From a virus (Duplodnaviria > Caudoviricetes), in the IMG/VR virus record IMGVR_UViG_3300031787_000438, positions 1-35,228 of that record: a DNA stretch of 35,228 nt. One strand, 5' to 3'. The translations under genes and the position numbers were made by a program. Positions 1-35,228 of the stretch are shown one piece after another; positions within the stretch are counted from its first letter, which is position 1; each line of letters opens with the position of its first letter. Below the pieces are notes generated by a model. It searched no databases. It was not told where the DNA came from and was given only the letters and a program-made list of their open reading frames with translations.

Positions 1-32
1 CGCCAAGCCCTCGCAGCACTGGAGGGGAAGTG

Positions 33-230
33 ATGACCCCGACACAAGAGGCGCGCGACCTTGTTTGGCTGGTGCTTAACGCAAGTCCACGAAGCAACAT
101 GGACGATCTGGCTCGCGGCGTTCAAGCGATTATTGACGCCGCAGAGGAGCGCGGTAAAAGGATGGCGCTGGAGACGGCTGCGAGAACCCGCCCGCCAGAG
201 GAGAAGCGCCATGACTGCAAAGAAAGCTAA
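33..230 (+). CDS. Hypothetical phage protein (end of a plus-strand operon)
   Basis: GGAGG RBS upstream; ATG at 33 overlaps a TGA (coupling); 65 aa with no recognisable motif. Confidence 0.55.
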   Translation: MTPTQEARDLVWLVLNASPRSNMDDLARGVQAIIDAAEERGKRMALETAARTRPPEEKRHDCKES

Positions 231-387
231 GGCCGCCGCCGAGCGCCCGAACGCCGCCGACCTTCAGACCAAAGCCGAGGCCGACAAGGATCGGTTCAAG
301 GAAATGGTGATGGCCTGGCACGCCCGCTGGCGCATGAACTTGCAGCAGGAAGCGGAGAACGAGCTGCTTGCCCTGCTTGGCCGTTGA
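211..387 (+). CDS. Hypothetical 58-aa protein
   Basis: GAGGAG RBS at 198-203 before ATG 211 (MTAKKAKAAA...); ends just before a convergent hairpin. Confidence 0.6.
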   Translation: MTAKKAKAAAERPNAADLQTKAEADKDRFKEMVMAWHARWRMNLQQEAENELLALLGR

Positions 388-405
388 CACAAATCTTGAC
401 ACAGG

Positions 406-423
406 GGGCGGAGCAATCCGCCC
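406..423. terminator. Hairpin between convergent operons, probably a bidirectional terminator
   Basis: GGGCGGA-GCAA-TCCGCCC: perfect 7-bp stem with GNRA loop, between the plus-strand stop (387) and the minus-strand stop (424). Confidence 0.6.
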
Positions 424-591
424 TCACTTCTTCTTGCGGCGCTTGACCTCACCAACCACAGCCTCGACTGCATCCTCAACCTTGCCGGCCGCACCGCCCG
501 TTGCCGCATCAGCAGCGCGCTCAACCACCGCATCGATCAGCGCCGCCTCGCCTTTGCCCAGGCCGAGCTTCTTCAACAGCCCCTTGATCAT
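424..591 (-). CDS. 55-aa basic/amphipathic protein, last gene of the lysis cassette (absent from ORF track)
   Basis: Manual translation: MIKGLLKKLGLGKGEAALIDAVVERAADAATGGAAGKVEDAVEAVVGEVKRRKKK; ATGA overlap with the upstream stop; AGGAG-rich RBS. Confidence 0.7.
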   Translation of the reverse strand: MIKGLLKKLGLGKGEAALIDAVVERAADAATGGAAGKVEDAVEAVVGEVKRRKKK

Positions 592-827
592 TCTTCTTCT
601 CCTTTAACCGGGCGCGAGCGCGCCAGATTGTCAGCCATTGACTGCATGGCCTGCGCCTGTCCGATGCCGCGGATTGACTGGATCACCAGCGGGATCGTTG
701 TGATCACCGCGCCGAAGGCTTCACCCAACCGGCCGACATGGACCATGTAAGCAGCTAGCCCGAGCAATCCGCTGCCAAGCAAGAGCAAGCCAATGAGCTC
801 GCAGAGGCGCAGCCAGCCCCGGCTCAT
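588..827 (-). CDS. Holin-like membrane protein
   Basis: 79 aa, two hydrophobic segments, charged C-terminus, coupled to the endolysin by an ATGA overlap. Confidence 0.55.
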   Translation of the reverse strand: MSRGWLRLCELIGLLLLGSGLLGLAAYMVHVGRLGEAFGAVITTIPLVIQSIRGIGQAQAMQSMADNLARSRPVKGEEE

Positions 828-1369
828 GCCTCATTGCTCGATAGCTTGCCGTTGGCCTTGACTGGCCACGGCTTCACGCTCTCCGGCGCCTGCCGGTAGA
901 ACGGGCGGCGCGCAGCCAGCAGTCGCGTCTTGGCAATCCGAGTGATGCAGACTGAATTGCTCTGGTTGCCGCCCAGCACATGATAAGCGGTGGCATCCTC
1001 GGCCACATAGAAGCCGACATGCCCGCCGCCTCCGGCGCGCTGAAACACCAGCACATCGCCAAGGCTGGCAGCCGGTGCCGGTGTCCCGAACTTGGCCCAG
1101 TTGCGCGCCCATAGCGGATTGCGCACCACCGTCTTGCCCGAACGGTGGGCAACGATCGCAGCGAACAGACCGCACCAAGCAATGTCGTCGTCAGAGTAGC
1201 CAGAGATCTCAACGCCGGCACGGTTGAGCTCGTCGCGCCAGCCAATGATCGTCTTGTTGCTACCGCGGCCGACCACTTCCTGCACGCCAAGCAGCGACAG
1301 GCTGACCTGAATGGTGAGCGGGAGCTGGCCGATTTCATCGAGCCAGGCATAGCCAACAGGTGCGCTCAT
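824..1369 (-). CDS. Endolysin, NlpC/P60-CHAP (TIGR02594-like) peptidoglycan hydrolase
   Basis: DDIAWCGLF (catalytic Cys), GHVGF (His) and LGGNQ motifs; position in the lysis cassette. Confidence 0.85.
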   Translation of the reverse strand: MSAPVGYAWLDEIGQLPLTIQVSLSLLGVQEVVGRGSNKTIIGWRDELNRAGVEISGYSDDDIAWCGLFAAIVAHRSGKTVVRNPLWARNWAKFGTPAPAASLGDVLVFQRAGGGGHVGFYVAEDATAYHVLGGNQSNSVCITRIAKTRLLAARRPFYRQAPESVKPWPVKANGKLSSNEA

Positions 1370-1557
1370 TGCGGCACCCCCTTAGCTGCGCCGTAGGCGG
1401 CCAGGATCAGCGCGATGGCAAAGAGCCCGCGCCAGACTGCGCCCCACAGCCCCTTGCCGAGATCGACGTAGAACTTCTGCGCGATCCGCTCCTCGAGCTT
1501 GCTCACGATTGCTGCGACATCTTCATCAGTTAGCGTTCGCTGTTCAGTCATTGTCAC
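1366..1557 (-). CDS. Small membrane protein (holin/antiholin-like)
   Basis: Acidic N-terminus and a single C-terminal TM segment; overlaps the endolysin start. Confidence 0.55.
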   Translation of the reverse strand: MTMTEQRTLTDEDVAAIVSKLEERIAQKFYVDLGKGLWGAVWRGLFAIALILAAYGAAKGVPQ

Positions 1558-1568
1558 AACATTCCTGG

Positions 1569-2333
1569 TTAGTTGATCGTAATGAACTGGCGGCGCGGGG
1601 TATCCCTCAGCAGATCAAGCCATGCGCCCAGCTCGGCCTGGCTGGCAGCAAAGCCTGCGGCCGGTTCGACAACGGCTCCCAGCTCGGCCTTGCTGACCTG
1701 GACCTGATTGACCGGCGAGGTGCCGTTCAATTCAATAGTCCACTGGATCCACGGCGCATCGCCGGCAATCAGCGACTGCCCGCCAGTAAAGCTGCCCACC
1801 ACAGTTGGCAGCAGCAGATCGCCCAGCACCGTGCGCGCGCCATCGGTGGCCGAGCCAGTGTCCGAGCGCTCGGTCCACCCGCCGCTCGGCGTCGTGGCAG
1901 AGACGTTGAGCTGGCACACATCGACATAGACCGCCAACGCATTGTTCTGCGTTGACATGATCGACAGCGTGCTGTGCGTCGAACCCGATACCGAATGGTC
2001 AAAGGTGTTCGCGCCAATGCCAATAGTCATCGGCGATTGCGGGTCCGAATAATAAACCACCTGCGCCGAGCAGGTCGTGGCCCCGGTCCACGTAAAGGTC
2101 GGCGCAGCCGCGTCCTCAGCGGCATACCAAATCGAACCGGCAAAGCTCGCCGCGGTGTTGACCTGCTGATACTTGGTCCAGCCCGCCGTGCCGCAGTTGT
2201 GCGTGGCCGTGCTGCCGGTCGTGACAATCGCCAGCAACAGCCCGCCCGCGCCATCGACCGCCGGTTTAGCCGGCGATATAGTTGCTGCGCTGGCTACAGC
2301 GGAGCGAGTAGCGATGGCGCGAAAGGCGGGCAT
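1569..2333 (-). CDS. Putative tail fibre-associated / receptor-binding protein
   Basis: Ala/Thr/Gly/Trp-rich beta-type composition; coupled to upstream tail genes; 17-aa repeat (SxAELGA) near the C-terminus. Confidence 0.55.
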   Translation of the reverse strand: MPAFRAIATRSAVASAATISPAKPAVDGAGGLLLAIVTTGSTATHNCGTAGWTKYQQVNTAASFAGSIWYAAEDAAAPTFTWTGATTCSAQVVYYSDPQSPMTIGIGANTFDHSVSGSTHSTLSIMSTQNNALAVYVDVCQLNVSATTPSGGWTERSDTGSATDGARTVLGDLLLPTVVGSFTGGQSLIAGDAPWIQWTIELNGTSPVNQVQVSKAELGAVVEPAAGFAASQAELGAWLDLLRDTPRRQFITIN

Positions 2334-3307
2334 CAGACCGCTTCGAGATACGTCTCAGCGGCATTGAAGCCAGCCTGGGTGAAGCGGGTAGCAGTGTTGG
2401 GATCGTTTTCAATGATATACCCGCGCGGCTCGTAGCCGCTGTTGTAGCCGCGACCGCTCGAGGAGTAGTTGGTGCCGCCGCTGCGGAAGCCAAGCTTGCC
2501 ATCAGTGATCGTGCCAGCAGCGCGCCCGCGCGCGTTCAGCACCGCCGCGCCAATGACATAGCCCACTGGCACGGTGATTGCGGCATGGGTCTGCCCGCGC
2601 TTGTGCGCCGTAGTGGTGAGGCTGACCCCGGTGCTTTCGTCCAGCACCGTTTCGTTGATCGTGGTGACTGCTCCGGTGCCGTTTGTATTGCTGGCGCTGT
2701 CGCCGGTTAGCGCGGCAGCCATGAAGCGGCTGTCCCGAAGGTCATAGTCCGCGCACATGATCTGGGAAAAAGCGCAGTTGCCGCTGGTCGAGTTGACCGT
2801 CCAATGCTGCGTGCGGGTAACGGCGGTTTGCCCGGTCGTAATTCCGGTGATCGCTGCAGCCGCAAGTTCAACCCCGCCGACATAGATCCGCATTTCGGAA
2901 TTGCAGACAATCTTGACCGCAACGCGAACGCGGGCGGAACTTGGATCAGTTGTGGATACGCGCATACCGGAAATCCACGCCGAGCCATTCCAGTATTCCA
3001 GCATACAGCCGCTGCTGTTGTAGCTCAGACGGTAGGCATTGGTCGCACCGTTATAAGCCCAGAGCGGATAACAAGAGTTTCCTGAGAGCGAGTTAGCGCG
3101 AAGTTCAAATACCCACCAAATCGTTCCACTGGCCGCAAAGACTGGGGACTCGATGTAGTTTGCCGTGGACGAACCGCCGAGAACATTGATTGCGTTGGCG
3201 ACATAGGCGCTGTCAAACCAGCCTGCGGTCGTCAGACCATCGACAACCGCCGTGCTTGAGCGAAAGAAGCCGGCGAGCGTGTTCCCGGCGTAGTAACGGT
3301 TGGGCAT
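2333..3307 (-). CDS. Putative minor tail / lectin-like receptor-binding protein
   Basis: Beta-sandwich-like composition; C-terminal NDPNTATRFTQAGFNA motif of a kind common in phage tail proteins; locally AT-richer. Confidence 0.55.
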   Translation of the reverse strand: MPNRYYAGNTLAGFFRSSTAVVDGLTTAGWFDSAYVANAINVLGGSSTANYIESPVFAASGTIWWVFELRANSLSGNSCYPLWAYNGATNAYRLSYNSSGCMLEYWNGSAWISGMRVSTTDPSSARVRVAVKIVCNSEMRIYVGGVELAAAAITGITTGQTAVTRTQHWTVNSTSGNCAFSQIMCADYDLRDSRFMAAALTGDSASNTNGTGAVTTINETVLDESTGVSLTTTAHKRGQTHAAITVPVGYVIGAAVLNARGRAAGTITDGKLGFRSGGTNYSSSGRGYNSGYEPRGYIIENDPNTATRFTQAGFNAAETYLEAV

Positions 3308-4158
3308 CAGCGAACCCCCCGAATGGTAATGGCAACATTGGCAATGGTGGTGTCAGCAACGGCGGGCGCGGTGATCCGCAGAACGTCGCCAGCGGCAAAC
3401 GCCTGGTCAATGCCGCCGCTGGTGGCAAAGGTGAAAACGCCCCCGGTCGAGATGGTTATCGTCCCGATCGCGCTGCCGTTCCTGGTGACGCTCAAGATAT
3501 AGCTGGCCAGCGGGTTGGTGCCGCAACTGCCGCGCGCCGCGGGGCTGGCAAAGTTGGCGGGGATCACAAAGGCTTCCGGCGCAACGTGGATGCAGACCAC
3601 TTCGTTGCTGGCCGGGCTCAGCGTGAAGAAGAACCCGAACGAATAGCTTGGCAGCGAGTTGGCATCGCGCATCACCACGTCGCCGTTGGCATCAAAAGCC
3701 AGCCACTTGTTTGCGCGCTCGGTCTTGTCTGGCAGCACAAAGTCGGCGCTGACGTCGCTGACCGCCAACGAGATCACCCGGCCCAGCGTCGTCTCCATCT
3801 GGCGGATCATCGCCACGATCTTCGACAGCTCGATGTTGAGGCTTTCGATCTGGAACGGCCCCGACAGCGGGAAGTCGGTCAAACGCTCAACCGGCACGTC
3901 ATGCAGGATGGTAATCACATCACCCAGCGCAGCCCCCGGTGCACCCAGAGTGATTGATCCGCCTAAATCGTTGTTGGCCCCAGCAACAGAATACTCAGTG
4001 GCATTGCCCGGCGTCGGGTTATAGGTCAAAATCGTGCCGTCGTTGTAGACCTTTAGCTCGTCCACCTCAAAAAAGGTGAACGGCACAGAAAACACAGTCT
4101 GGCCATCCGTTGCCGTGTATTGCCGGCGCGCCGCAGTGTCGTTGATCTTGAGTGCCAT
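3307..4158 (-). CDS. Tail fibre / adaptor with T7 gp17-like N-terminal anchor
   Basis: N-terminal YTATDGQTVFSVPFTFF...ELKVY...TDF...LN.EL pattern typical of podovirus fibre anchors; GGAG RBS before ATG 4158. Confidence 0.8.
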   Translation of the reverse strand: MALKINDTAARRQYTATDGQTVFSVPFTFFEVDELKVYNDGTILTYNPTPGNATEYSVAGANNDLGGSITLGAPGAALGDVITILHDVPVERLTDFPLSGPFQIESLNIELSKIVAMIRQMETTLGRVISLAVSDVSADFVLPDKTERANKWLAFDANGDVVMRDANSLPSYSFGFFFTLSPASNEVVCIHVAPEAFVIPANFASPAARGSCGTNPLASYILSVTRNGSAIGTITISTGGVFTFATSGGIDQAFAAGDVLRITAPAVADTTIANVAITIRGVR

Positions 4159-4201
4159 CGCCGGTTCTCCGTTTCCCCGGACAAACGGCAAAGCGCCTCA
4201 G

Positions 4202-4217
4202 GTCACAATGGACTAGT
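4202..4217 (-). promoter_or_regulatory. Late-promoter-like motif, copy 1 (ACTAGTCCATTGTGAC)
   Basis: Exact 16-mer shared with 16615-16630 and 20081-20096; upstream of the tail fibre gene; overlaps the TAG of the upstream gene. Confidence 0.7.
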
Positions 4218-7200
4218 CCTCGACCGCCTCAAAGGCATAGCGCTCCGCTTCGATGAAACTGTCGCGCCACCACAGCACATCGTTCAAGGGGATCGACCGA
4301 CGAATGATGCCCGCCATCTCGCGATCGGTCATGTCGTCGCCTGACATTACCCGCGTGAGGTCGGCAATCTTGCCAACTGCCGGACCACCAATGTCCGCAT
4401 AGTCGGCGTAGTTCTCGCCCTTGTTGAACGGTTCCATGCCGAGCATCGGGCGCACCCCGACGCGGCCACCCGAGAGGATCTCAAGCTTGTTCGGGATATC
4501 CTGATAAAGCCCGAGCACGCCCGAAGCATCGGCCACGCGCAGCAGCTTCTCCTCGACCGGCATCCGGTGCCATTGCTGGTCATCAGTCTTGAGGTTCTGC
4601 GCCACCCAGGCCAGCCCCATGATTATCGCCAGCCCTGCCACCGGAGACTGGTCGCGCCCCTGCAGGGCCGAGAGCGTCACCTTGTTGATGGCGGCAAAGC
4701 CATACTGCATGAACTGGAACGGCATAGTCAGCAGCGGAAACTCGCGGCCAGCAATGAAGCCCTTGGCGATCATCGGCACATCGGCCGGGCCAGCGGTCGG
4801 GACAATGCGGCGGCTCATGCCCGTCACGGCAGTCAGGTAACGCGTCGCAAGATCCCCATCGCTCCACTCGCCCACGTTGGGCAGATACATCTGGCCTTGC
4901 CGTTCGACCGGCATTTCCTGCACGATCCGGCGCGCATCGTCAGCCGATAGCCCGTAACTGGCAAGCCGTTCAGCCAGCTTGGCATCGCCGGTCTGCACCA
5001 GCTTGGCCATATCCTCGATCATGAACTGGTTGATGAAGGTAAGGTTGAGGCGCTTGGTAATGTCAGTGATTGCGGCCAGCCCGTTCAGCAGGAAGTAAGG
5101 ACCGTTGACGAAGTTGGTGCCCTTCTGCGCCAGGCGGCCAACCTTGCCGGTCGCGGCGCCCAGCGGCCCGCCCTGCTCGACAAAGCGGTCCATCACGCTC
5201 GACAGCACCATGTCGAAGCCTTCGCCAGTCAGGCGGGCCAGCTCTCCCGAGATCTTGCCCCATGCTTCGCGGTTGCCAAGAATATCCAGCGCAAAGCCAA
5301 AGGTCCGCATGAAGCCGTTGACCATGATCCCACGGCCAAGCTCAGGCACAGACGACAGCGCCGACCGCCCCAGCGAAGTGACTGTGCCATAAGCGCGCAA
5401 GCCAGCGGCAATGCGGCGCTTGTTCATCATGGCTGGATCGGTCGAATAGATTGCGCCCGTCACCGTGTCGCGCAGCTCGCCCATGTCTTGCCGCAAGCGG
5501 CCCAGCTGCGCCTCGGCATTGGCCAAGTCAGCAAACTGAAGCTCGCGCGCTGATTGCAGGATCACATCGTCGATCGCGTCCTCGGCATCGAACGTGCCGA
5601 ACTTGCGACTGAACTCCTGCACCAGCCCGAAGCGGTGCGCATAGTTGCGCACGATATGCTCAACGTCCGTGACCAGAAAATCAGCCACCAGCTCGTTGGG
5701 AATGTCGATCTTGCGGCTCGACAAGAAGCTGGCCCCGCCGCCCTTCATGATCTGCATTTCGCCAAGCTCGGCCTCGCGCATGATCTGGCTCACCGCTTCT
5801 TCCGCGCGGCGCATGATCGCCCCGTCATTCATCGACGCGCCCGGCAGCGGGTTCTTCTTGAACCAGTCGAACAGGATTTGCGTGAGGCGCTGCGGATCCT
5901 GCCGCACCTGGTCAATGTCCCAGACGCGGCTGATATAGTTGGCCTCGTTCTTCGGGCCTTCGTAGCGGTCAATCGCCCCGGCCAGGCGCTGCTCGAGCCG
6001 GTCAAGGTAATCGCGCTGCTTGCCGGTCAGGAAGCTGGTGCCATCCGCCTTGGCATCAAGGTCGATTGCTTTGCCGGTGATGGCATCGGTCGCTTTCCAG
6101 CGCCCCGCCGGGATCACAACATCGCCATCGGTCTTGGCAAACGCCTCGCCCATTGTCTCAGGATCGAGTTTGGGCAGCGCCGCGGTGTCAATCTCGAACA
6201 CGACCGCGCCGCGCACATCGCGAGCCGACGATGCGCTAGCCTGGGTAGGATCAAGTGGACGCGCGATGAAATCGTTTACATCAAGCTGCGCGCCATTCCG
6301 CTTTGCCAGCTGGTCAATTGCAGCCAGCACATCGCGCTGCCGCTGCGTTGCGTGCTGGCTAATGTCGATTGCATACTGGTCCGAGTAATTGCGAAGCAGC
6401 ACATATTTGTCGAGGCCGGCAGCGGCATCGGCGCCAGCCTCCTGCCCAGCCCGAGTATAAGCCTCGGCCAATGCGCCAGCAAACCCGGCGTGATCACCGC
6501 GGCCTTCGTCAAAGTTCAACTCCCAAATGCGCCCCTTGGGATCGATAACTGCGGCAAACAGATTATCTTGGCGCACCTTGGTAGGATCAAACAAATCCGC
6601 CGGACGCAAGCGTTTGCTATGCTTGAGGACCGCTTCATCAATCGGATCCATTTGGTTGAGAGCAGCTTGACTTGCATCCGGGTTTGCTGGTCCCCCGCGC
6701 GTGGCATAATCGGCGGCCAGGTTGCGCTCAGCAGCAAACGACACGCCCTGCTGCTTGCCCCCGAAGTTCTCGCTCGGTCGCAGCACAAGGTTGCCATCGG
6801 CATCAACAAAGGTGGTGAGATCCTCGCGCGTCCCATGATAGACGGTCGCGCCGATCTTGGCGTCAGGGTTATAGCTGAAGTCGAACCCGTCGAGCTGGGC
6901 CATTGCTTCCTGTGCCCGCGCGTCAACCCCGGCCAGCGCCTCGCGCAGTCGCTGTTGCAACATCTGCTGAGCCGGCGAACCACCGCCATCGTTCGACCAG
7001 ATGCGCTCGGCAATGTCGTCGCGATAAGCGCGCTCACCATCGGTCAGCCCAATCTGTTCCTCCTTCTGGTTGAAGTAGGCCAGCAGCTTCTCGTCCTTGT
7101 CGATGCGCGCGGCAATCGTCGCCTGCACATCGGCCAGCAATTGCTCGGTGTCCTCGCGGCGCTTCTCGCCCTTGGCAAGCAGGTCGTTGCGGGTCGCCTC

Positions 7201-9309
7201 CATCTGCGCGCGGCGGTCGGCGGCGTTCTTCTCGATCTCGTCGAGCACGGCCTTCAAGCCCTCGTCGGCCGGCAGTTCGTCGTCGAGGCGCTTGTCCATC
7301 CAGTCAAGCAAGCGCTGCTGCTGGCGGGTCAGTTCCGCCAGCTCGGCAATTTCGTTCACGCTAAGCCCGGCTTCATCAGGCAAGAGATTGTCGAGCAGGA
7401 CAATCTGCTTGTCAGGATTAAACACAATAAAAACGTCCGACGCCGCGCCAATCATGTTCTTGGTGGCAGGGTCGCTAATGCTCCTCAGGATCAGCCCGTC
7501 AGCGCCATGCTGCCGAGCCAACGGGATCAGTTGGGGGTTGATAATCGACCAGTTGTTGAACGTGCCAAACACCTCGGCAAAGTCCAGCTGCTGCCCATTT
7601 GGCAGCGTCACTGTCTTGGTCGCATTATCGTATTCCAGCGGGCGCTGAAGATTAAGATGCGCCTCGCGGACAACACCATCGCCGCCGCCCGCTTTGGCAT
7701 AATCATCAGCCAGTTCTGAATTGGCGGTAAACCAGACTGCACCACGCTCAGATGCCTTCTGCTTAAGCGCGGTATCACCCCAATCAAACGTCAGCATCAG
7801 CTGGCGCACAGCCTTAGAAAGCGGGGTTTCCTTGCGGCCCCGCCCCTTGAACTTGTCAAAGTTTTCGCTTGTGCCGTGAAATACCACCAGCGGCTTGTCG
7901 TCAGGTCCGACCACCCGCGTCCCGGCAACCGATGCGGTAAGTTCTGCGCGGCGCGTAGCGCGCCGTTCTGCCTTGACGGTTTGCCCTTTGGCAGACAGTT
8001 CCTCAAACCGGGCGATCATCTGCCGACCGCGCTCGGCACGCCGAGAAAGCAGCTTCTTGAAGCCCTCAGCCGATCGAATGGCGCCGGAAGCCACGCCCTT
8101 CTCCATTGCTTCATCAAAGAAGCCACGCACCAAGTCTGCGCCCTCTTTGACAAACGGGTTGTCCGCCTCGATCCGGTCTGACTTGTGCGCCCGGAAGATT
8201 GCGTCCTTGAACTCCTCGTAATTCAACTTGCCATCAGCGCGGCTCCCCTTGCCAAAGAACTCGGCGATCTTCTGCGGTGCCGTGGCAAGGTTCAGGCCCA
8301 TGACCTGCATCCCGCCATCGCCGCCTGTCAGGTAGCGCGAATAGATCTGGTTGAGCTTGACGCTGAAATCAGCCGCTTGCCCGCGCCACAGCTGCGAAGC
8401 AAGATAAGCGGACATTTCAGTTGGCAGCTGCTGCCGGTTACGCGCCGACAGCGTGCCGTAGTCACCGGCCACAGCATCGGCAAAGTCCTCGACCGCGCGC
8501 ACGCCCAGGTTCTTGAGCCGCCCCCACAGGGTTATCTTGGTCTGGTTTTCCAGCCCATAAGCAGGCGCAACGCCCACCGCCGCATCGCCACTTGGACGCG
8601 CGACAAAGCCCGTGCCTGACTGAATGATTGGCTCGGCATCGCTGGCAGTCTGGCCCAGCGGGCCGCGCTCCATGACCTTGAGCTCAGCGGCAAAGCGTTC
8701 GCCCAGGTCGCGCGCATTGGCCCGGCCATAAGCCCCGACCGCGCCCGACAGCACGCCGCCAAATAGCGTCCCATAAAGAACATTGTTCCAGCTTTCCTCG
8801 GCGGTAGCCGTAGGATCGACCTGTTGGCGCAGCAGCTCCTCGGCGGTCAACGTTGCGCCAAAACCGGCGCCACCCTTAAGCACGCCCTTGGCAAAGCCTG
8901 CGCCCATCACACCCGGCAGCGGGATCACGTTGACCGGGTTTAATAGCTCGGACAGCATCAGGCCGCCAAAGCCCAGGTTGGCCTCGACGTTGGCGCGGCG
9001 CTGCTTGTTCTTGTCGATCCGCGCCTTCATCGCATCGGCTTCGGCACGGTGATAGGTATGGATAAACTCGTCGGTGTAGGCTTCGTAGCCTTTGAGGTAA
9101 TCGCCCTCGTAAGGGTTGAAGCGGCCGCCATCAGTGCCGGCCATCAGCATGTCATAGGTGCGCCCAGCAGTCTGATAGACCGGCTGCAGCGTGACCGCAT
9201 CCCACAGCGCGCTTCCCCAGGTTGACCAGCTATCGTCGGGCGCGTTGAGCGGCGCGACAGGAAGATTGTCGCCAACGTAGAGCGGCGTGTCTTGCTTACC
9301 CTCAGCCAC
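4213..9309 (-). CDS. Large internal virion (ejection) protein, polyvalent, with two ADP-ribosyltransferase-like modules
   Basis: 1698 aa in the gp16-equivalent position. Module 1: KPLVVFHGT..GAVWFT..A..YA..L....PL..DG.I....VFIVFNP (ART-PolyVal-like). Module 2: VYHGT..GVSF..A.DYA..VVFEID. Confidence 0.8.
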   Translation of the reverse strand: MAEGKQDTPLYVGDNLPVAPLNAPDDSWSTWGSALWDAVTLQPVYQTAGRTYDMLMAGTDGGRFNPYEGDYLKGYEAYTDEFIHTYHRAEADAMKARIDKNKQRRANVEANLGFGGLMLSELLNPVNVIPLPGVMGAGFAKGVLKGGAGFGATLTAEELLRQQVDPTATAEESWNNVLYGTLFGGVLSGAVGAYGRANARDLGERFAAELKVMERGPLGQTASDAEPIIQSGTGFVARPSGDAAVGVAPAYGLENQTKITLWGRLKNLGVRAVEDFADAVAGDYGTLSARNRQQLPTEMSAYLASQLWRGQAADFSVKLNQIYSRYLTGGDGGMQVMGLNLATAPQKIAEFFGKGSRADGKLNYEEFKDAIFRAHKSDRIEADNPFVKEGADLVRGFFDEAMEKGVASGAIRSAEGFKKLLSRRAERGRQMIARFEELSAKGQTVKAERRATRRAELTASVAGTRVVGPDDKPLVVFHGTSENFDKFKGRGRKETPLSKAVRQLMLTFDWGDTALKQKASERGAVWFTANSELADDYAKAGGGDGVVREAHLNLQRPLEYDNATKTVTLPNGQQLDFAEVFGTFNNWSIINPQLIPLARQHGADGLILRSISDPATKNMIGAASDVFIVFNPDKQIVLLDNLLPDEAGLSVNEIAELAELTRQQQRLLDWMDKRLDDELPADEGLKAVLDEIEKNAADRRAQMEATRNDLLAKGEKRREDTEQLLADVQATIAARIDKDEKLLAYFNQKEEQIGLTDGERAYRDDIAERIWSNDGGGSPAQQMLQQRLREALAGVDARAQEAMAQLDGFDFSYNPDAKIGATVYHGTREDLTTFVDADGNLVLRPSENFGGKQQGVSFAAERNLAADYATRGGPANPDASQAALNQMDPIDEAVLKHSKRLRPADLFDPTKVRQDNLFAAVIDPKGRIWELNFDEGRGDHAGFAGALAEAYTRAGQEAGADAAAGLDKYVLLRNYSDQYAIDISQHATQRQRDVLAAIDQLAKRNGAQLDVNDFIARPLDPTQASASSARDVRGAVVFEIDTAALPKLDPETMGEAFAKTDGDVVIPAGRWKATDAITGKAIDLDAKADGTSFLTGKQRDYLDRLEQRLAGAIDRYEGPKNEANYISRVWDIDQVRQDPQRLTQILFDWFKKNPLPGASMNDGAIMRRAEEAVSQIMREAELGEMQIMKGGGASFLSSRKIDIPNELVADFLVTDVEHIVRNYAHRFGLVQEFSRKFGTFDAEDAIDDVILQSARELQFADLANAEAQLGRLRQDMGELRDTVTGAIYSTDPAMMNKRRIAAGLRAYGTVTSLGRSALSSVPELGRGIMVNGFMRTFGFALDILGNREAWGKISGELARLTGEGFDMVLSSVMDRFVEQGGPLGAATGKVGRLAQKGTNFVNGPYFLLNGLAAITDITKRLNLTFINQFMIEDMAKLVQTGDAKLAERLASYGLSADDARRIVQEMPVERQGQMYLPNVGEWSDGDLATRYLTAVTGMSRRIVPTAGPADVPMIAKGFIAGREFPLLTMPFQFMQYGFAAINKVTLSALQGRDQSPVAGLAIIMGLAWVAQNLKTDDQQWHRMPVEEKLLRVADASGVLGLYQDIPNKLEILSGGRVGVRPMLGMEPFNKGENYADYADIGGPAVGKIADLTRVMSGDDMTDREMAGIIRRSIPLNDVLWWRDSFIEAERYAFEAVED

Positions 9310-11995
9310 GGCTCAGCCACCGCTTGGCCTGAGGCAAGTGGTCACGAAGCATCCGTTGCACATGGCTACGCACAGTGTCCTTGCCTCCGTTGTCACTGGC
9401 CCCATAACGACCGGGCGATCCAGCATTGATCGTCGAGTAAAGATCAAGAATGTTCATGCCGCGCTTGAAGCCGCGCTCGCGCAGGAAGCTGCCAATTGCC
9501 TGCGCCCACTGCTGGGGAGTGGCGTCCTCATAACGCTTGCCGCCGAGCAAGGGCTTTAAGTGCTTCTCGCGCTCAGGTCCGCCAAACTGGATCAGGCCAA
9601 AATGATTGTTGTCCTTGCCGCCCCACACATCGGGATCAAACTTGCCGCCCGTTTCATAAGAAATGACGGTAGCCACATGATCTGGCCGCAGCCCAAACTC
9701 AGAAGCAATAGCCCGAGCGACACCCGGCCAGTTGTTGGCCGCGCCACCCAGTATGCGCCCCTGCGCCTCTGGCGGTGCAACGTCGCGCACATCGACGTTG
9801 AACTTGAATGGGCCAGCAGCAGCTTCATCGCGAGCAGCTTTGAGACTGGCAGGTAATCCACCCACCACAGATGGATCTAGCCCACCCCCGCTTCCCGGCA
9901 TGTAAGTGCGCGGCGCAGCGCTCTTGATGCGCTCATCACGTTGCCACTTAGCGGCATCCCGGCTCTTGAAGTGGGCATCGACCTGGCGCTGCAGCTTGGC
10001 TTGTGCCCGACCAAACTCAAGCTGGATCGGCATACCCTGCTTGTCCATGAACACGGTCGGCGGGTTGCCTTTCTCCGGATCGAAATACATGATCGCATAC
10101 TGCTGGCCGCCAGCGCCACTCTTGCGGCCGGTCGGCTGTAGCCAGACGTTCTTGCCAAGCATTAGGTCCTTTTGCTCAGGCATCCCCGGCAACTGCTGAC
10201 CACCCCAATTCTTGATCGCCTCGCCAACATAGGGAGCGACCCAGGCATCCGTCTGCTGGCTCGGGTTCTTCCAGTCGCGCACAGTCGGGACCATTCGGTC
10301 CTTCTCAATCCAGGCATCGCCACCCTTGCGGGCATTGGTGAGCGCACTGTCGAGCGTGTAGCGGCTCTGTGTCCAGCCCGCTTTGAAGCGCACCCCGGCC
10401 GACTTGCGGGCGGTGTCGATATCGACGCCCATTGCCACCTGCTGCGCAACGTCCAGCTGGATCGCGTCTTGTGCCTGCGGGTTGAGCGTGGCCCAGCGCA
10501 CACCCACCTCGTCGTCGAGACGGTCGAACAGGATGGCATTGTCCTTGTAGCCGCCAACCTCACGCAGCTTGGCACGCAGCTCATCACTTGGTTTGCCTAG
10601 CCCCGCGCTGGTCGCGGTGCGCGCGCGGGCAATAGCATCAGCCGGGCTTGCTCCCATCCGGCGAGCCGCCGAAAAGTGATAAAGGTAAGCGCTATCCTCG
10701 GGCTTGAGCAACGTCTCGGCAATGTTGACGTTCTGCCCGTCCCGGCCCAGCATGTTCTGCATGGTCTGGTAGAGCGGCAGGATCCGTTCAAGCTCGGCAC
10801 CGGTGCGCGCACTCATGTTGCTGAATGCCTGCTTATACATTTCGTCAGGCAGGTCAGGCGAACGGTGGTAAGCCCGGACCACACCTTCCGGCGACATGAG
10901 ATCCACGCCTTCCATTGCGGCCCACGCCTGCCAGGCGCCAGCCTTCTCCTCGCCGCTTACGCCATAAGCAAAGTTACCGCCCAGCGGCACAGAGGCAAAG
11001 ATATCGAACGCCTCATTCTTCTTCTCGTCCTCGGCCTCCTCCGCTCGAGCCATGCTTTCACGCTGGCCAATCTTCTGTTCCAACATGGTTCGCACCTTGC
11101 TGTCAGGGATCAGGGCGCGCAGCTTCTCGCCATTATACTCCTTGCCGCCAACGATCACGGTCCAGTCTGGATTGTCGTTCTCGTTGAGCATCAGCATTAG
11201 CTTTTGCAGATCATCGGCAAACAGGGTGCCTTCGCCCATGTCGCCGCGGACTTCCTTCATAAAGGCACCGCCAGCTGCAATGCTGGTAAAGCTGCCCTCC
11301 AGTGCCGCCAGTTCTTCCGGCGTGCGCATCCGTAGCTGGACAAGCCGCTCCATTGCTGCTTTGGCTTCACCCTTGAGCCGGTCGCCTTCAGCCGCACTGC
11401 CGATAGTATAGGCTTCAAACGCATCGCTTGAGGACTTCTCAACCTTGGCAGCAAAGCCGCGCTCCATCAGTTCCGTTTCTTGCCGGAGCCATGCGTTGCT
11501 GGAAGCCAGGTCGCGCTGAAGAACCTCCCGGTTAAGCGCCTCCATCACCTCGGCTTCGACAAACGGATCAACCGCGCCAAGCACACCCGAGACATAGTTC
11601 TCAGCAAGATTGCGGCGATCTTCCGGCGTCAGGCCGATGTTGGCCGGGTCCGAATAGATCTTGTTGAACTCTACCTGTGCATCATAGACAATCAGGTCTT
11701 TGTATTGATCGCGCTTAGCCGCATCGAAGGCTGCAACATAGGCATCGCCGCCGCCCTTTGGCGCATCGGGCATGACATAGTTGCCGTTCTCGTCCTTGCC
11801 GATCACGGTGCGCGCGGCATCAACCGTGCCTTGCTCGATTGCTTTGCGCTTGAGGCGCGGCTCCATGACCTGCATGGCAGTCCCGGCCAGGCCGGTGATT
11901 GCATCGCCCACATCGGCAATGCGACCAACACCCTGCTGGGTAATCCCGGCACCATCCGGAATGCCAATGCGCTGGCGGAAAGGTTCAATTGCCAT
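9302..11995 (-). CDS. Internal virion protein with C-terminal lytic transglycosylase/lysozyme-like domain
   Basis: 897 aa, helical; C-terminal VISYETGG...GLIQF...DLYSTINAG matches the SLT-like catalytic Glu motif. Confidence 0.8.
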   Translation of the reverse strand: MAIEPFRQRIGIPDGAGITQQGVGRIADVGDAITGLAGTAMQVMEPRLKRKAIEQGTVDAARTVIGKDENGNYVMPDAPKGGGDAYVAAFDAAKRDQYKDLIVYDAQVEFNKIYSDPANIGLTPEDRRNLAENYVSGVLGAVDPFVEAEVMEALNREVLQRDLASSNAWLRQETELMERGFAAKVEKSSSDAFEAYTIGSAAEGDRLKGEAKAAMERLVQLRMRTPEELAALEGSFTSIAAGGAFMKEVRGDMGEGTLFADDLQKLMLMLNENDNPDWTVIVGGKEYNGEKLRALIPDSKVRTMLEQKIGQRESMARAEEAEDEKKNEAFDIFASVPLGGNFAYGVSGEEKAGAWQAWAAMEGVDLMSPEGVVRAYHRSPDLPDEMYKQAFSNMSARTGAELERILPLYQTMQNMLGRDGQNVNIAETLLKPEDSAYLYHFSAARRMGASPADAIARARTATSAGLGKPSDELRAKLREVGGYKDNAILFDRLDDEVGVRWATLNPQAQDAIQLDVAQQVAMGVDIDTARKSAGVRFKAGWTQSRYTLDSALTNARKGGDAWIEKDRMVPTVRDWKNPSQQTDAWVAPYVGEAIKNWGGQQLPGMPEQKDLMLGKNVWLQPTGRKSGAGGQQYAIMYFDPEKGNPPTVFMDKQGMPIQLEFGRAQAKLQRQVDAHFKSRDAAKWQRDERIKSAAPRTYMPGSGGGLDPSVVGGLPASLKAARDEAAAGPFKFNVDVRDVAPPEAQGRILGGAANNWPGVARAIASEFGLRPDHVATVISYETGGKFDPDVWGGKDNNHFGLIQFGGPEREKHLKPLLGGKRYEDATPQQWAQAIGSFLRERGFKRGMNILDLYSTINAGSPGRYGASDNGGKDTVRSHVQRMLRDHLPQAKRWLSRG

Positions 11996-12561
11996 CAGTT
12001 GCCTCGCGTCACTACAATGTCACCGGGATTGCCACCAGTCGTGGCTGTGCCGCGCGGCGTGGCCTTCGGTGTGTTGTAGGTCTGGTAGAAGTTGCCGATC
12101 TGCGCCGCGCTGCCGGCAAAGTTGATCAGTGAACCCGCGATCGAAGCCGTCTTGTTCATGCCCACAATGTCACGGTTGAGCCGGTTGACCCGGATCTCGT
12201 CAGCCATGCGGTTCTGCCCGCCCAGGAAACCAAGCCGGATATTGGCAAGGTCTGTGCGCAGCGCCTTCTCCTCAGCTGGCGCAATGCCCTGCAAGAAGCT
12301 CATGTTCTCACCAACGCCCGACGCAGCCAGTGCCGCAAGGTTGGCAGCGCGCTGGCGGCGGTAATCTTCTGCCCGCTGCACAGCGGCTTCCTGCGCCTGC
12401 AACGCCTCCATCTGGCGCTGCTCGAGCATCTGCTTGCGCTGCAAGTCCAGCATGTCCTGCTGGGCCCGCGCATTGGCGCTTGCCGCCGAAATCGAAACGA
12501 CCGTGCCAGCTGCTGCTGTAGCTAGGCTGGCAATTGCCAGAACCGTTGCTGAAATGCACAT
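11995..12561 (-). CDS. Internal virion protein (T7 gp14-like)
   Basis: MC- start, hydrophobic Ala-rich N-terminus, Gln-rich coiled coil, AASG motif; syntenic position. Confidence 0.7.
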   Translation of the reverse strand: MCISATVLAIASLATAAAGTVVSISAASANARAQQDMLDLQRKQMLEQRQMEALQAQEAAVQRAEDYRRQRAANLAALAASGVGENMSFLQGIAPAEEKALRTDLANIRLGFLGGQNRMADEIRVNRLNRDIVGMNKTASIAGSLINFAGSAAQIGNFYQTYNTPKATPRGTATTGGNPGDIVVTRGN

Positions 12562-14720
12562 CAGACCATTACCTCCAGCTGCAAGCCGATGATCGTGCAG
12601 GCCAACGGTTCGCTCTGCGTGATCGTGACGACTGCGTTTTTCTGCCAGCCCAGCAGCCAGAACTCGTAAGTGCCAGTGACGGGATCAGGTGCGAGTGATA
12701 GATCATCGGTCACTTGTCGCAGGATCAGGCGGTTGCCATCAATGGACACGGCTAGCGTCGAGTGCAGCCCGACGATCACCCGGTTGATCCGCTTGGGAAT
12801 GCCCATCATTGGGCCGGTTGCCAGCTGCACATTAATCGGCAGGATCTCGACCGCAAAGGTGTAGTCATAACCCACCGTGATCTCGGTCACGGACACCGGC
12901 AGGGTTAGCTCGCCAGCACCGCCAACCGTGAAGGTGCCAAGGTGCAGCCCGCCCGAATTGACCGCCACGGTCTTGCCGAAATAGATCGCCCCCACCGTCC
13001 AGCTGTCGCTTGCGGCCCCGGTGTAGATAGTCGCCCCGTCCAGCGCCTGTCCGCGATCGGCCGAAACAGCCTCAAGCCGGTAGGTTCCGCCGCGCAGCAC
13101 GGAGAAATAGATCGTTTCGCCCACCACGCAGACGCTATCGAAGCTGCCAGCCGTATCCCACGGCGTCCACCCAGCCAGGTTCTCAGCGCGGGCCGAATGA
13201 AACACCGCCGCCTTGCCAGTCTCGTTGACCAGCAAGGCATACTGCTCAGAGCGATCGGTAGTGCCGAACAACACCGCCATGTCCTGTGGCTGGCTGACAA
13301 TGTGCGAGGAGAGGATGTTGAGGTTGGTGCTCTCGTAGCCGCCGCGCGCCTCGTTATACATGAACTCGCGCACCGCAGTCCCACTGCCCTGCACATAGAG
13401 CGTTGCTCCGTCCAAGGGGAGCGGGCAGACCGACGAGCAACCATAGGGCGTCTGCCGGCGAATGCGCATCGTCACCGGCGTCAGGGTGCCGTTGTTGGGC
13501 GGCGGCGCAAAGAACTCACCCAGGGCCGTGAAGATCAGCAGATCGCGGTGGCTGACAAGGTGGCGAATGTTGGAGATATCCTCCGCCCCCACCGTCACCT
13601 GGATGCTGTCGCTATCCAGCCCCTCGCCCACATCGAAGTTGAAATACTGGTAGATTACCGAGGACCACAGCCCGTCAGGAATGCCGGTCGTGCCGCCGAA
13701 CCACAGCCGCCCCTCATGGAAGCAGACCGCGCCCGGCCAGCCATTGCGTTCGCAGAACACCGGCTCTGTCCAGTCGGTCGTGGCAATTGCCGAGCCGGTA
13801 TATTGGACCGAAGGCCCGCCGCCATCCTCGCCAATCGTGGCGCTGCCGGCCGTGCTGATCGAATAGCGGTTGTCGTCCAGCACCGTAATCGTGAAGGTGC
13901 CATTGAGCTGGGCAGAAGTAACCCCGCCAACATCCGACGCGCCGCTGATCGTGATGCTGGCCCCGGTAGCAAAGCCATGCGCAACATGCGTGACCTCGAC
14001 CACGCCTGAGCCCAGGTTGGTGCGGAACGGATCCGGTTCGTAGCGCCCGACGATCGTGCCCTGCACCGTGGCTGTCAGGACAGTGGTGCTGGTGTAGCCG
14101 GTGACAGCAAGCTCGACATCCTTCCAGCGCAGCCGCTGGCCCACCATGTCAGAGGTGAACACGGCAGCATTGGCGGTGACGGTGACAGAACCTGTCACCC
14201 CTGAGCAGCTGATCGTGACCGGATCATCGACAAACTTGTAGTAGGGCTGGTAGATCTTCTGGCCGTTCGACGCCTGCGTGAAAGCAAAATCAGCCACGGT
14301 AAAGGTGGACAGGCCGGTGCGCTTGATCACCTGCGGCGACCACGCCTGATGGCAAACAAGCATCGTGTCCGCGACCTGGGTATAGGTCAGCTCGAACAGC
14401 TCGTCGGTGGTCCAGTTGCAGCCGCTCGTCACGCTGGTCAGCAGCGCGCCAGCTAGCGAATACACATCAAGCCGCCCGTTCGACAGGCACAGAACGTAGC
14501 GCTCAGCAGCCGAAAACTCGAAGGCCAGCAGCCGGCCACGGCCAGCAAGGTTGGCAAGGTGCAGGGTGCCAGGGCGCCGCGCCACACCGCCCGTCGAGAG
14601 CAGCATCCCGTTGCGCAGCGACTTGGCCCCGTTCTGGTAGGCCCCGGTATCCACGCGGAACAGCATCAGCGGATCCAGCTCACCGCTCGAGAAGTTGGTC
14701 TGGAGCTGGTGGATCGGCAT
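12561..14720 (-). CDS. Tail tubular protein B / nozzle
   Basis: QTNFSSGELDP..R.D N-terminus, GGVARRPG and WP.AV.FHEGRLWFGG motifs. Confidence 0.9.
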   Translation of the reverse strand: MPIHQLQTNFSSGELDPLMLFRVDTGAYQNGAKSLRNGMLLSTGGVARRPGTLHLANLAGRGRLLAFEFSAAERYVLCLSNGRLDVYSLAGALLTSVTSGCNWTTDELFELTYTQVADTMLVCHQAWSPQVIKRTGLSTFTVADFAFTQASNGQKIYQPYYKFVDDPVTISCSGVTGSVTVTANAAVFTSDMVGQRLRWKDVELAVTGYTSTTVLTATVQGTIVGRYEPDPFRTNLGSGVVEVTHVAHGFATGASITISGASDVGGVTSAQLNGTFTITVLDDNRYSISTAGSATIGEDGGGPSVQYTGSAIATTDWTEPVFCERNGWPGAVCFHEGRLWFGGTTGIPDGLWSSVIYQYFNFDVGEGLDSDSIQVTVGAEDISNIRHLVSHRDLLIFTALGEFFAPPPNNGTLTPVTMRIRRQTPYGCSSVCPLPLDGATLYVQGSGTAVREFMYNEARGGYESTNLNILSSHIVSQPQDMAVLFGTTDRSEQYALLVNETGKAAVFHSARAENLAGWTPWDTAGSFDSVCVVGETIYFSVLRGGTYRLEAVSADRGQALDGATIYTGAASDSWTVGAIYFGKTVAVNSGGLHLGTFTVGGAGELTLPVSVTEITVGYDYTFAVEILPINVQLATGPMMGIPKRINRVIVGLHSTLAVSIDGNRLILRQVTDDLSLAPDPVTGTYEFWLLGWQKNAVVTITQSEPLACTIIGLQLEVMV

Positions 14721-15313
14721 CAGCGGCCTCCTACACGGCTACGGCCCATCCGTCCGGTGATCAGGCCCTTGGTCGGCAGGTCTTGGCTGGTGCGCGCCTG
14801 CGCATCGAGGTTGCGGCACAAGGCGGCATGGCGCAGCGCGCGCTTGTCGAGCAGGTCAGCCAGGTCCGGCTTGGCCGCGATCGATAGAGCGAAGTGGCTG
14901 GCCATCTGGATTTGCAGCAGCATTGCAAACCACGGCGGAAAGCGTGCCTCGTCCACCCGGTAGACGCCTTCGAGATAGACCTCATCGTCAGCCTGGGCAT
15001 CGCAGAAGATGCGGTCCTCGTAACGGTCGAAGTCAATCGCGCGGTCATTCACCAGCACGGTTGCAGGCTGCAGGCATTCGGTTGGCAGCTGATAGGCCGC
15101 CGACCAGCGCGAAGCGGGCGCATCAACCAGTCGGTCAATCTGCTCGATGCCGGTGGCAAAGCGCCAGCGGTAGCGGGACAGGTGATCCTGCACCGTGCTT
15201 TCATACAGGTTGGCTGAAACCAGCGCCTCGGTCGTGCCATCCACAAACGAGGTAATGGGGGCAGCTCCCACCATCACCAGTCCCCGGGCGCAAATGTCGA
15301 TAGCCGTGCTCAT
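14720..15313 (-). CDS. Tail tubular protein A / adaptor
   Basis: IC..GL..VGA.PITSF.DGT.EA, W.FAT and AYQLP motifs. Confidence 0.85.
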   Translation of the reverse strand: MSTAIDICARGLVMVGAAPITSFVDGTTEALVSANLYESTVQDHLSRYRWRFATGIEQIDRLVDAPASRWSAAYQLPTECLQPATVLVNDRAIDFDRYEDRIFCDAQADDEVYLEGVYRVDEARFPPWFAMLLQIQMASHFALSIAAKPDLADLLDKRALRHAALCRNLDAQARTSQDLPTKGLITGRMGRSRVGGR

Positions 15314-15329
15314 GTCTCAGCTCCCAATG

Positions 15330-15365
15330 AAAAGGGCCGACCGCGGGAGAGGACGCGGCCGGCCC
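15330..15365 (-). terminator. Rho-independent terminator after the capsid genes
   Basis: Minus strand GGGCCGGCCGCG-TCCTCTCC-CGCGGTCGGCCC-TTTT. Confidence 0.75.
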
Positions 15366-15396
15366 AGTTCTGAAACCGCCTCAGGGCAGCTCCAAG

Positions 15397-15657
15397 TTAA
15401 GTGGCGGTGACGCCTTCGGTCGCGGTGGTCGTCACGGTCGCAGCGCCATCAGCACTGGTAACGGTGATCACATCGACCTTGGGGGTGCCGCCCGTTTCCG
15501 AGACAACGATGATAACATCCCACTGGCGCAGGTTGTCGGTCACAGCGTTGAAGTAACCCGAAGCAGTCACGGTGGCGATCGCGTCAGCGGTTTTGTAGAT
15601 GTGCAAGCCGGGGTTTGCGCCCGCGATCTTGAACAGCGAGGTTGCAGTCAGAGCCAT
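15397..15657 (-). CDS. Small capsid-associated (decoration/cement-like) protein
   Basis: 86 aa directly after the capsid gene; AGGAG RBS; YKTADAIATV..SGYFN motif. Confidence 0.6.
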   Translation of the reverse strand: MALTATSLFKIAGANPGLHIYKTADAIATVTASGYFNAVTDNLRQWDVIIVVSETGGTPKVDVITVTSADGAATVTTTATEGVTAT

Positions 15658-15669
15658 GTCGACTTCTCC

Positions 15670-16494
15670 TTAAGCGTCGTAGGCCTGGACCTCGAACACA
15701 CCAGTCGTGTCGATCAGGACAGCGCCCTGCGACATGTAGCTGGTGCCGAGGTGGGCGACCTTTTCGGGGATGTAGTTCAGTTCGGTAACGACTTCCGCGC
15801 CCGAAGCATGGCCGAGGCAGTTCTTGTGCCAGGCAAAGTTCTTGCGAATGCTCGTTGCAACCGGCAGACCCGAGTGGGTGAAGAACATGAAGCCCATCCA
15901 CCGACGCGCAACCATGCCGCCCTTGTAGGGCAGATCGTCCGAGCCAACGTAGTCCGCCGAGGCGAACGCAGCCAGGCCCAGCAGGTCGGTCCAGCCACCG
16001 GGGCTGATAGCAAAGTAACGCTCGCCATCATCGGGAATGTCGTTGTTCCCCATGGTTTCGAACACCACGTTGACCTTGGTCTGGTTGAGGCCGGTCGTGC
16101 CGCCTTCGCTCTGCGTGTTGCTGGTGGCGTCCAGCTGCGTGATGATCAGGTCATCGGTCTTGCGGCCGAGTGCAGCCGCAGCCGACTGCGTGACAACACC
16201 GCGCTCGTCGATATTGATCTTCAGCTCGTCGAGCTTGTCGATGTAATCGGCGGCGTAGTAGTCAGCCAGCGTGCATTCGACCGGGGTGTGGTCGATCGAC
16301 ATGACCGGCACGTTGCCGTGACGGGACTTGGTGCCAGCGCTGCCCTTGCCAACCTTCTGGAAGGTGGTCGAGGTGCCCTTAACGTTGTTCTTGTTGCGAA
16401 CGGTATTGCGGAGCTTGGAACCCATGCGCTGATAAGCCATGTGAACCTCGCTCTCGAACTGCTTCACGAACGCGTCGGAAATATCCATCGCCAT
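15670..16494 (-). CDS. Major capsid protein (BPP-1-like family)
   Basis: AFVKQFESEVH.AYQ..GSKLR and AAALGRKTDD.II motifs; true start is ATG 16494 after AAGGA (the longer track ORF is an extension). Confidence 0.92.
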   Translation of the reverse strand: MAMDISDAFVKQFESEVHMAYQRMGSKLRNTVRNKNNVKGTSTTFQKVGKGSAGTKSRHGNVPVMSIDHTPVECTLADYYAADYIDKLDELKINIDERGVVTQSAAAALGRKTDDLIITQLDATSNTQSEGGTTGLNQTKVNVVFETMGNNDIPDDGERYFAISPGGWTDLLGLAAFASADYVGSDDLPYKGGMVARRWMGFMFFTHSGLPVATSIRKNFAWHKNCLGHASGAEVVTELNYIPEKVAHLGTSYMSQGAVLIDTTGVFEVQAYDA

Positions 16495-16523
16495 GAGAAA
16501 TCCTTTCGAGGAAAGTGGGGTCC

Positions 16524-16585
16524 GGTTATCCGCTGCCTGGGTCTTGCCGGTTGTCCCTTGCGGGGCCAGTGTCGCCGTGCGGGCC
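16524..16585 (-). ncRNA. Structured 5' leader of the major capsid gene
   Basis: Two nested copies of a GG-C-CC.../...GG-AYAA-CC internal-loop motif; inner hairpin closed by a GCAA tetraloop. Confidence 0.5.
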
Positions 16586-16614
16586 TGAGCGTGATTTCGC
16601 GCGGGTCCGTGCTG

Positions 16615-16630
16615 GTCACAATGGACTAGT
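16615..16630 (-). promoter_or_regulatory. Late-promoter-like motif, copy 2
   Basis: Exact ACTAGTCCATTGTGAC upstream of the capsid leader; overlaps the TAG of the GNAT gene. Confidence 0.7.
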
Positions 16631-17084
16631 TGCGTTTGACCAGCACCAACCCCTCCAGCTGGTAGCCGAACCGCTCGAGGAAGCGCCGCGCCGGATCGGT
16701 ATTGGTGCCGGTGGTCAGGCCCATCCGGATCTGGACCGTGCCCTTCGCTTCGGCCCAGGCTTCCATGTAGCGGATCAACCGCACCGCCGCCGTGGTCCCG
16801 CGCCACTGGGGGTGGACAAAGAATGCCAGATCGTCAGCCGTGCGTGCCGAGCAGAAAATCATGGGAGCGCTGCCCATCGCCAGAAAGCCGATGATCCCGG
16901 CCACATCGTCCACCGCCACCAGCCCCAGCCAGTCAGGATTGTCGAGGCACAGGGTAAACCATGCCTCGAACCGTTCATCTTCGAACGGATATTCCTGATA
17001 GGCCGGGGCCTCGGCCTGCATCAGCTGGCCCAGATAGAGCGCGCCGGGTAGGTCGCCCGGCTCGATCTCCCGAACGGTGATCAC
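16626..17084 (-). CDS. GNAT-family N-acetyltransferase
   Basis: VREIEPGDL start, FFVHPQWRG acetyl-CoA motif A, A.RFLERFGY motif B. Confidence 0.85.
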   Translation of the reverse strand: MITVREIEPGDLPGALYLGQLMQAEAPAYQEYPFEDERFEAWFTLCLDNPDWLGLVAVDDVAGIIGFLAMGSAPMIFCSARTADDLAFFVHPQWRGTTAAVRLIRYMEAWAEAKGTVQIRMGLTTGTNTDPARRFLERFGYQLEGLVLVKRN

Positions 17085-17854
17085 TTGCCACCATACTTCT
17101 TGGCAAAGAAGGCTTCGACCTTGGCAACCACTGCCGGGTCACGGTGCTTGGGATCGTAGTATTCCCGGCTGTCCATCAGCTTGCGGATCTCGGCTTCCTG
17201 CTGGACAAGGTCATTGCCGCCAGCATTGCCAGCATCGCCGGTTGCAGCCGGTGCGCCAGCCTCCTTCATCAACTCCTCGATCGCCTCAACGCCGGCCGCA
17301 GTGGTGCAAATCTGCGCAATCGCCGCAAACTTGGCGGGATCGCTGCCAAATCGCTGGTTCGCCCACAGCCCGACCGCTTCGGCGCGCTGCTTGCCGTTCT
17401 CGCCCAGCGCCTTCATCTCGGCATTGGCGGTTTCCTGCAAGCGAGACACCTCAGCTTCGGCATAGTCGGCAATGGTCTTGGCAAACTGGTCCTGCGACAG
17501 CCCGGTTTCGTGGGCGATCTTGCGGAACAGGCCCACTACCGGCGATGCGGCCAGCTGCTCGGCGTCGAGCGCGTCATGGCTGGGCAATTCGTAGGCATCG
17601 GGCGTCTCAGGACGCACGGCCAGGCGCTCGCCCTCCCATTGCTCTTTCAGCTGGTCGATCGACGCGCCGCGCATCTTTTCCAGCTCGACATAGGACTTGG
17701 CCAGGTTCTCAACGCTCGGACCTTCGGGCGTCCAGAACTTTTCCGGCAGCCAATCGGGCCGCTCGGCCGCTGGCGGGGTGCCGCTATCAGCTGGCGGGGT
17801 TCCGGCGTCCGCGTTTCCCTCGGCGGGCGGGGTGATCAGGCTCTCCTGGGTCAT
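17081..17854 (-). CDS. Capsid assembly scaffolding protein
   Basis: RPDWLPEKFW...LAKSY.ELEK motif, acidic coiled coil, C-terminal YYDPKHRDP; lies between portal and capsid. Confidence 0.85.
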   Translation of the reverse strand: MTQESLITPPAEGNADAGTPPADSGTPPAAERPDWLPEKFWTPEGPSVENLAKSYVELEKMRGASIDQLKEQWEGERLAVRPETPDAYELPSHDALDAEQLAASPVVGLFRKIAHETGLSQDQFAKTIADYAEAEVSRLQETANAEMKALGENGKQRAEAVGLWANQRFGSDPAKFAAIAQICTTAAGVEAIEELMKEAGAPAATGDAGNAGGNDLVQQEAEIRKLMDSREYYDPKHRDPAVVAKVEAFFAKKYGGK

Positions 17855-18116
17855 TCTGCTTACCTTTCGCAACACGCGCTTCAATGATGCCGACGAGGTA
17901 GCGCGATCCCTCGCGGTGACGCAGCTGTGCGTCCGTGATTTCAGGCCCCGCCACCATTTCGATGGTCACGGCGCGAAGATAAGACAGCACTTCGCGCCCT
18001 GCCGCCGAGCGGAACAGGGTGGCGAACAGCTGATTGAGCTCATCTTCCTGCGTGCGGGTGCGCGCGAGGCCGTCAGGCCCCAATACCCGGTCCGGCGCCG
18101 GGGATTTCCGGTCCAA
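17787..18116 (-). CDS. Small head-associated protein (Bbp19-like)
   Basis: LF.S.AG.EVL.YLR...EG.R..V..I motif; TTG start after AGGAGGAG. Confidence 0.7.
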   Translation of the reverse strand: MDRKSPAPDRVLGPDGLARTRTQEDELNQLFATLFRSAAGREVLSYLRAVTIEMVAGPEITDAQLRHREGSRYLVGIIEARVAKGKQNDPGEPDHPARRGKRGRRNPAS

Positions 18117-19632
18117 GGCTCTCTCCTCCTTGCTGAATTGTCGAAATCTGCTGGGCCAGCTGCGCCCGGCCCTTCTCATCACGGCGCAAACGCTCGGGAA
18201 CCCCGAACTTCTTGGCTGTATACTCGGCCACTTGCGCCCCATCGGTGTAGAGATTGACCATTTGCGGGCCATAATGGCGGCCAACCAGCCCCAACCAGCT
18301 ATCGACCGCGTTGATATCCTCGACTGCCTGCGCCTGAGACAGCGGAGAGGTGGCAACGATCTTGACTTCGCGCCCGTTGACGGTCGGAAGCTCGATCAGG
18401 CCGCGCTTCTTGAGGATGAAGATCACCCGTTGCAGCACGCGGTTGACGAACTCGACCTGCAAGCGCCCGAATGCCGAACCAATCTGGCGCGACAGGTCGG
18501 CCATGCGCTGCGCTACCTCGGTTGCGCTCATCGGCGTGGTGTCAGGCGAGCCAAGCGTCTCGTTGAACAGCGCCTTCTTGATGTTGTTGCGCATGTCGCC
18601 CAGGATCAGCTGACCGACATTGAAATCACCCGCGCCGCCGACCTGCTGTAAGCCCGCGCTGCCCGGCGCAACCGGAATGATCGTGCCTGGAACGAGGCGA
18701 ATGTTGTCAACCGACACAACCCCATCGTCCTCAGCGGTATAGACGCCGGCAATTGCCATCTCGGCGTTCTCGAGCGTCAGCTGCACGACCAGATTGGCAG
18801 TGCGCACGGCAGCAAGGCAGTTGAACAGCGGGCCGCGCCCCCATGCTTCGCCCGCAACCTTCGACCAGCGCCAGCCAATGTAAGGATTGGAGCCGGTGCC
18901 AGAGAGTGTGGCCTTGCGAATGATCTCCTTGTGTGCCGGCAGAAACACGCGCAGCTCGTTTGTCTCGGTCGGCTTCTTCCAGTCGCGGTAGATGCACAGC
19001 ACCACATCGACGAGCGGATCGGTTTCCTTGTCCTTCTCGCTGGCGATCTTGCGCTTGAGTTCAGGCGGGATCACCGATCCAGGGTAGGCGGTTTCGATAT
19101 GCGACAGGCGCACCTTGCGGCTGCGCATGTAGGTGTCGATCTTGTCGTCCGGCCCGGTGTCAATCAGCAGTTCAGGCAGCGGGACAGCGGTGAACACCAC
19201 CGGATTGACCGCATCGCCCTCATTGACCTCGAGACAGGCCGTGCCAACCGCTGTGTCGATCAGGCATTCGTTGGCTTCCTGCGCTAGATTGGACGCCTGA
19301 AGGATCTCAAACACATAGTCCGTGACCTTCTCTAGTGCCTTGTTGATCTCCCCAACCTCTGCGGGGTCCACGTCGCTACCGGCAGCGAGTTCCGCCCAGC
19401 GGGCATAGTTCGGCATAAGCCCGGCCTGGATACGGCTCGCAAACTCGGGGGTCGCGACGACCGCGGTTTCGTCGAATACGTCAGGCGAAACCTGCCCCTG
19501 ACCGCGCTCAAAGAAAGAAGTGCGGCCAGGCACAGCGTAATCATAGCATTCCTGATAGGTGCTCTCCCACGGCTGGCGTTTGGCGCGTGCGCGCTCGAGG
19601 CGGCGCAGCAGCGTTTCGATCTCGTCACTCAT
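18073..19632 (-). CDS. Portal (head-to-tail connector)
   Basis: W...YQECYDY..P, RW.K..GE.WGRGP and MSATEV..R motifs of BPP-1/T7-type portals. Confidence 0.93.
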   Translation of the reverse strand: MSDEIETLLRRLERARAKRQPWESTYQECYDYAVPGRTSFFERGQGQVSPDVFDETAVVATPEFASRIQAGLMPNYARWAELAAGSDVDPAEVGEINKALEKVTDYVFEILQASNLAQEANECLIDTAVGTACLEVNEGDAVNPVVFTAVPLPELLIDTGPDDKIDTYMRSRKVRLSHIETAYPGSVIPPELKRKIASEKDKETDPLVDVVLCIYRDWKKPTETNELRVFLPAHKEIIRKATLSGTGSNPYIGWRWSKVAGEAWGRGPLFNCLAAVRTANLVVQLTLENAEMAIAGVYTAEDDGVVSVDNIRLVPGTIIPVAPGSAGLQQVGGAGDFNVGQLILGDMRNNIKKALFNETLGSPDTTPMSATEVAQRMADLSRQIGSAFGRLQVEFVNRVLQRVIFILKKRGLIELPTVNGREVKIVATSPLSQAQAVEDINAVDSWLGLVGRHYGPQMVNLYTDGAQVAEYTAKKFGVPERLRRDEKGRAQLAQQISTIQQGGESLGPEIPGAGPGIGA

Positions 19633-20051
19633 ACCAGCTGCACATTGTTTAAGCGGGTGCTGCCGCCGAAGAAGCCGCCACCAGCACCGCCGCCGCTAAA
19701 ACCGCCAATCAGGCTTGGCATGGTGCCGGTAAAGTCACCGCCACCACCGCCGCCGCCGCTAATGGGGACGCCCCCGCCGCCTGATCCGCCAGACGCTGCC
19801 GGGATCAAGGGTAGGCCGGAGCGCCCGCCACCAAAGAGGAAACCCGCACCGCCCTTTGGTCCACTGATCAAAGAGCGTGCCCCCCATTGGCCGCGTGACC
19901 GGGCAACGGCTTCCTCGAAACGCTTGTCTTTCTCGCGTGTCGCCATGTCGGCCAGCTCGCGCTTGCGCTGCAGCCGCGCGGCGCGCGCTTCTTCCTCCAT
20001 TGCCAATTCCTCGGCAGTCTTGGGGGCTGGCTTGGGGGCTTTGACACACAT
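19629..20051 (-). CDS. Small virion-associated protein with Gly-rich C-terminal tail
   Basis: MC..PKP start and G.RSL motif, typical of the gene preceding the portal in this phage group; no RBS visible (possibly leaderless). Confidence 0.6.
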   Translation of the reverse strand: MCVKAPKPAPKTAEELAMEEEARAARLQRKRELADMATREKDKRFEEAVARSRGQWGARSLISGPKGGAGFLFGGGRSGLPLIPAASGGSGGGGVPISGGGGGGGDFTGTMPSLIGGFSGGGAGGGFFGGSTRLNNVQLV

Positions 20052-20080
20052 CGTAGGCGATAGGCCACGATGCGCGGCGC

Positions 20081-20096
20081 GTCACAATGGACTAGT
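20081..20096 (-). promoter_or_regulatory. Late-promoter-like motif, copy 3
   Basis: Exact ACTAGTCCATTGTGAC within the last terL codons; its TTG lies 36 nt before ATG 20051. Confidence 0.7.
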
Positions 20097-21599
20097 CGCC
20101 CGGCGCCGGCTCGTTTGCCGCCAGCCCAGCACGTCAAAGCTCTTGCGTGCCACCACCGGCTTGGTGTTCGAGGTGTCGCCCAGCAGCAGCTTGCGGCTCT
20201 CCCCGCCCCCGCACATGCCATATTGCAGCGCGTCATGCGGGTGGCTGAACTTGTTCTTGTCGGGCCGATCGTCATAGCGTTCGGCACCGGAGACTTGCAG
20301 CCGCTTGTAGGCATAGCCGCCTGCAAAGCCGCGGATCAGCGTGGTGCAGCCAGGATCGATCAGGAAGCCGGGCTTGCCTTCGATCAGACGGGTGAGGCCA
20401 GCAGATACGGCCTCGATCCGGACCACCGGGTCATTGGTCGGTGCAGCGCGCGCCTTGAGGCCGGCAGTGCGCAGGATCTGGAACGGTGTCGTCTCGTCAG
20501 TCTGAGCGCGATAGTCGCCAGCCGGATCGCCCCATAGCTGGAAGGTGAAGCCAGGAAAGTTCTGCTGCATATCGCGGCGCAAGAGGTCGGCAAACTTGGC
20601 CGCGCCCATGTCCTGCGCCACCAGTTCGCGCAGGATCAGCCAGCGCCCGCGCACCAGCTGCATGTAGACCGCCGAAGGCGTCAGGCCAAAGTCGATGCCA
20701 ATGATAATCGGGATGCCGGCCGCAGGAACCAGCGGCTCCTTGGCAACGTGCATGGCATAGTCGAAATCGGCATAGACCGGCTTGCCATCGTTGAGGCTGC
20801 CCAGCTCGTTCAGGACATAGACCTGGATCCAGCTGCGCGTCTTGCCCTTGATGATCGACGGGTAATAGGCGGGCGTCAGATTGCCCACGTTTTCGGCGAC
20901 CGGGTTCATCTCGTAGCCGGTGATGATCCCCTCGTCGTCGCGCACCGGGCGCATCCCGCCCGGCTGGGTAAAGAACTCCCAGGTGTCAGGCTTGATCAGC
21001 ATGAGCGCTTCTTCGCGCGTCAGGTGATCGGGCACCGGCGCCTCGCCCGCCATGATTGGCCACCAGTGATCTTCGTCCGGCGCGTTGGTATCGGCGATCA
21101 CGCCATACCAAGTCGGCCCGCCATCTTTCATCGACGGGAAGCGGCCGACGCGCATGGTGCAGGCATCGACGATCGCCTTGGGCACTTCGCGCGCCTCGTT
21201 GATGAACACGCCGGTGAGTTCGAGGCTGAGCAGCTTCTTCACATCTTCCGGCTTGTCGAGCGCCAGGAAGATCACTTCCATGTCAATGTCGCCTACCTTG
21301 ACGTGGTGCGTGAACGGCGGCGACCAGTTGAACTTGCCCCACACATCTTCGGGAAACCAGTCGAGCCAGGTCTTGATCGTCGTGGTCTTGAGCTGCGGGT
21401 TGGTATTGCGCACCACAGCCCAACGGGTCTTGCGCTTCCCGTCCGGTCCCGGCTCTTGCTGGCTGGCGCGGCGGAACATTTCGACGCAGCAGCACACAGA
21501 CTTGCCTGAGCCGACCGGCCCACGCAGCCCCCGGAAGAATGCCGAGGACAGCATGAACGCTTTGGTGGTTGGCCCGGGCGGTTTGTAGTTGAGGCTCAC
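20082..21599 (-). CDS. terL: Terminase large subunit
   Basis: Walker A GPVGSGKS, Walker B GVFINE, nuclease GIDFG and HPHDALQY. Confidence 0.95.
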   Translation of the reverse strand: MSLNYKPPGPTTKAFMLSSAFFRGLRGPVGSGKSVCCCVEMFRRASQQEPGPDGKRKTRWAVVRNTNPQLKTTTIKTWLDWFPEDVWGKFNWSPPFTHHVKVGDIDMEVIFLALDKPEDVKKLLSLELTGVFINEAREVPKAIVDACTMRVGRFPSMKDGGPTWYGVIADTNAPDEDHWWPIMAGEAPVPDHLTREEALMLIKPDTWEFFTQPGGMRPVRDDEGIITGYEMNPVAENVGNLTPAYYPSIIKGKTRSWIQVYVLNELGSLNDGKPVYADFDYAMHVAKEPLVPAAGIPIIIGIDFGLTPSAVYMQLVRGRWLILRELVAQDMGAAKFADLLRRDMQQNFPGFTFQLWGDPAGDYRAQTDETTPFQILRTAGLKARAAPTNDPVVRIEAVSAGLTRLIEGKPGFLIDPGCTTLIRGFAGGYAYKRLQVSGAERYDDRPDKNKFSHPHDALQYGMCGGGESRKLLLGDTSNTKPVVARKSFDVLGWRQTSRRRATSPL

Positions 21600-21617
21600 T
21601 TCGTCCTTTAGGGATTA

Positions 21618-23216
21618 TCAGGAAACGTTATTCGAACCGCCGCTGCCGGGGTTATCGGTTGCCCAATTGACCGCGCCGCTGCCGACCGCGCCCGCGTCAT
21701 AGGCCCCGCCGAGGTCAGCAGGACCACCCGCCTTCACATCCAGCATGGTGAATACATCGGCTCGGGAAAGCGGCTCGAAGGTCGGGCCGTCGAATGTCCC
21801 GCTGTAAGCAAGGGTTGCCCCCTTGTTGCCGCTGGTGATGTTGTCGGTCAGCGTTGGGCTGCCGCCGATGCTGAAGATGTCAGCGATATTGCGTTCGAGG
21901 CGATGCGTTCCGCTGGTCGTGCCGTTTGAGCCGGTGCCGAGCGCTAGCTGCGCAATGTTCCCGGTCAGATTGGCGTCCGACTGGATAACCGTGTTGTTGA
22001 GCGCAACGCCGCTCTTGCAGTTCTCAACCAAGATCGGCCAAGTGCTGCCCGACGTGACCACCACGTTCCCGATAATAGTCGGGACGTAGAAAAAGCCGCT
22101 ATCTACGCCGCTAGTCTTGTAGTCGCTGAGAAAGATGCCTTGGCCCAAACCGCCGCGCGCTGTGCCTGGGAACAAGATATTGCGGGAAATATTATAAGTG
22201 CAGTCCGCCTTCGCGGCATTTGTCGCCACGCCGCGGATAGCGTCTGGATGCGGCGAGCCGCTGTCGGTCGATTTGCCAACACAGTCAGAAATTACGTTAT
22301 CATTGATATTATAGGTGACAACGTAGCCTGTTTCTGTCGCGTTGCCCGGAGGAGACGTCGTAATCGCATCCGAGTAGTAGTAGCGAATACGGTTTCCAGA
22401 AATTGTTCCGACCGCCGCCGCGCTCTGGCTGACCTTCATCACAACCGCCGAACCGCTCCATTCGATCAGGTTGTTAGTTACAGTGATATTGCCAACCGAG
22501 TTGTCGAGCGATGAACTGGTGCGGATCAGGTTGATCCCGTTGTTCGGGTAGTTGGTGCTGGTTGCGTAGTCGCCGTTCGGGTCGCCAGTCGCGCCGCGAA
22601 TGTGGCAGCTATCAATTGTGATACCAGCCGCGTTATTCGCGGTTTCCCCGATGATATTGAACTTCGGCTCCGCAACCGCAGTAGTGCGCAGGCGGCGGAA
22701 GGTGACGTTGCGAGTGCCGCGCAGGCTGAACTTGTCAACGTCTGCATAGGTCGTGGTGTCGCGGCAGTAAATTTCCAGCCCGCCGTAGTCAGCGCGGCGA
22801 AGGCGAGCCGCGGCACCGTCAACGCCGGTTGTGATCGTTGCGCCGGGGCGAATGGCAATCTTCTTGGCCGATAGCGTAGCGGTGGCCTGGGCAATCACCG
22901 TGTCCCATTCGCTTGTCTGGCGAACGTCCCACTCGTTAGTGGCAATCGTAATGTTTACTTGCTGGCCGTTGTCCAAAACCAGCGCATAAGGACCAAGGTT
23001 GAGGTTGGCCGTATCACCCGCAGCCGAAGGGACGATATAACCGCCAGTGATGGTCCAGTGTCCGGAGGCATCGCCGCTGCTGATCGTGGTGCCGGTGACG
23101 GCAACACCGCCATGGCCCGCAATGGTCAGGTTGCCGAAAGTGGCAGTTACAGCCGGCGCAACACCGCTGACGCGAGCAGTCGATCGCCGAACAGTAAGGT
23201 GAGAGTTCCGGCTCAC
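21618..23216 (-). CDS. Right-handed beta-helix (pectin lyase-like) fibre, putative head fibre / depolymerase
   Basis: Repeated I..N.I / V.NN motifs, HPDAI motif, Asn/Thr/Gly-rich; GTG start overlaps the stop of the spike-base gene. Confidence 0.7.
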   Translation of the reverse strand: MSRNSHLTVRRSTARVSGVAPAVTATFGNLTIAGHGGVAVTGTTISSGDASGHWTITGGYIVPSAAGDTANLNLGPYALVLDNGQQVNITIATNEWDVRQTSEWDTVIAQATATLSAKKIAIRPGATITTGVDGAAARLRRADYGGLEIYCRDTTTYADVDKFSLRGTRNVTFRRLRTTAVAEPKFNIIGETANNAAGITIDSCHIRGATGDPNGDYATSTNYPNNGINLIRTSSSLDNSVGNITVTNNLIEWSGSAVVMKVSQSAAAVGTISGNRIRYYYSDAITTSPPGNATETGYVVTYNINDNVISDCVGKSTDSGSPHPDAIRGVATNAAKADCTYNISRNILFPGTARGGLGQGIFLSDYKTSGVDSGFFYVPTIIGNVVVTSGSTWPILVENCKSGVALNNTVIQSDANLTGNIAQLALGTGSNGTTSGTHRLERNIADIFSIGGSPTLTDNITSGNKGATLAYSGTFDGPTFEPLSRADVFTMLDVKAGGPADLGGAYDAGAVGSGAVNWATDNPGSGGSNNVS

Positions 23217-23458
23217 CAGACCGCCACGATATTGGTCGCAGCTGTAGCCGCCTTGACCTTGTTGATCTGCAGCCAGATCCAGCTGCCGGCCGGAACCGAG
23301 GAGAACGTCACGGTCGCGCCGTTCTGCGTCTCGACCACCACGTTGCCAGCGCCGCCCACATAGAGGCCCAGGCAATTCAGAACCGTGGCATCGCTTGGCG
23401 TGACCGCGGCCGCATTGCCAGGGATCCCACTCGCGTCCATCATCTGCGAACCAGCCAT
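23213..23458 (-). CDS. Head spike base protein (RcGTA Rcc01079-like)
   Basis: AVTPSD...LYVGGAG.V.V....G..VTF..VPAG.......V....AT.IVA pattern; AAGGAG RBS. Confidence 0.75.
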   Translation of the reverse strand: MAGSQMMDASGIPGNAAAVTPSDATVLNCLGLYVGGAGNVVVETQNGATVTFSSVPAGSWIWLQINKVKAATAATNIVAVW

Positions 23459-23505
23459 CAGCAATCTCCTTCACAGCGGGCCATCCCATCAGGACGGCTT
23501 GCCAG

Positions 23506-23515
23506 CAATGGACAG
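23506..23515 (-). promoter_or_regulatory. Late-promoter-like motif, variant copy 4 (CTGTCCATTG)
   Basis: Core GTCCATTG; its TTG lies 36 nt before the G preceding the AAGGAG RBS of the spike-base gene. Confidence 0.5.
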
Positions 23516-23517
23516 GA

Positions 23518-24792
23518 TTAGATCGAGCGATACCGGAGGAAGCTGCCAGCTTTGACCGTCACGTTGGTCCCACCCGTCTCGCTGGCCATCTGGACCTTGA
23601 CCGTGCCGGAAGGCGAGGCACCCGCCATGAAGTTGCCACGAATGCGCGACGGCCAGCTTTGCGTGGTGTTGGGCAGACCACCGACAGCAGCCAGCAAGGC
23701 CGCGTTGATGTTGCCAAACACCAGCACCTGCGCGGTCCCGCTTGTCGGCATGACGATATCAGCCACCCCGTCCGTGCCGCCAGTGGGCCAGGCCAAGCCG
23801 GGCCGCGGGCCAACCGTAGCTGTGGCCGTGCGTAGCAGCAGCAGCGCCTCGAACTCGTATTGCGTGTTGGCAACCGGCGTGAAGGCGAGGCCCGTCACGT
23901 CGACTGCCGTGGCGCTCGATGTCACGAAGTCGGAGCCGAGCTTGAGATAGGTCCACGGATCAGCGCCGCCCGATGGCGTGGCCCAGGTTCCATCCCCGCG
24001 CCAGAAGGTCGAGGCACTGGCCCCGGTGCCGCTGTTGAGCCGCGCCACAGCAAGGTTGCCGGTCAAGTCCGCCGCGCTGCCGGAAGTGGCGACAGTGGCC
24101 AGCGCGAGGTCGGTCTTGAGCGTGGCGAGGGTCTGCACTTCCGGCGCGCCAGCACCTGCCGTCTTGCGGTAGATCAGGGAGCCGGTCGCCATGTTCGCCA
24201 TCTTGGCCAGCGACACCGCGCCGTTAGCGATCGTTGCCGCAAACGAACTCGTCCCGCTGCCGGTGACGTCGCCGGTCAGGGTTATGGTCTGATCGCCGGT
24301 ATTCGTGCCACTGGATGTCCCAGAGAAGGTGCCGTTTTGGGTGGCAAGGGTGCCGAGGCCGGTGATGGTTCCGACAGCCTGGGTTCCGGTGTGGTTAGCC
24401 CGGCTGAGGAGGAAAGCGTCAGTCTGGTTGGCTGTTGCGCCAGTTGCGATGCCGGAGAGCTTGGTTTCCTGCGCAGTCGTGAATGCCGCGGTGGTGTTGG
24501 TCAGCACGGTGGCCAGCGGCTGATAGCTGCCCGCCGCCTGCTTGCCATCGAGCGCAGTCTGCAACCCCGTCACATCGGCAATGACATGACCATGTGACGC
24601 AGCCGCATAACTGCCCGCAGCCTGCTTTCCAGCCAAGGCCGCATTCAAATCCGTCTGGCTCGCCAGCGTCCCGGTGATCCCACCCCAAGCAGCACCACCA
24701 CCAGGCACAATATACTTCGAGACGTTCGAGAGGATCTTCTCATTCTCCGTCTGCGTCCGCTTGGGCCGGCGCGGCGTCCCAATCCCCCTCAC
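23518..24792 (-). CDS. Fibre protein with phage tail repeat-like motifs
   Basis: WGGITGTL..QTDL, HGHVIADVTGLQTALDGK, LTGDVTG and FWRGDGTWATP fibre-shaft motifs. Confidence 0.75.
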   Translation of the reverse strand: MRGIGTPRRPKRTQTENEKILSNVSKYIVPGGGAAWGGITGTLASQTDLNAALAGKQAAGSYAAASHGHVIADVTGLQTALDGKQAAGSYQPLATVLTNTTAAFTTAQETKLSGIATGATANQTDAFLLSRANHTGTQAVGTITGLGTLATQNGTFSGTSSGTNTGDQTITLTGDVTGSGTSSFAATIANGAVSLAKMANMATGSLIYRKTAGAGAPEVQTLATLKTDLALATVATSGSAADLTGNLAVARLNSGTGASASTFWRGDGTWATPSGGADPWTYLKLGSDFVTSSATAVDVTGLAFTPVANTQYEFEALLLLRTATATVGPRPGLAWPTGGTDGVADIVMPTSGTAQVLVFGNINAALLAAVGGLPNTTQSWPSRIRGNFMAGASPSGTVKVQMASETGGTNVTVKAGSFLRYRSI

Positions 24793-24980
24793 GACACCAA
24801 CCCCACTTCCCGCCCAGCCCTCAAGTTCGCCTCGATCACTTCCTCCGAGAAACTGTCAATCAGCTTGTCGCACTCATAATCCGTGAGCAGGCTCTCAGGC
24901 AGAAACCGAAGATGCACCCGGCGCACAATCGCTCGAAGCCGCTGCCGATCCTCCCACTTCATCATCGACGACAAACCCAT
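24789..24980 (-). CDS. Hypothetical 63-aa protein
   Basis: Coupled to the downstream fibre gene (GTGA overlap); RLR.IVR.VH...TD.E.DKLID pattern. Confidence 0.65.
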   Translation of the reverse strand: MGLSSMMKWEDRQRLRAIVRRVHLRFLPESLLTDYECDKLIDSFSEEVIEANLRAGREVGLVS

Positions 24981-25096
24981 CTTCGAACCTTTCTCACACC
25001 AAAAAATATCAGAAGGGGTGCGGACCTTGGGGAGAAAAATTGCGTGTGGTGGGCCCCTCGCAATCCCACACTCCCTGTTTTCAACCCCCTCCCCCC

Positions 25097-25486
25097 TCAG
25101 CTCAGATCGATGTTCACCGTCACATCGCCATGAACTCTGTGGTCCACACGGTCTGGTGCCTTCAGTCCAACACGGTTGAGAACATCTTGTGCTGCTTGAA
25201 GGCGAACATACTCGGATTTGGCTGAGAGAAGGTCATGCAAGCGTTGAACTGCTACAGGTGACTGCATGACAAGCTCGTTCATGGTTCGAGCCATGATGGC
25301 CTGGATGACATGTGGTTTGGCAAGCAGTTCATACGCTTGTGACCGAGCGGTGTCCTTGGAGTAGCCGGCTTCGATAGCGGCTTCTGTCTTGTGTCCACCG
25401 TTACTGACAAACGCATCGACGAAGGCGGCTTGCATGGGGGTTAGCTCCTTGGTGCTATCGGAGCTGGCTACGGGGATCGGGAGCAT
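25097..25486 (-). CDS. terS: Terminase small subunit
   Basis: LT..Q.AFV..F.......EAAI.AGYS..TA......LL..P.V HTH signature. Confidence 0.9.
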   Translation of the reverse strand: MLPIPVASSDSTKELTPMQAAFVDAFVSNGGHKTEAAIEAGYSKDTARSQAYELLAKPHVIQAIMARTMNELVMQSPVAVQRLHDLLSAKSEYVRLQAAQDVLNRVGLKAPDRVDHRVHGDVTVNIDLS

Positions 25487-25555
25487 GGGATACCTTGGAG
25501 AGCGGTGGAGTTAGGAGAGCGCGCGCGCGAGGAAGCCTTGCCCTTGGAAGGGCGT

Positions 25556-25567
25556 CAATGGACTAGT
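25556..25567 (-). promoter_or_regulatory. Late-promoter-like motif, copy 5 (ACTAGTCCATTG, continuing as TTGACG)
   Basis: 12-nt exact match at the head of the late operon, upstream of terS. Confidence 0.7.
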
Positions 25568-25598
25568 CCTTAGCCCTTGATTGGTAGGCCTAAACTGA

Positions 25599-26067
25599 CG
25601 CGCGCTCGGGGCGCGGCCCTCCGGGCTGTTCGCGCCGAGGGTGTCTGGCGAGCCAGACTATAGCTGACCCTCGCTGTGCGTGCTGCGGGGAAACCTGTGC
25701 GGGCAAGTCGATGACGGCCTTCGGCCGGCATTGTTACCACAGCCCTGAATGCTGGTCGCATTCGGCTGTTGGCCTTGCCCAAGCACTAGGTTTCCGGGCC
25801 GAGAGAAGCCCACCCCTGCGAAGCAGGGAACCCGGCTTCCCGGCCCGTCCTCGCGCCAGCGAGGGGGCACCGCGCGCGCGACGGCGAAGGATACCACGTC
25901 CGTTCCGGAGTGAAGGGGCGATTGTGCCCCCTGCAATGCAGTCCGACAGCGGATTTCCCTGTCTTTGCAGGCGGCACAATCGTCGGCCCCTGGCCGAGTG
26001 AACCCCCTTCAGCACCGGACGTGCGGCCGTGATCTGAACTGTGGGTCGCTATCACGGTGATGGCGAC
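25599..26067 (+). ncRNA. Large multi-domain structured non-coding element (RNA or ssDNA) between the divergent late and early operons
   Basis: More than ten nested stems, e.g. 25668-76/25857-65, 25689-96/25788-95, 25796-801/25841-46, 25895-902/26016-23, 25911-18/26004-11, 25919-28/25973-82; no credible ORF. Confidence 0.65.
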
Positions 26068-26084
26068 TGACAGGAGTAGATATC

Positions 26085-26285
26085 ATGACCATTCAGACCA
26101 TCGAGATCGAACAAGAGTTTGCCGTCCTCGGCGGCGTGCTTCGCACCAGCTGGGCCGAGATCGAGGATTACTTCTTCGACCAGGCGCAGGACGAGGACTT
26201 CATCGTCGAAGGCATCGAGGAAGGTGCGAAGCTGTGCTGCCCGATGTGCGGCAGCGACTTGGAGATCCAGGGCGGAAAGCAATGA
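26085..26285 (+). CDS. Small acidic early protein with CPxCG motif
   Basis: CAGGAG RBS; 15 D/E versus 3 K/R in 66 aa. Confidence 0.75.
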   Translation: MTIQTIEIEQEFAVLGGVLRTSWAEIEDYFFDQAQDEDFIVEGIEEGAKLCCPMCGSDLEIQGGKQ

Positions 26286-26386
26286 GAGAGACGAGGGGGA
26301 CGGCGCTGCAAGGCGTCGTCGCCCCGGCTGGCGAGGCAACGGACGCCTCGCACCACCATCCCCATAGAGAAATGAGAGTAGAGATT

Positions 26387-27046
26387 ATGACCAAGACCTC
26401 GAACAAGACCGTCGCCGTTGCTGAAGCTGGCCGTGAGCTGGCAGGTGAGCACGTCATCAACTCCGAAGTGCGTGCCGCTGAAGGCCACCGCGAATTGACC
26501 GCCGCTCCTACCAAGGAGAGCATCACTGCCGGGATCCACGCGGCGATCGACAGCCTCTCGTCAGTGTTTGTCGAGATGGAACTCCGCCGCCGTGGCGACA
26601 ACGGCAAGCTCTATCCGATCAACGTCGATCTGCCGCGAGGCGTCGAGGACACCGGCGAGATCGAGATGGTCAATTCGCTGCGGTCGCTGCAGTCCTTCCT
26701 GACCAGCACTATCTGCCAGCGTCTCGAGACGATGCTCGAGTTCAATGCCGAGAAGGTAGCGAGTGCGTCAGCGCAGCTGCGCGCCAAGCGTAACGCCGAA
26801 GCCGAGGGCGCAGCCACCCAGCGCGAAGTCGAAGTGGCTCAGGGTTGGAAGGAGAACTACGAGTATCAGCGGGCGCTGCTGGTGCGGGCATACACCGCTG
26901 CGCAGGACGCCCACTTCGATGCGCTGGGCGCCGAGTATGAGACGAAGGCGATGCGCGAGGCGGCGGCGCGCGCCAAGCGGCGGGCGCTGAGCACGGCCGA
27001 GCCGAAGGCGTCGAACGCCCACGCTGATCGCATGTCGCGGCTGTAA
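26387..27046 (+). CDS. Hypothetical early protein (helical)
   Basis: Purine-rich RBS region before ATG 26387; phage-like codon usage; followed by a terminator. Confidence 0.7.
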   Translation: MTKTSNKTVAVAEAGRELAGEHVINSEVRAAEGHRELTAAPTKESITAGIHAAIDSLSSVFVEMELRRRGDNGKLYPINVDLPRGVEDTGEIEMVNSLRSLQSFLTSTICQRLETMLEFNAEKVASASAQLRAKRNAEAEGAATQREVEVAQGWKENYEYQRALLVRAYTAAQDAHFDALGAEYETKAMREAAARAKRRALSTAEPKASNAHADRMSRL

Positions 27047-27059
27047 CGCCTGACCTGTC

Positions 27060-27100
27060 GGGGGCTTGGCCTAGCGGCCAGGCCCCCTTCCCCCTTTTTT
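27060..27100 (+). terminator. Rho-independent terminator
   Basis: GGGGGCTTGGCC-TAGC-GGCCAGGCCCCC followed by a T-tract. Confidence 0.8.
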
Positions 27101-27156
27101 GCTTGGTCCAACCTTGGACACAGGCCCGGCTCACTGCCGGCCAAGGTGCGCTGGGC

Positions 27157-27167
27157 CTAGTCCATTG
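27157..27167 (+). promoter_or_regulatory. Promoter-like motif, copy 6 (CTAGTCCATTG), on the plus strand
   Basis: 11-nt match just after a terminator and upstream of ORF 27218, with the same spacing as the other copies. Confidence 0.6.
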
Positions 27168-27217
27168 CGGACAGAGGGACAGCTGCGCTCCAACGAAATG
27201 AAATGAGAGGCAACGAA

Positions 27218-27397
27218 ATGATCGAGCATCATCGCCACCACTTCAACGAAATCATGGCCCGGCGTGAGGCCATGCGCAAACTCAAGCGCCAACAGAAATG
27301 GGACGCAGTGATTGCGCTGATCACCGTCCTCGCTTCGGGCGCCGCACTTGGCGTGCTCGTCGTCCTCAGCGTGGCGATGCTCAGCACTCCACGTTGA
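27218..27397 (+). CDS. Small membrane protein
   Basis: GAGAGG RBS; basic N-terminus and a long C-terminal hydrophobic segment. Confidence 0.65.
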   Translation: MIEHHRHHFNEIMARREAMRKLKRQQKWDAVIALITVLASGAALGVLVVLSVAMLSTPR

Positions 27398-27670
27398 ACC
27401 AATAAGAGGAGAACAAAATGAATTAGATCAGACAGGCCGCGCATATAATCCTCGAACGGGTGCGCGTTGAGCTGTCCATCAAAAGCCGTGAATGAGGCGG
27501 GGCAATCTACTCAAACACCAGGATCTAATCGATCCGCGTGGGATTGTCTCGAGATACCAGCGCACACCCCCATTTAGTCCGAGGTAGCTGGCGGCAGGGG
27601 ATAGGTAAGCACCACAAAATCTGGGTTGGCAGAGATCCCTAAAAACTGCCGCTCTTTTTGGGAGAGATAG

Positions 27671-27928
27671 ATGGGACACCTGACCCTGGTCCACACCGCT
27701 GAGGTGTGGCCGCCGGCTAGTCTTGTCGAGCATCAGCAGCTCGAGCTCGCCAACGAAATGATCAACATGTGCGATGCGATCAACGCTTGCCAAGCTGAAG
27801 CGCAGACTTTAGTGCTGCATCTATGCAGTGTTGGTTTGCGTGGACGCACCGCAGACCTCGCACATTCCCTATGCACTGAGCTTAGCGTGATCAGTGCAAA
27901 GGCGCAGCAACTCACACGCTTTGCCTAA
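27671..27928 (+). CDS. Hypothetical protein
   Basis: GGGAGAG RBS; 85 aa; atypical codon usage; contains an operator-like palindrome. Confidence 0.45.
   Translation: MGHLTLVHTAEVWPPASLVEHQQLELANEMINMCDAINACQAEAQTLVLHLCSVGLRGRTADLAHSLCTELSVISAKAQQLTRFA
27815..27828. promoter_or_regulatory. Operator-like palindrome CTGCAT-CT-ATGCAG
   Basis: Arms identical to those at 30370-30383. Confidence 0.55.
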
Positions 27929-27941
27929 GGAGAATACCCTC

Positions 27942-28229
27942 ATGTTTAAGATCCAGACCAAGACCAAGCAAGTGCTTCGCGTGCATGTTGGTTACAAATA
28001 CATGCTGCTCGACCCGACGCCAGAAAACTTTGCCCTTGCGCAGTGGCTGATGAGCGAGCCGAGTTACACCACCGTTTATAACGGCGACTTCCACTTTTCA
28101 GTGCACGCACTGGAGAACGACAAAAGAACCGTAGCCACGCTTACTGAGCTGATTACGGTTAAGCTGGTCGATATGACCGAGCTTGAATACAACCAGGCTG
28201 TCGCCGACAAGCCGGAGAATGATACCTAA
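27942..28229 (+). CDS. Hypothetical protein
   Basis: AAGGAG RBS before ATG 27942. Confidence 0.7.
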   Translation: MFKIQTKTKQVLRVHVGYKYMLLDPTPENFALAQWLMSEPSYTTVYNGDFHFSVHALENDKRTVATLTELITVKLVDMTELEYNQAVADKPENDT

Positions 28230-28270
28230 CTGGCGGTTGCTGCGGAGTGTTGTTCTGCCTGCATACTCAC

Positions 28271-28299
28271 TTGATCTAACTGCATTCGTGCATTACTCG
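28271..28299 (+). promoter_or_regulatory. Putative promoter (TTGATC -35) with a degenerate operator CTGCAT-TC-GTGCAT in the spacer
   Basis: Same architecture as 30362-30389; upstream of the HTH genes; -10 is weak. Confidence 0.4.
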
Positions 28300-28306
28300 A
28301 AAGCAT

Positions 28307-28582
28307 ATGAGCATGAACGACACTCCGATCCGCCTTGTTTCCTACCTCGCCCAGCTTGAGGCGATGGCTGTCCAGGCGCGCGTCTCCCTGCTGCACGCCT
28401 TCATCAAGGCCGGGGTGCCTAGCTCCACCTACTACCGCACGATCAACGGCGCCGAGCTGCGCTACGAAACGGCGACCAAGGTGGCCTCGTTCCTGCGGAG
28501 GATCATCAAGAAAGGCGGGGCCGAGCATGATGCAGGAGGCAGGACAACGACCAGCAATGGTCAGCCGGCAGTTGTCCAATGA
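28307..28582 (+). CDS. Cro-like HTH DNA-binding protein
   Basis: AF.KAGV.SSTYYR..NG.ELRYETA.KV HTH pattern. Confidence 0.7.
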   Translation: MSMNDTPIRLVSYLAQLEAMAVQARVSLLHAFIKAGVPSSTYYRTINGAELRYETATKVASFLRRIIKKGGAEHDAGGRTTTSNGQPAVVQ

Positions 28583-28793
28583 AGAACGTGAGCACTACCG
28601 CACGCTGATCGAGCAGCTGGTCCGCCTGCGCAAAGCCCGAGGGCTGAGCCAAGAGGCGCTCGACGATCGGCTTGGTGTGTCAGATGGGATGGTCGCCAAG
28701 TGGGAAACCGCGGCGCGTCTGCCCGGTGCGTTCTTCCTCATGTGCTGGTGCAAGGCGCTCGGCGTGCAGCTGTCAGTATATGAGGAGCAATAG
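28527..28793 (+). CDS. XRE-family HTH regulator
   Basis: L.RLRKARGLSQEAL...LGVS...V.KWE...R.P; start uncertain (28527 or 28557). Confidence 0.85.
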   Translation: MMQEAGQRPAMVSRQLSNEEREHYRTLIEQLVRLRKARGLSQEALDDRLGVSDGMVAKWETAARLPGAFFLMCWCKALGVQLSVYEEQ

Positions 28794-28795
28794 AT

Positions 28796-29296
28796 TTGGA
28801 AAGCCCGCCGCTCGACCCGTCAACCGACGCTGCACCCAGCCCGGATGCGACACCTTCCCGTGCTGGTCGCAAGACTTCGGCCGCAGCTGGACGTGTCGGG
28901 ATCACCGTCCGCAAAAAGAAACCCGGCCCCAAGAAGGGGAAGTATAACGCCAAGGGCGAGCACTACGATGGGTTCTGGTTTGCCAGCCAGGCAGAACTCA
29001 AGCGCTACAAGCAGCTGCGTGAACTCGAGGCTGCCGGCCTGATCGACACGCTGCGCTGCCAGATCCCCTTCCGTGTGGCGCTGAACAACCAGCACATGTT
29101 CAACTACATCGCTGACTTTGAATACCGTGTGCTCGACGAGCTCGGCCGGGAGCAGCGCAGCGTGGTTGAAGATGTGAAGGGCATGGTCATGCCCATCTAC
29201 AAGCTCAAGCGGAAGATGGTCGAGGCCATGCACGGCATCAAGATCATCGAGATCCCAGCTGGTGAGGTGGACAAGTGGGCAACCCGCATACCGTAG
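28796..29296 (+). CDS. DUF1064-family (PD-(D/E)XK-like) endonuclease
   Basis: KYNAK....DG..F.S..E..RY, Y.ADF.Y and VVEDVKG motifs; TTG start after GAGGAG. Confidence 0.85.
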   Translation: MESPPLDPSTDAAPSPDATPSRAGRKTSAAAGRVGITVRKKKPGPKKGKYNAKGEHYDGFWFASQAELKRYKQLRELEAAGLIDTLRCQIPFRVALNNQHMFNYIADFEYRVLDELGREQRSVVEDVKGMVMPIYKLKRKMVEAMHGIKIIEIPAGEVDKWATRIP

Positions 29297-29307
29297 GAGA
29301 GAACGGC

Positions 29308-30015
29308 ATGGCTATTGCTGCCATCGAGTGGGCCTTCAACCAGTCCACTCCAAACCCGAGTGCCAAGCTGGTGCTGCTGGCACTGGCCGACCATGCCGAT
29401 GAGCATGGTCACTGCTGGCCTGGCATCAGCCGCATCGAACAGCGCACCGGACTATCCCGCTCGACGGTGATCCGTGCGCTGGCCGAGCTTGAGACCGGGC
29501 GCCTGATCGAACGCACCCGGCGTGGCACCACTAGCAACAGCTACACTTTAACTAGTGTCACCATGACACCACCAAAGTGTCACCATGACACTACCCCTAG
29601 TGTCACCATGACACCCGAACCGTCATTAGAAACGTCAAAGAAGCCTAACAGGGCGCGCGCCCAACTAAGCAGCATAACCGAGGACTGGCATCCCGATGCT
29701 GATCTCTGGAAGTGGGCGCACGACAACTTCCCCCTGTTCACCCGAGAGGACTTGACCAATGCAACCGATAGGTTCCGTGATCACTGGATTAGCAAAGCCG
29801 AGCGTCGAGCAGACTGGCGCGCCAGCTGGCGCAACTGGATCCGCAACGATGCCAAGTTTGCAGCGCGCTCCCACTCTGCCACTCGGCTGGATCGGGTCCG
29901 CTCGACAAATGCTGAGCGTATCAACGCTGCAATGGATCGGCACGGCGTATCACAAACGCGAGAGCCCGGTCGGTCACACCTTAGGCTCGTTGCAGATAGT
30001 GATAGCGGACATTGA
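29308..30015 (+). CDS. Replication initiator (lambda O-like, N-terminal HTH)
   Basis: KLVLLALADHAD..G.CWP...I...TGLSR.TV.RAL..LE; C-terminal F.DHW.......DW.A.WRNW; internal iterons. Confidence 0.85.
   Translation: MAIAAIEWAFNQSTPNPSAKLVLLALADHADEHGHCWPGISRIEQRTGLSRSTVIRALAELETGRLIERTRRGTTSNSYTLTSVTMTPPKCHHDTTPSVTMTPEPSLETSKKPNRARAQLSSITEDWHPDADLWKWAHDNFPLFTREDLTNATDRFRDHWISKAERRADWRASWRNWIRNDAKFAARSHSATRLDRVRSTNAERINAAMDRHGVSQTREPGRSHLRLVADSDSGH
29554..29614. repeat. Three iterons AGTGTCACCATGACAC, putative replication origin
   Basis: Exact 16-mers at 29554, 29576 and 29599 (22/23-nt period); each contains the palindrome GTGTCA-N3-TGACAC; inside the initiator gene. Confidence 0.8.
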
Positions 30016-30346
30016 TCGGGACGCTAACGCTATCGAAACATGGATGAGGCCAGCCACCAAGGCGACCATCATCAAGACTGTCGAAGCTATGGCCTCGCTG
30101 TTCCAAGCGCCTGTGCCTGATGATCTCGGCTTTGATCTCTATATCCTGGCGCTGGCACAGATGCCTGGCCCAGTGTTCAAGGCAGCACGCAACAAGCTGA
30201 TCACCACCCACAAGTGGCCGCGCCTACCCTTGCCGGCTGACTTTGTTGCAGCAGGGCAGGAAGAACAGGAGAGGATCGATGCTGTCCGCTCCGTGCTTCA
30301 GACCGCGCGCCGCCAAGCTGAGCGCGCGATCCTCACCCTGCGCTGA
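29990..30346 (+). CDS. Putative helicase loader / replication accessory protein
   Basis: Follows the initiator; Y..AL...P......A.......W...P.PAD motif; start uncertain. Confidence 0.55.
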   Translation: MQIVIADIDRDANAIETWMRPATKATIIKTVEAMASLFQAPVPDDLGFDLYILALAQMPGPVFKAARNKLITTHKWPRLPLPADFVAAGQEEQERIDAVRSVLQTARRQAERAILTLR

Positions 30347-30361
30347 CGCATTATTTTGTAG

Positions 30362-30389
30362 TTGAAATGCTGCATGTATGCAGTAGTAT
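30362..30389 (+). promoter_or_regulatory. Sigma70-like promoter TTGAAA-N16-TAGTAT with operator CTGCAT-GT-ATGCAG in the spacer
   Basis: AT-rich intergenic stretch upstream of the recombination operon. Confidence 0.6.
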
Positions 30390-30409
30390 CAACACCACAG
30401 GAGAGAAAC

Positions 30410-31213
30410 ATGGCATCCCTTGAGACTATCCGCGCCAACCGCAGCGAGGGCATCGGTTCATCCGACACCAAGCGCATCATGGATGGCGACTGGCACCGCC
30501 TCTACATGGAAAAGGTAGGCGAGACCGAGCCGGAAGATTTGTCCGGCGTGTTTCGTGTGCAGCTGGGCATCTACACCGAGACGTTCCACCTCGACTGGCT
30601 CGAGCGCAAGTATGCCTGCCAGATCGAGCGCCCGATGCAGCGCTTCTATGCGCCTGACTATCCCGTCATGTTCGCCCACCTCGACGGGGTGCATGTCGGC
30701 AAGGGTGTGCCGGTAGAAACCAAGCACACCAGCAGTGACGCACGGCTGCGTGACAAGGCAGTCTACTACATGCCGCAGCTGCAGCATGTGCTGTCCATCA
30801 CCGGCCATGACTACATGCTGTTCTCGATCATCGCTGGCAACAGCGAGCCGGAATGGTGCGAGGTTGCCGCCAACCTTGAATACCAGGCCGAGCTACGCGA
30901 GCTGATCAAGAGCTTCTGGTGGCACGTCGAGCAGCGTGTGCCGCCCGAGATTATCCCGACTGCCACGCTCAAGGCGGTCGAGCGTGTCGGCGCCACCACT
31001 CCGATCGATGGGCTGAAGCCCTACGACATGACCGGCAACAACGAGTGGGCCAACTACGCGCAGGACTACATCGACTGCATGGCGGCGGCTGCGTTGTTCG
31101 CCGATGCCAAGGATGGCCTGAAGAAAATGATGCCTGCCGATGCCAGCGAGTGCACCGGCCACGGCATTACCATCAAGCGGGACAAGCGCGGTGCGCTGAG
31201 GTTCGGCGCATGA
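30410..31213 (+). CDS. YqaJ-like viral recombinase exonuclease
   Basis: R..GIGSSD, LY.EK.G, HLDG, VETK and YMPQLQH motifs; AGGAG RBS. Confidence 0.9.
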   Translation: MASLETIRANRSEGIGSSDTKRIMDGDWHRLYMEKVGETEPEDLSGVFRVQLGIYTETFHLDWLERKYACQIERPMQRFYAPDYPVMFAHLDGVHVGKGVPVETKHTSSDARLRDKAVYYMPQLQHVLSITGHDYMLFSIIAGNSEPEWCEVAANLEYQAELRELIKSFWWHVEQRVPPEIIPTATLKAVERVGATTPIDGLKPYDMTGNNEWANYAQDYIDCMAAAALFADAKDGLKKMMPADASECTGHGITIKRDKRGALRFGA

Positions 31214-31290
31214 TCGACCTCACCTGGATCAACATCATCGTTGGCATCGCCGCTTATTGCGCCGTGGTCACGCTGTTCGTGACCGGGTAG
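31210..31290 (+). CDS. 26-aa single-TM microprotein
   Basis: MIDLTWINIIVGIAAYCAVVTLFVTG; ATGA coupling to the YqaJ stop. Confidence 0.4.
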   Translation: MIDLTWINIIVGIAAYCAVVTLFVTG

Positions 31291-31329
31291 CACCACTTCA
31301 TCAGCAACGTCCGACTGCAGGAGGCAGGC

Positions 31330-31629
31330 ATGGATCTGTTCGACTATCCCAACCAGCCAGGTTTCAAGGAACAAGAAACGTCGAGAGCGGCGGCCGAGGC
31401 AATCGCCCCTCGCACGCCCCGCCTTCGTGCGGCGTGCCTTCGGGTGATCGCCCGTCAGCCAGCAACACCAGATGAGGTGGCAGATGAGCTGGGCCTGTCG
31501 ATCCTCTCGATCCGGCCACGCTTTACCGAACTCGCCCGAACCGGGCGCATTACCGACACCGGCCTGCGCCGCCCCAACCAGAGCGGGCGCATGGCTAAGG
31601 TGTGGTGCATCAAGGAGACAGCACAGTGA
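31330..31629 (+). CDS. Winged-helix DNA-binding protein
   Basis: TS.AAA..I...T.DEVA..LG....SIRPR.TEL...G.I...G.RR....GR.A.VW; GGAGG RBS. Confidence 0.8.
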   Translation: MDLFDYPNQPGFKEQETSRAAAEAIAPRTPRLRAACLRVIARQPATPDEVADELGLSILSIRPRFTELARTGRITDTGLRRPNQSGRMAKVWCIKETAQ

Positions 31630-32294
31630 GCGACAAGAACACACGCTTTTGGGACGCGCTCGGCAAGACCGACCCCAAGCACACCAAGGGTTTCAGCCGG
31701 GCGGGCGGGTTCAAAGGCACCGCACTCAAGCCGATCTGGATCGTCAAGCGGCTGACCGAAACCTTCGGCCCGGTCGGTGAAGGCTGGGGCACGGAAGAAC
31801 CGCAGTTCACCCTGGTCCACGGACAGGACGGTGAGGTCATGGTCTATTGCCATGTCCGCTGCTGGCACACCAAGCCCGGCCAGTTCTTCTACGGGGTAGG
31901 CGGCGACAAGGTTGTGACCAAGCGCTCCTCGGGCCAGCTGTTCCACGACGACGAGGCTTTCAAGAAGGCGTTCACCGATGCGGTCAACAACGCCTTCAAG
32001 TATGTCGGCGTCGGCGCCGACGTTCATATGGGCCAGTTCGAGGACAGCAAGTATCTCGATCAGGTCGGCGCTGAGTTTGCCGCCGAGGCCAAGGTCGACA
32101 AGGTGGCTGAGCTTGACGAGTTCCGCACTGCGATCGATGCCGCCACCAACCTTGAGCAGCTGGACCTGGCGCTCGCCAAGCACCGGCCGGCAGTCGATGC
32201 GCTTGCCAAGACGCACGCCGCACAGGTTGCTGCCGTGCGCCAGCACTACAGCGCCAAGAAGGGCGAGCTGACCAAGGTGCTCGAACCAGCATGA
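31626..32294 (+). CDS. Rad52/Sak-like single-strand annealing protein
   Basis: LTE.FGP.G.GW...AFKKA.TDA...A...GVGADV motif; partner of YqaJ; AAGGAG RBS and GTG start. Confidence 0.7.
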   Translation: MSDKNTRFWDALGKTDPKHTKGFSRAGGFKGTALKPIWIVKRLTETFGPVGEGWGTEEPQFTLVHGQDGEVMVYCHVRCWHTKPGQFFYGVGGDKVVTKRSSGQLFHDDEAFKKAFTDAVNNAFKYVGVGADVHMGQFEDSKYLDQVGAEFAAEAKVDKVAELDEFRTAIDAATNLEQLDLALAKHRPAVDALAKTHAAQVAAVRQHYSAKKGELTKVLEPA

Positions 32295-32301
32295 GCTTCA
32301 T

Positions 32302-32428
32302 CCCCGGAGTGCAAGCCGGGGCTCCAGCCTGACGCCGTGACAGGTGAAGAACCACGGCACCCCCGCACCCTGCCCGCACTGCGCGACTAGGCAGCTAACT
32401 CCCGAAACCCGCTTACGGGGCAGGGTGC
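32302..32428 (+). ncRNA. Structured ssb leader: hairpin, H-type pseudoknot and 11-bp stem
   Basis: CCCCGG/CCGGGG; GCCTG(32327)/CAGGT(32341) interlocked with GCCGTG(32334)/CACGGC(32353); GCACCCTGCCC/GGGCAGGGTGC. Confidence 0.5.
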
Positions 32429-32462
32429 ATCACCATCACCAGTGACACAAAGGAGACATACC

Positions 32463-32870
32463 ATGCTTACCATGCAGGTGATTGGCAACCTCGGCAAAGA
32501 CCCCGAGTTCAAGACCCTCGACAGCGGGCGCCAGCTGTGCAGCTTCAGCCTTGCTTCGAACAAGAAGATCAAGGGCGAGAAGGTGACGACCTGGGTGAAC
32601 GTGACCGTGTTCGACGAGAACAAGATCAAGTTCCTCAAGGACTATGTGCGCAAGGGCAGCAAGCTCTTTGCCGAAGGCGAACCCGCGGCCCGTGCCTACT
32701 TGAAGGATGGCGAAGCCAAGCACAGCCTCGACCTGACGCTCGGCTTCAACTCCAAGCTCGAGATCCTTTCGAGCGAGCGCGCTGAGCGTGACGACGACGA
32801 TCGCCGTGGAGCTGCGCCCGTGGGCGGCAGCGCCACCGATCTGAACGACGCCATTCCTGGCTGGGATTAA
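32463..32870 (+). CDS. ssb: Single-stranded DNA-binding protein
   Basis: IGNLGKDPE, FSLA, T.W..V.VF and KGS...EG motifs; acidic tail (DDDD...DAIPGWD). Confidence 0.93.
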   Translation: MLTMQVIGNLGKDPEFKTLDSGRQLCSFSLASNKKIKGEKVTTWVNVTVFDENKIKFLKDYVRKGSKLFAEGEPAARAYLKDGEAKHSLDLTLGFNSKLEILSSERAERDDDDRRGAAPVGGSATDLNDAIPGWD

Positions 32871-32887
32871 CGACCCACATCCCAGTC

Positions 32888-32998
32888 TTGAATGACGGTG
32901 CGGGGCCTGAACCTCCCTTCATAATTCCCGCATCGTTCAACTTGGAAGGGGCCTGTCGGCTCCCCCCTCCTGTCTAACTGGCAGGTCCCTTTCATTTT
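32888..32998 (+). ncRNA. Two-hairpin RNA with C-rich anti-Shine-Dalgarno loops (cuckoo-like sRNA or terminator)
   Basis: Long stems with G-U pairs on the plus strand; loops contain CCUCCC and CUCCCCCCUCC; short U-tract after the second stem. Confidence 0.5.
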
Positions 32999-33010
32999 CG
33001 GAGAGAGCTC

Positions 33011-33133
33011 ATGCGTGAAGATTGGCACCAAGCGCCAGAGCCGGTGGAAGAACCGCCGTTCTGCGATCGCTGCTTTGGCTACCATCACTGGCAAGCCGCC
33101 TGCCCTGACGAGGAGGACAACGACGATGAATGA
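33011..33133 (+). CDS. 40-aa acidic CCHC zinc-knuckle microprotein (absent from ORF track)
   Basis: MREDWHQAPEPVEEPPFCDRCFGYHHWQAACPDEEDNDDE; C-x2-C-x4-H-x4-C; GGAGAG RBS; stop overlaps the ardC start. Confidence 0.65.
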   Translation: MREDWHQAPEPVEEPPFCDRCFGYHHWQAACPDEEDNDDE

Positions 33134-33968
33134 TCTGCACCAGACCATGACCGACCGGATCCTCGCCAGCGTTGACGAGGCTGGTCAGTGGAAGCCCTGT
33201 TGGCAGGGCATGACGGGTGGCCTGCCCACCAATGCCTCGACCGGCAAGCGCTACAATGGCGTCAACATCCTGTCGCTGTGGCTGTCAGGCTACGGCAGCA
33301 ATCGCTGGGCCAGCTACAACCAGTGGCAAGCGCTCGGCGCCCAGGTCCGCAAGGGTGAGCGCGGCACCCCGATCATCTTCTACAAGGTGATCGAAGGGCC
33401 AACGCCTGACGACAACAAGCTGTTCGCGCGCGGCAGCAAGGTGTTCAACGCCGAGCAAGTCGATGGCGCACCAGCTGTTGAAGCGCCGCCAATCACCACC
33501 CTGTCAGCAGACCAACGCCTTGAAGCGCTCGACCGCTGGCTGATGGATCGCAGCCATGTGCTGCGGGTCCAGACTTCCGACAGCGCGCACGCCTACTACC
33601 AGCCTGCGCTCGACACCGTTTACATGCCGGACTTCAGCCTGTTCCACACGCCCGAGCATTTCTACGGCACGCTGTTCCATGAGGCGACCCACTGGACCGG
33701 CCACAAGTCCCGGCTTGACCGGCTTGCCAACTACATTGGCGAAGGCCGGGCCAAAGAAGAACTGGTTGCCGAGCTTGGCGCTGCGTTCCTGTGCGCTGAG
33801 TTTGGGATCGAGCAGGTCACGCGCGACGATCATGTCAGCTACATTGCCAGCTGGCTCAAGCACCTGAAGAACGACAAGCGCTGCATCGTCACTGCTGCCA
33901 GCCAGGCAAGCAAGGCGGTCGAGCTTCTCAATGCCATCCAACCTGCACAGCAGCAGCTTGCAGCCTGA
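33126..33968 (+). CDS. ardC: ArdC-family antirestriction protein (ssDNA-binding plus zincin-like domain)
   Basis: P.N..TG..Y.G.N...LW, W.SY.QW...G.QVRKGE.G, VFNAEQ, HEATHWTGH..RL.R and EELVAELGA motifs; GAGGAGG RBS. Confidence 0.9.
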   Translation: MNDLHQTMTDRILASVDEAGQWKPCWQGMTGGLPTNASTGKRYNGVNILSLWLSGYGSNRWASYNQWQALGAQVRKGERGTPIIFYKVIEGPTPDDNKLFARGSKVFNAEQVDGAPAVEAPPITTLSADQRLEALDRWLMDRSHVLRVQTSDSAHAYYQPALDTVYMPDFSLFHTPEHFYGTLFHEATHWTGHKSRLDRLANYIGEGRAKEELVAELGAAFLCAEFGIEQVTRDDHVSYIASWLKHLKNDKRCIVTAASQASKAVELLNAIQPAQQQLAA

Positions 33969-33980
33969 TCGGAGAGAAAC

Positions 33981-35228
33981 ATGGAACACATTCCCCTCAA
34001 GAAGCTGGTCCTCTCAGCGCGCAACGTGCGCACCAATGTCGAGGACGCCACCGCCATTGCCGACCTCGTTGCTTCGATCGAGCAGCACGGCTTGCTCAAC
34101 CCGCTGGTCGTGGTCAATGGCAAGAAGCCTGAGGTTGTGGCCGGTGGCCGGCGCCTGCGTGCGCTTGAGCAGCTGGTCGACGAAGGCAAGCTGCCCGCTG
34201 ACTATGCCGTGCCGGTGCAGCTGGTCGACGCTGCCGCCGCTGAAGAAGTCAGCCTGGCTGAGAACTTCATCCGCAAGGACATGCGGCCCTATGAAATCTA
34301 CCGGGCTTTCCGCTTGGTGCAGGATGGCAACCCCGACCTGACTGCTGCCGATCTTGCCAAGCGCTTTGGCCTTGCCGAGAAGCGGGCCGCCAAGATCCTG
34401 CGGCTTGGCAACCTGCACCCTGATGTGTTCGAGCTCTACGTCACCGGCCAAATCAAGGACGATCTGGCTCAGGCGTTTGCTGCCACCAGCAACCACGACT
34501 TGCAGCAGCAGGCGCTGGTCGCATGGCGCAACAGCGATAGCTGGGAGAAGAACAACGCCCGCTTCATTCACAAGGCGCTGGGCATGGCCGACCATCAGGT
34601 CAGGAACAACCTGGCCTATGTCGGCAAGGCCGCCTACCTCGAGGCAGGCGGGCGCATTGAAGAGGATCTGTTCTCCGATGCGATCAACGTGCTGGACGTT
34701 GAGCTGCTGGCCAACATGGTGGCTGACAAGAACGCCGAGATCGTGCGCGCTGCTGCCCAGCGCTGCAACCGGGAAGTCGAGTTCCTCACCGAACCACCCA
34801 AGGATGCCAATGGCTACATTGGCTGGAACCTGCAGGTCCGCCCGACCTACGGCGAGCTTGATGCTGCCAGCGAGGAGCGCGTTGCCGAGATCGAGGCCAC
34901 GCTTGAGGATCCGCAAGAGGGCGACGACGAGCTGACTATTGAACAGGCGGAAGCCCTTGAAGATGAGCGCGACAGCATCCTGCTTAAGCGCCCCATTGTG
35001 CTGCCCGAAGATGGGCGCATCGGGATCCTGATGGACCGGGGACAGGTGCAGTTCTGGAAGATCCCGGAACCCGTCGAGGCCAGCGACACCCCCGACAGCG
35101 ACGAGCCGCCGGTCGAGGAGAGCGCCGCCCCCTCAAGGCGGGCGCTCGACACGATGGCGGTGATGCGGCGGGAGCGGCTGATCGAACGCACTAAGGCTGA
35201 CATAAATGCCCAGGCCAACGCGATCGAC
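33981..35228 (+). CDS. Long ParB/RepB/Spo0J-family protein (partial, runs off the window)
   Basis: Manual translation: MEHIPLKKLVLSARNVR...LVASIEQHGLLNPLVV...VVAGGRRLRAL...SLAENFIRKDM; HTH LAKRFGL; open to the window end. Confidence 0.88.
   Translation, partial: MEHIPLKKLVLSARNVRTNVEDATAIADLVASIEQHGLLNPLVVVNGKKPEVVAGGRRLRALEQLVDEGKLPADYAVPVQLVDAAAAEEVSLAENFIRKDMRPYEIYRAFRLVQDGNPDLTAADLAKRFGLAEKRAAKILRLGNLHPDVFELYVTGQIKDDLAQAFAATSNHDLQQQALVAWRNSDSWEKNNARFIHKALGMADHQVRNNLAYVGKAAYLEAGGRIEEDLFSDAINVLDVELLANMVADKNAEIVRAAAQRCNREVEFLTEPPKDANGYIGWNLQVRPTYGELDAASEERVAEIEATLEDPQEGDDELTIEQAEALEDERDSILLKRPIVLPEDGRIGILMDRGQVQFWKIPEPVEASDTPDSDEPPVEESAAPSRRALDTMAVMRRERLIERTKADINAQANAID

Follow-up and report, generated by a model that had tools for sequence, protein, structure and literature searches.

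What does the long, strongly folded non-coding stretch at the point of divergence of a podovirus genome do? The window considered here is the whole of IMG/VR record IMGVR_UViG_3300031787_000438, a 35.2-kb podovirus record (35,228 nt), in which T7-like virion genes run leftward from terS and, starting at position 26085, a lambda-like early block with an O-type initiator, YqaJ exonuclease, ssb, ardC and parB runs rightward. An earlier note, made from the sequence alone, had read the stretch between the two blocks as either a large non-coding RNA or a folded single-stranded DNA (ssDNA) element.

The element and its genomic surroundings

The genes and sites that frame the element are as follows.

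25097–25486, minus strand: terS, which leads the leftward virion block (PHROG 51, PF03592)
25520–25609, minus strand: block of 89 nt identical in relatives L002 and L003, the left border of the exchanged interval
25610–26068, no strand assigned: exchangeable folded cassette, 459 nt in the window, about 355 nt and unrelated in L002
26085–26285, plus strand: first early gene, hypothetical protein of 66 aa, 97% identical in L002
29554–29618, plus strand: three 20-nt palindromic repeats within the lambda-O-like initiator gene
30362–33968, plus strand: YqaJ/RecE-like exonuclease, ssb and ardC of the early block

The operon with ssb, ardC and parB does lie downstream, as the earlier note had it, but 6–8 kb from the cassette and not next to it. 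The exonuclease, ssb and ardC are a possible source and possible users of ssDNA. No member of the RNA polymerase, DNA polymerase or primase families was found in the 41 scanned ORFs of the window and no relaxase among its scanned genes; the genome is that of a dsDNA tailed phage. Judged by their sequence, the palindromic iterons at 29554–29618 are a likely candidate for a dsDNA origin, 3.5 kb to the right of the cassette. The gene after the initiator (29759–30346) gives a weak lead to helicase loaders of the G39P type, an Atlas search with the second early protein returned no usable match, and a large internal virion protein (4213–9309) carries an ART-PolyVal ADP-ribosyltransferase domain.

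Among cultured phages, Pelagibacter phage Hodr is the nearest (62% in terL); it shares the divergent layout, with a gap of 326 nt. The layout described for HTVC010P-type phages (PMC8477408, in part) fits that of the window; HTVC010P itself is absent from the matches to the window. The same phage was found binned in a Novosphingobium MAG, a weak hint at its host.

On the terS side, a TTGAC(G/A) −35-like box (25558–25553) faces terS and recurs across the family; by its sequence it would be part of a promoter. TTGAC(A/G) is conserved in the terS upstream regions of the family, with the best −10-like bases 18–19 nt off in several relatives, and a G-rich tract is found in the terS leader of many marine members. 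Directly after the terS stop codon lies a non-coding motif of G-rich and A-tract sequence (25040–25100), which from its resemblance is presumably a candidate pac site. Two terS alleles occur together (window 25133–25550, runs X12 and X14; L325) and join the same downstream sequence at the conserved block, which suggests recombination at the terS border.

The element itself has these parts.

25618–25624, minus strand: GNA mini-hairpin with a GGA loop
25668–25865, no strand assigned: domain 1, a multibranch fold
25718–25724, minus strand: GNA mini-hairpin with a GAA loop
25818–25824, plus strand: GNA mini-hairpin; strain variant 25821 A>G retains a GNA loop (GAA>GGA)
25888–25914, minus strand: promoter-like boxes, with a −35-like hexamer (25914–25909), a 15-nt spacer and an extended −10 TGnTATCCT (25896–25888)
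25895–26023, minus strand: domain 2, a rod with a three-way junction, candidate single-strand promoter
25912–26010, minus strand: module C, a three-way junction common to the window and relative L087/L310
26027–26090, plus strand: terminal hairpin (26045–26067), the plus-strand extension of which can cover part of the RBS and the start codon

The folding of 25599–26067 exceeds that of shuffled controls on both strands, with z of −8.1 (plus) and −7.0 (minus) for RNA and of −9.5 (plus) and −9.2 (minus) for DNA, and 0 of 100 shuffles was as good in either case. The two 240-nt tiles that cover the element have the largest excess folding energy among 146 tiles of the window. The earlier note, which had expected such an excess, described the element as base-paired almost throughout; the fold is strong indeed, but pairing in the minimum free energy (MFE) structures amounts to about three quarters (72–76% of bases). 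The helix arms that it quoted are where it placed them, except that the 3' side of the long arm contains AA and T bulges and does not form the unbroken string given, and its boundaries agree with the exchanged interval 25610–26068. The element is 67% G+C, with A+T runs of at most 4 nt. It is not an assembly artefact, since contigs of several runs bridge it. Only two positions were seen to vary in the window's version, and one of them, 25959 C>T, is a wobble on the plus strand only. Two regularities stand by themselves: the mini-hairpins at 25618, 25718 and 25818 are spaced by exactly 100 nt, and an 18-nt direct repeat (83%; 25794–25811 and 25989–26006) forms a junction segment in each domain.

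Similarity searches with the window's own version gave little. Rfam 15 covariance models, the check that the earlier note had proposed, have no match in the element or in 12 related loci; blastn against phages and plasmids returned nothing meaningful (best E 0.04–0.2), and no homologue of domain 1 was found beyond near-identical strains. The region shows no conserved protein-coding frame: none of the five ORFs that span it matches a PHROG, and tblastn of these ORFs against 163 related loci found nothing.

Exchange of the cassette and the modules of its relatives

Relatives L002 and L003 match the window with 92% identity as far as 25609 and with 96% from 26069 onward, and are unrelated to it in between. 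L007 carries a third version, partly related to that of L002. For a family-wide view, terS loci were taken from two scans (each the best 80 of more than 500 matches); 134 loci with 700 nt upstream yielded 82 non-redundant ones and 77 regions of at least 200 nt, with borders set automatically and one region being a near-copy of the window. Within this best-80 sampling, 72 of the 77 regions fold as DNA with z below −2 (median −6.3, 8 shuffles each), as against 25 of 76 terS coding controls (median −1.35). Strong folding is therefore a trait of the family and sequence is not, given this difference and the exchange between near-identical flanks; of the conservation in relatives that the earlier note had hoped for, the fold at the slot is kept and the sequence is not. 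The 101 pairwise matches listed among family regions are all in one orientation. Between terS and the first early gene, members throughout this podovirus family carry a folded non-coding cassette in interchangeable versions, and the stretch in the window is one of these.

Fast turnover and a domain 1 that has no homologue are what one would expect if the fold were left behind by inverted duplications in a spacer prone to recombination and had no function. Such an origin is very improbable in view of the strong folds in 72 of 77 unrelated listed sequences, the specific choice of loops (below), the covarying modules and the single orientation of all 101 listed matches. The position of the cassette next to terS raises another alternative, a genome-end or packaging element whose hairpins form upon nicking by terminase near terS, as in duplication of a terminal repeat; the terminal repeat of T7 is duplicated via a hairpin that forms after nicking. 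Out of 90 contig ends on the upstream side, 16 lie no more than 110 nt from the start of terS, compared to 6–9 per 200 nt in the next bins. These ends are scattered, however, lie to the left of the fold and may reflect assemblies that break where the border varies, contigs cross the element, and the shared modules described below stem from terminase-free elements, all of which makes this alternative quite unlikely.

Two such modules were found in relatives. The version in L002 (module B) matches 57 alphaproteobacterial plasmids, 53 of them conjugative. In seven of the eight plasmid records opened, module B lies 101–115 nt ahead of ardC, near conjugative-transfer genes (one of the seven ardC genes is unannotated and was assigned by position), and in the eighth it follows a T4SS gene. 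In the phages, it precedes the first early ATG by 105 nt (L007), 126 nt (L002) and 240 nt (L073). The window's element has no module B, and HMMs trained on the plasmids have no match in the window. These HMMs likewise missed the terminal hairpin, which by eye had seemed akin to those before plasmid ardC, and an inverted module-B-like match at 25900–25921 (E 1.9) was discarded.

Module A, present in other relatives and in many dsDNA phages, is a three-way junction of 60 nt that covaries and has conserved A.G mismatches. Copies cited here are:

L178 (F plasmid), 8104–8177 and 13501–13565
L180, 1602–1668
L093, 2777–2836

A profile trained on phage copies alone matches 12 of 83 family regions, 0 of 126 coding controls and 0 of 249 shuffled sequences (among the regions listed), and it also matches F, on the transferred strand, in each of the two duplicated Frpo blocks (E 9e-13 and 2.5e-11). 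According to rows of the PMC11541004 supplement (in part), ssiD is assigned to this same strand, and module A lies outside the mapped ssiD/Frpo by about 100 nt. The F copy in turn matches a gokushovirus between VP1 (capsid) and VP2 and a second microvirus, in both cases in intergenic sequence on the coding strand, and one phage copy matches 1862 plasmids, 1268 of them conjugative. In a structure set by hand from these same aligned sequences, 11 of 15 pairs change on both sides across 16 sequences. The covariance model finds 17 of the 83 family loci listed, 11 of which are its training copies, and F twice; one of the new loci is on the other strand, beyond terS. It has no match in pESBL, phiX174, G4 or the window, and neither profile nor covariance model detects module A in the window's element at E ≤ 10. 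The arm 25688–25745 (plus), which by eye resembles module A, is supported by neither. The module A pattern occurs at 120 loci, and a stricter pattern fits only 42 of them. L093 module A has no match in cultured phages. In several relatives a second, inverted TTGACA lies ahead of module A, and Sphingopyxis phage VSN-002 (L182) carries the module three times among recombination genes (1439–1505, 3993–4065 and 4434–4503), with one copy on the strand opposite to the other two. Module A is absent from Rfam, and searches of open-access literature listings turned up no description of the region or of modules A–C; older ssi papers are outside that scope, so module A may be a known ssi renamed. Passages of bioRxiv 10.1101/672428 make no mention of the region.

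The positions of module A bear on a priming-only function, in which the host primosome or primase would recognize the folded minus strand and start the lagging or complementary strand, the early genes being served by an ordinary promoter. Its place after the gokushovirus capsid gene on the coding strand is that of the phiX174 primosome site, a hairpin ahead of gene G (PMC9865509, in part), and in F it lies outside Frpo. The window's genes include neither primase nor polymerase, and the hairpin of RSF1010 ssiA is capped by CCGAAGG (PMC13037366, in part). At fourfold sites, the minus strand is G-richer in both gene blocks (−0.055 vs −0.235, p 3e-5), which fits a fork that moves leftward and has the minus strand as its lagging template, but may reflect codon use. 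On the other hand, the window has no module A, the phiX174 and G4 origins are unmatched, and if the gene after the initiator does encode a helicase loader, a primosome site is less needed. We regard priming alone as a fairly improbable function.

Loop type, strand and a candidate promoter in domain 2

Hairpins with loops of three nucleotides, to which the earlier note had drawn attention, are present in the element: it contains 3 of the 12 cGNAg hairpins with stems of at least 4 bp in 35 kb, although counting them simply as 7-mers gives no significant excess (1.4 expected, P 0.16). Such DNA mini-hairpins arise only from GNA loops on GC-GC or CC-GG stems, and the RNA form tested is far less stable (PMC13037366, in part). 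Over the 77 listed family regions, the allowed 7-mers number 74 on the minus strand, the template strand of the early genes, against 20.5 expected, and 20 against 13.5 on the plus strand; control 7-mers with the wrong closing pair are not raised (14 against 15.9). Where the motif can be read as a UUCG tetraloop on the plus strand, the triloop register is the longer in 9 of 9 cases and the UUCG register in 0, and elsewhere in the same listed loci the UUCG register occurs 6 times, mostly in terminators. Mismatches in strand-symmetric folding of the listed regions also differ between minus and plus (G.T 40 vs 19, G.A 55 vs 32). The loops of the family are of the DNA type, and their polarity is that of the minus strand. 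Several counts qualify this picture. In the listed regions, GNRA 8-mers on the minus strand are raised as well (33 vs 19), MFE G-T counts show no polarity (741 vs 764), and the mini-hairpin 7-mer is present in only 43 of the 77; it is also raised in first-early-gene controls among the loci listed (24 vs 10), and the Hodr region contains no cGNAg hairpins.

The window's own element leans to the other strand. DNA energies are equal (−154.8 plus, −154.1 minus), but RNA folds better as plus (−271.7 vs −257.6, with 160 vs 89 pairs above p 0.9), and G-T pairs favor plus by 12 to 3 in the RNA MFE and by 7 to 4 in the DNA MFE, as the earlier note had seen. A structured plus-strand RNA, be it an early 5' leader (antiterminator or translation control) or a stand-alone RNA, would account for these numbers, for the terminal hairpin that can cover the RBS and start codon on this strand, and for the −10-like hexamer TAAACT directly ahead of the element. 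It is nonetheless unlikely to be the function: the element contains no UUCG or GNRA hairpin and no Rfam match, the promoter scan found no sigma-70 site, near-identical phages replace the sequence wholesale, and the family's loops and polarity indicate DNA and the opposite strand. The RNA option of the earlier note is weakened by this lack of sequence conservation and of RNA tetraloops, though for the window's own copy it keeps some likelihood. Its switch, in which CCGTGAT would serve as an alternative partner in the terminal hairpin, fails, as forcing CCGTGAT onto ATCACGG costs 17 kcal/mol; CCGTGAT pairs rather with the start-codon region. As DNA, the extension of the terminal hairpin is weak (z −1.5).

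Domain 2 is the part of the element with a homologue. Module C recurs in L087/L310, whose terS is 48% identical to the window's, on the same strand and at a similar place, 75 nt (window) and 66 nt (L310) ahead of the first early start codon. L087/L310 is the only non-self family member among 11 IMG/VR matches to the module C pattern; 9 of the 11 viral and 5 of the 7 genome matches look like chance, lying outside the family, and the remaining genome matches are the same phage in the Novosphingobium bin. In L310, both module C loops are cGNAg on the minus strand, and the minus strand folds better. The extended −10 box of the window lies in an unpaired bubble at the base of the stem, on the 3' arm of the minus strand, and a TGnTAnnnT in L310, in the same register and at the same distance from the junction, is likewise in a bubble. 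This geometry is that of a single-strand promoter, a role the box may have, with one independent homologue, noticed after the fact, behind the comparison. The box scores 8/12 with its 15-nt spacer, and the stem has no A+T-rich run. The family as a whole shows no enrichment of this geometry (7 minus vs 8 plus among the 77 listed regions; shuffles 0–4).

Proposed function and comparison with known systems

Relatives swap in other folded sequences, some of which are common to plasmids and single-stranded phages, and the cassette therefore likely works as folded ssDNA. Of the two options in the earlier note this is the one that gained, mostly via family loops, polarity and the modules common to plasmid leading regions and ssDNA phages, though no Frpo/ssi homologue came to light. 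Specifically, we tentatively favor a Frpo-like ssDNA promoter and priming element on the minus strand, which is no member of the Frpo family. Masai and Arai (1997) is said to treat elements of the Frpo type. On ssDNA these elements drive early-gene expression, conversion to the duplex silences them, and their transcripts can prime the second strand (PMC9849209, PMC12672017, bioRxiv 10.64898/2026.01.09.698686, each in part).

By analogy, the minus strand would be transiently single-stranded at the cassette, either as the lagging-strand or displaced template of a leftward fork from an origin near 29.6 kb, or by 5'–3' resection of an incoming, terminally redundant end. To host sigma-70 polymerase, the rod of domain 2 would be a promoter already opened; the enzyme would bind it, read the extended −10 on the 3' arm, and copy the 5' arm rightwards from about 26030 towards the early genes. 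As for Frpo, the RNA would both express the early block and prime re-synthesis of the plus strand, which would turn the element off. Against SSB and nucleases, the fold of the region would be maintained by domain 1 and the GNA caps. The RBS-covering hairpin would fit a transcript starting just before it, and would equally fit an RNA leader. Several features of the window speak against the promoter and priming reading: it has neither module A nor B and no plasmid match, its G-T pairs favor plus, the 25959 variant is a wobble on that strand only and one of the three mini-hairpins is on it, the 15-nt spacer is short, and the same box could be an ordinary leftward promoter. The ssDNA stage in a dsDNA phage is itself one that we infer.

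A wider version of the same idea, which we consider doubtful, is that a widespread dsDNA podovirus family runs a "leading region" program in the style of plasmids: part of the incoming genome would be single-stranded, and a cassette drawn from a pool common to conjugative plasmids and microviruses would give host RNA polymerase a self-extinguishing switch for first-wave expression and second-strand priming. Promoters and priming signals that act on single strands have been described in conjugative plasmids and in ssDNA phages. If true, the proposal would add an unrecognized single-stranded step to the cycle of dsDNA podoviruses that have no polymerase or primase gene of their own, and would account for their ability to begin expression or replication on host enzymes only. 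Module A, which occurs in 1862 plasmids (F among them), in microviruses and in these phages, lends itself to a direct test in E. coli.

Among known systems, the closest are Frpo1/Frpo2 (ssiD, class 1) and the class 2–3 elements of F, ColIb-P9 and pESBL (PMC9849209, PMC12672017, PMC11541004, each in part). Like them, the cassette is a folded non-coding block on the template strand ahead of establishment-type genes (ssb, ardC, parB), with a promoter box, a candidate in the window, on one arm of a rod: the early block is on the plus strand, and the box and two caps are on the minus strand. In F, each of the two duplicated Frpo blocks contains module A of the relatives on the same strand. Unlike Frpo, the window's element is multibranched and 67% G+C, has no A+T-rich stem and belongs to a dsDNA tailed phage with no known single-stranded entry; no homology to Frpo or ssi1–3 was found for it.

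The hairpin promoters of the N4 virion RNA polymerase share with it GGA/GAA loops of three bases on short stems (PMC13037366, in part), but the window's genome has no RNA polymerase gene and its hairpins are embedded in a large fold. With the complementary-strand origins of Microviridae the link is module A in the post-capsid intergenic site of the gokushovirus, on the coding strand; G4 and RSF1010 ssiA also have GNA/GNNA caps (PMC13037366, in part), whereas the phiX174 primosome assembly site and the G4 primase site match neither the module A model nor the window's element. The elements of Rhizobiaceae plasmids that lie upstream of ardC, next to traG (pAtC58, pShin-10 and others), share module B with L002, L007 and L073. 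Module B is undetected in the window, but these elements are found at a similar distance and in a similar orientation, and they show the same excess of cGNAg on the minus strand (20 vs 4.1 in 23 regions upstream of plasmid ardC). The cassette is thus not a member of Frpo class 1, of the phiX174/G4 origins or of the N4 promoters, and would work in the manner of an ssi/ssp element.
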